DNA of 64,000 bases from Methylocystis sp. Its GTDB lineage: Bacteria; Pseudomonadota; Alphaproteobacteria; Rhizobiales; Beijerinckiaceae. The stretch covers positions 3,519 through 67,518 of the forward strand of contig JBIIJP010000005.1 of assembly GCA_044233645.1 (NCBI GenBank), written 5' to 3'. Below are positions 1 to 64,000 of the stretch, one piece after another. The notes beneath the pieces were generated by a model. The model did no database searches and was not told the DNA's origin. It worked only from the letters and a program-made list of their open reading frames with translations. Within the stretch, counting starts at the first letter, position 1. Every line of letters starts with the position of its first letter. The translations under genes were made by a program, and so were the position numbers.

Positions 1-11
1 GAAGTTTTTCG

Positions 12-1504
12 TTCAGCCTCTGTGAGCCACGCCCGCCATGAACGACGATACGATCGCCGCCTTCTCGTTTCCAGCCGTCTCACGCAAAAAAGTGACCGCC
101 GCCTTCGACGGCGGGCGTCTCACTTCCGATGGCGGCGTCATGCTTCTCTCGCTGGCCGAACGCCGCCTCAGGATTGCCGAGCGGCTGGCGCGCCGCATCC
201 CGGATCGCCGCGACCGGACGCGTATCGCTCACAGTTTCGCCGATATGATCCGCGCCCGTATTTTTGCAATCTGCTGCGGCTATGAGGATGCCGACGATCT
301 TGATCTGCTACGCGTCGACCCCGCCTTCAAGCTGGCCTGCGGGCGGCTGCCCGATACGGGGCGGGATCTCGCCTCGCAGCCGACGCTGTCCCGGCTCGAA
401 AACACGCCAACCCTGCGTGACGTGATCCGTCTCACCTATGCGCTCGTCGATCAGTGGATTGCATCTTACGCCCGGCCGCCGTCCCGGGTCATACTGGACA
501 TCGACGACACCTGCGATGTCGTCCACGGACATCAGCAATTGTCGCTCTTCAATGCGCATTATGACGAGCGCTGCTTTCTGCCGATCCATATCTACGACAC
601 GCAGAAAGCGCGCCCGGTCGCGGTGATCCTGCGACCCGGCAAGACACCGTCCGGCATTGAGGTTCGCGCGCATTTACGCGGGCTCGTGCGCCACATCCGC
701 AAGAGCTGGCCAGAGACGCGCATCCTGTTGCGCGGCGACAGCCACTATGCCCGACCCGAGGCGATGGCATGGTGTGAAGATAACGGCGTCGAATACGTCT
801 TTGGTCTTTCCGGGACGAAGCCGCTGTCCAAAAAGGTTGATGAGACCGCTGACGCCGTCCGCACCGAACGCGCCGTCCGCGACAGGGATGTCGTCCGCGA
901 TTACGCCGAAACGCGACACAGAGCCAGCTCATGGGACAGGGAACGGCGCGCCATTGCGCGGATTGAGGCGACAAGGCTCGGGCTCGATATCCGCTTCATC
1001 GTCACCAATCTCGCCTATGGCGCGCCCGAATGGCTATACGACAGCTCTATTGCGCGCGCGGACAGGCGGAAAACCTCATCAAATTGCATAAGTCGCAGCT
1101 TTGCTCTGATCGAACCTCCTGCCGCTCGGCGCTCGCCAACCAGACCCGGCTCGTTCTGCACACGGCGGCCTACTGGCTGATGCTCACCGTGCGGGACGCC
1201 ATACCCGCGCCGCGCGATCTGGCGAAGGCGGAGTTTGCGACCCTGCGGCTACATCTGCTGAAAATCGCTGCGCGCGTCACTGAAACCGCTGCACGGGTGC
1301 GCCTCGCTTTCGCCGCCGCCTGTCCGGAAGTCGATCTCTTCCGCGCTTTGCCGGCGGCGCTTCTGATGCCGGGCGGACCGTGATCGATGGGGCCGCACGC
1401 CCCTTTCGCTGTATCCCGGCTACTCTCCAACGCGTTCAAAAGTTCTGCCAAATCCGCCGTGAAAATCGGAACGATGATCCGCGCGCTCGGCACAGAGAGC
1501 TGAA
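12..1504 (+). mobile_element. IS1380-family insertion sequence (ends approximate)
   Basis: Imperfect terminal inverted repeats TTCAGCCTCTGTG (12-24) and CACAGAGAGCTGAA (1491-1504, reverse complement TTCAGCTCTCTGTG) bracket the transposase frames 38-1383. Ends were judged by eye. Confidence 0.55.
38..1383 (+). pseudogene. IS1380-family DDE transposase, split by a frameshift near 1044-1050
   Basis: ORF 38-1180 has the family N-terminus (FDGGRLTSDGGVMLL, DIDDTCDVVHGHQQ, RGDSHYA). The conserved C-terminus (LYCARGQAENLIKLHK, DRTSCRSALANQTRLVLHTAAYWL) continues in another frame as ORF 1030-1383. Confidence 0.85.
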
Positions 1505-1679
1505 ATTTACGCGAACTCATGAATAGGATGGGCTAGAAACGAACAATCCACAATCGTCGCTTGCAGCATCAACTAAAAGCCGCTTAATTTAACCCGCACC
1601 CAAATGAACCAGAGCCTCCGTTCCGAAAACTAAAAAATGTCCCAAACCATCTGACGACGGACAGAGAGTTGCGCGCTTC

Positions 1680-1943
1680 ATGGCGGCGTGCGGCTACCTG
1701 CCTATCAACGCGCTGTTACTGAAGCGCGTGCCGGCGTTGTCCGGGACGCGGATTTGTCGGCTGAATGTGGGCATCCTGGTCGCGGGTCGCGAGATCGCGC
1801 GGGCGAAACTGCGCGACAGACAGCATCGCGCCTTGCCGCAGTGGCGCGGCTGCCGAAGGCTTGGCGACGACGAAGTTTTTCTCGTCAACGCCGGCGTCCC
1901 GGACAGTCTGGACGGTCGTTATTTCGGACCCTTTTCGGCCTGA
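1680..1943 (+). pseudogene. traF: conjugative transfer signal peptidase TraF (S26 family), C-terminal fragment
   Basis: GYLPINALLLKRVPALSGTRICR ... WRGCRRLGDDEVFLVNAGVPDSLDGRYFGP matches the C-terminal half of ICE/plasmid TraF peptidases. The N-terminal half is missing and the IS1380 copy lies about 150 bp upstream. Confidence 0.7.
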
Positions 1944-1957
1944 TCCTGTGTGTGTCC

Positions 1958-3031
1958 ATGATCTCTTGTGAGCAAGCCAAAGGCGATTTTTTGGGGGGTC
2001 AAGGAGCGCAAAACATAGCGCCGCTGCGCGTCGATGATGCGATCCAGCCCCATGTCGCAGAAGCCGATTAGCGGGCGGGTCAAAGCGTTCAGAGAATGAC
2101 GCCGCTCCGCGCGGATGACGCCATCCGGTCCCATGTCGCGGAAGCATCGCGGCGCTTCCGGATTCCCGCAGACTGGATATGGGCCGTGATGTAGGCCGAG
2201 AGCGCGGGCGATGTCCGCGCGCGCTCCAAAAAAGGCGCCATGGGGCTGATGCAGATCATGCCGGCGACATGGACTATGCTGCGTAATCGGCTGGGTCTGG
2301 GCGACGACCCTTTCGATCCGCGCGACAATATTCTGGCCGGCGCCGCCTATCTTCGCGACTTGCATGATCGCTACGCGACGCGCGGGTTTCTTGCCGCCTA
2401 TAACGCCGGTCCCGTTCGCTACGAAGATCATCTCATGGGTCGGCGGTCGCTGCCGGCCGAGACGGTGGACTACGTCTCGACGGTCGGCCGGCGGATCGAT
2501 TCTGGGGCCACAATCGATGCCGAAGCATCCGCTGATGAAAACATCGCCGCGCTGCGCTCGACGCTGTTTCCGCGATCGATATTCGCGCAGTCCGATGACC
2601 AATCAACGGACGGGAAGCGGTCCACCACGCGGTCTCCAGCCGATCAATCGAGAGACGAAGAACGATCCACCGTGCGATCATCTGCCGACCGATTGGAAGA
2701 CAAAAAGCTCTTCACTGTGCGATCTCCAGCCATCCAATCGACGGACGAGCAACGATCTACCACGCGGTCTCCAGCCGACCAGTCGACGGACGAAAAACGA
2801 TCCCCCGCACCATTAGCCACCGGCCAATTGATGGACGAGCAGCTGTCAACCGTGCGGTCTCCAGCCGATCGTCCGACAGACGAAAAGCGATCCTTCGGTG
2901 GCCCCTCCGCCGATCCAGCGACGCGCGAAGATCGCGCCCTGGCGCGCGCGTCCAGTGATCGCGTCGCCGTCGATCTCTCGGCCATCGCGCCGTCGTCGAC
3001 AGGTCTTTTTCCGAGGGTCACGAGCCGATGA
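1958..3031 (+). pseudogene. lytic transglycosylase (SLT domain) with two in-frame TAG stops
   Basis: One frame reads ...HVAEAD*(2069-2071)...FRIPADWIWAVM*(2192-2194)AESAGDVRARSKKGAMGLMQIMPATW...AAYNAGPVRY. The stop falls immediately before the ES-GD catalytic-region motif, so only 2240-3031 stays open. Confidence 0.7.
2600..2959 (+). repeat. 45-bp degenerate tandem repeat, about 8 copies, inside the SLT tail
   Basis: Successive 45-nt units start CAATCAACGGACGGGAAGCGGTCC, CAATCGAGAGACGAAGAACGATCC, CGATTGGAAGAC, CAATCGACGGACGAGCAACGATCT, CAGTCGACGGACGAAAAACGATCC, CAATTGATGGACGAG, CGTCCGACAGACGAAAAGCGATCC. They encode 15-aa units like QSTDEQRSTTRSPAD. Confidence 0.85.
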
Positions 3032-3294
3032 GCATGCGCCAAATGTCGATCGCTTTGAACGTTTTTCAGACTGCAAGCGTTGGACAATTACATCTACGAG
3101 ATACGACCGAAACTGCAGGATTTGAAGACGGCAAGATAAAAGGGTCGGCGCCCGCGTCGCACAAGTCTCTGTCGAGACGCGTGCTTGCCGGCGCCTGTCG
3201 GTCGTGCGGCTGGCGCCTGATTTTTACCATTCACCCTGTTGCGCAACGATAATCCAGACGCCCGGCAATCCTTTTCCACGCGAGAATACGATCC

Positions 3295-3945
3295 ATGCGC
3301 GACGACGAGAATGACCTCACCTTGCGTCCGGGAAAGATCCGCAGCCGGCGCGGGCCGCCAACATCTTTCTTCACTCAGGTCCTGCGCGCGGTCAGCAAAC
3401 AAACCGGCGGCAGGTTTTCCGCTGGAGCAAACAGGAACGCTACTGCGGCGGGCCGCTCGACCTTCGGCAGGGGACGCAACGCCTATGGCCGCTCCCTCTT
3501 TTCCTCCTCCTCACGACGCGGCGCGATCAAGGCGCGGATCGTCCGCCATCGGGGCGCGGCCTTCCGTTCGGCGTCCATGACGAAACATATCGCCTATCTC
3601 CAGCGGGAGGGCGTCGCCAAAGAAAGCGACCGCGCCGTCATGTTCGACGCCAGCGGCGAGCCGGCAAACGAGCGCGCCTTTGTCGAGCGCTGCGCCGGCG
3701 ACCGCCATCACTTCCGCTTCATCGTCGCGCCGGAGGACGCGGCGGAGATGACGGACTTGCGCGCCTTTGCCCGCGATCTCGCCCGCCAGATGGAGCTGGA
3801 GATCGCGATCAAAATGATCGATACGCCCATGATGAGGTCTCTCCCGGCAGCGGTATTCTTTTACGCGCCTGAAGCTCGTTCAGAACGCGGCGCGTATTCC
3901 TCGGCGTTGCGCGATTTGGCGCATGGACGACGTCGGGAAGCTTGA
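3295..3945 (+). pseudogene. DUF3363-type ICE relaxase/mobilisation nuclease, N-terminal fragment
   Basis: MRDDENDLTLRPGKIRSRR, HIAYLQREGVAKE and ERCAGDRHHFRFIVAPEDAAEMTDLRAFARDLARQME resemble the first ~170 aa of much longer ICE relaxases. The similarity ends near 3800 and the frame stops at 3945. Confidence 0.65.
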
Positions 3946-4115
3946 AGGCGTCGATGGTTTTGGGATGTTTTGCTTCGAGCGCGTTCTGCGATGGCGTCGA
4001 CGGCGTGGATCGCGCAGGCGAAAAATTCGCCCCCGTCCCGTCACCGAATGCCCCTGAGACTCGCCGCCTCAGTGACGTCTCAGGAGAGGCCTTATCCCCA
4101 GCCCTCGCGCGTATA

Positions 4116-4137
4116 ATTTTAGAATCTATTTTAGAAT
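4116..4137. repeat. tandem ATTTTAGAAT x2 (12-bp period)
   Basis: ATTTTAGAAT at 4116-4125 and again at 4128-4137, in an AT-rich stretch between the ICE remnant and the xis-int module. Confidence 0.6.
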
Positions 4138-4196
4138 ATAATTTAAGGGAGCCAGGATTTGTTTTCCGACAATAGGTTAGTGGAGGTTTTGCGACC

Positions 4197-4267
4197 CGAT
4201 AGCACGATCGTCTTATGCCCGATGGCACGATCGTGCTATGATCTATTAGCACGATAAGCCGCACGAC
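4197..4267. repeat. iteron/operator-like cluster of GCACGAT motifs including a 14-bp palindrome
   Basis: CGATAGCACGATCGT (4197-4211) and CGATGGCACGATCGT (4220-4234) form a 15-bp direct repeat with one mismatch. GGCACGATCGTGCT (4224-4237) is a near-perfect palindrome (one outer-position mismatch; inner 12 bp GCACGATCGTGC perfect). Further copies are AGCACGATAAG (4248-4258) and GCACGAC (4261-4267). Confidence 0.6.
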
Positions 4268-4528
4268 TTTTCCACAGGCCGAAAACCGGAACGACAATTG
4301 CCCTTTTCCGGCTTCGTCGCGCGCCATCGATAATTCGTAATCGAGCAATCGGCCGCTATCGGCGAGGTCGCGCAGATCGCAAGTGTAGCCCCGCCGCAGC
4401 AAGACAACTACGCGCTGTAGCGATATTTTCCGCTAGCGCTTCTAATGCTGCGATCAGCAATTCAGAGCTCTTGAGCATTGCGCTATTCCGGTTATCTCAT
4501 TGAGCTTTAGGTCAATGGAGATGCGATA

Positions 4529-4762
4529 TTGCCCACCATCAAAATTCATTGGGACCTGATTTTTTTCGTCTTCCTGATTGTGTTTTCGGCGCTCTGGACC
4601 ATGACGCCATGGATGGTGTGGCGTCCGGGTTTTCAGTCGGAACTGGCGCCTTCCCGGTTTGAAGCACCGGGTGCCTTTTCGGTTTATTTCCTCCCGATCT
4701 TTTTTGGTTGTGTAACGCTTTCGGAGCTTGCGGACCCGAGATTTTCAACGCAAGCGGCGTAA
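4529..4762 (+). CDS. hypothetical small membrane protein (TTG start)
   Basis: 77-aa ORF with two hydrophobic segments (LIFFVFLIVFSALW, VYFLPIFFGCV). No recognisable family; weak support. Confidence 0.2.
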   Translation: MPTIKIHWDLIFFVFLIVFSALWTMTPWMVWRPGFQSELAPSRFEAPGAFSVYFLPIFFGCVTLSELADPRFSTQAA

Positions 4763-4992
4763 GCAAAGGCCATTCACAATGCAGACGATCCCAAGTCCGA
4801 TCTCATGAGACAAGAGGCTTCTGAGTCAGGCATTATTGTGCAGCGCAAAATGAAAGGATGTTGTGAGATGAAACACTCCTTGATCAAAATAGTTTTCTCA
4901 AGGTTTGACGCGGGGTTTCAGTCGGGAGCCGAAGAACGAGCCCAAACTATTGGTTCGGCTCATGTTCAATTTGTGAACGAGAGAGTTCTTTG

Positions 4993-5253
4993 ATGGAGAA
5001 AAACCGTTTCTCTCGTTTGCCCATTCGTCGTGGTCTCGGGGCGGCCGACGCTGCAATCTACATTGGGATTGGCGTCAGCCTATTCCGCCAAATGGTGATG
5101 GACGGGCGTATGCCCCGCCCAAAACTCCTGAATGGCCGTCGTATCTGGGATGTTGATGAAATCGACGCGGCGTTCAAAAGCCTGCCCCGTGATGGGGGTG
5201 AAACAGATGAGGTGATGGTAGACACATGGGCGGACGTGGCGCACGTATCCTGA
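4993..5253 (+). CDS. AlpA/excisionase-like HTH DNA-binding protein
   Basis: Small ORF just upstream of and overlapping the integrase. LGAADAAIYIGIGVSLFRQMVMDGRMPRPKLLNGRRIWDVDEID is the typical AlpA/Xis-type helix-turn-helix layout. ATG at 4993 (TTG at 4990). Confidence 0.7.
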   Translation: MEKNRFSRLPIRRGLGAADAAIYIGIGVSLFRQMVMDGRMPRPKLLNGRRIWDVDEIDAAFKSLPRDGGETDEVMVDTWADVAHVS

Positions 5254-6260
5254 TCCCTTATATCCACTCCTATGCCGATCGGCATGGCAAGGAACGATAT
5301 TACTATCGCCGTGGCGACAGGCGTATGGCGCTCCCGCCGCCCGACGCGCCCGACTTTATGGACAAATATAAAGCAGCTGCAGAGGCTCTTGCAAAAGAAC
5401 CTGCGCCAAAGTTGCGTGGAGAAGCTGGGACGTTTTCGAGACTTATCGCAGAATATGAACAATCAACCGATTTTAAGCGCCTGAAATTCTCTACCGCCGC
5501 CGTTTACCGGAACATGTTTGACAAGTTCTCCGCCAAACATGGCCATCGTCGTGTTGATCAGATGAAACGTCAACATGTCGATCTCCTGATCGCATCCATG
5601 GCTGATCGTCCAGGTGCTGCGAATTCCTTTCTCAAACGTCTCAAGAAGCTGATGGTGTTCGCGATATCGCGAGGTTGGATCACGAGTGATCCAACATATC
5701 GAATGAAAGGCTTCAAAGCCGGAGAAATCCATACCTGGACCGAGGCTCAAATCTCTCAATTTGAAAGTCATTGGCCTGTCGGCACCAAACAGCGGCTGGC
5801 TTTTGCGCTTCACCTCTATACCGGTCAGAGACGCTCAGACGTTCATCGCATGACCTGGGCGGATTATGACGGAGAAGGGATCCTCGTCACCCAACAGAAG
5901 ACGGGAACCAAGCTGGACCTCCCGGTCCACCCCGAGCTTAAATCCATCCTTGATGCTTCGCCCAAGTCCAGGGATACGATCGTTCTCACGGAATTTGGCC
6001 GGCCGTTCACGGTGGCTGGGTATGGGGCATGGATAAACGCCGCCATTCGGGCAGCCGACCTTCCGGTGGAATGTGTAGCTCACGGTCTCAGGAAAGCGGC
6101 GGCGCGGCGGATGGCTGAGGCTGGATGCACGCCGCACGAGGTGGCGGCGATTACGGGTCACAAAACGCTCGGCGAGGTCGAAAGATATACGCGCGCGGTC
6201 GATCAGAGACGGTTGTCGCGCGCCGCAATTGAGAAACAATCGCGGAACATGAATGGCTAA
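5226..6260 (+). CDS. tyrosine-type site-specific integrase
   Basis: Phage-integrase catalytic region LHLYTGQRRSD ... AHGLRKAAARRMAEAGCTPHEVAAITGHKTLGEVERYT (R, H-x-x-R, H, Y). The 3' end of tRNA-Glu lies 66 bp downstream. Confidence 0.9.
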   Translation: MGGRGARILIPYIHSYADRHGKERYYYRRGDRRMALPPPDAPDFMDKYKAAAEALAKEPAPKLRGEAGTFSRLIAEYEQSTDFKRLKFSTAAVYRNMFDKFSAKHGHRRVDQMKRQHVDLLIASMADRPGAANSFLKRLKKLMVFAISRGWITSDPTYRMKGFKAGEIHTWTEAQISQFESHWPVGTKQRLAFALHLYTGQRRSDVHRMTWADYDGEGILVTQQKTGTKLDLPVHPELKSILDASPKSRDTIVLTEFGRPFTVAGYGAWINAAIRAADLPVECVAHGLRKAAARRMAEAGCTPHEVAAITGHKTLGEVERYTRAVDQRRLSRAAIEKQSRNMNG

Positions 6261-6325
6261 CCAAGTCCGAGAATTTTGGCTAACTTTTCGGAAGTGATTG
6301 TTTGATCAATAGAACAAAAGAGGTA

Positions 6326-6401
6326 TGGCGCGCCCAAGGGGATTCGAACCCCTGTTTTCGCCGTGAAAGGGCGACGTCCTAGGCCTCTAGACGATGGGCG
6401 C
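6326..6401 (-). tRNA. tRNA-Glu: tRNA-Glu (anticodon UUC), CCA encoded
   Basis: Reverse complement GCGCCCATCGTCTAGAGGCCTAGGACGTCGCCCTTTCACGGCGAAAACAGGGGTTCGAATCCCCTTGGGCGCGCCA has a 7-bp acceptor stem, anticodon loop CTTTCAC and T-arm AGGGGTTCGAATCCCCT. Confidence 0.9.
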
Positions 6402-6574
6402 GCGTTAGGCCGGCCGATAAGGCGCGGAACCGGCTGTATAGATTGCTGAACGGATCAAGACAAGTCTGGCACGCCTCAAGCGCGAATTGGGCTAGGGCCC
6501 GGCGTCCCAGCTTCCTTGAGCGTCCCGCCGCAGCCAGTCTATAGTCGAACCTGAACAATCAGACAGGAGCGGCG

Positions 6575-6901
6575 ATGTTGCCAAAATCGTTCCATACCAT
6601 CCTCGTCACGCTCGGTTTTCTCTATCTGTCGCCGGTTACGGCGTGCGCCATGCCGATATGGCGCGATCCGGGAGTCGCGGCGCCTGTCGTCATGGTCTGG
6701 GGCGGTTGCGGCCCATATGGGCATCGCGGTCCCTTTGGCGGGTGCCGGCCTGGTGGACAATGGGGCGGCGGCTGGGGTCCCAGGCCCTACGCCTGGGGCG
6801 GTTACGGCTTTGGCGGGGGTTATGGGTATCGCGGCGGTTACTGGAGGGGCGGATACCGGCGCGGATGGGCGGGCGGCTATCGGCGCGGCTGGCGACGCTA
6901 A
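6575..6901 (+). CDS. secreted Gly/Tyr/Trp/Arg-rich small protein (GCG...CRP prefix plus GGY/RGW repeats)
   Basis: Signal peptide MLPKSFHTILVTLGFLYLSPVTACA, then GGCGPYGHRGPFGGCRPGGQ followed by GGYGFGGGYGYRGGYWRGGYRRGWAGGYRRGWRR. SD AGGAG lies 6 nt before the ATG. Confidence 0.7.
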   Translation: MLPKSFHTILVTLGFLYLSPVTACAMPIWRDPGVAAPVVMVWGGCGPYGHRGPFGGCRPGGQWGGGWGPRPYAWGGYGFGGGYGYRGGYWRGGYRRGWAGGYRRGWRR

Positions 6902-6921
6902 AAAAACCAAATTGGCGAGGA

Positions 6922-8043
6922 ATGCGCCGCCACATAAAAGTGGCGGACAAAAGCGGAGCCGCGACGGTCGTGATCGAACGAAAGACGATGTCCGTCATGG
7001 CCGCAACCGCTGCGCTGGCTGCCTCGGCCGGCGGCCTGCATTACAGCGGTTTCGAGGCGCCAACCTTCGGGCCAATCCTTAATTTTGCTGTTTGCGCCCT
7101 GGCGCTGGCCGGTATCGCGCATGTCATCGGCGAAGCAACCGATCAGCTCGGAAATCACCTCGGCCCCGCCGTTACGGGCGTCGTGCAGGCGGCGGTGGCA
7201 AGCTTGCCGGAGTTGTTTGTCTGTATCTTCTCGCTGAAGGCGGGGCTGGTGACGCTAGTGCAAGCATCACTGATCGGCTCAATTCTTGGCAATGTCCTGT
7301 TGTTGTTAGGTCTGGCGTTTATTGTCGGCGGCCGAAAACACGGCGTGCTGGTCTTCGAGAGCCAGTCGCCGCGCATGATCTCGACACTGCTGCTCCTCGC
7401 AGTGTCGGCACTGGTTTTACCGACTCTTGCGCAGGAACTCCATCTTCCGGCCGGGGATCATGAGCAACCGCTGGCGATCGTCTGCGCAATTGTCCTGCTG
7501 ATCGTTTTCCTCGTGCATACCGACGCCATGCTTACGCAAGGACAGCGCGCCGTGCCGAGCGAAGCCCACGCACGCGCCCACGCATGGCCGATCTCGACCG
7601 CCTTCTTGGTTCTGGCACTATGCGGCGCCGCCGCCGGGCTGGTCTCGGACTGGTTCGTCGAGGCGCTGGAGCCGGCGATCGAAATGTTGGGGATCAACCA
7701 GACTTTTGCGGGCCTGGTGATTGTCGCCATCGCCGGTAATGCTGTCGAGAATGTCGTTGGGGTGCGTCTTGCGGCGGAGGGCAAGGCCGACTTTGCGGTG
7801 AGCATTATCCTCAATAGCGCGCTACAAATCGCCGTGGCGTTGGTCCCTCTGCTGGTGCTGGTCAGTTTTTGGTTGGGCGGCGACGCCTTCACGTTGGCCA
7901 TCCCGCCCATTCTCGCGGTGGCGTTATTCCTGTCGGTCCTGGTCGTCACCGTCGTTACCGTCGATGGCCGCGCCGATATGGTCGACGGCGCCGCGCTCAT
8001 CGGTCTCTACGTGATCATCGCCGCGATTTTCTGGTGGGGGTAA
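6922..8043 (+). CDS. Ca2+/H+ (cation/proton) antiporter, CaCA family
   Basis: About 10 TM segments with the paired alpha-repeat motifs GNHLGPAVTGVVQAAVASLPELF and GNAVENVVGV. Start uncertain (ATG 6922 or 6988); the track ORF start at 6643 overlaps the previous gene and is unlikely. Confidence 0.8.
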   Translation: MRRHIKVADKSGAATVVIERKTMSVMAATAALAASAGGLHYSGFEAPTFGPILNFAVCALALAGIAHVIGEATDQLGNHLGPAVTGVVQAAVASLPELFVCIFSLKAGLVTLVQASLIGSILGNVLLLLGLAFIVGGRKHGVLVFESQSPRMISTLLLLAVSALVLPTLAQELHLPAGDHEQPLAIVCAIVLLIVFLVHTDAMLTQGQRAVPSEAHARAHAWPISTAFLVLALCGAAAGLVSDWFVEALEPAIEMLGINQTFAGLVIVAIAGNAVENVVGVRLAAEGKADFAVSIILNSALQIAVALVPLLVLVSFWLGGDAFTLAIPPILAVALFLSVLVVTVVTVDGRADMVDGAALIGLYVIIAAIFWWG

Positions 8044-8655
8044 GCCTTCCCCGCCCTCGACAAGCTGAGTGTAAACTGCGTTGATTGCCCCCTGCAACTC
8101 TCTCCACACCGGGTCGATAGCGACATTCGGACCCCAGTTATAAAGCGCCTTCGCAACCTCGGCGATCGTCTCGTTGATTGGCTCGCTGCCGCCTTCCTCA
8201 AGTTCATGTGAAAACAAGCGCGGCGGACATTCGCCTCGCCATGTTTGCCAATGTTCGTTAGCATAAAGGGAAACCCCTCCCCGAGCCGCAAGCCTTTCCG
8301 ACGTGTAAGCGGCAAATTGTCGATGCAACGGACCATCTGCGCCTTCCTGATTGTAGGCTCGCGCGACAGCAAAATATTTCACATGCTGGATTTCATGAGC
8401 GAGACAGCAAGCCATGCGTGCGTCGCTCATCCTCGGATCGTAATAGATCACGATCTCGCCATCAGGCAGCGCTTCCCCCTCCGATGTGAAACTTTGTCCG
8501 AGATAATCAAAGGTTTTCACTGCTGCGACGAGACTCACCTTGCCGGGATCATAGCCAAATTCCAGTGTCAAGGTGCGCAGTCTTTCCTGCCGTCGCAAGA
8601 ATTCCGCCGGGTCGATTAGCGCGTCGAACGATGTGTCTTCTGTGGTTTCGCTCAC
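7924..8655 (-). CDS. hypothetical protein with HExxH zinc-metallopeptidase-like motif
   Basis: 243-aa ORF with a GTG start, containing CCLAHEIQHVKYF. It overlaps the stop of the upstream ORF (GTGA), and its last ~40 codons are antisense to the antiporter 3' end. Confidence 0.5.
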   Translation of the reverse strand: MSETTEDTSFDALIDPAEFLRRQERLRTLTLEFGYDPGKVSLVAAVKTFDYLGQSFTSEGEALPDGEIVIYYDPRMSDARMACCLAHEIQHVKYFAVARAYNQEGADGPLHRQFAAYTSERLAARGGVSLYANEHWQTWRGECPPRLFSHELEEGGSEPINETIAEVAKALYNWGPNVAIDPVWRELQGAINAVYTQLVEGGEGLPPPENRGDDHVETDERGAVDHIGAAIDGNDGDDQDRQE

Positions 8656-9170
8656 GTGGTGCGTTCCTCACGATGTGTCGTGTCCGGATCATGGGTGATG
8701 ATCCATTCGAAATCATTGTATCCGTCGGCAATGTGCTCCCACCATCGCCGCCCGTCCGCCTGAAACGGCGACAGATCGTTGACTCGCAAGTGTAGGAAGA
8801 CGCCAGGATGCGCGCGCAAACCATCCAGCACGACGGCGACCATGCGTCTTCCCAGGCCAGGCGTGATCGAATTGATGCGTTCGAAGACGACTGTCGGCGG
8901 CGCATAGGCCGCTGCGAGAAGAATGGCGACGCCCGACGCCTCAGCACTGTCCGGTACGACGATCATCCGTGGGGACGAGGAAGCGAATATTTCACAGAAT
9001 CCCGGGCCATGCGCCTGGCTGACGACAAAAAGGTCAAGTGCGCGCAGACGTTCCGCAACGCTACTGGCCACATCAGTAACTGGTTTGTTCCTTTTTTCCG
9101 GCGCACCACGCAACATAAGTAAAAAATTTCTCCACATTAGCATGGCGCCGCTCCGGACCAATCGCAACAA
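8652..9170 (-). CDS. hypothetical protein, possible GNAT-like fold
   Basis: 172-aa ORF (TTG at 9170; ATG alternatives at 9143 and 9137). INSITPGLGRRMVAVVLDGL loosely resembles acetyltransferase motif A. Translationally coupled to the HExxH ORF. Confidence 0.4.
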   Translation of the reverse strand: MLRLVRSGAMLMWRNFLLMLRGAPEKRNKPVTDVASSVAERLRALDLFVVSQAHGPGFCEIFASSSPRMIVVPDSAEASGVAILLAAAYAPPTVVFERINSITPGLGRRMVAVVLDGLRAHPGVFLHLRVNDLSPFQADGRRWWEHIADGYNDFEWIITHDPDTTHREERTT

Positions 9171-9250
9171 TGCGCCATGATTTTATCATGAGACAAGGCG
9201 AACCCGGCAATTACGCGGATAGGAACTGGATGCATTTCTCTGGTTTTCAG

Positions 9251-9265
9251 AATTGATGATCAATT
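9251..9265. repeat. perfect 15-bp palindrome AATTGATGATCAATT
   Basis: Read directly from the sequence. It lies about 80-95 bp upstream of the 9170 ORF start, at the transition to AT-richer DNA. Confidence 0.5.
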
Positions 9266-9376
9266 ACTTCAGAAACAGATCAAAGTATTAAATGTCGCCA
9301 GTGAAACTAGCAACGTCCCGACACAGATTTAAGAACATGCGAGATGCGTAACCACCTACCGAGCCAGAGGTTTACA

Positions 9377-9697
9377 TTATTCTGCCATACGCAGGCAATT
9401 TAATGCTTCCAGCGCTTGTTTTGTCGCTTCCTCTCTTCCAAAGACATTCGCCGTGATCAGATCCCTCGTCTCTTCCTTCCAGATCTCTTCCAGATTTGAA
9501 TCTGATGTTCTTTTACGCTGAACGTTATCGAAAATCATTGCCCCTTTTGTTGAAAGCTTCTGTCTGCATGTAAACATTTTTGTCTCGGTAGCAATGACGG
9601 GCACAATACATGTGGCCCAAAACATCATACAACTAGCGATTATCAGCAGACAGTTTATCACCCTCGAAAAAGAAAGTTTTGTGCGAATAAATCGCAT
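9377..9697 (-). CDS. hypothetical membrane-anchored protein
   Basis: 106-aa ORF in AT-rich DNA with one hydrophobic segment (VINCLLIIASCMMFWATCIVPVIA). No family recognised. Confidence 0.35.
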   Translation of the reverse strand: MRFIRTKLSFSRVINCLLIIASCMMFWATCIVPVIATETKMFTCRQKLSTKGAMIFDNVQRKRTSDSNLEEIWKEETRDLITANVFGREEATKQALEALNCLRMAE

Positions 9698-9757
9698 TGG
9701 TTCAGTCCTCCGGAAGCTTGGTTCAGAACTCTATTGCCATGATCGTGTCTGTAAAAT

Positions 9758-10633
9758 TTACTTCCGTCGTGGCAGGAGGTGAAGAAACCTTGCCAATTTG
9801 CGTTCTGTAAGGAACACCAGGCTGAAGAGCTGCACAAGGTTTTCTGCTTCGATCAAATCAAGGCCAATACTGGCGGGTACGAGTTCCTTGCGCGTGCCAA
9901 AAATCATATCCCAACAGGAGAGAACAATTCCATAATTGCTATCATGTTCATCCCGAAGTGTAGAATGATGGGCGCGATGTAGGTAAGGAGTAATAATAAT
10001 GTACGACACCCATTTTTCACCGGGGAATGTGAAGTTTCCATGATGAAAGAGGACAAAAAACATCCTGACTAGCTCACAAACAACAACAATGCTGGCCGGC
10101 ACGCCAAAAATGACTACACAGAGACATTTGACCAAGACTTCAATTGCTTGATCGAAAACGTGGAACCGTAAGCCTGTGGTGACATGATAGCTTTTGTCGC
10201 TATGATGAATTTTATGAAACCGCCACAGCCATTCGTATCTATGGCCCAAATAATGCCAGACATAAACCGCGAAGTCGAAGAGTACGAAGCTAAGAAACCA
10301 TTTCAGCAGCCCTTCCGGCATATCGCCAAGCAAGCCGTATTGAGAATAGTTGGAGGCTACCAGCACTAGGCTCGAAAGAGACAATATACTCATAATCAAA
10401 TTATTGACTAGGAACGCACCTGTATTGGTTTTGAAGGATGACTTCAACGCCTCCTTGGGTATGGGCATATACGGATATTTCTTTTCGATGATCAGCAGGA
10501 TGATAAACAGCATGACCGCCGAGGCGAAGAGATATCCCTCGATACCATATGAATGCTGCATATTTGGCTCCAGCAGTGTCCATGATGTTTTGCTCATTGG
10601 CAGACAATATATTTCCGTGACGCAATGCAGCAA
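9758..10633 (-). CDS. fatty acid hydroxylase / sterol desaturase superfamily membrane protein
   Basis: Histidine boxes HYLGHRYEWLWRFHKIHHSD, HHGNF and HRAHHS with about 4 TM segments. The track start is TTG at 10633; an ATG at 10597 is an alternative. Confidence 0.85.
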   Translation of the reverse strand: MLHCVTEIYCLPMSKTSWTLLEPNMQHSYGIEGYLFASAVMLFIILLIIEKKYPYMPIPKEALKSSFKTNTGAFLVNNLIMSILSLSSLVLVASNYSQYGLLGDMPEGLLKWFLSFVLFDFAVYVWHYLGHRYEWLWRFHKIHHSDKSYHVTTGLRFHVFDQAIEVLVKCLCVVIFGVPASIVVVCELVRMFFVLFHHGNFTFPGEKWVSYIIITPYLHRAHHSTLRDEHDSNYGIVLSCWDMIFGTRKELVPASIGLDLIEAENLVQLFSLVFLTERKLARFLHLLPRRK

Positions 10634-10780
10634 AATCCTTTACTTATGAAATTTGCGCCCAAGATGTCCTTTTCAAGAGGGTGCTTGCGCTCGTCATCCA
10701 ACTTGCCCGACATCATTTGCCGGCAAATGAGACAGGCGCAAACAACATATTGATATTTCGGTAGAAAGGGAAACTTCTCG

Positions 10781-11248
10781 ATGCTGGGTTTAGCAAGTTC
10801 CGGCCCCATCCAGGGGCGCTCCGAAAGCTTGGTTAAATGTAGCCTTGCTGATGCATATCACGTTGTAGCTCACTGTTTTTTTGAGAATTATCAAAAATGG
10901 TGCCCCCAGGTTGTCGAATTGGAACAGCTCTCACCCCCACCTATTCATCAGGGAACCAAAGGTAGACAGGTCACACGGGATCGAGGCATAGACAGTGAAT
11001 CCATGTTTGATGTGACGAAATTCACTCAAAACACAGAACTTGAAATCACCGGTTCCACAGAGCCGTTTCGGTCATCTTATCAATTCGATAAAAAGGGAGA
11101 CAGCACTCAAGTCACCTTCACTTTCGAATTGAAAGAAATTGATCTTGTTATGCGTCCCTTCCAGAAACTGATCAAGACAGCTTTGCAGGACGGGGCAGAA
11201 CAAACGGCTGAAAACATTAAGAACCTGCTCGAAGGGCGCGTGGCCTGA
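10781..11248 (+). CDS. SRPBCC (START/polyketide-cyclase-like) family protein
   Basis: 155 aa. The size and pattern (SLVKCSLADAYHVVAHCFFENYQKWCPQVV ... STQVTFTFELK ... C-terminal helix) are typical of SRPBCC ligand-binding proteins. The call is from general resemblance only. Confidence 0.6.
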   Translation: MLGLASSGPIQGRSESLVKCSLADAYHVVAHCFFENYQKWCPQVVELEQLSPPPIHQGTKGRQVTRDRGIDSESMFDVTKFTQNTELEITGSTEPFRSSYQFDKKGDSTQVTFTFELKEIDLVMRPFQKLIKTALQDGAEQTAENIKNLLEGRVA

Positions 11249-11287
11249 GTCACCCGCCGCCCGGCTATCACTACATGGAGATCAAAT

Positions 11288-11809
11288 ATGTTCATTGTTC
11301 AAAAAGATAACGGCGTTATCCCCCACGTTCTCACCCAGATTCTTGATACCTGCGTGAATGGTGTGACCTTAACGGACCCCGATCTTGAAGACTCCCCGAT
11401 TGTCTACGCCAACAAAGCTTTCGAAGACATCTGTGGATATCCACAAGAGGAAATAGTTGGTCGTAACTGCCGTTTTCTTCAAGGCTCCGATCGCAACCAG
11501 CCGGAACTTGATACGCTTCGGGCAGCCATCAAAAAAGGTGAACCGATCGAAGTCACGCTCAGGAATTACAGGAAAAATGGCGAATTATTTTTTAATAGGT
11601 TGAATGTTAAACCTCTTTTGGATGACAAAGGCAGGGTAGTTTATTTTCTGGGCGTTCAATACGACATCACGGATCAAGTAAACTTTCAGAAAGAAATCAC
11701 CGATCTCTCTTCCAAACTTGCCATCGCCGTAGGCAGTCAACCTGACCAAAATTCTGATATTTCAAAAACCTCTCAGCTTTCAAAGAAACCATTCTGGCAA
11801 TTTTGGTGA
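11288..11809 (+). CDS. short LOV-domain (PAS) blue-light photoreceptor
   Basis: Canonical LOV core GVTLTDPDLEDSPIVYANKAFEDICGYPQEEIVGRNCRFLQG ... NYRKNGELFFNRLNVKPL ... YFLGVQYDIT with the adduct-forming Cys in GRNCRFLQG. No effector domain. GGAG SD 7 nt upstream. Confidence 0.9.
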   Translation: MFIVQKDNGVIPHVLTQILDTCVNGVTLTDPDLEDSPIVYANKAFEDICGYPQEEIVGRNCRFLQGSDRNQPELDTLRAAIKKGEPIEVTLRNYRKNGELFFNRLNVKPLLDDKGRVVYFLGVQYDITDQVNFQKEITDLSSKLAIAVGSQPDQNSDISKTSQLSKKPFWQFW

Positions 11810-12004
11810 TGGGGGGTGTATCTTGATGAATAATCATATTTAAAACTATTAGAGAATTAACAATTATGTTTTGGAAAACCCATGATTAAATTGCTATTTC
11901 TTAATATAAAAATTATCATAATACATTGTTGCTCACTTCATTTATTTTCGTCGATATCGTTTCATGAACGAAAATATGTTCGCTAATCCAGAAAATAAAA
12001 TTAA

Positions 12005-12349
12005 TCAGTGTGCCTCTGGGTAATCCCTGTGTTTTGTCAAAATATTGATTAGAGCGTAGCGATCATCTTGATCAATTTCGATACAGTTTTTGTTTTGGTT
12101 AATCTGTTGAATGATTGAGTGAACAAGATTTTGTTCTGATTCCATCATTTTGTTTGAGGCATATATTCTTGCCAATTCTTTTTCCAGTATCGGCTTTTCA
12201 ATATGGCTGATCATTTTGACGCTCCGTAAAATCGTTTCTAGACTGAAAATGCCGGCGGTGCATTGCGACGACACATCAGAAGGTGAATGACTGCCGACGG
12301 CAGAAGAGATTTTTTTATTTATTTGAGCACCATTCGCCATGACGCCCAT
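12005..12349 (-). CDS. hypothetical protein
   Basis: 114-aa ORF in AT-rich DNA, convergent with the LOV gene. No recognisable motifs. Confidence 0.35.
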   Translation of the reverse strand: MGVMANGAQINKKISSAVGSHSPSDVSSQCTAGIFSLETILRSVKMISHIEKPILEKELARIYASNKMMESEQNLVHSIIQQINQNKNCIEIDQDDRYALINILTKHRDYPEAH

Positions 12350-12533
12350 CGTGATGTTATTTCACTATTAAGTCATTACCATTCAATTTCACGACAATGC
12401 GCCTTCGGTTAGTCAATTGTCCATCAATTTTCGCCATCCACACAAAAGCTCTGGCCGTTGACCCGCTATCACCCCTCGCCGACGCCAGAGCCGATAATGT
12501 CCGCCCTGCTCGCCTGTGCGCCGAGGAGATCGC

Positions 12534-12857
12534 TCACCACATACGGCGGCGGCCTCGGGGCAGACGAGCGATGGTCCAGTCCGGAACCTTTTGTTCGCAA
12601 ATCATTTGAGCCGCAGCCGCCGTCTCGCAGATGCCGCTTTCTCCCAGCGGCGCGCCATGGGGATGAACGAGCACCAGCCAGCGCCAGCGGCCTGCTTCTG
12701 CGCCCTCCTCTTCCAGCGTGATGCGCGCCACCCGCTGGCCGACGCCATCGAGCAACTCCCATGCGTTCGCCAGTTTTCCCCTGGCGCCGTCCGGACTTCT
12801 GAACATCGCCGGACGCCAGTTGCGCAACGGCGCCGACTCATCAGATTTCATGCTCAT
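12534..12857 (-). CDS. hypothetical protein coupled to umuC
   Basis: 107-aa ORF whose ATG overlaps the umuC stop (ATGA at 12854-12857). GC-rich like umuDC; no family recognised. Confidence 0.35.
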
Positions 12858-14125
12858 ACCGTCAATAACTCCGACCAGCTTGTCGTGTAGTTTTTCGAGA
12901 CATGGTCACGGCGCAGCCGCCACGCCGATTTCACGCCAGCCGCGCCGATAATCAACGTTCCCCGTCCGTAGCGTCGGTTGATGACATCGAGCGCCCTCAT
13001 CCGCGCCTGCGACTCGACCGTGTCGGGCGCGGCGAATAGCGATCCCTGGATTGCGTTGGCCGGTGAGAGATCGAGCAGCATGACCCCTGCCTTCTTGTAT
13101 CTGTAGCCCTCTCGCCAGATGGCGACGAGCGCCCCGAGCGCGGCGGCGACCAACCGACCAGTATCGGCGGTCGCGATGGGGAGTTGCGTCGACTGGCTCG
13201 CACGATATTGCCGATCCTGCTTTCGAAACGGATTTGTCTCAACGAAGACGATCAAATTCGCAGTTACGAGATTTTGCCGGCGCATTTTTTCTGCGGCTCG
13301 GCTGGCGTAGACGGCGACGGCCTCCTGCATTTCAGCAAGAGTTTCGATCGGCCGACCAAAGGAGCGCGAGGCGATCAGACTTTTCCTGTTCGGCGCGACC
13401 TCCTCAATATCAATGCACGACTCGCCGCGAAGCTCGCAGACAATCCGCTCACCAACAACGCCAAAGGTTTGGCGGATAAGTTTAGGATCGGCGTTACGTA
13501 GCGCCAGCGGCGTCGTAAGGCCCTGCGCCCTGAGCCGCTCCGACAGACGCCGCGCTACGCCCCAGAGATCTGTCAATTCGAGCTGCGTCAGCGCCCGCTC
13601 CTGATCGGCGACGGCCATCAAAACCCGAACGCCGCCCGACGCGGGATCTTTCTTCGCCAGTCGATTGGCGACCTTGGCGAGGGTTTTCGTCGGCGCGATC
13701 CCAACGCTGACCGGAATCCCGGTCCATTGCAGCACAGTCGCACGCAAAGTCCGCGCATGATCCTCCAGCCGATCTCCGAAGCCTTCGAGACCCAGAAAGG
13801 CTTCGTCGATGGAATAGATCTCCAGGACAGGAGAGAAGGATAGCAGCGTCTTCATCACGCGTGCGCTCATATCGCCATAAAGCGTATAGTTACTTGATTT
13901 AACAAACACTCCAGCGTCAGAAAATTTGTCGCGGTTGAGATGCCAGGGCGCGCCCATCTCGATCCCGAGCGCTTTGGCCTCGTTGGATCGGGCGATCACG
14001 CACCCATCGTTATTCGACAGCACAACGACCGGCTTGCCGCGCAACGCCGGTTGAAACACACGCTCGCAGGAAGCATAGAAATTATTGCAGTCGACGAGGG
14101 CGATCGGGCGCATCAGGGGCGTCAA
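12854..14125 (-). CDS. umuC: Y-family translesion DNA polymerase V catalytic subunit UmuC
   Basis: N-terminus [48 protein letters not shown] and overall length (423 aa) match UmuC. It overlaps the umuD stop. Confidence 0.9.
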
Positions 14126-14562
14126 AGCATGCGGATCGAATGGGTGACGACGCCCCAGACCTCGAAGGTCGCGTCTTCCGCAATCAAAATATCAGAGAAT
14201 TTCGGATTCTCGGCCGCCAGACGGATGTGGGCGCCGCGTTTACGGTAACGTTTGATGGTGAAATCGCCGTCGACCAACGCCAGAACGACATTGCCGCTCA
14301 CGGGGGTGCGCGCGCGATTCACAACAGCGATGTCGCCAGGATAAAGGCCGGCGCCAGTCATGCTCTCACCGGCGATGCGTACCGCGAAGGTCGCGGCTGG
14401 GTTTTCGACCAGCAATTCATTGAAATCGAGCGGACGATCGAGATAATCATCGGCTGGCGAGGGAAACCCCGCCGCGACCGTGCCGCCGGCAAGCGGGATG
14501 AAAACCCCGTTACGCCCCGCCGCGCAAACGGAAAAGGGCCGTTGTTGGGACGACAACGACAT
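14122..14562 (-). CDS. umuD: translesion polymerase accessory protein UmuD (S24 LexA-like peptidase)
   Basis: [21 protein letters not shown] ... [23 protein letters not shown] ... FTIKRY shows the Ser/Lys dyad context. ATG at 14562 chosen; the track ORF extends to 14712. Confidence 0.85.
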
Positions 14563-14639
14563 GACGCACCCTGCACGCGATTGTTTGAACGAAGCCCCGG
14601 GACAACGGACAGATGCGCCCTGACGCCTCGGGAAGATAA

Positions 14640-14654
14640 GAACATATAAAGAAC
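14640..14654 (-). promoter_or_regulatory. alphaproteobacterial SOS (LexA) box GAAC-N7-GAAC
   Basis: GAACATATAAAGAAC on the plus strand (GTTC-N7-GTTC on the umuD strand), 78-92 nt upstream of the umuD ATG. Confidence 0.75.
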
Positions 14655-14922
14655 ATTTGACGCCGTCAAGCCGGTCGTCGATTGGTAAAGACAATGATCG
14701 CTGGACAGACACCCAGCGGAAAGATTGTTGGATTTGACAGAAACCACAAAACAGCCTGCGCAGGCGATCTACCGGCGCAACTCGCTAAAATCATAAACTT
14801 CCATAACGCCACGCTCCTCCACTAAGCCATTCTGCGGCAAGGGATGAAGAAAGCTAACAAGGGAAAGTCGGTTGCGCAACAGACGTGGCGAATACGCCAG
14901 CCGTCGGCGTAATGCTCCGGCG

Positions 14923-16071
14923 TTATCGGGCGACAATCTCGAGGCGCACCAGCATCCAATAGGCGCCCAACAGTGCGATCGCGCCAGAGAGCGCATAAAC
15001 GAGTTTCGCGCTCCGCGCGCCATACGTGACATAATTATCGATCAAAAAAAGCAGCGGCATGACGATCAGCACAACGCCGATCTGCCCGATCTCGACGCCG
15101 ATGTTAAAACTCGCCAGAGCTGGCGCAACGGCGCGCTGGGGAACGCCCAGTTCAATCAACCCACTGGCGAAGCCGAAGCCGTGAATGAAGCCAAAAGTGA
15201 AAGTGTCCCTCCACCGTACGTCGACGCTGCGCGTATAGAAATTTTCAAGCGCCACATAGATAATCGAGGCTGCGATGGCGATTTCAACCCAGTCGCTCGG
15301 CAAATTCACCAGTTCCAGCGCTGCTAGCGTTAAGGTGACCGAATGGGAGAGCGTGAAGGCCGTTACGATTTTTACAATCGGCCATATACGACTTGCCCAC
15401 AAGACAACAGCCAGCAGAAAACACAAATGATCGTAACCGGTGATGATGTGCTCCATCCCGGCAAAGAAAAACTTTGGCGCCAATTGCCAGGGACCCAACA
15501 AAGGTTCTGACAGGTCTATGGGCCGGTCGCCCGGAAAGATCATGACTTGACCCGGCGCCGGCTCCCGTCCGGCGCGCTGCGCTTCTGTCAGATTGGTCCC
15601 GATATCTTTTTCGCCAATGCTAATCAAGTGTTTAGCGCGAGCGCCCTGAGCCTCGATCAATTTAAAAGGATTATAAAAAATATTTCCTTCGACTTTGCTG
15701 CAATCGTAACGAATGACGGCTCTCGATTCCCCCGGATTGGCAGGATCTTCGCCAACGGCGACAACTGTGCTGTCGCATGTAACTCCAGTTTGGTTTTGTA
15801 AATTGATGCGTCCTTGAATAAATTTGCCGATGTAACCCTCAAGCAATCCGGGTTCGGTCAGATCGACGCCAGCCAAGGTATCTTTGTTGTCGGCTAGCAT
15901 CCGTTCGATATCCGATGCAAGAAAACCAACGTCGACTCTGTAATGCGCATTAGGTTCGGGCACGATGCGGCTACTGGAGATATTAGCCGTGTGCGCATTG
16001 GCGCACCCAACATTGATACAAACATTCAAAAATAGCCCAACCAAACTGCAAACAATATTGATTTTTAACAT
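14923..16071 (-). CDS. HupE/UreJ-family (HupE_UreJ_2-like) metal transporter with N-terminal periplasmic domain
   Basis: GMEHIITGYDHLCFLLAVVLW followed by about 5 more TM segments. Signal peptide MLKINIVCSLVGLFLNVCINVGCANA, then HTANISS. ATG at 16071 (track ORF starts with TTG at 16116). Confidence 0.75.
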   Translation of the reverse strand: MLKINIVCSLVGLFLNVCINVGCANAHTANISSSRIVPEPNAHYRVDVGFLASDIERMLADNKDTLAGVDLTEPGLLEGYIGKFIQGRINLQNQTGVTCDSTVVAVGEDPANPGESRAVIRYDCSKVEGNIFYNPFKLIEAQGARAKHLISIGEKDIGTNLTEAQRAGREPAPGQVMIFPGDRPIDLSEPLLGPWQLAPKFFFAGMEHIITGYDHLCFLLAVVLWASRIWPIVKIVTAFTLSHSVTLTLAALELVNLPSDWVEIAIAASIIYVALENFYTRSVDVRWRDTFTFGFIHGFGFASGLIELGVPQRAVAPALASFNIGVEIGQIGVVLIVMPLLFLIDNYVTYGARSAKLVYALSGAIALLGAYWMLVRLEIVAR

Positions 16072-16199
16072 TATTATGCTCTTGCTTGACCTTGCCGGAG
16101 ATTGCATCGTATGCAATATTATAGAAAAGATATTATGCTGTCGTTTAAATGAAGGTCAACCAAAGCTAAGGAAAAAATGACTTATTACTGGCGACGAGG

Positions 16200-16865
16200 A
16201 TGGGGAAGCTTGGACCAGTTTATTATGCCGAGGGCTTTGTTTATAAAATGCGTGCTTTCTCTCTTTCCTTCCTGCAAACAAAGACCCGTCTCATGTGGCA
16301 GAAGATAACGACTTGTAGAAATGATAAACCGACCAAAAAGAGGCGGCATTCAGGCTTTAAGATCAACGGTCTGAGGATCCCGATTTACTGTTTGTGTTTC
16401 GTTTTGGTCATCTCGCAAGCAGGCAAGGCCTCTTCATATACTCCTGTCGGTATTGAATCAAAGTCAGAACTTAATGTTTCGACGAGCAAAATAAACCGCT
16501 ACGGAACAGAGTTATACCAGCCGCATCATCAACTGTCTGGTTCAGTTGAACCGAAAATTTTATTAGCACATGCGATCATCGTGAAAACCTCTCCGCCACA
16601 AGGCGGCGTTGCGTCGGGCGATATTGGCAAGGTTGATGTCTGGTATGACGCAGGCATTCGTGACTCACTCGCCGCACTCGCAGTCATCAGTTCTTCCGGA
16701 GAACGGATCGACAAGCGCGACGCCGCCATCGATAGCGCTGATCCAGCTCATGTTTCCGTGACTGTCAATCCAATGACTCCCGGAAAATATACGGTACGCT
16801 ATCGCGCCCTATCCGCCGACGGCCATATGGTCAGCGGGGCCTGGGAGTTCGATGTGCAGCCGTGA
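16200..16865 (+). CDS. CopC-domain periplasmic copper-binding protein (start uncertain)
   Basis: C-terminal ~110 aa AHAIIVKTSPPQGG ... VDVWYDAGI ... MTPGKYTVRYRALSADGHMVSGAWEFDV is the CopC pattern. It follows a TM/signal segment and a ~45-aa linker. Alternative ATG at 16293. Confidence 0.7.
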   Translation: MGKLGPVYYAEGFVYKMRAFSLSFLQTKTRLMWQKITTCRNDKPTKKRRHSGFKINGLRIPIYCLCFVLVISQAGKASSYTPVGIESKSELNVSTSKINRYGTELYQPHHQLSGSVEPKILLAHAIIVKTSPPQGGVASGDIGKVDVWYDAGIRDSLAALAVISSSGERIDKRDAAIDSADPAHVSVTVNPMTPGKYTVRYRALSADGHMVSGAWEFDVQP

Positions 16866-16897
16866 AGTCGAGTTGATCTTCGGCAAAGGAAAGTCAG

Positions 16898-17464
16898 ATG
16901 GACCAAAGACGCCTGATTCCGATACTGGCAATAGCCATCCTCCTCTTAATTGGCGTCAATGCCGGAGCTTTCACCTTCAAATTCTGGGGGCCGCCGCTTG
17001 TCCAGGCATGGGATGACTACTGGAAACAAAAACTGAATAAACCGGCCGAAAAAGCAGGGGATCGTACAATCTCTGACTGCCTTCAAGTCAGCGACTTCTA
17101 TTCCGTTCATCTAACTACATATTTTCTGGCGGACTCCGCCGATAATGCAGGAGGCGCCACGGACGATCTCCGCAAATACGCAGAATATTGCAATCGCGTG
17201 CCGGGCACGGGCAAAGTGATCTTTGCGCTAACGTTGATGGAAAAGGAGGTTCGGGATGAGCCGATCTCGCTTTCATTTTACAAATACGACGCCAAAGGCG
17301 AACTTCAGCTTTTGAACGAGATTCCATCAAAAACTTATCCCAGCGGTATGATCTCGATTGGAAGTACAATAGAGCACTCAGGCAAATATCTGCTGAAGGC
17401 AGCGTTCGGCGAGGCCAAAAACAAGGAAGATGTGGTTGAGATGCCAATCACCGCCGGGAATTGA
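16898..17464 (+). CDS. hypothetical exported protein, paralogous to ORF 49697-50440
   Basis: N-terminal TM/signal IPILAIAILLLIGVNAGAF. The conserved block YCNRVPGTGKVIFALTLMEKEVRDEPISLSF ... KTYPSGMISIG parallels FCEDIPSTGPIIMVLDAIQDELRDMQVSIRI ... KKYPGGTINF. AAGGA SD present. Confidence 0.6.
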   Translation: MDQRRLIPILAIAILLLIGVNAGAFTFKFWGPPLVQAWDDYWKQKLNKPAEKAGDRTISDCLQVSDFYSVHLTTYFLADSADNAGGATDDLRKYAEYCNRVPGTGKVIFALTLMEKEVRDEPISLSFYKYDAKGELQLLNEIPSKTYPSGMISIGSTIEHSGKYLLKAAFGEAKNKEDVVEMPITAGN

Positions 17465-17528
17465 TTGATCAGTTTTTGTCTATAAATTTCAGTAAGAATG
17501 CTCAATAGCTCTATTATCCAAATAAAAT

Positions 17529-18734
17529 TTAAATCTTACGGGCGCGACGTTTCGACGTCCATCGCCAAACACCGGTCGTAAATAACACTAACGGCGCAAA
17601 TCCCAACAAGACAAATATGGGGCGGCCCACATCGCCTAGAAATTCTCCGCTGTGAAGTGGAAATAACCACTCCATGAATTTATCGCCAAATCGATAGGCG
17701 TCGCGATCCTGGATCCGGGTGACGGCGCCACTATACTGATCGATGCCAACATTATGGAATGTTTTGCTTCGGTTAGGTTCGTCAGCTGATTGCTTGCCGA
17801 TAACATAGACCCCGACTGGATCCGTCGGTAGCAGTATCCAGTGCAACCTGCCCTGGGGAAAAACAGTATCGGCAATACGCGCCGCCATACCGAGGCTGAT
17901 CGGCTGCCGGCCGCCGGACGGCTTTGATTTTCCAAAATCGATCTTTCCTTCTACAGGCGAAATATGGCTGACAATCTCTCTTGTCAAAGGTTTGAAAATC
18001 ATCGCTACGCCGGTAAACAGGGTAATCAAGAGGATTGATCCGAGATAAAACCCTGTCGTGCGATGTAGATCGAAGAGGATTCGCTGACTCGACGCTGGCC
18101 ATTTGATTTTCAGTCCCGATCGCCAATTGCCATTAACTGGGCTCCACAAATAGAACCCAATGAGGATCGTCAAGAAAACAAACCCTGCTATGATACCAGT
18201 AAGATATGCGTTGTTGGCTCCGAGCAACAGTGTCCAGTGGAAATCCATCAAAAGCGCAATGAGCGGCTGAGAAAAACGATCCTCCCCGTGGATTTTCAAC
18301 CGCTCTCCCTTCACCTTCGCCGTATAGGGATCAACGAACAGCTCATAGGCGAAGGTGTCGAGATCATCCGTCTCGGATATGTAGGTCACAATCGCCGCCG
18401 CCTCTGTATGACGCGGCAGCATGATGCGCTCGGGCTTTGCCTCTGGCGGCATGGCGGATTTAGCTGCGTTAAAAATATCATCGATTGGGCGATAGTATTG
18501 CCCTGGTTGTGGCTCTACGAGCATCAGCCCGGCGTTCAACTTTTCGTCAAGAGCTTCGCGATAAACCAGAACGGCGCCGCTCAATCCAATGAGCACGAAG
18601 ATCGCGCCGAGGATCAATCCGATCGTCTTGTGCGTAAAGATCAGACAGGATCGAAAGATTCCCGAAGACGAATTATTGCTTTTCACCGTCCATGATTGCG
18701 GATGTCTATTATCGTCCATCATCGAAACCTTCAT
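17529..18734 (-). CDS. PepSY-associated TM helix domain protein (PiuB/FoxB-like)
   Basis: 401 aa with the typical start FTHKTIGLILGAIFVLIGLSGAVLVYREALDEKL and 3-4 further TM helices separated by periplasmic PepSY-like segments. Confidence 0.75.
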   Translation of the reverse strand: MKVSMMDDNRHPQSWTVKSNNSSSGIFRSCLIFTHKTIGLILGAIFVLIGLSGAVLVYREALDEKLNAGLMLVEPQPGQYYRPIDDIFNAAKSAMPPEAKPERIMLPRHTEAAAIVTYISETDDLDTFAYELFVDPYTAKVKGERLKIHGEDRFSQPLIALLMDFHWTLLLGANNAYLTGIIAGFVFLTILIGFYLWSPVNGNWRSGLKIKWPASSQRILFDLHRTTGFYLGSILLITLFTGVAMIFKPLTREIVSHISPVEGKIDFGKSKPSGGRQPISLGMAARIADTVFPQGRLHWILLPTDPVGVYVIGKQSADEPNRSKTFHNVGIDQYSGAVTRIQDRDAYRFGDKFMEWLFPLHSGEFLGDVGRPIFVLLGFAPLVLFTTGVWRWTSKRRARKI

Positions 18735-18888
18735 TATATGATTGGCAAGAGCAATATGGAGACCCTAAACTGCAGCATATCGGTGGCTTGATGCATAGCC
18801 CCGGAGTTTTCCGAACCGAAAAACCGTTTCATATGCCTCTAGCCAGGTCGGATCATCAGGCCAGAAATCCTGACAGGCATTTGATGGA

Positions 18889-19986
18889 TCAAATACTGCG
18901 CCGGATTAGCGCGACTGCCTTTACCTGCGCAAAGACGGCTTGACCAATCGCGAGCCCGAGCGATACCCATGACTTCCTAGTAATTCGTGCAAGCAGACGT
19001 TCTCCCGCGATTTCATGACCTAGCGTAAGGAATACTACAACTTGCGCCGGTTCGATCTCGTGGATGTCCAGGATCCTGACTGGAATTTGGTTTTCGATTG
19101 AGCTGTGGTCAGATCGATCCCGGCTCAGACTGACATCGCCGGCGAAAATTTTCAGGCGTCGTCTGTCGCCAATCTCCAGTATTTGCGTAGGGGCGTTCAA
19201 AAAACCCCCTTGAACGGCGAAACGGGCGATTTTGAATTCTGGATCGTAATCGACCACTCTAGCATTCAGGCTCACCGCAGCATGCTGGGTCGACGCCAGC
19301 ATGAGGGATGGTTCGCTCTGCAACTGCGAAAGCGGTCCACTGGCAAGAACAGCGCCATTCTCGACCAGCACAAGAAAATCAGCGATCCTGTCAACCTCGT
19401 TCATATCGTGCGTGACATAGAAGATAGGGATGTCGAGAGACGCCCGTAGTCTCTCAATATAGGGTATGATTTCTTCCCTCGAAGCTGCATCAAGAGCGGA
19501 TAGGGGTTCATCCATTAGCAAAAGCCCGGGATCGGACAGCAAAGCACGACCAATAGCGACTCTCTGACGCTCGCCGCCGGAAAGTTTCAATGGCATCCGA
19601 TCACGCAAATCTTCTATGTCCAGAATTCCCACAACCTCAGAAAAATTCAGCCCGGGAGCCTTCCTGCCGCCTTTGCTCCCGAATAACAGATTTTCCTGAA
19701 CCGATAGGTGAGGAAACAGATTGTTGTCCTGGAAAACATAGCCAATTGGACGTTCATAAACCGGCTTAAAATATTCAGCTGATTGCCAAATGTCTCCGCC
19801 AATGTTGCAACTGCCCGAACGCGCCCGATGCAACCCGGCGATACATCTCAGAATGGTTGTTTTACCGCTACCTGATGGCCCATACAGCGCTGTGACGCCT
19901 TTCATCGGCGCTTCGAAGGCGACATTGAAATCAAGACGACCCAGGCTATCCCGAAACGCGATATGGATATTTTCAGTTGAAATCAT
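18889..19986 (-). CDS. modC: molybdate ABC transporter ATP-binding protein ModC
   Basis: Walker [10 protein letters not shown], signature [15 protein letters not shown], Walker B LLLMDEP and a C-terminal TOBE-like domain. ATGA overlap with modB. Confidence 0.9.
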
Positions 19987-20672
19987 TCATGTCTGTCCGA
20001 GATCTTATTGTCGATCATCATCATTACTAACATTAAAATAAAACCAAAAATAACCATTCCTCCAGCCAGGAGATGGGCGATACGCCATTGCGAGGACTCC
20101 ACATAATCGAAGATAGCCACGGAAAGAACTTTGGTTTGATTGGGAATATTGCCGCCAATCATAAGAACGACGCCGAATTCGCCTAGTGTGTGCGCAAAGC
20201 CGAGTATAGCGCCGGTTAGAAATCCGCGACGAGCGAGCGGCACAGCGACTCTCCAGAAAGCCTGCCATGGCGTCGCCCGCAGCGTCGCTGCAGCTTCCAG
20301 TGGACGATCTCCAATCGCTTCGAAGGAATTACGGATCGGCTGAACGACAAATGGCATCGAATAGAGTACAGAGCCTATAATTAATCCTGGAAATGTGAAG
20401 GCCAACGTGCGTCCGCCCCACAGATTTGCAATCAATCCGCCGGGGCCATTCGGACCGAGCGCAAGAAGCAAATAAAAGCCTAAAACAGTAGGCGGCAACA
20501 CCAGGGGCATGGCGATGAAGGATGCAACCCCCTCCTTCCACCAGACTCTCGATCGAGCGAGCCACCATGCCAGGGGCGTGCCGAAGATAAGCAGGAGAGT
20601 TGTTGTGATTAAAGCAAGCATAATGGAAAGATTGATTTGCGACCATACATCTGAAGGAAGATCAATACTCAT
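19983..20672 (-). CDS. modB: molybdate ABC transporter permease ModB
   Basis: [15 protein letters not shown] plus the EAA-type loop [23 protein letters not shown]. 229 aa. Overlaps modA and modC. Confidence 0.9.
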
Positions 20673-21451
20673 TCATTTCTGCCAGTTAGCGTGTGAGTTC
20701 CATATCCAAATTTCTGGATAATTGATTGGGTAATCGAACCTTTGAGAAACGCCATGAATTCTTTTGGGCCATTGTTTTGCTCACCCGATTTCAGAAGTAC
20801 CGCATCCTGGCGGATCTCCCGATAATATTTCTCAGGAATGATCCATGATGAGCCCACTTTCAGGTTTGAGAGTTGGGACAATGCAATAAAACCATATTCC
20901 GCATTTTCTGTTTTCACGAATTGAAAGGTTTGCGCGATCGTGTTGCCTTGCACGATCTTTGCTTGAAGCGTGGCATAAACATTGAGCGCTTTCATCACTT
21001 CCACAGCAGCGCCTCCGTAGGGAGCTATGGTTGGATTTGCGATGGCGATTTTCGAAAAATCTCCTTTTTTCAGGGTCTCTTCGTTAATTATTATTCCCGG
21101 CTTGCTTGTCCACAGGACCAGCTTCCCGATCGCGTAAGTGAATTCCTCGCCTGCAACGCCAAGATCTTCCTGAACAAGCTTTCTCGGCCACTGCTCGTCA
21201 GCAGATAGAAATACCTGAAATGGGGCGCCATTTTTGATTTGGGCGTATAACTGTCCAGACGCGCCAAAACTCAATATTACTTCATGTCCGGTCTTGTCCC
21301 GAAAAATCCGAGCAATCTCTTTCGCCGTATCGATAAAATTAGTCGCAACAGCGATATTCACAGTATCTGCCCGGACGTCCTGCCTATCGAGGAATAGGAG
21401 AACGCCAAAGATAAGAAGACTGCTTCGTCCGATCTTGATCATGTTGTTCAT
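20669..21451 (-). CDS. modA: molybdate ABC transporter periplasmic binding protein ModA
   Basis: Signal peptide, then VNIAVATNF ... [27 protein letters not shown], typical of ModA. First gene of the modABC run. Confidence 0.85.
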
Positions 21452-21648
21452 TCCGAGCGGCGAAAACCGAGATCCTGCTTCGAGGTATTTTTGATCATTT
21501 AAACGACAGTCCTACGCTATATAATATGTTTACTTGGCGATGGCAATCTGCTCATTATTTAAAAAAATCAATAAAACCAGTTCTTTGAAATAATATTTTT
21601 GAAGTATATAATTATTCTTGGAATTTTTTTCTTTCACCTGAGCCCTTG

Positions 21649-22437
21649 ATGCGAAAACCCAAAATTGACGCCACTCTGTCGCTTCGCAGCGGCGAACGCT
21701 TTCTGGTCGGCCGGGATCGGATCAAGCTTCTTGAGGCCGTCGCTAAACATGGCAGTATCAGCAAGGCGGCGAAAGCGGTTGGCTACAGCTATAAGACTGC
21801 TTGGGACTCTGTAGATGCCATAAATAATCTTTTGCCCAGTCCGGCTTTTGTAACCAAGATGGGTGGTTCCGGCGGCGGTGGCGGCGCGCATGTAACGGAA
21901 GAAGGCTTGCGTCTCATCGAGACATTCTACAAAATCGAAGAAAAGCTCGCGCGCTTATCATCCCGAATTTCCGAGACGGGACTACAAGGCGATGAAGAAA
22001 TGCTGCTCTTCACTTTCGGCGCCCGCATTTCAAGTCGCAACGCGTTTCATTGCGTCATCGAAAAAATCAAAAAAGGTCCGGTCGATGTAGAGGTAGGATT
22101 ACGTCTTGGAACAGGAGCCGAAATATCCGCTTATGTAACCAACGCGGCGGTCGACGACCTTGAACTTGAGGAGGGTAAGGGCGTGCTGGCGTTTGTTAAG
22201 GCTTACGCCATCAAACTCTCGGCGGGCGATCATGCTGGCAAGGAAAACAATATCTGCGGGACGGTCTTGCGTCTGATCAAGGGACCCAGGAGTTGGGAGA
22301 TTCTGCTGAACATTAGCGACGCTAAAACGCTGACCGCTGTAATTCCGCTGAAGGATGCCGAGAAATTAGACGTCGCGAAAGGCCACAGGCTTGTCGCCCA
22401 TTTTAGCCCACAGGATGTGATCATCGCCGCGAACTAG
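21649..22437 (+). CDS. modE: molybdenum-dependent transcriptional regulator ModE
   Basis: N-terminal HTH RIKLLEAVAKHGSISKAAKAVGYSYKTAWDSVDAINN followed by two Mop/TOBE-like repeats. Divergent from modA across an AT-rich 197-bp spacer. Confidence 0.85.
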   Translation: MRKPKIDATLSLRSGERFLVGRDRIKLLEAVAKHGSISKAAKAVGYSYKTAWDSVDAINNLLPSPAFVTKMGGSGGGGGAHVTEEGLRLIETFYKIEEKLARLSSRISETGLQGDEEMLLFTFGARISSRNAFHCVIEKIKKGPVDVEVGLRLGTGAEISAYVTNAAVDDLELEEGKGVLAFVKAYAIKLSAGDHAGKENNICGTVLRLIKGPRSWEILLNISDAKTLTAVIPLKDAEKLDVAKGHRLVAHFSPQDVIIAAN

Positions 22438-22486
22438 AAAAATATTGTCCGGAGCGTCGTAAAGATCTGCGACATGCCGCCATCGC

Positions 22487-23608
22487 CTAAGCCAACTGTC
22501 GACGTTCTTTTACATCGAAGGCTCGACCATAACTGTCTGCTGCGTAAATCGCGTCCGCAAGCGCTTCTGCCGTCACAGCGAAGGGTTCGTTATGCGCGCT
22601 TTCGCCCGCCGCCAGAGCGCGGGTGGCGACGATCATCGCTTGTGAGGGCGTGAATTCGTCCAGCCCGATCTGAGCCAGCGTTACCGGCAGACCCACATCA
22701 ACGCAAAAGCCAAAAGCCTCCCGCAAAAGCGCCGGTGGTTGCTCCTCAAGCATGAGTTGCACGAGCGTGCCGAAGGCGACTTTCTCGCCATGCATGAAAT
22801 CATGCGTCTCAGACAACGCCGTCAAACCATTGTGCACAGAATGTGCGACGGCAAGGCCGGCAGACTCGAATCCTAGTCCGGACAAGAGCGTATTGGCTTC
22901 AACCACTCTCTCGAACGCTGGCGTGACCACGCCCTCCCGCGCCGCCATCAGTGCAGCGACTCCATCCTGCAAGAGCGTTCGATAACAGAGTTCGGCGATT
23001 GCCGTCGCCGCCAGAGTCGTCGCGCCGCCAAGCACATTGGGTTTTCCAGCTCCGGTGCAGGCGCGGGCCTCAAAACAGGTCGCCAGCGCGTCCCCCATAC
23101 CTGCGATTAATGTCCGGACCGGCGCGCGAATGATGACGGCGCTGTCCACCAGCACGAGATCGGGATTACGACGATAGAATTCAATTTTCTCGAAAACTCC
23201 CGCGTCGGAGTAGATTACAGATAGTGCGCTGCAGGGCGCATCGCTGGCAGCCGTGGTCGGGCAGCAAACTATTGGCAGATCCATAGCCCCGGCGACGGCG
23301 CGCGCCATATCGAGCGTTTTGCCGCCGCCGGCTCCAATGATAGTCGTGGCCTGAAAAGCCCTGGCGGCAGCAACGCCTTTAATGATTTCGGTATGGGAGC
23401 ATTCGCCGCCAAAGTCGAACAGTTCAACAGCCAGGCCATGTTCGGAAAAGCTCTTTCTCCATACTCTCTCAAGCGACTGACGTGGCGAATTGCTGGTGAC
23501 GATCAACGATCGGGCGCCGAGACCAAGATGCCGCAATTGCTCGGAGAGTTTGACCGTTGCGTCCGCTCCTTGAACATAGCGCGCGGGGGAAGCAAAAATT
23601 CTCAGCAT
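22487..23608 (-). CDS. gldA: glycerol dehydrogenase (iron-containing ADH family)
   Basis: MLRIFASPARYVQGADATVKLSEQL aligns with the E. coli GldA N-terminus. Also GAGGGKTLDMAR and the His-rich metal site HSVHNGLT ... HGEKVAFG. Confidence 0.85.
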   Translation of the reverse strand: MLRIFASPARYVQGADATVKLSEQLRHLGLGARSLIVTSNSPRQSLERVWRKSFSEHGLAVELFDFGGECSHTEIIKGVAAARAFQATTIIGAGGGKTLDMARAVAGAMDLPIVCCPTTAASDAPCSALSVIYSDAGVFEKIEFYRRNPDLVLVDSAVIIRAPVRTLIAGMGDALATCFEARACTGAGKPNVLGGATTLAATAIAELCYRTLLQDGVAALMAAREGVVTPAFERVVEANTLLSGLGFESAGLAVAHSVHNGLTALSETHDFMHGEKVAFGTLVQLMLEEQPPALLREAFGFCVDVGLPVTLAQIGLDEFTPSQAMIVATRALAAGESAHNEPFAVTAEALADAIYAADSYGRAFDVKERRQLA

Positions 23609-23819
23609 ATCCTGCCCCGCCCCTTCCATGGCAAGCGATCTGTCTTTCACGGTCGATCGCCCTGCTGAAATCCAAGGCAACCGAAGGTAAATGTTGTTTC
23701 AAGGCTCTGATGGCTGCGTCGGTCACTTGTCGGTTCCGAGAGCAAAGGGCCATCGCCATGGCTGTTCGACGCCATATATACACTATTTATGTGATGTCGA
23801 ATGTTCTCCGGAGACACTT

Positions 23820-26471
23820 ATGCGTCATGCCGCCAATGTTCCCGTTCGCCTCATCGATTATCGGCCGGCGGATTTCCTGATCGAAACTGTCGATCTCGAT
23901 TTTCGGTTGCACCAGACTGCGACCAAAGTGTTTGCAAGACTGGCGTTACGCCGGAACCCAAAGGGCGATCCGGCGGCTCAGCTAGCGCTGGACGGAGATG
24001 GCTTGACCCTTCTGGGAGCCAGACTGGATGGCCGACTGCTCGATCCTCAGGAATACTCGGCGACGCCGGATCGTTTTGTACTGACAGCCACACCAGAAAG
24101 GTCTTTCATCCTGGAAATTGAGACCGAGGTAAATCCTTCCGCGAATACCCAGCTCTCGGGCCTCTATCGCTCAGGCTCCGCCTATTGCACCCAATGCGAG
24201 GCGGAAGGCTTTCGCCGAATAGCCTATTTCTTGGATCGACCGGACGTGCTGAGTGTCTATACGACCAGGATCGAAGCAGACAAGGCGGAGGCTCCCGTCC
24301 TGCTCTCCAACGGCAACCCTCTCGACGCGGGCGCTATCCCCGGCTCAACCCGCCACTACGCTGTCTGGAGAGATCCGTTCCCCAAGCCGTCCTATCTTTT
24401 CGCACTCGTCGGCGGCAATCTTGGCGTTCTGCGCGACGTCTTTACGACGATGACTGGTCGAAATATCGACCTAGCGATTTATGTCGAGCACGGAAAGGAA
24501 ACCCGCGCCACCTACGCCATGGACGCGCTCAAGAGATCTATGCGTTGGGACGAGGAGAAATTTGGTCGCGAATATGATCTCGACGTGTTTAACATCGTTG
24601 CCGTCTCCGATTTCAACATGGGCGCGATGGAGAACAAGGGTCTCAATATTTTCAATGAAAAATATGTTCTGGCTTCCCCGGAAACAGCAACCGATCACGA
24701 CTACGCCGGCATCGAGGCGGTCATCGCCCATGAATATTTTCATAACTGGACAGGCAATCGCATCACTTGTCGCGACTGGTTCCAGCTCTGTCTGAAGGAG
24801 GGATTGACAGTCTATCGCGATCAGGAGTTCTCCGCAGACCAGCGCTCCCGCGCTGTCGAGCGGATCAGCGACGTGCGAGGCCTGCGGCTGGCGCAGTTCC
24901 CGGAAGACGCAGGTCCGCTAGCGCATCCAGTGCGGCCAGAACTCTATCACGAGATCAACAACTTCTACACGGCGACGGTCTATGAAAAAGGCGCCGAACT
25001 CGTGCGTGTTCTTCGCACCTTGATCGGAGAAGACGCTTTCCGACGCGGTATGGATTTGTATTTCGAACGTTTCGACGGCGTCGCGGCGACGGTGGAGGAT
25101 TTTCTCTCCTGTTTCGCAGAGGCGTCCGGTCGCGATCTTACGCAATTCGCACATTGGTATAGCCAAGCCGGCACGCCAATTGTCTCGACTGAGGGCGTTT
25201 ACGATCCCAGCGCTCAAACATTCAGCCTGACATTGAAACAACAAACGCATCCAACTCCCGGCCAATCTGACAAAAAGCCTGTCGTAATCCCCGTTGCTTT
25301 GGCCTTGTTTGGCGACAATGGCGAAAAAATACCTCTCATGAGCCCAGATGCGTCGGACGAAGAGTTGCAGCGTGGCGTTTTCGAGCTGTCGACGTCGTCG
25401 CGTTCAATTGTATTTACAAAGGTCCCATCTCATCCAGCAGCTTCTCTGTTGCGGGGTTTTTCAGCGCCAGTGCGGCTGGAGCCCGCGCCCGACAGCGCCG
25501 ACCTTGAGCGTCTGCTCGCCTGCGACGATGATCCTTTTAATCGCTGGCAGGCTGCTCAAACACTCGCGCAACGCGCCATTTTTGCGCGCATCGACGCAGC
25601 GCGCGCCAATGCCCCGACTCCTGCGGCGCCAGGGTATGTCGACGCGCTCAGAAGCCTGTTGATCAAAGCCGAAGCCGATCCAGCCTTCGCCGCGCAGGCC
25701 TTGGGCTTGCCTTCGGAAATCGATCTTGCCCGCGAGGCGCGGGAGAATGTTGACCCGGACATTCTCTTTACCGCGCGCATGGGACTGCGAGCTGAAATCG
25801 GGAGGGAACTTGCGTCCGACTTTGACCGTCTTTACGCGTTGATGGCCGACAAAGCCCCCTATACGCCAGACGCGGCGGGAGCCGGCCGACGGGCGTTACG
25901 CAGCGTCGCCCTTGACTACATTGCTGCCGGTGACCCGAAGGCAGGCTGTGTGCGGGCTGAACGACAATACGGCGGTGCGACCAATATGACCGACCGTCTC
26001 TCGGCGCTTTCCGTATTGTCGCTTATCGGCGGCGAGGCGCGCGAAACTGCCCTCGAACATTTTTATCGACAATACGCCGGCGATGGGCTGGTGCTCGATA
26101 AATGGTTCGCCCTTCAGGCAATGATCCCGGAGGTAACGACGACTCATCGTGTGGTATCGCTGATGACACATCCTGAATTTTCGCTGTCCAACCCCAATCG
26201 TGTGCGGGCTTTGCTCGGATCGTTCATGAACGGTAACATGACGCGTTTCCACGCTCTCGATGGGTCAGGGTATGATCTCCTTGCGCGGGTGGTGCTTGAG
26301 CTCGACCCCCGAAATCCGCAAGTCGCCGCAAGGCTGCTGTCGTCCCTGCGTTCCTGGCGAACGCTGGAGCCGCGGCGCCGGGCGCTGATCGAGCCACGCC
26401 TGAAACGTATCCTCGAACAGCCCGAGCTCTCAACCGATGTCAGGGATATCGCCACCCGGGCGCTCGCCTGA
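23820..26471 (+). CDS. pepN: aminopeptidase N
   Basis: GAMENKGLNIFN exopeptidase motif and HEYFHNWTGNRITCRDWFQLCLKEGLTVY zinc site. 883 aa from the ATG at 23820. Confidence 0.95.
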   Translation: MRHAANVPVRLIDYRPADFLIETVDLDFRLHQTATKVFARLALRRNPKGDPAAQLALDGDGLTLLGARLDGRLLDPQEYSATPDRFVLTATPERSFILEIETEVNPSANTQLSGLYRSGSAYCTQCEAEGFRRIAYFLDRPDVLSVYTTRIEADKAEAPVLLSNGNPLDAGAIPGSTRHYAVWRDPFPKPSYLFALVGGNLGVLRDVFTTMTGRNIDLAIYVEHGKETRATYAMDALKRSMRWDEEKFGREYDLDVFNIVAVSDFNMGAMENKGLNIFNEKYVLASPETATDHDYAGIEAVIAHEYFHNWTGNRITCRDWFQLCLKEGLTVYRDQEFSADQRSRAVERISDVRGLRLAQFPEDAGPLAHPVRPELYHEINNFYTATVYEKGAELVRVLRTLIGEDAFRRGMDLYFERFDGVAATVEDFLSCFAEASGRDLTQFAHWYSQAGTPIVSTEGVYDPSAQTFSLTLKQQTHPTPGQSDKKPVVIPVALALFGDNGEKIPLMSPDASDEELQRGVFELSTSSRSIVFTKVPSHPAASLLRGFSAPVRLEPAPDSADLERLLACDDDPFNRWQAAQTLAQRAIFARIDAARANAPTPAAPGYVDALRSLLIKAEADPAFAAQALGLPSEIDLAREARENVDPDILFTARMGLRAEIGRELASDFDRLYALMADKAPYTPDAAGAGRRALRSVALDYIAAGDPKAGCVRAERQYGGATNMTDRLSALSVLSLIGGEARETALEHFYRQYAGDGLVLDKWFALQAMIPEVTTTHRVVSLMTHPEFSLSNPNRVRALLGSFMNGNMTRFHALDGSGYDLLARVVLELDPRNPQVAARLLSSLRSWRTLEPRRRALIEPRLKRILEQPELSTDVRDIATRALA

Positions 26472-26602
26472 TCCGCATGGAAGGCGACGCCATTTACATT
26501 TCATTAAGCTCTGGACAAAAGAGACGAGAGAGATTCGAATGGAGGTGATTCGGGAGGCTTCCGGCCTGCCTGCAAGATCGCCGACAATTCGGAGAGGGGT
26601 TG

Positions 26603-28936
26603 ATGGCGCGCGTCAAGGCAGCCAAAAGGATGAGTCGCGTCGATGCGGTCTGGAGCAGCTACCATTTCGGCGACGAAAAGCCCCCGAAATACGGCTCCAG
26701 GCCGCAAATTCTGGCGGTTGTTGTCTGTGCGATCTGTCTGATTTGCCTGGCTACTTTCGTTGTCACCCTCACGAGATCCCTGCAAGATCATATTCTGGAC
26801 GAGGCAATAGACGATCTGGACATATTCGCCCGTGTCGTCTCACGTGACCTGCGGGATGAACTAAAGCCTGACGCCTCGCCATCGCTTGGCGACAGTTTCA
26901 ATCGTATCGTACCGCGTCGTCTTCTGACGCACGGCCGCCGTGCTTTAGCCATTGATGCAGAGGGTCGGATTGCCGCTGCTTTTCCACCACTGCCAGTGCC
27001 AATGGCGACGCTCACGGATATTCTCGGAGCTAACAAAGACATCGCCGAGCTTTTGACGAACGGCGAGGTGATGCGCGTGACGTTGGCGAATGGCTCTCAG
27101 GCGCTCGCCACCGTGCGTAAACTGCCGACGTCCTTCGGGCAAATCGCAATGATTCACCCGATCGATAATGTTCTTGACAACTGGCGGGCTGTGGCGGCGC
27201 GTTACGCCTTACTTTTCGCCGTGACCACGACGATGTTGCTGGCGATCGTCTTCGGTTATTTTCGTCAGGCGCGAGAACGTCAGACAGCAGAAGAGGTTAA
27301 CGCGATGATCCGTCGGCGTCTGGATACTGCGCTATCCAGCGGTCGTTGTGGATTATGGGATTGGGACTTGCAAAGAGGGAGAGTCTACTGGTCTGACTCC
27401 ATGTATGAACTGCTTGGCCTGCCAGCCGAAAAGCGTTGTGTGTCTTTGGAGGAACTCGATGCTCTGATCCATCCTGAAGACGGAGATCTTTCCGTTGTCG
27501 CCAATCTGGCGCTCACTTCAAAAACCCGGACAATAGATCATGAGTTTCGCGCTCGTCACGCCAATGGCGACTGGATCTGGTTGCGGGCTCGCGCTCAATT
27601 GATTGAAGACAAAACGTCCGGAAGCAAAACTGAACCACATCTTGTCGGCATCGCTGTCGACATTTCAGAGCAACGCGCGCTTGCCGAACATAAAGCCATA
27701 GCCAGTTCGCGTCTGCGCGACGCTATAGAGTCTATTTCAGAAGCATTCGTTTTATGGGACTCGGAAAACCGTCTTATTGCTTGTAATTCAAAATTTATAG
27801 ATCTTTACGCTCTGTCCTCGGAGCATACGGTCACCGGCGCCAGCTATGCGCAAGTTATGCGAACGGCGCGAGCGCCCGTGACGCAGACAGAGACATCCTC
27901 CGACTTGTTACGGTCCAGAGATGCGCGCACTTATGAAGCCCGACTCGCAGACGGCCGCTGGCTGCAAATCAACGAACGGCGAACCAAGGATGGTGGCCAT
28001 GTCAGCGTCGGCGCTGACATTACCTCGCTAAAACGCAAGGAGGAACTGCTACGCGAGTCCGAGCGTCAGTTGACGGCCAGCGTCTCCGATCTGACTCATT
28101 CCCGCCAATTGCTGGAGATACAAGCCCAGCAATTAGCGGCGCTTGCAGAAGAATATCATCACCAGAAAGCTGTCGCCGAAGCTGCCTATCTGGCGAAATC
28201 TGAATTTCTTGCCAATATGAGTCACGAATTACGTACACCGCTCAACGCCATTATTGGCTTCGCCGAAATGATGCAGGCCGAACCCTTCGGGGCTCTCGGT
28301 TCGCCAAAATACCTTGAGTATTGTCAAAATATCCATAGGGGCGGAAGTTATCTCAACGATGTTTTGAGTGATATTCTCGACATGTCGATGCTGGAAGCCG
28401 GGCAGATGCGTCTTGCCGAGCGAGAAGTGCGTATCGCTGACGCCATCCGGCGTACTGCCGCGCAATGGCGCAGCCGGATCGACGAAAAGCGTTTGCGTCT
28501 CGATGTTGATTGTCGCGATGGATTGTGGTGCGTCGGCGACCTCTCCGCCATCGTCAAGACGCTCGGTGTGCTTGTGTCGAACAGCGTGAAATTCACAGAC
28601 AATGACGGTATGTTGCATATTCGCGCCCGTCGCTGCGGTGACTTAGTCGCGATCTATGTCGCCGACAACGGGCGCGGGATCGATCCACAGGCCTTATTAC
28701 GTCTGGGCCGACCCTTCGAGCAAAACGCCGCCGTGCTCGAAAACGGCATGAAAGGCTCCGGTCTCGGATTAGCCATCGCACGCGCATTGATCGATCTTCA
28801 CGGTGGCGCGTTGAAGATTCGCTCGCGTCCGGGAGTTGGCACAATCGCCATGATTTGCTTGCCCTCAAGTCCACTCCAATCGCGCCCGGCAATGATACAG
28901 GGCGAACGATCTCGACAGCAACAAACAGCGGCATAA
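26603..28936 (+). CDS. PAS-domain sensor histidine kinase
   Basis: N-terminal TM, periplasmic region, second TM, two PAS-like regions, H-box SHELRTPLNAIIGFAEMM and N/G boxes (DNGRGI, GSGLGLAI). Confidence 0.9.
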   Translation: MARVKAAKRMSRVDAVWSSYHFGDEKPPKYGSRPQILAVVVCAICLICLATFVVTLTRSLQDHILDEAIDDLDIFARVVSRDLRDELKPDASPSLGDSFNRIVPRRLLTHGRRALAIDAEGRIAAAFPPLPVPMATLTDILGANKDIAELLTNGEVMRVTLANGSQALATVRKLPTSFGQIAMIHPIDNVLDNWRAVAARYALLFAVTTTMLLAIVFGYFRQARERQTAEEVNAMIRRRLDTALSSGRCGLWDWDLQRGRVYWSDSMYELLGLPAEKRCVSLEELDALIHPEDGDLSVVANLALTSKTRTIDHEFRARHANGDWIWLRARAQLIEDKTSGSKTEPHLVGIAVDISEQRALAEHKAIASSRLRDAIESISEAFVLWDSENRLIACNSKFIDLYALSSEHTVTGASYAQVMRTARAPVTQTETSSDLLRSRDARTYEARLADGRWLQINERRTKDGGHVSVGADITSLKRKEELLRESERQLTASVSDLTHSRQLLEIQAQQLAALAEEYHHQKAVAEAAYLAKSEFLANMSHELRTPLNAIIGFAEMMQAEPFGALGSPKYLEYCQNIHRGGSYLNDVLSDILDMSMLEAGQMRLAEREVRIADAIRRTAAQWRSRIDEKRLRLDVDCRDGLWCVGDLSAIVKTLGVLVSNSVKFTDNDGMLHIRARRCGDLVAIYVADNGRGIDPQALLRLGRPFEQNAAVLENGMKGSGLGLAIARALIDLHGGALKIRSRPGVGTIAMICLPSSPLQSRPAMIQGERSRQQQTAA

Positions 28937-28975
28937 GATTCCAAAGTCAGTAAATGGACTTAAAAGAATTAGGCG

Positions 28976-30361
28976 CTATTTCACCCCAGCTGCTGGAATC
29001 GACAGGATCACGCGCAAGCCTGGCTCATTATCCTCAATCCGCAAGACGCCATGATGAAGCCGGGCGATGGCTGCAGCCATCGAGAGACCAAGTCCAGACC
29101 CCGGCTGCGTACGCGAATTCTCCAGACGAACGAACCGACCAGTTAGACGTTGACGGTCCGCCGCTGAAACGCCAGGACCATGATCGGAGACGGCGATTTC
29201 GATCCGGTCCCCGGCGCGACTGGCGCTGACGTCTACACGCGGATTTTTTTGGCTCCGACCGTATTTCAGAGCGTTATCGATCAGATTGACGACAGCCTGT
29301 CCAAGCAGCTCGCGACTCCCGGTCACCATCAGACCAGGTTCAGTCTTGAGAGCGAGGGTCATCCCCTGTTCTTCCGCCACGGGCTCATACATTTCTACCA
29401 TATCGCCAACGACTCCTCCCGCATCGCAGGCGACAAGATTGTCCGTCGAATAACCCGCCTCGGCCCGGGCAATCATAAGGAGAGCATTGAAGACAGCGAT
29501 GAGATCGTCGGATTCGTCGATGATGGCGGACAAAGCCTCTTTCTGTTTTTCCGGATCGTCGCCATGACGCAGCGCGGATTCTGCGCGGTTTCGCATTCGC
29601 GTAAGTGGCGTCTTGAGATCATGAGCGATGTTGTCCGATACCTCACGTAAACCAGCCATGAGTTCGGCAATCCGCGCCAGCATAGCGTTAAAATTCTCCG
29701 CAAGACGATCGAGTTCATCGCCGGAGCCAGAAACTGCAAGGCGTTCGTTCATATCTCCGGCCATAATCCGGCGAGCCGAAGCTGACATGATATCGACGCG
29801 CTCCATCATCCGGTAGGAAACAAAAAGACCTCCGAAAACGCCCACGAGCACAAGCCAGAACAGAGAGACGCCCAGCGCATTGCGCAAAATATCACGCAGA
29901 ACCTGATGATCCTCGATGTCATGACCGATCAACAGGCGAAATCCGCCGGGAATAACAAATAGCCTCAGCAGGGCTGGATGTGGGGCGATCTCCGGCTCTC
30001 CACGGCGCTGGTAGATGGTCTCGACCAGTTCGTCCTTCTCTATAGGGATGAACCGCGGCGGATCAATATTACCGACGATAACGTCGCCCGCTTGGGTTGT
30101 AAGCAGATAGAGCGAGCCGCCCGGTGCGCGTACGCGTCGTTCCACCGCATCGGTGAGCTGGCGAATGCCCCCTTGCGTATATTGCTCCGATAGCGCGCGA
30201 ATTTCGGCGTCAACCGTTTGCTCGATTTGCTCGTCGAGCACTTCCTTAACGCGGGCGCCAACGCTAGCAAGGACAAGGCCGGCGCCAACCGAAAACAGCA
30301 CTAGGAAGGCAACCGACAGTTTGAACGCCGTCGTCCGGAAGAGCTTACCGAGCGCTGTCAC
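28976..30361 (-). CDS. HAMP-domain sensor histidine kinase (partner of the OmpR-type regulator)
   Basis: Two TM segments, HAMP, H-box SDNIAHDLKTPLTRM, and N/G boxes NALKYG, DHGPGV, GSGLGLSMA. Overlaps the regulator stop. Confidence 0.9.
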   Translation of the reverse strand: MTALGKLFRTTAFKLSVAFLVLFSVGAGLVLASVGARVKEVLDEQIEQTVDAEIRALSEQYTQGGIRQLTDAVERRVRAPGGSLYLLTTQAGDVIVGNIDPPRFIPIEKDELVETIYQRRGEPEIAPHPALLRLFVIPGGFRLLIGHDIEDHQVLRDILRNALGVSLFWLVLVGVFGGLFVSYRMMERVDIMSASARRIMAGDMNERLAVSGSGDELDRLAENFNAMLARIAELMAGLREVSDNIAHDLKTPLTRMRNRAESALRHGDDPEKQKEALSAIIDESDDLIAVFNALLMIARAEAGYSTDNLVACDAGGVVGDMVEMYEPVAEEQGMTLALKTEPGLMVTGSRELLGQAVVNLIDNALKYGRSQKNPRVDVSASRAGDRIEIAVSDHGPGVSAADRQRLTGRFVRLENSRTQPGSGLGLSMAAAIARLHHGVLRIEDNEPGLRVILSIPAAGVK

Positions 30362-31028
30362 GGATCATATATCCGGCGCCACGGATGGTATGCAACAGAG
30401 GCGTCTCACGTCCCTTGTCGATCTTCGAGCGAAGTCTCGATATGTGCACGTCAATGACATTTGTCTGCGGATCGAAATGATAGTCCCAGACATTTTCGAG
30501 TAGCATGGTGCGCGTAACGACCTGACCGGCGTTTTTCATTAAATATTCTAGCAGACGAAATTCTCGGGGCTGTAAAATAATCTCCTGGCCGCCGACGCGC
30601 ACCTCGTGCGAGAGCCGATCCAGCTCCAGATCGCCTACGCGGTAATGTGTTTCCTCCCCCTTCGGTCCGACGCGACGACGCGCCAGTGCTTCGGTGCGCG
30701 CCAGTAATTCAGAAAAGGCGTAGGGCTTGGGGAGATAATCGTCGCCGCCAGCGCGCAGACCCTTGACCCGATCATCGACCTGTCCAAGCGCCGACAGGAT
30801 CAGCACAGGCGTCTCGACTTTCTGTTCGCGCAGGCTGGAGATCAGCGATAACCCGTCCATCTTCGGCAACATGCGGTCGACAATCAAGACGTCGTAATCA
30901 CCCTCACGGGCGGCGGCGTAGCCGGAAAGGCCATCGGCGGCGTGATCGGCGATATGGCCCTGCTCACGAAAAGCCTTGACGAGATAATCGCTCGCCTCGC
31001 GGTCATCTTCGATAATCAATATGCGCAT
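30345..31028 (-). CDS. OmpR-family response regulator
   Basis: MRILIIEDD ... DVLIVDRMLPKMDG receiver domain plus a winged-helix output (LQPREFRLLEYLM ... IRGAGYMI). Start ATG at 31028. Confidence 0.9.
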   Translation of the reverse strand: MRILIIEDDREASDYLVKAFREQGHIADHAADGLSGYAAAREGDYDVLIVDRMLPKMDGLSLISSLREQKVETPVLILSALGQVDDRVKGLRAGGDDYLPKPYAFSELLARTEALARRRVGPKGEETHYRVGDLELDRLSHEVRVGGQEIILQPREFRLLEYLMKNAGQVVTRTMLLENVWDYHFDPQTNVIDVHISRLRSKIDKGRETPLLHTIRGAGYMIRDSAR

Positions 31029-31194
31029 GAGTCGCATCATAGCCGATGTTGCAAAAAAACGCAGGCCGATGCCACCGCATCGGCCTGCGCTAGGGACGGA
31101 AGGCAGGGAGGGGACCGGCGCCTCCGTCTCTGTGCTTGCCGGGAGCCTGCTGTGGGCGGGAGCATAAGGCCCGCCGGCAAGTATCTCCCGGCGC

Positions 31195-32697
31195 TTAGCC
31201 GGCTTTGGTCGGGACAGCGACAAACTTCATGCCGTCTGCGGATTTAAGACGCAGCAAAACGGATTTGCGGCCTTCCTGACGCGCAGCGTCAATCGCCGAC
31301 GAGAGATCGCTCTGAGAGTTGATCGGTCGGCCGGCGGCTTCGACGATCACATCGCCGCGACGAACGCCTTTTTGGGCGGCGGCGCTATCGGGATCGACGT
31401 CGGTGACAACCAGACCTGCGCCGCCGGCGCCGCGCACCTGAGAGGCCGGAGCCACCTCGACGCCTAGTCCCGCGACCGACGAACCGCTTTCGCCACCGTC
31501 TTTCTCGGTGTCGGCGCGCGCCTCCTTCTCGTCAGGCAATACGCCAAGCGTCAGTTTTGCGCTCTTCTCGGCGCCGTTGCGCAAATATGTCAGATCGACC
31601 GTCTTTTTCGGACCCAATGCGGCGATACGACGGGCCAACTCGCGCGGACCATCAATCGTTTCGCCATTAACAGCGATGATCACATCGCCCGCCTTCAAAC
31701 CGGCAGCCTCTGCCGGCGCGCCGGACTGCGGCTGCGAAACGAGGGCGCCTTTGGTCGATTTCAGCCCCATGCTATCGGCGATTTCCGGTGTCACATTCTG
31801 GATCTTCACGCCGATCCAGCCGCGCGCCACCGCGCCCTTCTCTTTCAGCGCCGCGACGACATCCTTCGCAACCTCCGCCGGAATGGCGAATCCGATGCCG
31901 ACGGAACCGCCAGAAGGCGAGTAGATCGCGGTATTCACACCAATGACATTCCCATGTATATCGAAGGCCGGTCCACCCGAATTGCCTCGATTGACCGGGG
32001 CGTCGATCTGCAGAAAATCGTCATAGGGACCCGCGCCGATGTCGCGACCTCGCGCCGAAACGATGCCGGCGGTAACGCTACCGCCTAAACCAAAGGGATT
32101 GCCGACCGCAATCACCCAGTCGCCAATGCGCGGGTTGCCACTCGACCAATCGACAAAGGGCAGTTTCTCGCCATCGCTGATCTTGAGCAAGGCCAGATCG
32201 GTGCGTTTGTCCGTGCCGATGACTTTGGCCGAAAGTGTTTTACCACTGTCCAGCGTCACCTCGACATCAGAAGCATGATCAACGACATGATTGTTAGTCA
32301 CGACATAGCCGTCTGCGCTGATGATGAAACCGGAACCCTGCGACATTGTCATGTGCTTGTGACCATGACTACCACGCTGCTGTTCGCCGAACCGTTTGAA
32401 GAAACGGAACATCGGATCGTCCGGTGACATTTCGGGCAAGCCAGGCACGCCGGCGATCTGCTCCTGATCGTCATCGCCAGCGACCCCCTTAACCTTGATA
32501 GCGACGACTGCCGGCTTAATCTTGTCGACTACATCCGCAAACGATGCTGGCGCGGTCAGAACTGGCGCCGTCGAGGACGTTGAGAGGGCTTCGGCATGGG
32601 CTTGCGAGAGCGGCCAGCCGCCAGCGGCGCCAAGCGCGAAAGCGGCGACAGCAGCCATCAACGCAACACGCGAGGCGCGCGAGCGGCGCATGGTCAT
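31195..32697 (-). CDS. degP: periplasmic serine endoprotease, DegP/HtrA family (two PDZ domains)
   Basis: Signal peptide; catalytic-triad context TNNHV, DLALLKI, GNSGGP; two PDZ-like regions. Start ATG at 32697 or 32691. Confidence 0.9.
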   Translation of the reverse strand: MTMRRSRASRVALMAAVAAFALGAAGGWPLSQAHAEALSTSSTAPVLTAPASFADVVDKIKPAVVAIKVKGVAGDDDQEQIAGVPGLPEMSPDDPMFRFFKRFGEQQRGSHGHKHMTMSQGSGFIISADGYVVTNNHVVDHASDVEVTLDSGKTLSAKVIGTDKRTDLALLKISDGEKLPFVDWSSGNPRIGDWVIAVGNPFGLGGSVTAGIVSARGRDIGAGPYDDFLQIDAPVNRGNSGGPAFDIHGNVIGVNTAIYSPSGGSVGIGFAIPAEVAKDVVAALKEKGAVARGWIGVKIQNVTPEIADSMGLKSTKGALVSQPQSGAPAEAAGLKAGDVIIAVNGETIDGPRELARRIAALGPKKTVDLTYLRNGAEKSAKLTLGVLPDEKEARADTEKDGGESGSSVAGLGVEVAPASQVRGAGGAGLVVTDVDPDSAAAQKGVRRGDVIVEAAGRPINSQSDLSSAIDAARQEGRKSVLLRLKSADGMKFVAVPTKAG

Positions 32698-33002
32698 TGT
32701 CGACGGCGGAAAATGCGAAACAGGCATTGTGAAAACTCCATCTGCTGCAGCGGGACCGGGAACGCCCCGCCGCCTGCACCTCAAGATGGAGACTGTCCCG
32801 TTGCCGAGCAATTTCCGGGAGATGAAAGTTTCGTAAGGAATTCTCTTTGGCTCGCTTCAGGCCTTTGGGCTCAATGACAATTCCATCACAAAGAGAATTT
32901 ATTACAATATCGAAAGGGACTCCTTTGAGTGGCTTCTACATTTATCCTGTACATTTTCCAGAATGATAATGCGCTTATTGTCCTGCATCGCCAGACGCTC
33001 TC

Positions 33003-34123
33003 CTATCGGCGTTGTAAGATTACGATGCGGTTTGTGTTAGTTCTGCCGGAATTATTCAAAACTCCCCAACAATTCGCCGTCTTTGTAAATTCTTGCCTGT
33101 TCACCATAACGAAAAGTCGCTCAAATGGGAGAGCTGCAGCAGCCTGCCATACAAGTCTCTCGAGAAGAACACGACCTTTTCTGACCTCTCCTACCTCGAA
33201 GGCGACATGTCCACCTGGCCGGACAATACGCGCTGATTCGCAAAGAGTCTCTCTAACCATCAGTTACCATGGGGCTTGGGCGCGGTGATGGGAAATATCG
33301 ACAGTTTGAACATCGATCCCGGCAAACCAGCACCGAAGCCAGTTATCATCTGCGTATTGAACAACGTCCAGAAACGGAGGAGAGGTGACAACAAGATCAA
33401 TAGAGGCGTTCTCAATCTCGGGCGTCCGACTTGCTAAATTGGTCGTAAGTCGAAATTCGGACGCCTATTTGGGCTGACCGTCAACAAGGAGTGTTTGTGT
33501 TTTTTTAGAATGACTCTGGAAATATCTCCATCTGGAGGCGTTTGGTTTCGTTTCTCATTAATCTTCAGCTGCGACTGAACTGAAACGGCCTGATTTGGCG
33601 GAAGGGTATAGACAGAAAAAAAAACCAGAGGAATGGCCGGTGAACCGATTGAGAGCAACCATACGAATCCAGTCAATAACAGGATCGACGTCGTCGCCAA
33701 TCGATGCGATTTTATCAAGCCAGTTTCTTAAAGCAGTGATTTGCGCCAATGTCTTTTGCGAGTAAAAAACGAGCAAGTCTTTATCTACAACACGACCTGC
33801 GCCCCAATCGATCTGGCGTAATTGACTTAGGACCTGAGACAATGAAACGGCTCGCAGCCGCGGACGGGCGAGCGATCGACTAGGTGGATTGACATCATTT
33901 CTTGCGGCCTTTCTTCCCATAAGAGAGGCTTGAACTGGCGTAGTACCCCGTCCCATGAAAGGATCGTAAACCCAATCGCTTGGGCGGGTAAGATAATTAA
34001 TAAAAAACTCCGGTAGCTGTGGCTTGAAACAAGCTCGATAGCTGATTTCATGAATTGAGTGACATTTTCTCTGACCAGATGTTCAAAACTCGTTGACAAG
34101 ATATTTGATGCCTTCATCATCAA
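33003..34123 (-). pseudogene. DNA methyltransferase (N6-A/N4-C type) degraded by frameshifts and an in-frame stop
   Basis: Motif I DPFMGRGTTPVQASLMGRKAARNDVNP and motif IV DLVVTSPPFLDVVQYADDNW lie in different frames. In-frame TAA at 33264-33266 (HRAQAPW*LMVRETL). The C-terminal piece is ORF 33003-33260. Confidence 0.75.
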
Positions 34124-34292
34124 ATTCTACCGAAGACTGCCCATAGAGATTAAAATTTCTATCGATATCAATTATCGGCGTCCCTGGAAAATTATGTGCA
34201 GGTCTTTGCATCGATAAATCGAGATCCTTGGGATTATCTCAGATTTCGGCGACCACAGACTGTCATACCTGCGAATCACCTATAACCATAAC

Positions 34293-34889
34293 TTACTCTA
34301 TACTTCTTCCTGATTGGGGGTTGTCCGCCGAATTGCTAAAATGCATAGAGACATGCTGGAGACAGATCACAAATCCCCGCAAATCAGTAAAAAGAGCGTC
34401 GGCCTCCGCCTTGTGTCTGACGATATCCCATCCCTGAGCGGCGATGGACTCTGCAATCATCAAATTGTCGATCAGACCAAAATTCTCAACAGCCATGCCA
34501 TCGCAAGCCCATTCTCCGGTGGGATTTAAGACCAGAGGGCCATACGCGTCGACGACCCTCTTTCGATAATCCGCGACGACATTGGCGTAGGCGAAAACCG
34601 GTTTTCCCATCGCCAGCGCATAGCCGATTTCAAAAATGGTCCCGGCATCAGCGCTTGGCCCGCGAAATGGCGTCAAATTCGCCACGATAGCTGCGCTTTT
34701 CTCGATCATGGCGATATTGGCGCGGCAAATATGCGTCGCGAGGTCCTTGCCACACGCCACAGGTAAATCTGCGTCGAGGGGGAACAGGCCTTCATGCCCC
34801 AGCGTCGCGCATATTTTTTTCTTATTCGCCCCAACCGATCGCGACTGGGGTAAAAAGACCTCGGGACCTGCAAGGTAAAGAGCGACCAT
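34293..34889 (-). CDS. nucleoside 2-deoxyribosyltransferase family protein
   Basis: LYLAGPEVF ... ANLTPFRGPSADAGTIFEIGYALAMGKPVFAY is the family pattern. The start lies 9 nt downstream of the corA stop. Confidence 0.7.
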   Translation of the reverse strand: MVALYLAGPEVFLPQSRSVGANKKKICATLGHEGLFPLDADLPVACGKDLATHICRANIAMIEKSAAIVANLTPFRGPSADAGTIFEIGYALAMGKPVFAYANVVADYRKRVVDAYGPLVLNPTGEWACDGMAVENFGLIDNLMIAESIAAQGWDIVRHKAEADALFTDLRGFVICLQHVSMHFSNSADNPQSGRSIE

Positions 34890-34898
34890 GACGACAGC

Positions 34899-35915
34899 CT
34901 ACAGCCAACCGGCGCGACGGAAACGGACATACAGCCAAATGCAAACAACGACAATCAGCGTAAGCACGGCGAAATAGCCATACTCCCATTTCAGCTCCGG
35001 CATGTGTTCAAAGTTCATGCCGTAAACGCCAGCAATGGCGGTCGGCACGGCGAGTATGCCCGCCCAGGCTGCAAGCTGACGGGATATATTTGTCTGCTGC
35101 ATCTGTGCTGTCAGATGTCGTGCTTCAAAGGCGAAAGCAAGCGTTTCGCGCAGCGTGTCTATCTGTTCGGCCACGCGCCGCAAATGATCGCGCACATCGC
35201 GAAAATGCGGACGCATTTTTCTATCAATAATCATAATATTATTCCGCTCAAGCCATCGGCATACATCTTCCAGCGGCATGACCGCGTTTCTCAAGCTCAA
35301 TAAATCACGCCGCAAAGTGTAAAGAGAGCTAATATCCCCTGCTGTGATTGTCGTCGATAAAATATCGTCCTCAATACGCTCCACCTCTGCGTTGAGGTTT
35401 TGAAGAACAGGAAAATAATTATCAACGATAAAATCCAGAATAGCATAAACGATGTAATCTTCGCCCTCGACGAGGCTGGCCGGTCGTGCCTCGGCGCGCG
35501 CGCGCACTGCTGCGTAGCTCGTCGAGGCGCCATGCCGGATGCTCACAACATAACCCAGTCCGACAAGAAGATAGGTTTCGCCGAATTCTATACGACCATT
35601 ATTCAACTGCGCGGTTCGCGCCGCCAGAAAGAGCGATTGGTCGTATTCCTCGATCTTGGGCAATTCGTGTGCTGAAAGCGCATCCTCGATCATCAACGGA
35701 TGCAGCGAGAATTGTTGGCCAATCAGATCCAAAAGTTTGGCGGAAGGCTCATAGAGTCCGATCCAAACGACATGGCCTTCGCATTGTGACCATTGTCCTG
35801 AGTCTTCCAGATAGATATCGCCGATTTTTTCGCCGCCGCGATAGACGACGGCGTTGACAAGGCCCTCCCGGCGCCAGCGCGCGATTTCGGAGCCGCCATC
35901 AGGGCCATTCGCCAT
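34899..35915 (-). CDS. corA: magnesium/cobalt transporter CorA
   Basis: C-terminal two TM helices with the signature GVYGMNF. 338 aa. Confidence 0.9.
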   Translation of the reverse strand: MANGPDGGSEIARWRREGLVNAVVYRGGEKIGDIYLEDSGQWSQCEGHVVWIGLYEPSAKLLDLIGQQFSLHPLMIEDALSAHELPKIEEYDQSLFLAARTAQLNNGRIEFGETYLLVGLGYVVSIRHGASTSYAAVRARAEARPASLVEGEDYIVYAILDFIVDNYFPVLQNLNAEVERIEDDILSTTITAGDISSLYTLRRDLLSLRNAVMPLEDVCRWLERNNIMIIDRKMRPHFRDVRDHLRRVAEQIDTLRETLAFAFEARHLTAQMQQTNISRQLAAWAGILAVPTAIAGVYGMNFEHMPELKWEYGYFAVLTLIVVVCIWLYVRFRRAGWL

Positions 35916-35929
35916 GGCGCGGCTCCCGG

Positions 35930-36556
35930 TCAGCCCTTCGGGCCGCCGCGCGTCACTCCGACTTTCGCCGGCCGCAACACGCGATCGCCGATCGTATATC
36001 CCTGCTCGACAACCTGGGCGACTGTGCCGGAGGGTTGCCCCTCGTCAGGGATCTCGAATAGCGCCTCGTGTTGATTTGGATCAAACCGTGCCCCCAGCGC
36101 ATCGATTTTCTTGACGCCAAAACGCGCAAGACGCGACAGAAAGTCTTTTTCCGTAACCTCGACGCCTTCCACCAGAGCAGCAATAGCGGGATCGAGGGTC
36201 TCTCGCGTCTCTGCTGGCACGCTTTCCACGGCTCGACGCAAATTATCTGCGAAGGCGAGCATTTCACGCGCAAAGCTCGTGACTCCATAAAGTTTTGCGT
36301 CGGAAATCTCGCGCTCGGCCCGACGACGAACATTCTCGGCTTCCGCCATGGCGCGCAATGCTTTTTCCTTCAAAGCTGCGTTCTCGGTATAGAGATTTTC
36401 GAGTTCAGTGAAGGGTTCCGGCGCGTCAATTGGCGCCTCAGCTCCCGGTTGGGAGAGTGTGGACTGATGCCACTCGTTCGATGAGCTCGCGGTCTCCTGT
36501 CCATCCTGAGCCGCATGTCTCTTCTCGTCGCCGTGTCCATTCATGCTTTTGTCCAT
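35930..36556 (-). CDS. grpE: nucleotide exchange factor GrpE
   Basis: Acidic N-terminus, coiled coil (LKEKALRAMAEAENVRRRAEREISDAKLYG) and C-terminal beta domain (GYTIGDRVLRPAKVGV). Confidence 0.9.
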   Translation of the reverse strand: MDKSMNGHGDEKRHAAQDGQETASSSNEWHQSTLSQPGAEAPIDAPEPFTELENLYTENAALKEKALRAMAEAENVRRRAEREISDAKLYGVTSFAREMLAFADNLRRAVESVPAETRETLDPAIAALVEGVEVTEKDFLSRLARFGVKKIDALGARFDPNQHEALFEIPDEGQPSGTVAQVVEQGYTIGDRVLRPAKVGVTRGGPKG

Positions 36557-36610
36557 TCTTCATGGGATCGGAGGTGAAAGTCTTCGATATCAGCTCTGGG
36601 CGACGCGAAA

Positions 36611-39469
36611 TCAAGTCACCACTACGCCGGGCGAAGGGGAAGGCGAAGTCGGGCGGGCAGGAGAATTTCGGGCCTTTGAAACCCGCCCTTGCGGGAAAAC
36701 CTCCAACAGCAACCGTCGGATGGTCGCCTGCCGCTGCGGAGAGATCACTTTCGCGCCAGTGAGATCTGTCACATAGAATGCGTCGACTGCACGCTCGCCA
36801 AAAGTGGTAATGTGGGCCGAGGCGATATTGAGATTGAGTTTCGAAATCGCATTGGTCAGGTCGTAGAGCAGCCCCTCACGGTCAAGCCCGGAAACTTCAA
36901 TTACAGTGTAAACATTTGACAGGCTGTTGTCGACCACCACATCCGGCGCGACAGGAAAATCTGCGATTACAGGCCGACTTTCCCCGCGCGCGCGAAGCAC
37001 ATCGGAAATTACGGCCTCGCCACGCAATGCTTGCTTGATAAGTGTCGCTATACGTTCGGCTCGACGAATCTCATCGGCTTCGAGATCGAATGCACGCGAG
37101 AAAAAAATCGTATCAAGGGCCAAACCATCCATTGTGGTGAAAATATGCGCGTCGACAATGTTGGCGCCACTGGCGGCGCTGCCGCCTGCGATGATCGACA
37201 ACAAGCGTCGATGATCTGGCGCAATCACGGTCAGTTCCACGGCGCCCCGTTCGGCGTCAAGCCGAACATCCGTGGCCAACGGCGCTTCGGAGCCGTCGAG
37301 CGCCCGCAGCATGTCCGCGTGGCGGACCTTCCGCGCCACATCGACCTTGAGCCAATAAGCCGGATAGTGCCGTTTGGTGTAGGCCTGAAAATCGGCGTCG
37401 GTCCAATCCTTCAGCCCGGCGCGCAATTCCGCCTGGGCCGCCGCGACTCGACTTTTGCGATTGACAGCGGAATGGCCGCCACGAAGGATGACCTCCGTCT
37501 CCCAGTAAAGCGTCAGCAACAACTGCGCCTTCCAGGCGTCAAGCACGCCGGGACCGACAGCGTTAATGTCGCAAATCGTCAGAACGAAGAGCATTTTTAG
37601 CCGCTCCATTGTCTGAACGATTGCCGCGAAATGTTCGATTGTGGCGGGATCGGATAAATCGCGGCTTTGGGCGAAACTGGACATTGTTAAATGGTGCTCG
37701 ACAAGCCAGGCAACCGTTTCGGTTTCTCCCGGCGTAAAGCCGAGACGGGGACAAAGGCTACGCGCTACATCCATGCCAGCAATGGAATGATCCTCCTTGC
37801 GCCCCTTGGCGATGTCATGCAGGAATAATCCCAAATAAAGCACTTTGCGGTTGACAATCTCCGGCAGGACTTCGCCGATGATTTTTTTCTGCTCAGGCAA
37901 TCTTCCGGCCTCAAGATCTGAAAGGCCGCCAACGGCGCGCAGTAAATGTTCGTCGACCGTATAATGATGATACATGTTGAATTGCATCAGCGCGACGATA
38001 CGACCAAAGTCCGGAACAAAGCGTCCCAGAACTCCGGTTTCATTCATCCGACGCAACACAATTTCCGTCATGTTGCGTGAGAGTAAAATCTCAAGGAAAA
38101 GCCGGTTCGCTTCAGGATTAGCGCGCAGGGCGGGGTCAATGCCACGCACCGAACGCGCCACGGCGCGCAGAGCGTCGGGATGAAACGGCAGACCATGATG
38201 ATCGGCCAGCCAGAACAGGCGAATGATATTAACCGGATCGCGCTTGAAAATATTATCGTCCGTGATCGAGATGCGGTCATTGGCAATGATGAAATCGCCC
38301 ATCTTTCCTTTCGCTCGTCGGCGACGAAATGGTTGTAGAAATCTTTCGAAAATCGCCCTCGGCTTGGCCTGACGAGCTTCCAGCGCCGCACAAACAATAG
38401 CGGTGAGGTCGCCGACATCCTTGGCGACTAGAAAATAATGCTTCATGAATCTCTCGACGCGCGACAGGCCGGCGCGATCATGATAGCCCATGCGCTCTGC
38501 AAGCTGCGGCTGAATATCGAAAGTCAGGCGTTCGTCAGGCCGTCCGCGCGCAAAATGCAAATGACATCGTACGCGCCATAAAAACTCTTCGCAGCGCTCG
38601 AAAAGACTGTATTCAGCGGCGGTAAACAGGCCGGCAGCGACAAGTTCCCGAGGCTCGCGCACGCGATAGACGTATTTCGCGATCCAGAACAAGGTATTGA
38701 GATCTCTCAGGCCACCCTTGCCCTCCTTGACGTTTGGCTCGACCAGATAACGGGAGGCGCCGGCGCGCTTGACCCGCGCAGCGCGCTCTGCGAGCTTGGC
38801 GGCGACAAATTCTGAAGCATCCGCGCGGGCGATTTCCCGGTCAAATGTTTCCTGCAATTCACCAAATAATTCGGCGTTGCCCAGAATGTAGCGCGACTCA
38901 AGTAAGGTCGTGCGGATCGTCATGTCAGCCTGCGACTGGCGGATGCACTCTGCAACCGAACGGGTCGCGTGACCAACTTTTTGACGTAAATCCCACAAGA
39001 TATAAAGAATCGCCTCAATGACGCTTTCGCCCCATGGCGTCTGTTTGTAAGGCAAAAGAAACAGCAGATCGATGTCGGAGCCAGGCGCCAGCATACCGCG
39101 CCCGTAACCGCCAACTGCAACGATAGCGAGGCGCTCAGCAAAAGTTGGATTATCTGCGATATGCACGTAACCGACAACATAATCGTAAATGGCGCCAATC
39201 AGCTCATCCTCAAGTTCGGACAGGAGCCGTCCACATAATGTGCCCCGTCCGCCAGCTTCCAGGCGCGTACGGACTCGCGCTCGACCTTGCGCCAACGTAT
39301 CCCTTAGCAGCTCAATAACGACGGTGCGCCGTTCGGTCTCATTACAGGCGCTGGCGCTGATCAACGCAATCGCCGGACCAAGCCTCTCGCGCAAGCCGAC
39401 GAAACTATTCGGTGACGCGAGACGATCAAAAACGTCTCGCGGGGCGATGGCGACATCAATCTGTTTCAT
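36611..39469 (-). CDS. glnD: bifunctional [protein-PII] uridylyltransferase/uridylyl-removing enzyme GlnD
   Basis: 952 aa with a nucleotidyltransferase region (GGYGRGMLAPGSDIDLLFL), HD domain (HHYTVDEH ... LFLHDIAKG) and two C-terminal ACT-like regions. Confidence 0.95.
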   Translation of the reverse strand: MKQIDVAIAPRDVFDRLASPNSFVGLRERLGPAIALISASACNETERRTVVIELLRDTLAQGRARVRTRLEAGGRGTLCGRLLSELEDELIGAIYDYVVGYVHIADNPTFAERLAIVAVGGYGRGMLAPGSDIDLLFLLPYKQTPWGESVIEAILYILWDLRQKVGHATRSVAECIRQSQADMTIRTTLLESRYILGNAELFGELQETFDREIARADASEFVAAKLAERAARVKRAGASRYLVEPNVKEGKGGLRDLNTLFWIAKYVYRVREPRELVAAGLFTAAEYSLFERCEEFLWRVRCHLHFARGRPDERLTFDIQPQLAERMGYHDRAGLSRVERFMKHYFLVAKDVGDLTAIVCAALEARQAKPRAIFERFLQPFRRRRAKGKMGDFIIANDRISITDDNIFKRDPVNIIRLFWLADHHGLPFHPDALRAVARSVRGIDPALRANPEANRLFLEILLSRNMTEIVLRRMNETGVLGRFVPDFGRIVALMQFNMYHHYTVDEHLLRAVGGLSDLEAGRLPEQKKIIGEVLPEIVNRKVLYLGLFLHDIAKGRKEDHSIAGMDVARSLCPRLGFTPGETETVAWLVEHHLTMSSFAQSRDLSDPATIEHFAAIVQTMERLKMLFVLTICDINAVGPGVLDAWKAQLLLTLYWETEVILRGGHSAVNRKSRVAAAQAELRAGLKDWTDADFQAYTKRHYPAYWLKVDVARKVRHADMLRALDGSEAPLATDVRLDAERGAVELTVIAPDHRRLLSIIAGGSAASGANIVDAHIFTTMDGLALDTIFFSRAFDLEADEIRRAERIATLIKQALRGEAVISDVLRARGESRPVIADFPVAPDVVVDNSLSNVYTVIEVSGLDREGLLYDLTNAISKLNLNIASAHITTFGERAVDAFYVTDLTGAKVISPQRQATIRRLLLEVFPQGRVSKARNSPARPTSPSPSPGVVVT

Positions 39470-40422
39470 AGGCCAGCGCGTAATGTTGTCAGACGTTGCT
39501 CGATCACATCGAACACCCTCGGGGTTAAATCAGGACCGCCAACACGCTTGAGCGCGCGCAAACCCGTAGGCGACGTGACATTAATTTCGGTTAGAAAGCC
39601 CCCGATCACATCTATGCCGACAAAAATCAGCCCACGTTTGCTGAGTTCCGGTCCGAGCCGGTCGCATATCTCCTGTTCCCGGGCATCGAGTTGCGTCGCC
39701 GCTGCAGCGCCCCCGCGCACCATGTTGGAGCGTATGTCGTCTTGCGCGGGAACCCGATTAATCGCACCCATCGCCACGCCATCGATTAAGAGAATGCGTT
39801 TATCGCCCTGCGCGACTTCCGGCAAAAAACGCTGTACGACCCAGGGTTCACGGAACATCGTATGAAACATATCAAAGAGCGAACCAAAATTAGGGTCTCG
39901 CTGCCCGACTTTGAAAACTGCCGCGCCGCCGTGACCATAGAGGGGTTTCATGACGATTTCGCCATGCTGGGCGCGAAAGGCCTCGATAGCGGCGCGATCG
40001 CGCGTCAAAATGGTTTGAGGCATCAGGTCAGGAAAATCCATCACAAAGACTTTTTCTGGCGCATTGCGCACATGTGCAGGATCGTTGACGACCAACACAC
40101 GCGATTGCACGCGCTCCAGAAAATGAGTCGATGTAATATAGGCGAGATCGAAGGGCGGATCTTGACGGAGCAGCACAATGTCCATCTCAATGAGATCGAT
40201 CTCGTGCGCCTCGCCCAGCGAATAATAACGATCGGGATCATCGAAAACGTCGATGCGATGGGCGCGGGCGATGAGCCGACAACCGTCGAGCGACAACAGA
40301 TCCGGCGTGTAATACCAAAGCCTGTGACCCCGACGCTTGGCCTCGAGCATCAGGGCAAATGTCGAGTCGCCTGCGAAATTGATCCGCTCGAGAGGGTCCA
40401 TCTGGACCGCGATTTCCAGCAT
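39466..40422 (-). CDS. gshB: glutathione synthetase
   Basis: MLEIAVQMDPLERINFAGDSTFALMLEAKRRGH parallels the E. coli GshB N-terminus, with an ATP-grasp C-terminal half. ATG at 40422. Confidence 0.9.
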   Translation of the reverse strand: MLEIAVQMDPLERINFAGDSTFALMLEAKRRGHRLWYYTPDLLSLDGCRLIARAHRIDVFDDPDRYYSLGEAHEIDLIEMDIVLLRQDPPFDLAYITSTHFLERVQSRVLVVNDPAHVRNAPEKVFVMDFPDLMPQTILTRDRAAIEAFRAQHGEIVMKPLYGHGGAAVFKVGQRDPNFGSLFDMFHTMFREPWVVQRFLPEVAQGDKRILLIDGVAMGAINRVPAQDDIRSNMVRGGAAAATQLDAREQEICDRLGPELSKRGLIFVGIDVIGGFLTEINVTSPTGLRALKRVGGPDLTPRVFDVIEQRLTTLRAGL

Positions 40423-40512
40423 GCCGCTTCCTGCCCGGACAAACATCCCTGAGCCTAGTGTCCCTGTCGGGTGGGAACAGTCGACCAGAGAGGAATACCG
40501 CTTCTACACGGT

Positions 40513-40731
40513 CTAGAGCAAGATCGCGGCATGGGGCCTAAGAACTTGCCCGCGCCGATCTGGCAAGCGGGCCTCGCGCTCGTATAGCGTATTTTCAGAA
40601 CGATTGAGGAAATACCGGTTCAGTCTCTTTTTCCACTGGTTCCACTGGCCATGATAGCTTTGCCACATAACAAAAATGAAAAAACTCAAAAACCACGACA
40701 GGCCCAGCCGCCGCGCTGGCGGCAATCCCAT
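40513..40731 (-). CDS. hypothetical small membrane protein
   Basis: 72-aa ORF starting 3 nt after the peroxiredoxin stop, with one hydrophobic segment LSWFLSFFIFVMW. Weak support. Confidence 0.25.
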   Translation of the reverse strand: MGLPPARRLGLSWFLSFFIFVMWQSYHGQWNQWKKRLNRYFLNRSENTLYEREARLPDRRGQVLRPHAAILL

Positions 40732-40734
40732 GGT

Positions 40735-41280
40735 TTAGATTTTATTCTTCCCTGTGAGCTCCCGTACTGCCTTCAGGGCATTTTCGATGTGCGCATGGGC
40801 TCCGGAGTCCCGCGTCACCGAGACGATCTTGCCCTGAGGCGAGATCACATAAGAAATACGATCGGCGAACACTGGTCCCGCCACAGGCAACTCGAAGGCT
40901 GCATCATAGGACTTGATCACATGAAAGCTTGAGTCGGCTCCGACAGGGAATTTATCGCGACATTCTTTTTTGGAGAATTCTTTTTGCACGTTGATGTCAT
41001 CACCTGAGACGCCAATGACGCTGGCGTTCATTGCAGCAAACTGCTCCATTGCTTCCGCGAATTCATGCGCCTCCACCGTGCAGACGCTCGTAAAGGATTT
41101 CGGATAAAAATACAGGACAACGGGACCTTTCTTCAGCGCGTCCCTCAGCGAAAATGTGAACTCTTTTCCACCTAACGCCGCCTCGATCGTAAAGTCCGGC
41201 GCACTCGCGCCGGGTTTCATCATCGCCAGGGCGGATGTGGCGCACAAGGCTATGACGAGGGATAACAGCAGGCGCTTCAT
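40735..41280 (-). CDS. exported peroxiredoxin (AhpC/TSA, Bcp-like)
   Basis: Signal peptide MKRLLLSLVIALCATSALA, then APDFTIEAALGGKEFTFSL ... VVLYFYPKSFTSVCTVE with the peroxidatic Cys context. Confidence 0.85.
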   Translation of the reverse strand: MKRLLLSLVIALCATSALAMMKPGASAPDFTIEAALGGKEFTFSLRDALKKGPVVLYFYPKSFTSVCTVEAHEFAEAMEQFAAMNASVIGVSGDDINVQKEFSKKECRDKFPVGADSSFHVIKSYDAAFELPVAGPVFADRISYVISPQGKIVSVTRDSGAHAHIENALKAVRELTGKNKI

Positions 41281-41341
41281 GAGGAACCTCCACCGGGACT
41301 ATTGTGCATGTAAGTCCCATCCGCCGGGCTTCAAGCGCCGC

Positions 41342-42778
41342 CTAAATATGGATGGCTCGTCCCCAGGCGCTATAAACGCTTTCCAGCATGGTCTCGGAGA
41401 GCGTTGGGTGCGGGAATACCGTGCGCATCAGCTCCTCCTCTGTGGTCTCGAGATTCATTGCAATGACAAATCCCGGAATGAGTTCCGTCGCTTCAGCGCC
41501 AATAATATGCGCGCCCAGCAGTCGGCCGCTTTTGGCGTCGAAAATCGTTTTCACCAGTCCGTCGGGTTCGCCAAGCGCAATCGCCTTGCCATTCGCGAGA
41601 TAGGGAAAGCGACCGATTTTCAACTCAGAGCCTAACGCTTTTGCCTTTGCCTCGCTTAAACCCACCGAGGCGATTTGCGGATGGCAGTAGGTGCAACCCG
41701 GCACAAGCGATTTGTCGAGCGGGTGCGGGTTCTTGCCGGCGATGGCCTCGGCGCAAGCGACGCCCTCGTGCTCCGCCTTATGCGCCAGCATTGGACCGCC
41801 AGCGACGTCGCCGATGGCGTAGACGCCGGGAAGAGAAGTTCGCCCCAGCCCGTCGGTTTTTATAACGCCACGCTCCAGCGCGACCCCAAGCGTCTCCAGA
41901 CCAAGATTTTCGACATTGGGAACCACGCCCGCGGCCGACAGGACGCGTTCGAACGCAGCCGTTTCGGTTTTACCGTCGGAATCCTTGAGCGTCGCGACAA
42001 CGCCATCGGCCTGTTTGTCGAGCGCGACCACGGTCGTCGACGTGCGGATAGCGATCCCCTGTTTTTCAAAAGACTTTCGCGCCAACGCGGCGATCTCGGC
42101 GTCCTCGGCCGGCAGGATTTGTGCCGTCGCCTCCGCCAGCGTCACCGCGACGCCGAAGGTGTTGTAAAAGAAAGCGAATTCCACGCCGATTGCCCCGGCG
42201 CCGACGATCAGTAGGGATTTGGGAAACGCCTCGGGCTTCATCGCCTCGAAATAGCTCCACACCAGACGCCCGTCTGGTTCCAGACCCGCTAGCAGTCGCG
42301 GGCGAGCGCCCGTGGCGATGATAATATTCTTGGCCTGATAATCTCCCGCCCCCAGCGCCGGTTTTGGCGCAGGCAGTTGCGGAGCTACGGGCGGTTTTGT
42401 TGACGCACCCACCGTGACGCCGCCGGCTCCCGTCAACCGCGCCTCACCCCATATCACGTCGATTTTGTTCTTTTTAAGCAAAAAACCGACGCCGGTGTTA
42501 AGACGCGCCGCCGACTCCCGCGAGCGGGCGATGATGCGGGCTGGATCGAATTTCGGCGCCGCCTCGACTCCGAAAACCTCGCCCTCTTGCGCCAGTCTGT
42601 AAATCTCGGCCGAACGGAGGAGGGTCTTTGTCGGAATACAGCCCCAGTTCAGGCAGATGCCACCCAAGTGCTCGCGCTCAATGACTGCCGTTCTGAGCCC
42701 GAGCTGCGCAGCGCGAATCGCTGCCACATAGCCGCCCGGACCACTCCCAATAACAATGAGATCGTAGGTCTCACTCAT
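41342..42778 (-). CDS. lpdA: dihydrolipoyl dehydrogenase
   Basis: FAD motif DLIVIGSGPGGYVAA, redox disulfide GGICLNWGCIPTK and C-terminal dimerisation HPTLSE. Confidence 0.95.
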   Translation of the reverse strand: MSETYDLIVIGSGPGGYVAAIRAAQLGLRTAVIEREHLGGICLNWGCIPTKTLLRSAEIYRLAQEGEVFGVEAAPKFDPARIIARSRESAARLNTGVGFLLKKNKIDVIWGEARLTGAGGVTVGASTKPPVAPQLPAPKPALGAGDYQAKNIIIATGARPRLLAGLEPDGRLVWSYFEAMKPEAFPKSLLIVGAGAIGVEFAFFYNTFGVAVTLAEATAQILPAEDAEIAALARKSFEKQGIAIRTSTTVVALDKQADGVVATLKDSDGKTETAAFERVLSAAGVVPNVENLGLETLGVALERGVIKTDGLGRTSLPGVYAIGDVAGGPMLAHKAEHEGVACAEAIAGKNPHPLDKSLVPGCTYCHPQIASVGLSEAKAKALGSELKIGRFPYLANGKAIALGEPDGLVKTIFDAKSGRLLGAHIIGAEATELIPGFVIAMNLETTEEELMRTVFPHPTLSETMLESVYSAWGRAIHI

Positions 42779-42876
42779 GATCCATCCCCACGCCGCCGGT
42801 CATTGACGAACCCCGGCCGCGCTAGTGTTAAACGTCCTGGGGAAGCCCGTCGATGCTCCAGCAGAGCCGAAACGAC

Positions 42877-42909
42877 AAATCGCCCGCCGGAGGGGCCGAC
42901 GGGCGATTT
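42877..42909 (-). terminator. intrinsic terminator downstream of rplT
   Basis: Perfect 10-bp inverted repeat AAATCGCCCG / CGGGCGATTT with a 13-nt loop. On the minus strand it is followed by TTTGTCGTTT. Confidence 0.55.
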
Positions 42910-42936
42910 ATAGAGAATTAGGCCTTTCTTGCCGGT

Positions 42937-43302
42937 TCAGGCGGCGGCGGGCAACGCCTTCTTGGCTTGGGCGACAATCGCGGCGAATGCCTCAGGCTGC
43001 TCGATGGCGAGCTGCGAGAGCACTTTGCGGTCGACCGTGACGCCCGCCTTGGCGAGGCCGTCGATGAAACGCGAGTAGGTCAACCCGTGTTCGCGGACTG
43101 CGGCGTTGAGACGCTGAATCCACAGAGCGCGGAATACGCGCTTCTTCGCCTTGCGATCGCGGGTCGCATATTGCATCGAGCGATCAACAGCCGCCTTGGC
43201 GGTGCGGATCGTATTCTTGCGGCGGCCGTAGAAACCCTTGGCGGCCTTGAAAGTCTTCTTGTGTTTGGCGTGGGACGTTACGCCGCGTTTAACGCGAGCC
43301 AT
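42937..43302 (-). CDS. rplT: 50S ribosomal protein L20
   Basis: [51 protein letters not shown] is the canonical L20 N-terminus. Confidence 0.97.
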
Positions 43303-43358
43303 GACGAAACTCCTGGATCAGAAACTGCGCAGAGTCTGTGATTGTATCGGTGAACTGG

Positions 43359-43559
43359 TTAGCCGTTCGGCAGGAAATATTTCTTGACGTTGTCGCCGTC
43401 GGTCTTGAACAGCACGCTGGTCCCGCGCAGATTGCGGATCTGCTTGTTGGTGCGCTTGATCATGCCGTGGCGCTTACCCTGCTGGGCGTACACCACCTTG
43501 CCGGTGCCGGTGATCTTGAAGCGCTTCTTGGCGCCGGATTTCGTCTTAAGCTTGGGCAT
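43359..43559 (-). CDS. rpmI: 50S ribosomal protein L35
   Basis: [37 protein letters not shown]..., 66 aa from the ATG at 43559. The longer track ORF is an upstream read-through. Confidence 0.95.
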
Positions 43560-43835
43560 TTTGCTCTCCTGGGCTCTTGGCCCTGTTTTTTGGACGTCTT
43601 CGTCCGGAAGTGGTCCGACGAAAACGCATCGCGCGAGCGAAAAGAACCGCCACGGCAGCCCATCACTGGCCGGGCGGTTCAGGAAGCTGGCCTTATAAGC
43701 AAAGGCCGGGCTGTCTGGCAAGAGCGCCCGATGCGACTGGGAGTAGACGCCTCAAGCGCAGGGGCTTAAAAGGCGGCGTATTTTTAGCAGAAACCTCGAC
43801 AATCGACCCCATCCCGGGAACGAGGAGCGAAAGAG

Positions 43836-44954
43836 ATGAACATTCACGCCTCCGCCGCCGAACTGGCCGTATCCGCCGAATGTCCGGTGAACTCTCACAA
43901 CGAGTGGGATCCGCTTGAGGAGATCATCGTCGGTCGCCTCGAAGGCTCGACCATCCCCTCCGCTCATCCGGTGGTGACCTGCAACGTTCCGGGTATGGCC
44001 GCGCGCGCTCAAGCGCTGGCGGCCGGTTTTCGCTTCCCGAGCTTCATGATCGAACCGGCGCAACGGGAACTGGATAATTTCGTGAAGGTTTTGGAGCAGC
44101 TCGGCGTCAAGGTGACGCGTCCCGACGCCTACCCCCACAAGCGCAAATTCTCGACCCCGGACTGGTCGTCGCGCGGCTTTTGCAACTCCTGCCCCCGCGA
44201 CAGCATGCTGGTGATCGGCGACGAAATTCTCGAAACGCCTATGGCTTGGCCCTGCCGATATTTCGAGACCCACTCCTACCGCACGATCCTGAAGGATTAT
44301 TTCCGCCGCGGCGCCCGCTGGACCTCCGCCCCCAAGCCGCAACTGACCGATGAGTTGTTCGATCCGAATTTCACGCTGCCCGAGAAGGGCGAGCCGATCC
44401 GCTACATCCTGACCGAATTCGAGCCAGTCTTCGACGCCGCCGATTTCTTCCGTTGCGGCCGGGATATCTTCGTGACGCGATCGAACGTCACCAACGCCAT
44501 GGGCGTCGACTGGCTGCGCCGGCACCTCGGCGAAGGCTATCGCGTCCATGAGATCAAAAGCCGCTGCCCCAACCCGATGCACATCGACACCACGATCCTG
44601 CCGCTCGGTCCCGGCAAGCTGCTGATCAACCCGGAATATCTCGATCCGAACGAACTGCCGGACATTCTCAAGAAATGGGACATTCTTGTCACGCCGGAGC
44701 CCGATCCGATCAACGATCGCATCCTCGCTATTACCTCCATGTGCGGCAAATGGCTGAGCATGAATGTGTTGATGATCGACGAGAAGCGCGTGATCGTCGA
44801 TCCGCATCATACAGGCATGATGCGAGCGATGGAGAAATGGGGCTTCGAGCCAATCCCCGTGCCCTTCCTGCATTACGCGGCATTCGGCGGCGCCTTCCAT
44901 TGCGCGACCCTCGACGTGCGCCGGCGCGGAACGCTGGAAAGCTATTTCGACTAA
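43836..44954 (+). CDS. L-arginine:glycine amidinotransferase-like enzyme (AGAT/GATM family)
   Basis: End-to-end resemblance to vertebrate GATM as remembered: CPVNSHNEWDPLEEIIVG, TEFEPVFDAADFFRCGRDIFVTRSNVTN, NPMHIDT, KWLSMNVLMIDEKRVIVD, GGAFHCATLDVRRRGTLESYFD. The Asp/His/Cys triad context is present. Confidence 0.85.
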   Translation: MNIHASAAELAVSAECPVNSHNEWDPLEEIIVGRLEGSTIPSAHPVVTCNVPGMAARAQALAAGFRFPSFMIEPAQRELDNFVKVLEQLGVKVTRPDAYPHKRKFSTPDWSSRGFCNSCPRDSMLVIGDEILETPMAWPCRYFETHSYRTILKDYFRRGARWTSAPKPQLTDELFDPNFTLPEKGEPIRYILTEFEPVFDAADFFRCGRDIFVTRSNVTNAMGVDWLRRHLGEGYRVHEIKSRCPNPMHIDTTILPLGPGKLLINPEYLDPNELPDILKKWDILVTPEPDPINDRILAITSMCGKWLSMNVLMIDEKRVIVDPHHTGMMRAMEKWGFEPIPVPFLHYAAFGGAFHCATLDVRRRGTLESYFD

Positions 44955-44986
44955 GAGGCGACACGACCTCCCCGAGACGAAGTTCG

Positions 44987-45013
44987 AGAGGCGCTCCGGC
45001 GCCTCTTTTGTTT
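44987..45013 (+). terminator. intrinsic terminator after the amidinotransferase gene
   Basis: AGAGGCGC-TCCG-GCGCCTCT hairpin followed by TTTGTTT. Confidence 0.7.
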
Positions 45014-45040
45014 CGAGACTATTGATCGCGCCTCAGCGGA

Positions 45041-45364
45041 TCAGGGATCGACGCCGTCCAGGCGCAAGCCGACCATGCCGATCAGGATCAGCAGGATAGA
45101 GCCGATGCGCAGTAATGTCGCCGGCTCGCCGAACAGATACACGCCGACGACCGTAACCGCCGCGACGCTGCCGCCGGTCCAGACCGCATAGGCCGTGCCG
45201 GCGGGAATTTCCTTGACCGCCAGACCCAGACAGCCAACGCTGGCGGCCATGAAGAAAACCATAATCACCGATGGCCAAAGGCGCGTGAAGCCGTCGGCGT
45301 ATTTCATGCCGATCAGCCAGCCAACCTCGCATATGCTGCCAATCAACAGAATGATCCACGCCAT
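45041..45364 (-). CDS. sugE: SMR-family quaternary-ammonium/guanidinium exporter (SugE/Gdx-like)
   Basis: 107 aa, four TM helices, MAWIILLIGSICEVGWLIGMKYADGF with the conserved membrane Glu (E13), and PAGTAYAVWTGGS. Confidence 0.85.
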   Translation of the reverse strand: MAWIILLIGSICEVGWLIGMKYADGFTRLWPSVIMVFFMAASVGCLGLAVKEIPAGTAYAVWTGGSVAAVTVVGVYLFGEPATLLRIGSILLILIGMVGLRLDGVDP

Positions 45365-45465
45365 GGTTGCGTCCTCGTTTGGGTCGGGCGATTGACCGCC
45401 GGGGCGTTTAGTTGCCGTCCCCGGCCCCCCTCGTCAAGGCTGCGCCGAACAGGAAGGAGACAATC

Positions 45466-46341
45466 ATGAGGGAAATCACGCGCATCGATCCGGCGCCGGC
45501 CGGTCATTGGGTCGGGGATGGTTTTCCAGTGCGATCCCTCCTGTCGCATCAGGCGCAGGGCGCATCCGTCAGTCCCTTTCTGCTTCTGGATTACGCCGGG
45601 CCAGCGGATTTTCCGCCGGCCTCTACTCCTCGGGGCGTCGGAGCGCATCCACATCGCGGATTCGAGACTGTCACAATCGTGCTTGACGGGGAGATCGCGC
45701 ATCGTGACTCGACAGGCGCCCGTGGCGTGATCGGTCCCGGCGACGTGCAGTGGATGACGGCCGGCTCCGGCGTATTGCATGAGGAAATGCACACCCTCGC
45801 CTATACGCGCAGCGGCGGCAGGTTCGAAGTTGTCCAGCTATGGGTCAATCTCCCCGCCGCCGACAAAATGACGGCGCCGCGCTATCAGACGCTTCGAGAC
45901 GACGTCATCCCGCATGTCGACCTGCCAGGCGACGCGGGATTGTTGCGCGTTATCGCCGGCGAGTATGGCGGTCATCGCGGACCGGCGCAGACATTTACGC
46001 CGATGAATATCTGGGATGTCAGGCTCGACGCCGGCGCGACGACGACCTTTCGCTTGCCGGAAGGGCATTCGCTGGCCCTCGCGGCGCTCGACGGCGGATT
46101 GCGCGTCAATCGCAGCCAAACCATCAATGAGGCGGAGATTGTGGTTTTTGCGCATGAAGGCGGCGAGATCGCCGTCAGTGGACTTCGCGACGCCAAGTTT
46201 CTGTTGCTCGCCGGCGAACCCATCGACGAAGCCGTCGTGCAACTGGGACCCTTTGTGATGAATTCAATGGATGACGTGCGTCAGGCGATTGAGGATTATC
46301 GGGGCGGAAAGTTCGGCGTATTGCCCCCGACCGCCGATTAA
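45466..46341 (+). CDS. pirin family protein
   Basis: Bicupin with HPHRGFETVTIVLDGEIAHRDS and GDVQWMTAGSGVLHEE. ATG at 45466 preceded by GGAAGGAG. Confidence 0.9.
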   Translation: MREITRIDPAPAGHWVGDGFPVRSLLSHQAQGASVSPFLLLDYAGPADFPPASTPRGVGAHPHRGFETVTIVLDGEIAHRDSTGARGVIGPGDVQWMTAGSGVLHEEMHTLAYTRSGGRFEVVQLWVNLPAADKMTAPRYQTLRDDVIPHVDLPGDAGLLRVIAGEYGGHRGPAQTFTPMNIWDVRLDAGATTTFRLPEGHSLALAALDGGLRVNRSQTINEAEIVVFAHEGGEIAVSGLRDAKFLLLAGEPIDEAVVQLGPFVMNSMDDVRQAIEDYRGGKFGVLPPTAD

Positions 46342-48023
46342 ATTGCGGTCGCTTTTAACTGAGACGCAGCGGCGCGAATTTCCTCAAGCGTCGCCGCAAG
46401 CGTGACAAAGTCAATGGGCTTGGTGAGAACCGCATCGACGCCAGCGGCGCACGCAGCGCGGCGGTCATCTTCCAGCGCGCTCGCCGTCAGGGCAAGAATA
46501 GGCGTTCTGGGTCGTTGCATCTGTTCTTCAAGAGCACGGATGGCGCGCGTTGCGTCGCGCCCATCAAGCTCAGGCATGAACAAATCCATGACGATCAGAT
46601 CGAAAGACTCTTCACTGGCGAGGCGCGCGGCCTCGACGCCATTGTGCGCCCGGCGCAGTTCGGCGCCCAGCTTGTCAAAATGGCGCGCAAGGATCAACGC
46701 ATTGATATCGTTGTCCTCCGCAACCAAAACTCTTAGGCCCGAAAGCGCGCGCAGGGGCTCCATCGTCGCTGGGTGCGCCTGCGGCAATGGCGCGCTGTTC
46801 AACCGCGCCAGGGCCGTCGCCGCGCGCACTGGCTTGACCAGCCATCCATCGAAATCATGCAAGGCGGCTTCGCCAAAGGCTCGACGTTCGAGCGGCGAGA
46901 ACATCAGGAATAATCGAGAGGCGCCTACCCCTCGAGCTGCAAAGGCCAGTCGACGCACTCTCTCCTGGCCAAGCGAGCAATCGATAATCGCCGCATCATA
47001 CAGCCCGACAGGACAAGAGGCTTTCTGATCGGGCGTGAAAGCGCACGGATCGAGGATATCCACGGACGCCCCGGCGGCGCGAAGGGTTTTGGCGAGAAAG
47101 GGCGCCACGAAGCGAGTTTGCGCGATCACCGCGAAACGTTTTCCGCCCAAATACGCGAGCGGCTCTTCCTCGACGCGGGTCATGGGCAATGTGAGTTCGA
47201 AAATGGAGCCGTCGTCAGAAGTTTCATGTAAAACGAGGGCGCCTCCCATTGCAACGGCCAACCGGCGAGAGATCGCCAATCCCAGGCCTGCGCCGCCATC
47301 GCGGCGAGTCGTCGATGAGTCGGCTTGCGCGAAATCCTCGAATATCGTTGCTTGCGCCGAAACAGGCACGCCGGGGCCTGTATCGATAACCTGAAACCGT
47401 AATCCCGCAGGGGTAGACGTCACCACCACCCCGATCCCGCCGTGATCGGTGAATTTAATCGCATTGCCAATCAGATTAAGAAGGATCTGACGCAGCCGCG
47501 CCGGGTCGCCGACAATGTTCCGATAGGCGTCTGGCGCAATGCAGCTGGCGATTTCCAGACCTTTGGCGAAAGCGCGCGGGGCCAGTAATTCGACCACGCC
47601 CTCGACAAGCGGCGCCAAATCAAAATGTTCGGCGCGAACATCCAGACGGCCGGCTTCGATTTTTGAGAAATCGAGGATATCGTCGATCAGCTGCCCCAAC
47701 GCGCGTCCAGAATCCTCGATCGCTTCGACATAGCTTGCCTGCTCTGCGTCAAGGCGCGTCATCGCCAGTAGTTGCGCAAGGCCGATCACCCCGCTCAACG
47801 GCGTGCGTATCTCATGACTGACCATAGCGAGAAATCGCGATTTGGCTTCGTTGGACGCTTCGGCGCGGTCGCGTTCGGCGGCGGCGGCGCGCAATTCCCA
47901 TATTTGATCGCGCAAGATGTCGAATTCATCGCTCACGCGTCGCTGGCTCCGTCGCCAGATTAGTCCGAACATCAGAGTGACCGCCGCGACAACAACGCTG
48001 GCGATGATGACCGGTAAACTCAC
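46338..48023 (-). CDS. hybrid sensor histidine kinase/response regulator
   Basis: N-terminal TM, H-box SHEIRTPLSGVIGL, N/G boxes, and a C-terminal receiver LRVLVAEDNDINALIL ... DLIVMDLFMPELDG. The GTG start overlaps the comM stop. Confidence 0.9.
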   Translation of the reverse strand: MSLPVIIASVVVAAVTLMFGLIWRRSQRRVSDEFDILRDQIWELRAAAAERDRAEASNEAKSRFLAMVSHEIRTPLSGVIGLAQLLAMTRLDAEQASYVEAIEDSGRALGQLIDDILDFSKIEAGRLDVRAEHFDLAPLVEGVVELLAPRAFAKGLEIASCIAPDAYRNIVGDPARLRQILLNLIGNAIKFTDHGGIGVVVTSTPAGLRFQVIDTGPGVPVSAQATIFEDFAQADSSTTRRDGGAGLGLAISRRLAVAMGGALVLHETSDDGSIFELTLPMTRVEEEPLAYLGGKRFAVIAQTRFVAPFLAKTLRAAGASVDILDPCAFTPDQKASCPVGLYDAAIIDCSLGQERVRRLAFAARGVGASRLFLMFSPLERRAFGEAALHDFDGWLVKPVRAATALARLNSAPLPQAHPATMEPLRALSGLRVLVAEDNDINALILARHFDKLGAELRRAHNGVEAARLASEESFDLIVMDLFMPELDGRDATRAIRALEEQMQRPRTPILALTASALEDDRRAACAAGVDAVLTKPIDFVTLAATLEEIRAAASQLKATAI

Positions 48024-49558
48024 GCTGCGAGCCGGCCGGCTGCGAGACCCGATCGATAGGCCAGCGCCTCGGCGAGATGAGGGCGCGACACCTGTTCGGC
48101 CCCGTCGAGGTCGGCGATGGTGCGCGCAAGTTTCAGCACGCGATGGAACCCTCGCGCGGTGAGGGCATATTTTTCTGACGCTTCGCGGATCAGTTTTGTC
48201 CCGCCGACGTCGAGTTGCGCGACATCCTCGATCACGCCAGCCGGCGCGGCGGCGTTGGCGACAACGCCGGGCAAATCCAGCGCATCGTATCGCGCCCGCT
48301 GGCGCGCGCGCGCGCGGGCGACACGCGCTGCGATCTCGCGGGAACCTTCCGCCGATGGCGGCAAAACGAGATCGGCGGCTGATACGGCGGGCGTAACAAT
48401 CTGAAGATCGAAACGGTCTAGCAATGGTCCCGATAAACGCGCCTGATATTGCGCCTCGCAGCGCTCGTTGGGCTGACGTCGGCAGGCGTAACCGGGATCG
48501 CGCGCATGACCGCAGCGGCAGGGATTCATCGCTGCGACAAGCTGAAAGCGGGCGGGATAAACGACACGATGGTTTGCGCGCGACACCGCAACCTCGCCGT
48601 TCTCCAGCGGCTGACGGAGACTGTCGAGAACCTGCGGATGAAATTCCGGCAATTCGTCCAGAAACAGCACGCCATTGTGGGCCAGTGAAATTTCTCCCGG
48701 CCTGGCATGGGTTCCGCCGCCGACCAGCGCCGCCATGGAGGCTGAGTGATGGGGGGCGCGGAAAGGCCGGCGATCGGTGAGTTCGCCGCCGGCGATTTGC
48801 CCGGCGATGGAATGGATCATCGAGACTTCGAGCAATTCCCGCGGCGCGAGCGGCGGCAGTATCGACGGCAGCCGCGCCGCCAGCATTGATTTGCCGGCGC
48901 CGGGCGGGCCGCTCATCAGCAGATTGTGGCCGCCGGCCGCAGCAACCTCCAGCGCCCGCTTGGCGCTCTCCTGACCCTTGATGTCACGCAAATCAAGCAT
49001 GTCCGCAGCCGGCGGTCGCACAGCTGGCGTCGGTCGCGCCATGATCTGCGCGCCACGGATATGATTGACGAGCTGGATCAGCGACCGGGGAGCCAGGACC
49101 TCCATATCGCCCGAGGCCCAGGCGGCCTCGGGACCGCAATCATATGGACAAATCAGCCCCTGTCCGCGGGCATTGGCGGCGACGGCAGCCGGCAATACGC
49201 CGGCGACTGGCGTCAACCCCCCATCCAGCGCCAGTTCGCCGAGGACGCAAAAGCCTTCCAGCGCATCGGCGGGAATAGCGCCAATCGCCGCCATCACGCC
49301 CAGCGCAATCGGCAGATCGTAGTGGCTGCCCTCCTTCGGCATGTCGGCCGGCGCGAGGTTGACGGTGATGCGCTTGGCCGGAAGCGCGAGTCCAGAGGCG
49401 ATCAACGCCGCCCTTACCCGTTCTCGGGACTCAGCGACCGCTTTGTCGCCAAGGCCGACGACATTGAACACTACCGAACCGCTGGAGATCTGAACCTGCA
49501 CGTCGACGGACCGCGCCTCGACGCCCTCGAAAGCGACCGTCGCCACTCGAACCGCCAT
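48020..49558 (-). CDS. comM: YifB/ComM family Mg-chelatase-like AAA+ ATPase
   Basis: N-terminal Lon-like domain (VDVQVQISSG...VGLGDKAVAESRERVRAAL), Walker A GPPGAGKSMLA and a C-terminal ChlI-type region. Confidence 0.9.
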   Translation of the reverse strand: MAVRVATVAFEGVEARSVDVQVQISSGSVVFNVVGLGDKAVAESRERVRAALIASGLALPAKRITVNLAPADMPKEGSHYDLPIALGVMAAIGAIPADALEGFCVLGELALDGGLTPVAGVLPAAVAANARGQGLICPYDCGPEAAWASGDMEVLAPRSLIQLVNHIRGAQIMARPTPAVRPPAADMLDLRDIKGQESAKRALEVAAAGGHNLLMSGPPGAGKSMLAARLPSILPPLAPRELLEVSMIHSIAGQIAGGELTDRRPFRAPHHSASMAALVGGGTHARPGEISLAHNGVLFLDELPEFHPQVLDSLRQPLENGEVAVSRANHRVVYPARFQLVAAMNPCRCGHARDPGYACRRQPNERCEAQYQARLSGPLLDRFDLQIVTPAVSAADLVLPPSAEGSREIAARVARARARQRARYDALDLPGVVANAAAPAGVIEDVAQLDVGGTKLIREASEKYALTARGFHRVLKLARTIADLDGAEQVSRPHLAEALAYRSGLAAGRLAA

Positions 49559-49644
49559 TTCCTCGCTCCGTCTCCATCAACCCATTGACTTCAGCTTAGC
49601 TTTAAAAGCAAAGGCAGGCAAGAACAAGAGAAGAACAAAAAGGC

Positions 49645-49674
49645 CAAAAAAAAGCGGCGCACAGCGCCGCTTTT
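49645..49674 (-). terminator. intrinsic terminator after ORF 49697-50440
   Basis: GCGGCGC-ACA-GCGCCGC hairpin. On the minus strand it is followed by a run of 8-9 T (plus-strand AAAAAAAA at 49646-49653). Confidence 0.75.
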
Positions 49675-49696
49675 ATCCCGGGGTATCGTCAGCTTG

Positions 49697-50440
49697 CTAT
49701 TCGGCTGGCGTCGCCTCATGGCCCTCGTTACCAACGTCGATCGCTGGCGCAGGATCCTCGGCGATTGGTTCACGCGGAGCTGAGCCAGGACCGCTCGGAC
49801 CCGGTCCCCCGCCCGTCGTGAGGATCGGTTTCACCGTGGCGGTCTGACGTCGGCGGTGGACAAGATAAATCGTGGAAAGGGCCAAAACGCCAAGGGTCAT
49901 CATGAGATATGACGGCAGATCGCGCATGAAGGTGCGGTCCACAGAGAAAGGAAAGCGCGAGGTCCAGGCTTCGCCGTGATCGCCAATCACGGTGACGATG
50001 CCGACATAATATCCCCCCTCCTTGAAATCATGTTCAAAGTTGATCGTGCCGCCGGGATATTTTTTCGGCGGGCTGTAGGCGACGGTCACGGCGTCGATGT
50101 TTTCATTTTCCGCCTCTTCGCCGCCGACATCCTTGACGATACGGATCGAGACCTGCATGTCGCGCAGCTCGTCCTGGATCGCATCAAGGACCATGATTAT
50201 AGGGCCTGTCGAGGGGATATCCTCACAGAATTCGTTTTTTGAGGCTTCGGGCAGGTAACCTGTGAAATTCATCACATCCGGACCGACAAACAGACGACAG
50301 CGTCCTTCAGCGGCGCCCAGACGACCATGAGCATGAGCAGGAAGCCCGGAGATCCACAAGGCTCCGGCGATCAAACTTATTATTCCGGCTCCCCGGGCTA
50401 AGGGGCGAAATAGTCTGGAGAGAAGTTTCGCGGTTTTCAT
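49697..50440 (-). CDS. hypothetical exported protein with C-terminal TM anchor, paralogous to ORF 16898-17464
   Basis: Signal peptide ending LPAHA, then HGRLGAAEGRCRLF ... FCEDIPSTGPIIMVLDAIQDELRDMQVSIRI ... KKYPGGTINF. One TM (LMMTLGVLALSTIYLV) and a Pro/Gly-rich tail. ATG at 50440. Confidence 0.6.
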   Translation of the reverse strand: MKTAKLLSRLFRPLARGAGIISLIAGALWISGLPAHAHGRLGAAEGRCRLFVGPDVMNFTGYLPEASKNEFCEDIPSTGPIIMVLDAIQDELRDMQVSIRIVKDVGGEEAENENIDAVTVAYSPPKKYPGGTINFEHDFKEGGYYVGIVTVIGDHGEAWTSRFPFSVDRTFMRDLPSYLMMTLGVLALSTIYLVHRRRQTATVKPILTTGGGPGPSGPGSAPREPIAEDPAPAIDVGNEGHEATPAE

Positions 50441-50821
50441 AAGTACCCCCGGTCTTTCGCGTCTCAACGCCACACGACACAGGAAAAAGTCTTGAGCGCC
50501 CAGCCTTGACTGGATTCTCAAAAGGGGAAGGGTAGCGCATTCTTGACGTAGGGCAAGTACGCATTCTTTTTTGAATGCAGATTGGCGAAAATTCGACGTT
50601 TCGCGCTCAAGCCGCCGACTTGGGCCACCTGCAATTCCCGGCCACGCACGAGTGTATGGCTCGCAGCAGTCGGGGGCGATGCGACGGCGCGACGAACCTT
50701 ACAAAGAGTTCATCTCCCGATGGCTTGCCTCCCCCCCGCGAGCCCGCCATATTGACGGTAGTTTCGTGGGACTTCCACGATGGTGCGCCAGTCTCGGCGC
50801 GAGCAACAACGAGAGGGTAAA

Positions 50822-51586
50822 ATGTCCAACTTCGACGGCAAATGGGGCGTCGGTTACGAGCGGAGCGTCGGCCGGTCTACAGCGGTCGAGGTCGATCAGG
50901 GCCTGCGTGCCTACATGCTCGGCGTTTACAACTACATGACGATCGGCCTCGCCATCACTGGCGCGACCGCTCTGGGCGTCTACATGATGGCGGTTACCAA
51001 GACGGGTGGCGCAATGGCGCTCACGCCCTTCGGTCAGGCGATTTTCACCTCGCCGCTGCGCTGGGTGATCATGCTGTCGCCGCTCGCCTTCATCTTCATG
51101 TTCGGCGCGCGGATGAGCGGTATGTCCGTTGCTTCGGCGCGCAACATGTTTTTTGCCTTCTCGGCGGTGATGGGCCTGTCGATGTCGTCGATCCTGCTCG
51201 TCTTCACTGGCGTGTCGGTGGCGCGGGTCTTCTTCATCACGGCGGCGGCTTTCGGCGGCCTGAGCATTTACGGCTATCTCACGAAGCGTGATCTCTCGGC
51301 CTTTGGCTCCTTCCTGGTAATGGGCGTCTGGGGTCTGGTGATCGCCGGTCTGGTCAATTTGTTCCTGCAGTCGACGGGCCTTCAGTTCGCGCTGTCAATC
51401 CTGTCGGTGCTGATCTTCTCCGGCCTCACCGCCTGGGATACCCAGATGATCAAGGACATGTATTTCGAGACGGATGGTTATGAAGTCGCTCAGAAGAAGA
51501 GCATCTTCGGCGCGCTGTCGCTCTATCTCGATTTCATCAACATGTTCCAGTCGCTGCTCTTCCTGTTCGGCGACCGCGACAATTGA
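50822..51586 (+). CDS. BAX inhibitor-1/YccA (YbhL-like) family membrane protein
   Basis: Seven TM segments. LRAYMLGVYNYMTIGLAITG ... C-terminal GALSLYLDFINMFQSLLFLFG is typical of the family. ATG at 50822. Confidence 0.85.
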   Translation: MSNFDGKWGVGYERSVGRSTAVEVDQGLRAYMLGVYNYMTIGLAITGATALGVYMMAVTKTGGAMALTPFGQAIFTSPLRWVIMLSPLAFIFMFGARMSGMSVASARNMFFAFSAVMGLSMSSILLVFTGVSVARVFFITAAAFGGLSIYGYLTKRDLSAFGSFLVMGVWGLVIAGLVNLFLQSTGLQFALSILSVLIFSGLTAWDTQMIKDMYFETDGYEVAQKKSIFGALSLYLDFINMFQSLLFLFGDRDN

Positions 51587-51603
51587 TCGGCGACGATTGA
51601 GGA

Positions 51604-51634
51604 AAAAAGCCTCGCTCCGGCGGGGCTTTTTTTT
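51604..51634. terminator. bidirectional intrinsic terminator between convergent genes
   Basis: AAAAAAGCCTCGC-TCCG-GCGGGGCTTTTTTTT has an A-run before and a T-run after the hairpin. Confidence 0.75.
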
Positions 51635-52047
51635 CACTCACGTCCAACCAGCTTCAGGCTCTTGTCAAGCACGCGCAACACCCGCGCCAGATCGTGGCCG
51701 CGCCGGAGGATCTGGCCATTGGCGGCGACCACGCAATAGGCGCCCTGCCGACGCGCCAGTTCGGGATTTTTCTCGACACGATAGAGCGGCATTTCGCTGG
51801 CGCGGCGAAAGATCGAGAACACCGCCTTTGACGGCATGAAATCGAGGGCGTAATCGCGCCATTCGCCAGCGGCGACCCGTGCGCCATAGAGATTAAACAA
51901 GAGATTGAGTTCGCGACGATCAAAAGAGATGACGGCGGACTTCCCAACGCTCTCCGTGACCGGCGGCGACGCCGCGCAGCCGGTTCCAGACACAAGCGCC
52001 AGCGCAGGCCGCCTGGACGGCGGGTGAGAAGCATCCGTTTCGGCCAT
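51634..52047 (-). CDS. DUF2794 domain-containing protein
   Basis: VISFDRRELNLLFNLYGARVAAGEWRDYALDFMPSKAVFSIFRRASEMPLYRVEKNPELARRQGAY matches my memory of the DUF2794 family. ATG at 52047. Confidence 0.7.
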   Translation of the reverse strand: MAETDASHPPSRRPALALVSGTGCAASPPVTESVGKSAVISFDRRELNLLFNLYGARVAAGEWRDYALDFMPSKAVFSIFRRASEMPLYRVEKNPELARRQGAYCVVAANGQILRRGHDLARVLRVLDKSLKLVGRE

Positions 52048-52150
52048 GCGCCGCGACTCCTTTGTCTTTCCAGCATGTTGACCCGCTCCATCGACAGGCG
52101 CAAGCCTGTTATCGCGGCGGATGGCCCGGCAGTCGCGTCTCTGGCCGCCC

Positions 52151-52178
52151 CTTGCAAATCCAGCTACGAGCCCCGAAT
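52151..52178 (+). promoter_or_regulatory. putative RpoH (sigma-32) heat-shock promoter of htpG
   Basis: cCCCTTGCAA (-35) at 52151-52157, a 13-nt spacer, then CCCCGAAT (-10) at 52171-52178, compared with the consensus CCCTTGAA-N13-15-CCCCATNT. About 83 nt upstream of the htpG ATG. Confidence 0.55.
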
Positions 52179-52260
52179 TCCAGGCTTGGGTCCCGCCCCG
52201 GCGGCTCCCGCTTCCCAACTCCCGGCGCCTTTTTCCGGCGCCCAACCCTACGGAGATTGC

Positions 52261-54174
52261 ATGACGACCGACGCCGCTTCCGCCGACGCCGCAGCCCGCG
52301 AGACGACCGAAGCCGCCGATTATGGTTTTGAGGCGAATGTCGAACAGCTCCTCGAGCTGATGACGCATTCGGTCTATTCCGAGCGCGACGTTTTTGTGCG
52401 CGAACTGATTTCCAACGCCGCGGACGCCTGCGAAAAACTGCGCTACGAGGCGTTATCCGACGCCGCTCTCGCCGCCGAGGCGGGAGCGCCGCTTATTACC
52501 CTTGCTCTCGACAAGGACAAACGTTTGCTGACGATTTCCGATAATGGCGTCGGCATGTCTCGCGAGGAGTTGATTTCGGCGCTGGGGTCCATCGCCAATT
52601 CCGGCACCCGCGCCTTCCTCGACAAAATCGGCGCCGAAAAGACTGACGCCGCCGGTTCGTTGATTGGTCGCTTTGGCGTCGGTTTCTATTCTGCATTTAT
52701 GGTCGCCGACCGGGTCGAGGTCGCGACGCGACGCGCCGGGTCGACCGAGGCATGGCTGTGGACCTCCGCAGGCAAGGGCAAATATTCGATTGCGCCGCTC
52801 GATCCGGCTCGGGCGCCGGCTGTCGGCACACGGGTGACGCTGCATCTCAATTCAGAGAGCGACGAGTTTCTCGACGCCTGGCGGCTTGAAACGATCGTGC
52901 GCGAACATTCCGGCGCCGTGGCGACGCCCATCGATCTGATCGCAGCCCCCGGCGAAGAGGCGAAGCGCATCGCCGATGGCGTTGCGCTTTGGACCAAATC
53001 AAAATCCGACATCACCGACGAAGAATATGCGGATTTTTATCGACAGCTCTCTGGCCAGTTCGATGAGCCGGCGCTTACGGTTCACTGGCGCGCGGAGGGC
53101 CGCACCGAATATAGCGTGCTTGCCTTCATTCCCGGTTCGCGTCCGCTTGATTTGTTCGATCCGGCCCGCAAGAGCAAATCGAAACTCTACGTGCGTCGTG
53201 TGCTGATCTCGCGCGACGCCGAGCTTTTGCCGGCGTGGCTGCGCTTCGTGCGCGTCGTCGTGGACAGCGCCGATGTTCCGCTCAACGTTTCGCGCGAGAT
53301 GGCGCAGAAAAGTCCGGCGATCGCCGCCATCGGCAAGTCGATTGCGACCCGGATGCTGCAGGAATTGACCAGGCTTGCCGAAAACGATCCAGAAAAATTC
53401 GCCAAAATCTGGGAGAATTTCGGCGCCGTGCTCAAGGAAGGCCTGCACGAAGATCCCTCGCGTCGCGACGCGTTGTTTGCCCTGGCGCGCTTTGCGACAA
53501 CCAAAAGCGATGGCAAAAATCGCACGTTAAAGGATTATGTGGCCGATCTGCGCGAGAACCAGACAGCGATTTACTATATCACGGGCGACGATGTGAAACG
53601 CCTGGCGGCGAGTCCGCAGATCGAAGGTTTCCGTGCGCGCGGCGTGGAAGTTCTTTTGCTTGACGACTCGGTTGACGCCTTCTGGGTAACGAGCGCGCTT
53701 GGCTTCGACGGCAAGCCGTTCAAATCGGTGACACAGGGACAGGCGGATATCGACGCCATACCGCGCGTAGAATCCGATGCGCCGGATACGGCGCCGCCGG
53801 CCGATATGGGCGCGCTTGTCACAGTCCTAAAGGAAACGCTGGCGGAATATGTCGAGGACGTGCGCGTATCGACTCGTCTGACGGAGAGCGCCGCCTGCCT
53901 GATCGCCTCCGACAAGGGTCTCGACCGACAATTGGCGCGTCTGCTCGCCGAACATGGCCAGCAGGGGATGCTTGGAAAGCCTGTGCTGGAGATCAACGCC
54001 AAACATCCCGCTGTCGCAATGTTGTCGACGACGCTGGCTGAAAAAGGCCGTGAAGTCTCAACGGACGGCATGTATCTGCTGCTCGATCTCGCCCGAGTCG
54101 CCGATGGCGAACAACCCGTCGACGCCAGCGCTTTCGTCAAACGTCTCGGGGCGCTGATCGCGAAGGGCGTATAG
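52261..54174 (+). CDS. htpG: molecular chaperone HtpG (Hsp90)
   Basis: FEANVEQLLELMTHSVYSERDVFVRELISNAADACEKLRYE and GRFGVGFYSAFMVAD. ATG at 52261 with GGAG upstream; the track ORF start at 52024 is upstream read-through. Confidence 0.95.
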   Translation: MTTDAASADAAARETTEAADYGFEANVEQLLELMTHSVYSERDVFVRELISNAADACEKLRYEALSDAALAAEAGAPLITLALDKDKRLLTISDNGVGMSREELISALGSIANSGTRAFLDKIGAEKTDAAGSLIGRFGVGFYSAFMVADRVEVATRRAGSTEAWLWTSAGKGKYSIAPLDPARAPAVGTRVTLHLNSESDEFLDAWRLETIVREHSGAVATPIDLIAAPGEEAKRIADGVALWTKSKSDITDEEYADFYRQLSGQFDEPALTVHWRAEGRTEYSVLAFIPGSRPLDLFDPARKSKSKLYVRRVLISRDAELLPAWLRFVRVVVDSADVPLNVSREMAQKSPAIAAIGKSIATRMLQELTRLAENDPEKFAKIWENFGAVLKEGLHEDPSRRDALFALARFATTKSDGKNRTLKDYVADLRENQTAIYYITGDDVKRLAASPQIEGFRARGVEVLLLDDSVDAFWVTSALGFDGKPFKSVTQGQADIDAIPRVESDAPDTAPPADMGALVTVLKETLAEYVEDVRVSTRLTESAACLIASDKGLDRQLARLLAEHGQQGMLGKPVLEINAKHPAVAMLSTTLAEKGREVSTDGMYLLLDLARVADGEQPVDASAFVKRLGALIAKGV

Positions 54175-54178
54175 AAGA

Positions 54179-55045
54179 GTGCCGTCCGCGGCCCGGACGC
54201 GGGCGCAGGCGCTGACCGCGCTTGCGCGACAGTTCGACGCCGCCGGCGTCGATACGCCGGCGGAAGACGCGCGGATTTTATTGCGCGCCGCCTGCGGTCT
54301 GACGCGTCTTGAACTTGCGATTGAGCCGAATGGACTTCTTACCGGCGAGGAAGAAAATCGGCTTGAGTCCTTCGCCGCGCGGCGTACGAAACATGAGCCT
54401 GTGTCGCGCATCCTTGGCGCGCGTGGATTTTGGACTCTCGATCTGACACTAGCTCCTGATGTGCTCGATCCGCGCGCCGATACCGAAACCCTGGTGGAGA
54501 CAGCCTTGCGGCTTTGCCGCGACGCGCCGCCCAAAACGATGCTCGATCTCGGTTCGGGATCTGGCGCTATAGTCTGTGCGCTGCTCTGCGAATGGCCGCA
54601 GGCGCGTGCGGTCGCAGTCGATCTATCGCCGTATGCCTGCCGCGCGACAACACAAAATCTCTCGCGATTGGGCTTGGACAACCGCGCTCTGGTGTTGCGC
54701 GGTCGCTGGGGGGACGCCCTCGCCGCCGGACGCTTCGATCTGATTGTCTCCAATCCGCCCTACATCGCGACCGGCGACCTTGCCGGTCTCGATCCGGCAG
54801 TGCGGCTCTACGATCCGCCCCTGGCGCTCGACGGCGGCGCCGACGGACTGGACGCCTATCGAATTATCGCATCCGATCTGACGCGTCTCGTTGCGCCGGG
54901 GGCGCATGTGCTGTTCGAAGTTGGCGTCAGGCAGGCGGATGACGTCGCCGCCCTGCTTGCGGCTCAGGGGTTGACGCCGGCCGGCCGGACGCAGGATCTC
55001 GGCGGGCGCGATCGGGTTGTGGCCGCCCGCTGGACGCAGGGCTGA
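54179..55045 (+). CDS. prmC: peptide chain release factor N5-glutamine methyltransferase
   Basis: SAM motif LDLGSGSGAI and catalytic IVSNPPYI. GTG start 4 nt after the htpG stop. Confidence 0.9.
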   Translation: MPSAARTRAQALTALARQFDAAGVDTPAEDARILLRAACGLTRLELAIEPNGLLTGEEENRLESFAARRTKHEPVSRILGARGFWTLDLTLAPDVLDPRADTETLVETALRLCRDAPPKTMLDLGSGSGAIVCALLCEWPQARAVAVDLSPYACRATTQNLSRLGLDNRALVLRGRWGDALAAGRFDLIVSNPPYIATGDLAGLDPAVRLYDPPLALDGGADGLDAYRIIASDLTRLVAPGAHVLFEVGVRQADDVAALLAAQGLTPAGRTQDLGGRDRVVAARWTQG

Positions 55046-55486
55046 TCTCTCGAATGCGAGATCCGGGGTTTTTGCCGCTTACCGGTCGAGCCGCCCCCTT
55101 GGCGTAGCCGCCGTGAGCGGTTATAAGGTCAAGATACCCGTATTCGTCGAAGTCGGGTTTGAGGGAGCTGAGTGACCGGCTCCCCGCCGCGTAAGCGGAG
55201 ACCAGCGACCGGCAGTGTAATGCCGGCGCCGACGACGAAACAGTCACCGCGGCGTAGATCGAGGACCCATAGCGCGTGGCGCATCGGGTCGTAACCAGCG
55301 CGCGGGTAAACAGCACTTACGCCACTGTTTGCGGTCGCACCGCCTTTACCGGCCGATCAGCTTCAGGCGCAGAGCATGAAACGACCGCAAGTCTGCGGCG
55401 GTTTCGACTGGCGTTTTATGGCGTCGATACGAGAGGCGGCGTTCCCGCACCGCGACGACGCGAGATGCGAGACAGCGGATTGGCCC

Positions 55487-55522
55487 GCGTTTCGCCGGGG
55501 CGAGAAACGCCCTGTATTTTTT
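55487..55522 (+). terminator. intrinsic terminator-like hairpin immediately upstream of the DUF4167 gene
   Basis: GCGTTTCGCC-GG-GGCGAGAAACGC (2-nt bulge) followed by CCTGTATTTTTT. It ends 11 nt before the ATG at 55533. Confidence 0.5.
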
Positions 55523-55532
55523 CGGGGGTTCT

Positions 55533-56429
55533 ATGAGACCAGGTCAGAATAAAAGAATGCGCGGACGGAGCAGCGGCCGCAAGGGACCCAATCCTCTGAC
55601 CCGCTCCTACGAGTCCAACGGACCAGATGTAAAAATTCGCGGCACGGCGCAGCACATCGCCGAGAAATATCTCCAGCTCGCCCGCGACGCTCAGTCGTCA
55701 GGCGATCTGGTGATGGCGGAAAGCCTGCTGCAACATGCGGAGCATTATTTCCGACTGATTGCCGCCGCCCAGGCTGCGCAGGGCATGCCGGGCTACCCCC
55801 GCGCCCAGACGGACGCGGAAGTCGAGATCGACGAGGACGACGATTTCGCCGCCCTGCCCGACCGCTTCGCGCCGCTCTCCGAGCGCCTGCCATCGGCCGC
55901 CTATCAACAGGGTCAACAGCCGCAGCCCTATGCCGCCCAGCCACAGCCGCCGATCCAGTATCCGCCGCCGCCGCCGCTGCCCCAACCGCAGCCTTTCGAA
56001 GAGCGTCCGATGCCGGAAATGCGCGCCGAACGCGATTCCCGTCCCCCGCGTCAGGATCGCCAGCCCTACGGCGAGCAGCGGGGACGCGGCCGATATGGCG
56101 AAGGACAGGAGCGCCCGCGGTATGGCGAGCAGCAGAATGGGAGCTTCGATCGCAACGGTCGCGGCGACCGTCGCTTTCCGCGTCCGGATACGCCAGTCGA
56201 CGCAGCAACGGCGCTCCCTTCCTTCATTACAGCCCCCGTTGCGCGTCCAGCCCCGAACGAAGCCCCGGCGCCGGAGGCTTTTGACGCAGGCGAGCGCGTT
56301 GAAGCGCAGGAATCAGATGGCGTGAATTTTCATCTGAGTTCGCGCCGCCGTCGGCGCCCGCGCACATCGCAGGAAGACGGCGCCGAAACGCCGGTCGAGG
56401 CGACAAGCGAACTGCCGATCGAAACCTAA
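55533..56429 (+). CDS. DUF4167 domain-containing protein
   Basis: MRPGQNKRMRGRSSGRKGPNPLTRSYESNGPDVKIRGTAQHIAEKYLQLARDAQSSGD ... AESLLQHAEHYFR, then a Pro/Gln/Arg-rich tail, as in alphaproteobacterial DUF4167 proteins. Confidence 0.8.
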   Translation: MRPGQNKRMRGRSSGRKGPNPLTRSYESNGPDVKIRGTAQHIAEKYLQLARDAQSSGDLVMAESLLQHAEHYFRLIAAAQAAQGMPGYPRAQTDAEVEIDEDDDFAALPDRFAPLSERLPSAAYQQGQQPQPYAAQPQPPIQYPPPPPLPQPQPFEERPMPEMRAERDSRPPRQDRQPYGEQRGRGRYGEGQERPRYGEQQNGSFDRNGRGDRRFPRPDTPVDAATALPSFITAPVARPAPNEAPAPEAFDAGERVEAQESDGVNFHLSSRRRRRPRTSQEDGAETPVEATSELPIET

Positions 56430-57187
56430 GAGTCAAAATAATCGAGCGCGTCGCCAGTAGCGACGCGCCCGCCACTGACGATGCGGGCGTAGACGCCGCA
56501 ATCGATATGGCCGTAGTGCGCGCGAAGGGTCTGGACGAGATCCATGTCGCGGGCGCCCGTTCCCGGCGCGACGCCGGTCGCAGCGCAGCGATCCGTCATT
56601 TTCAAAATCTCAAGCACGCTGCCGCCGATGCCGATCCGGCGTCCCGGCCAGGTCGACTCAATCCATGGCGCGGCGTCGGCGACATAAAGATTGGCGCGAA
56701 ACCGCAGGGGGTCGACCGGCGCGCCGGCAGCCTGTTCAAGGTCGGCGACGCTCGCCAGATTGACCAGCGATACGAAACCCGATTTGGAATCGGTAAAGCG
56801 AAAACCCTGCGGCGCCGCCAGCAACCGCACCGGGCCGAGAATAGCCTCGCCCAGAAATTGCATGAAAAAACGCTCCAGCGCCCCGCGCTCCGCTGGATCG
56901 GAGACATTGGCGCGGGCGACTTCGCGACCCGCATCAATGACGCTCAATTCGTTGGACGCCAGATCGTAGCGCGTCGTCAGGCCGGCGAGCGCAGCGTTTT
57001 TCATTAGCATCAGGAATTTTATTTTCGGCTGGTGCTCGGGCGCGGCGGGATCAAAGCCCGAGGGGCCGTTCTCAAAGGCGAACAGGCGGTCGCCGGGAAA
57101 ATATCCATCAGCGATCAGGTCGACGGCGTCGAGCGGCTCGGGCGACAGCCCTTTTACGGGATAACGATAGATCGAGGCGAGGCGCAT
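56426..57187 (-). CDS. MOSC domain-containing protein
   Basis: MRLASIYRYPVKGLSPEPL (MOSC N-terminal beta-barrel) and a C-terminal MOSC region with a conserved Cys (TDRCAATGV). Confidence 0.8.
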   Translation of the reverse strand: MRLASIYRYPVKGLSPEPLDAVDLIADGYFPGDRLFAFENGPSGFDPAAPEHQPKIKFLMLMKNAALAGLTTRYDLASNELSVIDAGREVARANVSDPAERGALERFFMQFLGEAILGPVRLLAAPQGFRFTDSKSGFVSLVNLASVADLEQAAGAPVDPLRFRANLYVADAAPWIESTWPGRRIGIGGSVLEILKMTDRCAATGVAPGTGARDMDLVQTLRAHYGHIDCGVYARIVSGGRVATGDALDYFDS

Positions 57188-57285
57188 AGGCGAGACACTG
57201 TGCTGACGGAGTGAAAGCGCCGGCGTATCCTAACAGAATTTCACAGATTTTGGCGCGATGTCGCTCGCCGAAGGATCATGGTCGT

Positions 57286-57510
57286 CTACAGAGACGGACG
57301 TAGATGGGAAAGCGCCCCCTGCTCGTTCGATAATCTTTTGCACTCGGCGACAATTTGCACGTCCGCGCCGTAACGCGTCGTGACGGGCGTAACGCCGGAA
57401 AGCGCGTTCTGGCGTGTTTGCTGACATTCCTCCATACTGGCCGCGTCGAACGTTTCCCTATCAATGACATGACCGCTCAAAAGGTAGGCAATCACCAGAA
57501 CCGTTTTCAT
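57286..57510 (-). CDS. hypothetical small exported protein
   Basis: 74-aa ORF with GGAG SD about 9 nt upstream, hydrophobic N-terminus MKTVLVIAYLLSG and two Cys. No family recognised. Confidence 0.35.
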   Translation of the reverse strand: MKTVLVIAYLLSGHVIDRETFDAASMEECQQTRQNALSGVTPVTTRYGADVQIVAECKRLSNEQGALSHLRPSL

Positions 57511-57863
57511 GATTCGATCTCCAGAGGATGGAAAAACCCCTGGCCACGACGTCTGGCTTTCTGGCCAATGGATAGATAAAGCGCCGAAATCGATGTCTCC
57601 CCAGGATCAAGATCTGCGAAACCGGGGAGGTGGGGTAGCGTGGCATTACCTTGGCAAGAATCCTGCCGGTTTTTGCAACTGGCTGAATGAAACAACCAGC
57701 ACTTCAAACGTATCAAAAAACTCGGATCTCCATGGATGTCGCATAAAATGACGAAACGAGGGGCGAGAAGTAATATGTCGCCGGTTCGAGCAGTGAGGAA
57801 TTTCGATCAGGATCGAACAAATTCTGCGCTACGCGAGAATAACAGTCCTATCGCGGGATAATT

Positions 57864-58181
57864 TGGTGCGGGCGGCCGGAATCGAACCGGCACAGGCCTT
57901 TCGGCCCTACGGATTTTCATACCCGCTACGGCTTTCGCCGCCCCGCTCACGCGGGTTTGGGGTCTGGACTATCCCTTCGCCATCGCTGTCGGACGCGTGT
58001 CCAACCAAGCCTTAGGCGCCGCCCGTCTAGTCTCTACACCTTCCCGCCGCAACTGGCGGGCTTGGCTCGGGATCGCCACTTGTGGAGGTTTCCCCGAATT
58101 TGAGCGGTTCTGCACCGCCGGTTTCCCGGCCGGGCACTCAATTTTTAAGTCCGTTGCGTCTACCAGTTTCGCCACGCCCGC
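57864..58181 (-). tRNA. tRNA-Leu: tRNA-Leu (anticodon UAA) interrupted by a group I intron; exons 58181-58147 and 57917-57864
   Basis: Joined exons GCGGGCGTGGCGAAACTGGTAGACGCAACGGACTT + AAAATCCGTAGGGCCGAAAGGCCTGTGCCGGTTCGATTCCGGCCGCCCGCACCA give an 89-nt class II tRNA. It has a 7-bp acceptor stem GCGGGCG/CGCCCGC, anticodon arm ACGGA-CTTAAAA-TCCGT, a long variable arm and an encoded CCA. Confidence 0.9.
57918..58146 (-). ncRNA. group I intron (IC3-like, 229 nt, no ORF)
   Basis: Inserted between U34 and A35. The exon end ACUU can pair with intron GAGU (nt 8-11), giving the splice-site U-G pair, and the last intron nt is G. GAAA-capped hairpins include GCCGGGAAACCGGC and CGGCGAAAGCCG. Core strings CAAAUUCGGGGAAACC, CCGAGCCAAGCC, GGAAGGUGUAGAGACUAGACGGG and AUAGUCC are present. 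Confidence 0.85.
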
Positions 58182-58400
58182 TAACCCATGGGGTTATAAG
58201 TCGCAGGCGCGGAACTCGACAAGCGGAATTTCAGGCGCCTGCCGGCCTTGTCCTCACCTCTGATGCGCGACTCCCATCCTGGAGCGACGACAGGGGTCTT
58301 ATTGTCGCAGAGAGGATTGAATGTTTGGGGGGAGCTAAGGTGATGAACAATGGAAACATAGATTATTACAAATTTTCCATATATATAGTATGTCGCCGGG

Positions 58401-58898
58401 GTGAGTGAGGGCTTTCTTGTGTCTGTGATGATCAAGCCATCGGATTTCGACGACGTCGAGCGCGTGTCGGAACGGGTCTTGCAAAGTTTCTACGCCCCAT
58501 TCCAGCACCACTTCATTGAATTCCAGGTCGCTCACCTCAAGGACAGCGCAAGCTTGTTCAACGGCGATCTCGAGGAGATGCTCGTTTGCGTGGTTTTGGC
58601 GCGCGCCAATCTGCGCGATGAGGTAGGGCAGTCGACGACCAAAAAAACCGAGGGCTCCGCGCGAAGCGCTCTCAGCGCGGCGCGCCTCTCGGAACTCACA
58701 GGCATTCCCCGCGAAACCGTGAGGCGCAAGCTGAAGTCACTCGAAAATCGCGGCTGGGCGACGCGGGTTGGCCGCAGCGGCTGGAGTCTCGCTTTGCAAG
58801 GAGAGACGCCCGTCCTGCGCTCCGATTTACAGGACTTTTTGCGGCGCGAGATCCGAAGGCTCGTCAAGCTTGTGCGCAATTTGCAGGAATTCATCTGA
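58401..58898 (+). CDS. putative winged-helix transcriptional regulator
   Basis: C-terminal HTH-like LSAARLSELTGIPRETVRRKLKSLENRGWATRVGRSGW. GTG start (ATG alternative at 58428). Family not recognised. Confidence 0.5.
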   Translation: MSEGFLVSVMIKPSDFDDVERVSERVLQSFYAPFQHHFIEFQVAHLKDSASLFNGDLEEMLVCVVLARANLRDEVGQSTTKKTEGSARSALSAARLSELTGIPRETVRRKLKSLENRGWATRVGRSGWSLALQGETPVLRSDLQDFLRREIRRLVKLVRNLQEFI

Positions 58899-58940
58899 AG
58901 AAAGAGGGATGGCTCGCATTCGTGCGATGCTTACTTGATG

Positions 58941-59444
58941 TTAGACCATGCGTATCGGCGACCGGTAATTATTGTCGTCGTCCAGATCCCAGGGGAAATA
59001 AACCCAGCAGTCTTGCGGAAATTCGGCGACGAAACTATCGACCGTCGGTCGTCCCTGCGGCTTGACGTAAAGCGTCGCCAGATGGGCGTTGGGTAGAAGC
59101 GCGCGCACGGCGCGCACTGTCTCGCCCGTATCGGCAAGATCGTCGATGACCAGTATATCGGATGACGGGCGCAGGCGAACCATCTCAGCCAGCGGTTTGG
59201 TCAGGGTCAGGCCGCCCCGGAGAGTTTCGGCGTCGTAGCTGGCGACGCCTAGCGTGTCGACAACGCGTACGCCAAGCTCACGCGCGACAATCGCCGCTGG
59301 CGCCAGCCCACCGCGCGTCACCGCGACAATGGCCGAAAACGCGCCAGCTGCACACAACTGCACGGCGAGTCGCCGCGCATCGTGATGAAACCGAGTCCAC
59401 GAAATCGCGACGCTTGTCGACGATGGGACGTCTACTTCGTTCAT
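58941..59444 (-). CDS. gpt: xanthine-guanine phosphoribosyltransferase
   Basis: PRPP motif ILVIDDLADTGET and a C-terminal WVYFPWD typical of Gpt. 167 aa. Confidence 0.85.
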   Translation of the reverse strand: MNEVDVPSSTSVAISWTRFHHDARRLAVQLCAAGAFSAIVAVTRGGLAPAAIVARELGVRVVDTLGVASYDAETLRGGLTLTKPLAEMVRLRPSSDILVIDDLADTGETVRAVRALLPNAHLATLYVKPQGRPTVDSFVAEFPQDCWVYFPWDLDDDNNYRSPIRMV

Positions 59445-59455
59445 ATTTTTGCGTC

Positions 59456-60205
59456 CTATCGTCGGCCGGCGAGAGAGGCCAGTCCGTCAATCAGCGCGCG
59501 CGCCTCGGCCACGGCCTGCGCCAGCGCTTCCGCGTCGCGACTGCGCAACACGATCTGGTTGCGCACGCCCTCGCTGGTGAAGGAGGGATAGGAGCCAATG
59601 GAGACGTCGGCATGGGCGCGCACGATCTCCGCCAGCCCGGCGGCATAGGCCCCCTCCGGGATTGATCCCGCCGCCACGCTCTCGACAAGAATTCGGCGCC
59701 CAGTCCTGAGTTGCGGTCCGACCGTGTCGAGCATGGCGTGCATCACGGAGGGCACCCCGGCCATGACGATGACATTGCCGATCCAGAAACCAGGCGCCTT
59801 TGAAATGGCGTTGGGTATTAGCGCCGCGCCTTTGGGGATGCGCGCCATGCGTCGCCGCGCCGGATTGAGATCCGCCTCGGCGAAACGCTCCCTCAACATC
59901 GCCAGCGCGCGCGGGTCCTCATCAATCTCGACGCCGAAGGCGCGGGCGATGGCGTCGGCGGTGATGTCGTCATGCGTCGGCCCGATGCCGCCAGTCGTGA
60001 ACACATAGGCGTATCGGGCGCGCAGGGCGTTTACGGCGGCTACGATCTCCTCTTCGACGTCCGGCACAACCCGCGCCTCGCGCAGATCGACGCCGATCTG
60101 ACTGAGGTAGTTGGCAATGTAGTGGGTATTAGCGTCCTGCGTGCGGCCGGAGAGGACCTCGTCGCCGATCACGAGAACCGCCGCCGTCACCGCCGACTCA
60201 CTCAT
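59456..60205 (-). CDS. CinA-like molybdopterin-binding (MoCF) domain protein
   Basis: AAVLVIGDEVLSGRTQDANTHYIANYL ... YVFTTGGIGPTHDDITADAIARAFG. ATG at 60205. Confidence 0.8.
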   Translation of the reverse strand: MSESAVTAAVLVIGDEVLSGRTQDANTHYIANYLSQIGVDLREARVVPDVEEEIVAAVNALRARYAYVFTTGGIGPTHDDITADAIARAFGVEIDEDPRALAMLRERFAEADLNPARRRMARIPKGAALIPNAISKAPGFWIGNVIVMAGVPSVMHAMLDTVGPQLRTGRRILVESVAAGSIPEGAYAAGLAEIVRAHADVSIGSYPSFTSEGVRNQIVLRSRDAEALAQAVAEARALIDGLASLAGRR

Positions 60206-60476
60206 CCGCCTACTCTCCGCCTGTCGTTTCGGAGCGCGATTATGACGGGGATGTCGGGAAAGTCCAAGAGCCGGAACGCCAGCAGGCTTGGTCGTCAATA
60301 AAGTTCAAGCATATTTTTCAAGATATTGGCAAAAGCGGCCCGCTCCGCCGCCGCCATGCGTCGTCTCGGCGTCGTCCCGGCGTCGTCCCGGCGTCGGTAC
60401 GATCCAGCGCTTGCTTTGGCGCAGCGAACCATTACCTTGTGCGCATACCCGCAAACCCAGCATTTCGCAGAGGCCC

Positions 60477-61316
60477 ATGACCTTTATCGAGTCGCATCTC
60501 GCCCCCGCCGGTCGCCAGAAAGGCCAGATCAAACTTCACGGTCCCGCCGATTTCGACGGCATGCGCCGGGTTGGGCGTCTGGCCGGCGAGGCGCTGGATA
60601 TGCTGATCCCGCATGTCCAACCCGGCGTGACCACACAGGCAATCGACGATCTCGTGTTTGATTTCGCTCTTGCCCACGGGGCTTATCCGGCGCCGCTCGA
60701 TTATCGCGGCTATCGCAAATCGGTTTGCACCTCGATCAATCATGTCGTCTGCCATGGGGTGCCCGACGACAAACCATTGCGCGAGGGCGATATCGTCAAT
60801 ATCGACGTTACCTTCATTCTCGATGGCTGGCATGGCGACGCGAGTCGTATGTTCGCTGTCGGCGAAATTCCCCGAAAGGCGCAAAGGCTAATCGACGTCA
60901 CCTATGAGAGTTTGATGCGCGGCATCGCCGCCGTCAAACCCGGCGCGACGACCGGCGATATCGGCGCAGCTATTCAGCGTTATGCGGAAAGCGAGCGCTG
61001 CTCGGTGGTGCGCGATTTCTGCGGCCACGGTCTGGGCCGGGTTTTTCACGACGAGCCGAATATTCTTCATTACGGCAAGCCCGGCGAGGGCGCGCCCTTG
61101 CGGCCGGGGATGTTTTTCACCATCGAGCCTATGATCAACCTCGGCAAGCCGCAGGTTAAAATTCTCTCCGATGGCTGGACTGCCGTGACGCGCGATCGTT
61201 CGCTCTCGGCGCAATTCGAACATTCGATCGGCGTGACGGAAACCGGCGCAGAGATTTTCACCGCCTCGCCGCGCGGCCTCGACAATCCTTCGGGCGGCGC
61301 GGCCTCCCCGATATGA
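60477..61316 (+). CDS. map: type I methionine aminopeptidase
   Basis: Metal ligand contexts VCHGVP, GDIVNIDVT, DGWHGD, CGHGLGRVFHDEP, FTIEPM and SAQFEHS. ATG at 60477. Confidence 0.95.
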   Translation: MTFIESHLAPAGRQKGQIKLHGPADFDGMRRVGRLAGEALDMLIPHVQPGVTTQAIDDLVFDFALAHGAYPAPLDYRGYRKSVCTSINHVVCHGVPDDKPLREGDIVNIDVTFILDGWHGDASRMFAVGEIPRKAQRLIDVTYESLMRGIAAVKPGATTGDIGAAIQRYAESERCSVVRDFCGHGLGRVFHDEPNILHYGKPGEGAPLRPGMFFTIEPMINLGKPQVKILSDGWTAVTRDRSLSAQFEHSIGVTETGAEIFTASPRGLDNPSGGAASPI

Positions 61317-62044
61317 CAGCCTGCGCGTCCGCCGAACCGCCGTCAGTCAATTTGGATGGTCTCAAAGAAGAGGCGGCGCATTACCTCGGCCATCGTCAGC
61401 GTCTGCGCGAGCGTTTCATGGAAAGCGGCGCCGGGGCGCTGGCGGACTACGAGTTGATGGAGCTGGTGCTTTTTCGAGCCATTCCCCGCCGCGACGTGAA
61501 ACCGCTCGCCAAGGCGCTGATCAAACGTTTTGGCTCCTTCGCGGAAGCAGCGGCGGCGCGACCTGAGCGCCTGCGCGAAATCGACGGCCTCGGCGAATCG
61601 GCGATCATGGAGATCAAACTCGCCGAGGCGGTGGCGACCCGCCTCGCGCGCGGCCAGATTGAATCGAGACGCACGCTCTCCTCTTTCGTTGATGTGCTCG
61701 ATTATTGCCGGACAGCGATGGCCTACGCCGATCGCGAGGAATTTCGGGTTTTGTTTCTGGACAAGCGCAACGCGCTCATCGCAGACGAGGTTCAGGGCGT
61801 TGGCACGATCGACCATACACCCGTCTATCCGCGCGAAATCATTCGACGAGCGCTGGAGCTGGGCGCCAGCGCTCTCATCCTGGCGCACAATCACCCTTCC
61901 GGCGATCCGACGCCTTCCCCGGCGGATATTCGTATGACCAAGGATATTGTCGCCATTGCCGAACCGTTTGGCATCGTCATTCATGACCACTTGATTGTCG
62001 GCAAGCACGGACAGACGAGTTTTAGAGGACAAAAGCTCATATGA
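61313..62044 (+). CDS. radC: RadC-family JAB domain protein
   Basis: N-terminal HhH region (HRQRLRERF ... LADYELMELVLF) and JAMM motif ILAHNHPSGDPTPSPADIRMT. ATGA overlap with map. Confidence 0.9.
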   Translation: MTACASAEPPSVNLDGLKEEAAHYLGHRQRLRERFMESGAGALADYELMELVLFRAIPRRDVKPLAKALIKRFGSFAEAAAARPERLREIDGLGESAIMEIKLAEAVATRLARGQIESRRTLSSFVDVLDYCRTAMAYADREEFRVLFLDKRNALIADEVQGVGTIDHTPVYPREIIRRALELGASALILAHNHPSGDPTPSPADIRMTKDIVAIAEPFGIVIHDHLIVGKHGQTSFRGQKLI

Positions 62045-62158
62045 GTTAGATTAAGGGGATCATCCTGAAGGGTTAAGGAGTCTGGGTTTTTCGTATAATT
62101 CGTTCGGGTGAGGAATAAGATTTAAATTTTCGTGATGCTTGAAAACTCATCACGCGCG

Positions 62159-62422
62159 TCAAGTTTTTTGGCGAATGCGGAACTGGTTTAGCGTGGGATA
62201 TCCTTTGTTTCGAAAATATTCGACTAATCCTTGAGCAGCGCCATATGCTTCATCAAGGGTTTTGAATTCTCCAATGAAAAAAGGGAGCGTGTCAGTTTCG
62301 AATACGAGCGTGTATCTCATGGCGGCATATTTACTGTCAGTATAAAGAGGGGTTAGCGGGAGCAAGTCGTTTCCGATACAGGCTCGCTCCCGCACACCGC
62401 CTCTCCTTGGAAGGCTCGTCAA
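62159..62422 (-). CDS. hypothetical small protein
   Basis: ORF in AT-richer DNA. A shorter version from the ATG at 62320 (MRYTLVFETDTLPFFIGEFKTLDEAY...) is equally plausible. Confidence 0.3.
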   Translation of the reverse strand: MTSLPRRGGVRERACIGNDLLPLTPLYTDSKYAAMRYTLVFETDTLPFFIGEFKTLDEAYGAAQGLVEYFRNKGYPTLNQFRIRQKT

Positions 62423-62566
62423 AGGGAATTGACGATCCTGCGGAGTTCAAAGGTAGCCGACACCTTCAGACACAACCGCTAACTTCTCGCCATTTATCTT
62501 GCATTTTCAGTTAGAGATCAGGATGAATTTTTTTGTCCGACATCAAGCTCGATGACCAGGGCAACG

Positions 62567-64000
62567 CTATTCAAGATCGTTTTTCTCCGGATCGCTACGC
62601 TTGCCAATTTGCATCGGCCCCAGGTCTATGGCGACCGAGTCGATCTTGCCGTCAAACATGAAAGGCATTCTATCGGCATAATCCTCAATGATCGGCGTTC
62701 CGTGATCCTCGCCGATATCCAGCGTCTCGTCGACGGAATAGATATAGGGAACTGTTCGGTCTATCCGGGTTGAAGCGATAGCTCGGTCATCGATCGTGAG
62801 CGTGTAGGTTCCCCCGCGCCCCACTTCCCCATCCTTGCCCGCATAATCGAATTTTACGGCCACGACGTGATCGCCCGAAGACAGTCGATTCGGGTCCGAA
62901 ATGCGGATCGCCGCTTCGGGGTTTTGCGAGCGCCGATAAATCCAGTTGGCTTTTCCATCGATCAAAACAAGTCCCCACCCGGCGAAGCGACCCCCTGCGT
63001 AACGATGACGCCATTGCCGGCGCCCGTGGGGATATTTATTCTTGCAACGATTTCATACGAGCGATCCTTTGTGAAGGGTGAAGCGGCTTCCGGGATTCGC
63101 GTAACGCCCTGACGATAAACAAAATGTGATCGCCCACGCGTCAGACTGGGGCGCTGGAATGTTGCTTCCACGGTCGCCTGCGGGCTAAAATTAAGTGGCA
63201 GGATGTGATTTCGGCCTGCCTCGCTCCACCAGAGTTTCTTCAATTTATCCAGCATCGCCGGTTTTTCTTTTGCAAGATCCTTTCCCTAACTAAAATCCTC
63301 GTCGAGATTATAGAGCTCCCAATCGAAACTGTCTGGCGTCAGTCCCTTTGGCTCCGGCCGCCAGGCAAAAACCAGTGGAGTCGTGGAGGCAATCCAACCG
63401 TCATGATAAATTGCGCGGTTACCGAACAACTCGTACACTTGAGTTGCACGCTTGCCCCTGACTTCGGCGCTATCCGAAATGTGGGCCATCGATGGGCTCC
63501 TGTTTGACGCCATTAATCGACTCTGGCGCCGGAACCCCTGCGGCCTCAAGAATTGTCGACAGGATAACGATCACATAATGAAACTGATCGCGCAATCCGC
63601 CCGCATCCCTTATCCTTTAAGGCCAACTCGTCACGAGTCCGTTACGCGTTCCGCCAAAATGCGATGCGTAACGCTTGGTCCATTGAAATGGCGTATTGAG
63701 CGCCCACGACCACGGAACGGGCATGTGATTATAGTGCAAGGGGCCGCCGAGCTAATCCCTGATAGAATACAGATAATCGAAACTCTCCTTCTCCCCGTTG
63801 CCAATAACAACGATTTCGTTGGCCGTTCCTTGCAGCGTGCTCTTTGAACTCTCTGTCGTTCGACCAACGCCCCCCTGAAAGTTTGGCGGCGGATAGGGTA
63901 AAGAAACAGCTTTTCTTGGCGACTCATTTGCCTGACGCCCATGGGCGGCCGCCGACATGGCCAGCACTGAGATGAACAGAGCCGAGAGACGAAGAGGCGC
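62567..64000 (-). pseudogene. arylsulfatase, degraded (frameshifts plus an in-frame TAG), continues beyond the window end
   Basis: Consecutive fragments read [56 protein letters not shown](TAG 63283-63285)GKDLAKEKPAMLDKLKKLWWSEAGRNHILPL, then a frame change near 62965 before the C-terminal domain. The signal-peptide end lies at the window edge. Confidence 0.7.

Follow-up and report, generated by a model that had tools for sequence, protein, structure and literature searches.

On the minus strand of the window, by which we mean the whole 64-kb stretch of DNA that was analyzed, we identified a split tRNA-Leu(UAA) gene of 318 nt (58181..57864) whose exons, once joined, give an 89-nt tRNA. Judging from its sequence, we hold with high confidence that this gene is interrupted between U34 and A35 by an IC3-type group I intron and that it is functional. 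The gene is composed of three parts:

58147..58181, minus strand: tRNA-Leu(UAA) exon 1, 35 nt, with the acceptor 5' strand, the D arm, the 5' anticodon stem and C32, U33 and U34, found by ARAGORN in spliced and unspliced form
57918..58146, minus strand: group I (IC3-type) intron, 229 nt, without a homing endonuclease ORF, from the Rfam Intron_gpI match and family covariation
57864..57917, minus strand: tRNA-Leu(UAA) exon 2, 54 nt, with A35 and A36, the 3' anticodon stem, the long variable arm, the T arm and the acceptor 3' strand

A preliminary description of this DNA had proposed that two exon halves assemble into an 89-nt tRNA-Leu(UAA) around a 229-nt insert placed between U34 and A35, and extraction of the sequence together with ARAGORN proved this exact to the base. 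Exon 1 reads ...ACGGACUU at its 3' end, the intron starts with AAAAAUUGAGU and ends with GGGUAUG, and exon 2 begins with AAAAUCCGU and finishes with CGCACCA, the CCA being encoded. Once joined, the exons were folded by ARAGORN into a class II tRNA-Leu(taa) of 89 nt; in its intron-aware mode on the genomic sequence, the program returned the same tRNA-Leu(taa) with a 229-nt intron at 35/36 (ARAGORN numbering). Taken together, a U as last exon nucleotide (U-1), a terminal intron guanosine (omega-G) and a valid tRNA leave a single choice of boundaries in the anticodon loop. The intron is correctly delimited and almost certainly functional. Since an independent ENA metagenome assembly (L001) contains the identical 318 nt, the split gene is not an assembly artefact.

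We found an intron-less tRNA-Leu(UAA) gene identical at 89 of 89 positions to the predicted spliced product on four metagenome contigs (L133, L148, L149 and L158), and in three of them (L133, L148 and L149) homologues of the genes flanking the tRNA in the window were also present. The existence of these intron-less genes, which match the predicted ligated exons exactly, confirms that the 229 nt are a discrete insertion. Exon 1 (58147..58181) is the same in these four genes and in a close intron-bearing relative, L124. At the orthologous locus, the presence of the intron was patchy among relatives, given here by the identity of their Map protein to that of the window:

L124, metagenome contig, Map 91%: intron of 233 nt, about 88% identical; exons identical
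L149, metagenome contig, Map 87%: intron-less tRNA-Leu(UAA), 89/89 identical to the predicted spliced product
L131, Methylocystis, Map 84%: intron-less
L126, Methylocapsa aurea, Map 84%: intron-less
L127, Methylosinus, Map 82%: intron-less
L053, Roseiarcus, Map 76%: intron present
L133, metagenome contig, Map 71%: intron-less, 89/89 identical
L055, Micropepsaceae, Map 68%: intron present
L109, Caulobacter, Map 67.5%: intron present
L037, Devosiaceae, Map 66%: intron present
L050, unclassified Pseudomonadota, Map 61%: intron present

Between the L124 and window introns, the substitutions cluster in P2, P8a and P9a and some of them are compensatory, a comparison of sequences that argues for selection on structure. 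The overall pattern is consistent with sporadic gain and loss of the intron, the data not separating loss from transfer. Sporadic gain and loss was reportedly also the view of Paquin et al. in 1999 for the alphaproteobacterial tRNA-Arg(CCU) intron. Because the orthologous locus, with 100% identical exons, occurs both with the intron (L124) and without it (L149), the pattern might also reflect a recent and ongoing movement of the ORF-less intron, by reverse splicing or by recombination with spliced or unspliced copies, although we regard such movement as rather unlikely. If it did occur, a soil pool of Alphaproteobacteria and Acidobacteriota, and not cyanobacteria alone, would be a reservoir exchanging with the classic trnL intron. 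This filled and empty pair with identical exons could be useful for investigating how introns are gained and lost. As a separate observation, L149 carries two copies of tRNA-Leu(UAA) within 4 kb; the idea that they flank an integrase island was discarded, the interval containing AbiJ-like, Rieske and OMP genes and no integrase.

The insert was then assigned a fold. The helices P1 to P9 were drawn by hand as 61 pairs, with the Williams seed alignment and the consensus structure that accompanies it as a guide, and all the proposed pairs are standard pairs in the window sequence. The elements of this fold are:

58136..58150, minus strand: P1 hairpin, in which exon ACUU and intron AA (ACUUAA) pair with the internal guide UUGAGU
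58112..58135, minus strand: P2 hairpin capped by a GAAA tetraloop, with six pairs changed on both sides in the family
58102..58107, minus strand: P3 5' strand CCGCUC, pairing with 58019..58024
58099..58101, minus strand: J3/4 AAA, immediately upstream of the P4-P5-P6-P6a domain
58038..58098, minus strand: P4-P5-P6-P6a domain (UUCGGG/CCCGAG, CC/GG, CC/GG and CCCGCC/GGCGGG)
58028..58034, minus strand: P7 5' strand, G-A(bulge)-GACUA, pairing with 57966..57971
58019..58024, minus strand: P3 3' strand GGGCGG, from the covariation alignment
57978..58018, minus strand: P8 and its extension P8a, holding CCUAAG...GAUGG
57966..57971, minus strand: P7 3' strand UAGUCC, from the covariation alignment
57921..57963, minus strand: P9 three-way junction, with P9 (ACCC/GGGU), P9a (GUGA loop) and P9b (GAAA loop)
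57918, minus strand: terminal guanosine (omega-G) before the 3' splice site, read from the sequence

At the 5' splice site, U34 (58147) lies opposite intron G8 (58139) in a U•G wobble and exon ACUU pairs with intron GAGU; this pairing, like the terminal G, had been predicted beforehand and was verified here. The four core strings quoted in the same description were all present, and their attribution to a P3/P4/P6/P7 core of the Azoarcus and Anabaena type was borne out by the Intron_gpI match and by the P1-P9 structure; on this sequence evidence, the insert is a group I intron of the IC3-type subgroup. In the model, P7 crosses P3 as a pseudoknot that would form the guanosine-binding site. P5 is minimal, with CC/GG and a 9-nt loop. 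The CCUAAG...GAUGG of P8 is a near-copy of the 11-nt GAAA-tetraloop receptor of Azoarcus P8, departing from the canonical UAUGG by its GAUGG, and by analogy we infer that it acts as a receptor. The minimum free energy of the single intron sequence was modestly lower than that of shuffles (z = -2.68), this calculation missing the pseudoknotted core, as expected for such RNA.

As regards covariance models, the full Rfam Intron_gpI model (RF00028, positions 1-253) aligned to 57950..58156 on the minus strand with 43 bits (E = 1.3e-9 in a local search and E = 1.3e-7 over the entire 64-kb window). The match is significant by its E-value, though below the gathering threshold of 50 bits, and a search of the entire window at that threshold left the intron unreported. 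Only 4 of 17 tested relatives with the same intron reached 50 bits (51.9 to 58.2), the other 13 falling below. The Intron_gpI seeds contained no bacterial sequence at the time of the survey by Williams (2020, bioRxiv 10.1101/2020.01.27.920355). Since 13 of 17 clear family members score under 50 bits and the seeds lacked bacteria, the shortfall reflects the model and not the sequence.

The proposed pairs were evaluated on 51 sequences of the family aligned with MAFFT. Over the 61 pairs, 95.4% of the cells pair, and 28 pairs are changed on both sides (243 cells). None of 500 shuffles matched the observed value on any measure, and sliding the partners by ±1-3 columns gave only 25-43% pairing. Compensatory changes were seen in P2, P3, P5, P6a, P8, P8a, P9, P9a and P9b. 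In P3, 100% of the cells are paired and four of six pairs show such changes; all four counted pairs of P6a and all three base pairs of P8a covary, and in P8 the pair at columns 188/230 switches from A-U to G-C (28 versus 19 sequences). Within the three-way junction, P9 has one such pair, P9a has four out of four and P9b four out of five. P4, P6 and P7 are invariant, so that in the family alignment of 51 their support comes entirely from conservation; for P7, 99.7% of the cells are paired yet invariant, and conservation and the covariance-model alignment, not covariation, speak for it. Of the 51 aligned relatives, 49 have U•G as the splice-site pair and two have C-G. The pattern of covariation was likewise observed on 101 distinct sequences.

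To place the intron among known ones, one genome per GTDB species was scanned with the pattern GGGATAGTCCAGRCC-N(30-60)-GAAAATCC, which has 23 fixed bases and extends from the P7 3' strand past omega-G into the beginning of exon 2. The pattern matched the genomes of at least 120 species, bacteria of soil and water, a number that is a lower bound. The labels of the 120 matches listed were Alphaproteobacteria (70), Acidobacteriota (30), unspecified Proteobacteria (8), Bacteroidota (4), Gammaproteobacteria (2), Binatia (2), Planctomycetota (2), Chloroflexota (1) and a 'delta' proteobacterium (1). Among these matches, the alphaproteobacterial carriers included Sphingomonas, Bradyrhizobium, Caulobacter, Brevundimonas, Reyranella, Chelatococcus and Pelagibacterium, and the cultured carriers were Sphingomonas yantingensis, S. 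canadensis, Bradyrhizobium lablabi, Reyranella soli, Chelatococcus reniformis, Pelagibacterium luteolum and a Caulobacter sp. The statement that proteobacterial tRNA introns sit in other tRNAs (Ile-CAU and Arg-CCU), made in the preliminary description, is therefore out of date, with 70 Alphaproteobacteria among the at least 120 matches and the Leu.3Ug class already catalogued. A 2002 paper in J. Bacteriol. is also said to have described a tRNA-Leu(UAA) intron in a gammaproteobacterium.

Among the matches listed, 113 allowed extraction of the two exons, and all 113 carry this intron type after position 34 of a leucine tRNA; upstream of the other seven of the 120, no exon 1 was found. After correction of 1-2 nt slips of the ARAGORN boundaries by the U-1/omega-G rule, the host tRNA is Leu(UAA) in 111 of the 113 loci (exon 1 ending in GGACUU) and Leu(CAA) in two (ending in GGACUC), the latter being the Leu.3Cg variant described by Williams (bioRxiv 10.1101/2020.01.27.920355), and ARAGORN recognized 102 of the 113 spliced products as tRNA-Leu. 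Every validated member has omega-G at the end of the intron followed by AAAAUCC, the G being fixed by the search pattern. The introns of the family are ORF-less and 200-277 nt long, lengths that leave no space for an endonuclease gene. In the window itself, the ORFs overlapping the intron had no significant Pfam match (best E = 0.16), in line with the earlier claim that no homing endonuclease is encoded.

The window intron is 70-86% identical to 101 other members. It has in common with the Leu.3Ug family (Williams, 2020, and the at least 120 loci) the gene, the insertion CUU/AAAA, U-1 and omega-G, the P1-P9 architecture and the GAAA loops on P2 and P9b. No difference is qualitative, the divergence concerning only loops and peripheral helices: P8a is longer in the window, and the 3' side of P8 reads GAUGG in place of the usual (C/U)A(N)GG of the family. 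Leu.3Ug is one of the four classical bacterial tRNA-intron classes, established in a survey of 80,413 genomes (Williams, 2020; bioRxiv 10.1101/2020.01.27.920355), and its GC-rich seed Ncf2.Leu.3Ug shows 89% identity with a locus of Sphingomonas and 76% with the window intron. By sequence, the window intron is thus an ordinary member of a large, already catalogued family of ORF-less Leu.3Ug introns. It adds one GC-rich, compact, ORF-less sequence of an IC3 ribozyme and leaves the known range of tRNA-Leu(UAA) introns unchanged, these being already catalogued outside cyanobacteria and abundant in Alphaproteobacteria. In the intron alignment, the nearest neighbours belonged to the same phylum for 58 of the 67 Alphaproteobacteria among the matches listed, and the mean identity was 0.78 within Alphaproteobacteria versus 0.77 between Alphaproteobacteria and Acidobacteriota, about 230 nt giving little resolution.

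We then compared the window intron with those of other tRNA genes and lineages. The tRNA-Leu(UAA) intron of cyanobacteria and plastids, reportedly described by Xu et al. and by Kuhsel et al. in 1990, occupies the identical insertion site in the same host tRNA (Anabaena/Nostoc; Synechococcus elongatus, 'Sel1') and shares the IC3 core strings and the GAAA hairpin of P9b before the 3' end. The cyanobacterial introns differ in being AT-rich, in their P4 (CUCAGGG/CCUGAG), in the AGUCCAAUUC that follows P7 and in an often long P6b. Identity of the window intron to Sel1, the Leu.3Ug seed from Synechococcus elongatus, is about 67%, a value confounded by base composition, whereas identities to proteobacterial introns of other tRNAs are 73% (Arg.5Ug), 73% (Thr.5Ug), 72% (Arg.3Ug) and 71% (Lys.4Ug). 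By pairwise identity, which base composition confounds, the window intron is no closer to Sel1 than to proteobacterial introns in other tRNAs. The suggestion that this intron bears on the debate between vertical and horizontal descent holds weakly, to the extent that the whole known non-cyanobacterial clade bears on it, and does not hold for this locus specifically.

The tRNA-Ile(CAU) intron of Azoarcus is a model ribozyme with a crystal structure and, as the IC3 tRNA intron of Anabaena, it self-splices. The Azoarcus intron ('Aol6.Ile2.5Ug') shares with the window an exact 21-nt string spanning J6/7, P7 and J7/3 (GAAGGUGUAGAGACUAGACGG), the P4 and J3/4 sequences, the GAAA loop of L2 and the P8 motif CCUAAGGC. 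The two introns are 61% identical, and that of Azoarcus lies after position 36/37 of Ile-CAU, carries an 11-nt receptor in its P5 and ends in a P9 of simple form, whereas the window has a minimal P5 and the three-way P9/P9a/P9b. The Azoarcus olearius sequence was included in the Williams seed alignment (bioRxiv 10.1101/2020.01.27.920355). The alphaproteobacterial tRNA-Arg(CCU) intron (Agrobacterium; BbgpI of Bartonella bacilliformis) belongs to the same subgroup and host class, with 68-73% identity to the window, and is likewise sporadic among relatives and overlooked by standard tRNA annotation; the self-splicing of this IC3 intron has been demonstrated for Bartonella (PMC7717549). It lies after position 36 of another tRNA (Arg.5Ug), with a different internal guide sequence.

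In the window, which is of metagenomic origin, housekeeping genes surround the tRNA gene: one flank comprises htpG and prmC together with genes for a DUF4167 and a MOSC-domain protein, and the other xpt, map and radC together with a cinA-like gene and one for an HTH regulator. Among named organisms, Xpt had its best relatives in Methylosinus, Methylocapsa, Methylocystis, Methyloferula and Methylocella (51-62% identity; Hyphomicrobiales, Alphaproteobacteria), and radC-map-cinA-xpt is also found next to the intron-interrupted tRNA-Leu gene in Roseiarcus, Devosiaceae, Micropepsaceae and Caulobacter. The flanking genes and the Xpt relatives agree with the alphaproteobacterial backbone that had been proposed; by these sequences, the host is alphaproteobacterial and looks like a member of the Hyphomicrobiales. 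UUA codons are in use, with 46 counted in 18 ORFs of the window, htpG, map and prmC among them, and the cell therefore needs this anticodon.

Upstream of the tRNA, one further element was noted:

58193..58222, minus strand: promoter-like TTGTCG - 18 nt - TATAAC, whose downstream edge is 11 nt from the 5' end of the tRNA

A motif GCTTGTCG...GCGAC.TATAACC is common to the window and L124, the upstream region being otherwise divergent, and this sequence conservation makes 58193..58222 a probable promoter. A strict scan for the sigma-70 consensus called no promoter, the 58193..58222 motif failing it, and a terminator scan gave one terminator-like site, on the other strand. An mmgR/suhB sRNA located upstream of the tRNA in L124 was considered and set aside, being absent from the window.

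Instead of a functional gene, the locus could be a decaying tRNA pseudogene, with an inactive intron and a cell relying on another tRNA-Leu(UAA) gene elsewhere, which we consider very unlikely. The Intron_gpI score below gathering and the single non-canonical base of the P8 receptor motif would both fit decay, but most evident family members (13 of 17) are also below the Rfam cut-off, and all the conserved core nucleotides and helices are intact and fit the family consensus. Our view is that of a 64-kb window, and a second, intron-less copy could be present elsewhere and would relax selection, the intron-less relative L149 having two tRNA-Leu(UAA) copies within 4 kb. However, the L124 intron has diverged by about 12% with its helices kept, the exons are identical to those of functional-looking intron-less genes and the promoter-like motif is conserved.

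For the functional split gene that we favour, the pathway would be the canonical two-step transesterification initiated by guanosine, inferred by analogy with the known IC3 introns. The split gene would be transcribed from the nearby promoter, and the intron would fold into P1-P9 around the P3/P7 pseudoknot. The GAAA tetraloops of L2 and L9b probably dock on helix receptors and brace the fold, that of L2 probably on the CCUAAG/GAUGG of P8, by analogy with Azoarcus. An exogenous guanosine bound in P7 would attack the phosphodiester after U34, presented by the U•G wobble of P1, and the terminal G (57918) would then occupy the guanosine site in P7. The freed 3'-OH of U34 would attack the 3' splice site, yielding the 89-nt tRNA predicted to read UUA and UUG. 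The first intron AA would pair with U12 and U13 of the guide and could give way to the AA of the 3' exon, which would then form a short P10. Alignment of the splice sites is probably assisted by the anticodon stem of the exons (ACGGA/UCCGU), a role that Zaug et al. reportedly described for Anabaena in 1993.

A genuine intron might still not be autonomously self-splicing under physiological conditions, its folding or catalysis requiring a protein of the host, for instance an RNA chaperone or a cofactor resembling a tRNA synthetase. It is generally known, and stated again in PMC7717549, that many group I introns depend on proteins in vivo, and the minimal P5 of the window, without the 11-nt receptor of Azoarcus P5, would be compatible with such a need, but this dependence appears highly improbable: in vitro, no protein is required for self-splicing of the closely related compact IC3 tRNA introns of Azoarcus, Anabaena and Bartonella (BbgpI), the two GAAA tetraloops and the GC-rich helices point to a fold that is stable by itself, and no candidate cofactor gene lies inside the intron or is conserved beside it.

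The main consequence of these results concerns annotation, default tRNA finders overlooking the gene and the Rfam Intron_gpI threshold overlooking the intron and most of its relatives. As the split gene is missed by both, such genomes can seem to be devoid of their sole UUA-reading tRNA. In this window, the Rfam tRNA model did not detect the split tRNA-Leu(UAA) gene. The default ARAGORN call at 57864..57950, 'tRNA-???(ga)', was spurious and corresponds to the 3' hairpins of the intron together with exon 2. These also account for a weak match to tRNA-Sec there (25.7 bits for a cut-off of 47). The Rfam matches to Plastid-ycf2, snoR639 and permuted tmRNA in the region (E of 0.3-1) were attributed to chance. 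In the relatives, the ARAGORN labels Ser(aga/gga), Phe(aaa/gaa) and Ala(agc) were traced to boundary slips of 1-2 nt, and applying the U-1/omega-G rule returned these genes to Leu(UAA).

Among the matches listed, two members of the intron family, each from another genome or metagenome contig, lie in a tRNA-Leu(CAA) gene:

L064:3646-3883, Leu(CAA) intron locus, Acidobacteriota MAG
L095:3836-4081, Leu(CAA) intron locus, Ca. Limnocylindria, Chloroflexota

In both of them, the 5' splice site is preceded by C instead of U, giving a C-G splice-site pair in P1. These introns, with putative splicing, are of the 'Leu.3Cg' type. A previous survey reported this type solely from Proteobacteria (Williams 2020, bioRxiv 10.1101/2020.01.27.920355), whereas the carriers observed here belong to the Acidobacteriota and Chloroflexota.

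Some family members are short, with an intron length of just 200-204 nt for L057, L014 and L017 among the matches listed, the first being:

L057:4677-4888, short intron locus, Rhizobiaceae MAG

The Azoarcus intron, which serves as the minimal group I model, measures 205 nt, and these members are equal to it in size or smaller.

Regarding the tRNA-Leu locus in relatives, the intron-less relative L149 carries two identical copies of tRNA-Leu(UAA), both without intron and 3.7 kb apart:

L149:4575-4663, intron-less tRNA-Leu(UAA), copy 1
L149:8316-8404, intron-less tRNA-Leu(UAA), copy 2

AbiJ-like, Rieske and outer-membrane-protein genes are located between these copies, and no integrase was found there. 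A phage-type integrase (protein P0004) adjoins the same tRNA locus in another relative. Given the duplication and this integrase, the tRNA-Leu(UAA) gene seems to be a hot spot for integration or rearrangement.

In the close intron-bearing relative L124, positions 5216-5289, between an HTH gene and the intron-bearing tRNA-Leu, matched the suhB/mmgR sRNA family at the gathering score (41.1 bits) and are followed by a T-run. The window, deleted there relative to L124, gave no suhB/mmgR match at the corresponding place.

Within the window, 676 bp (57188-57863) separate the MOSC-domain gene from the tRNA-Leu 3' end. The sole ORF of this interval, reported by gene callers in other assemblies, had no Pfam match, and an ordinary tRNA-Glu(UUC) was the only RNA gene detected in the 64 kb besides the split tRNA-Leu(UAA) and its intron:

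57286..57510, minus strand, 74-aa ORF
6326-6401, minus strand, tRNA-Glu(UUC)

At 57864-57950 (minus strand), both the 'tRNA-???(ga)' called by default ARAGORN and a weak Rfam tRNA-Sec match (25.7 bits) are artefacts composed of the intron P9a/P9b hairpins and exon 2, by which automated annotation could be misled.
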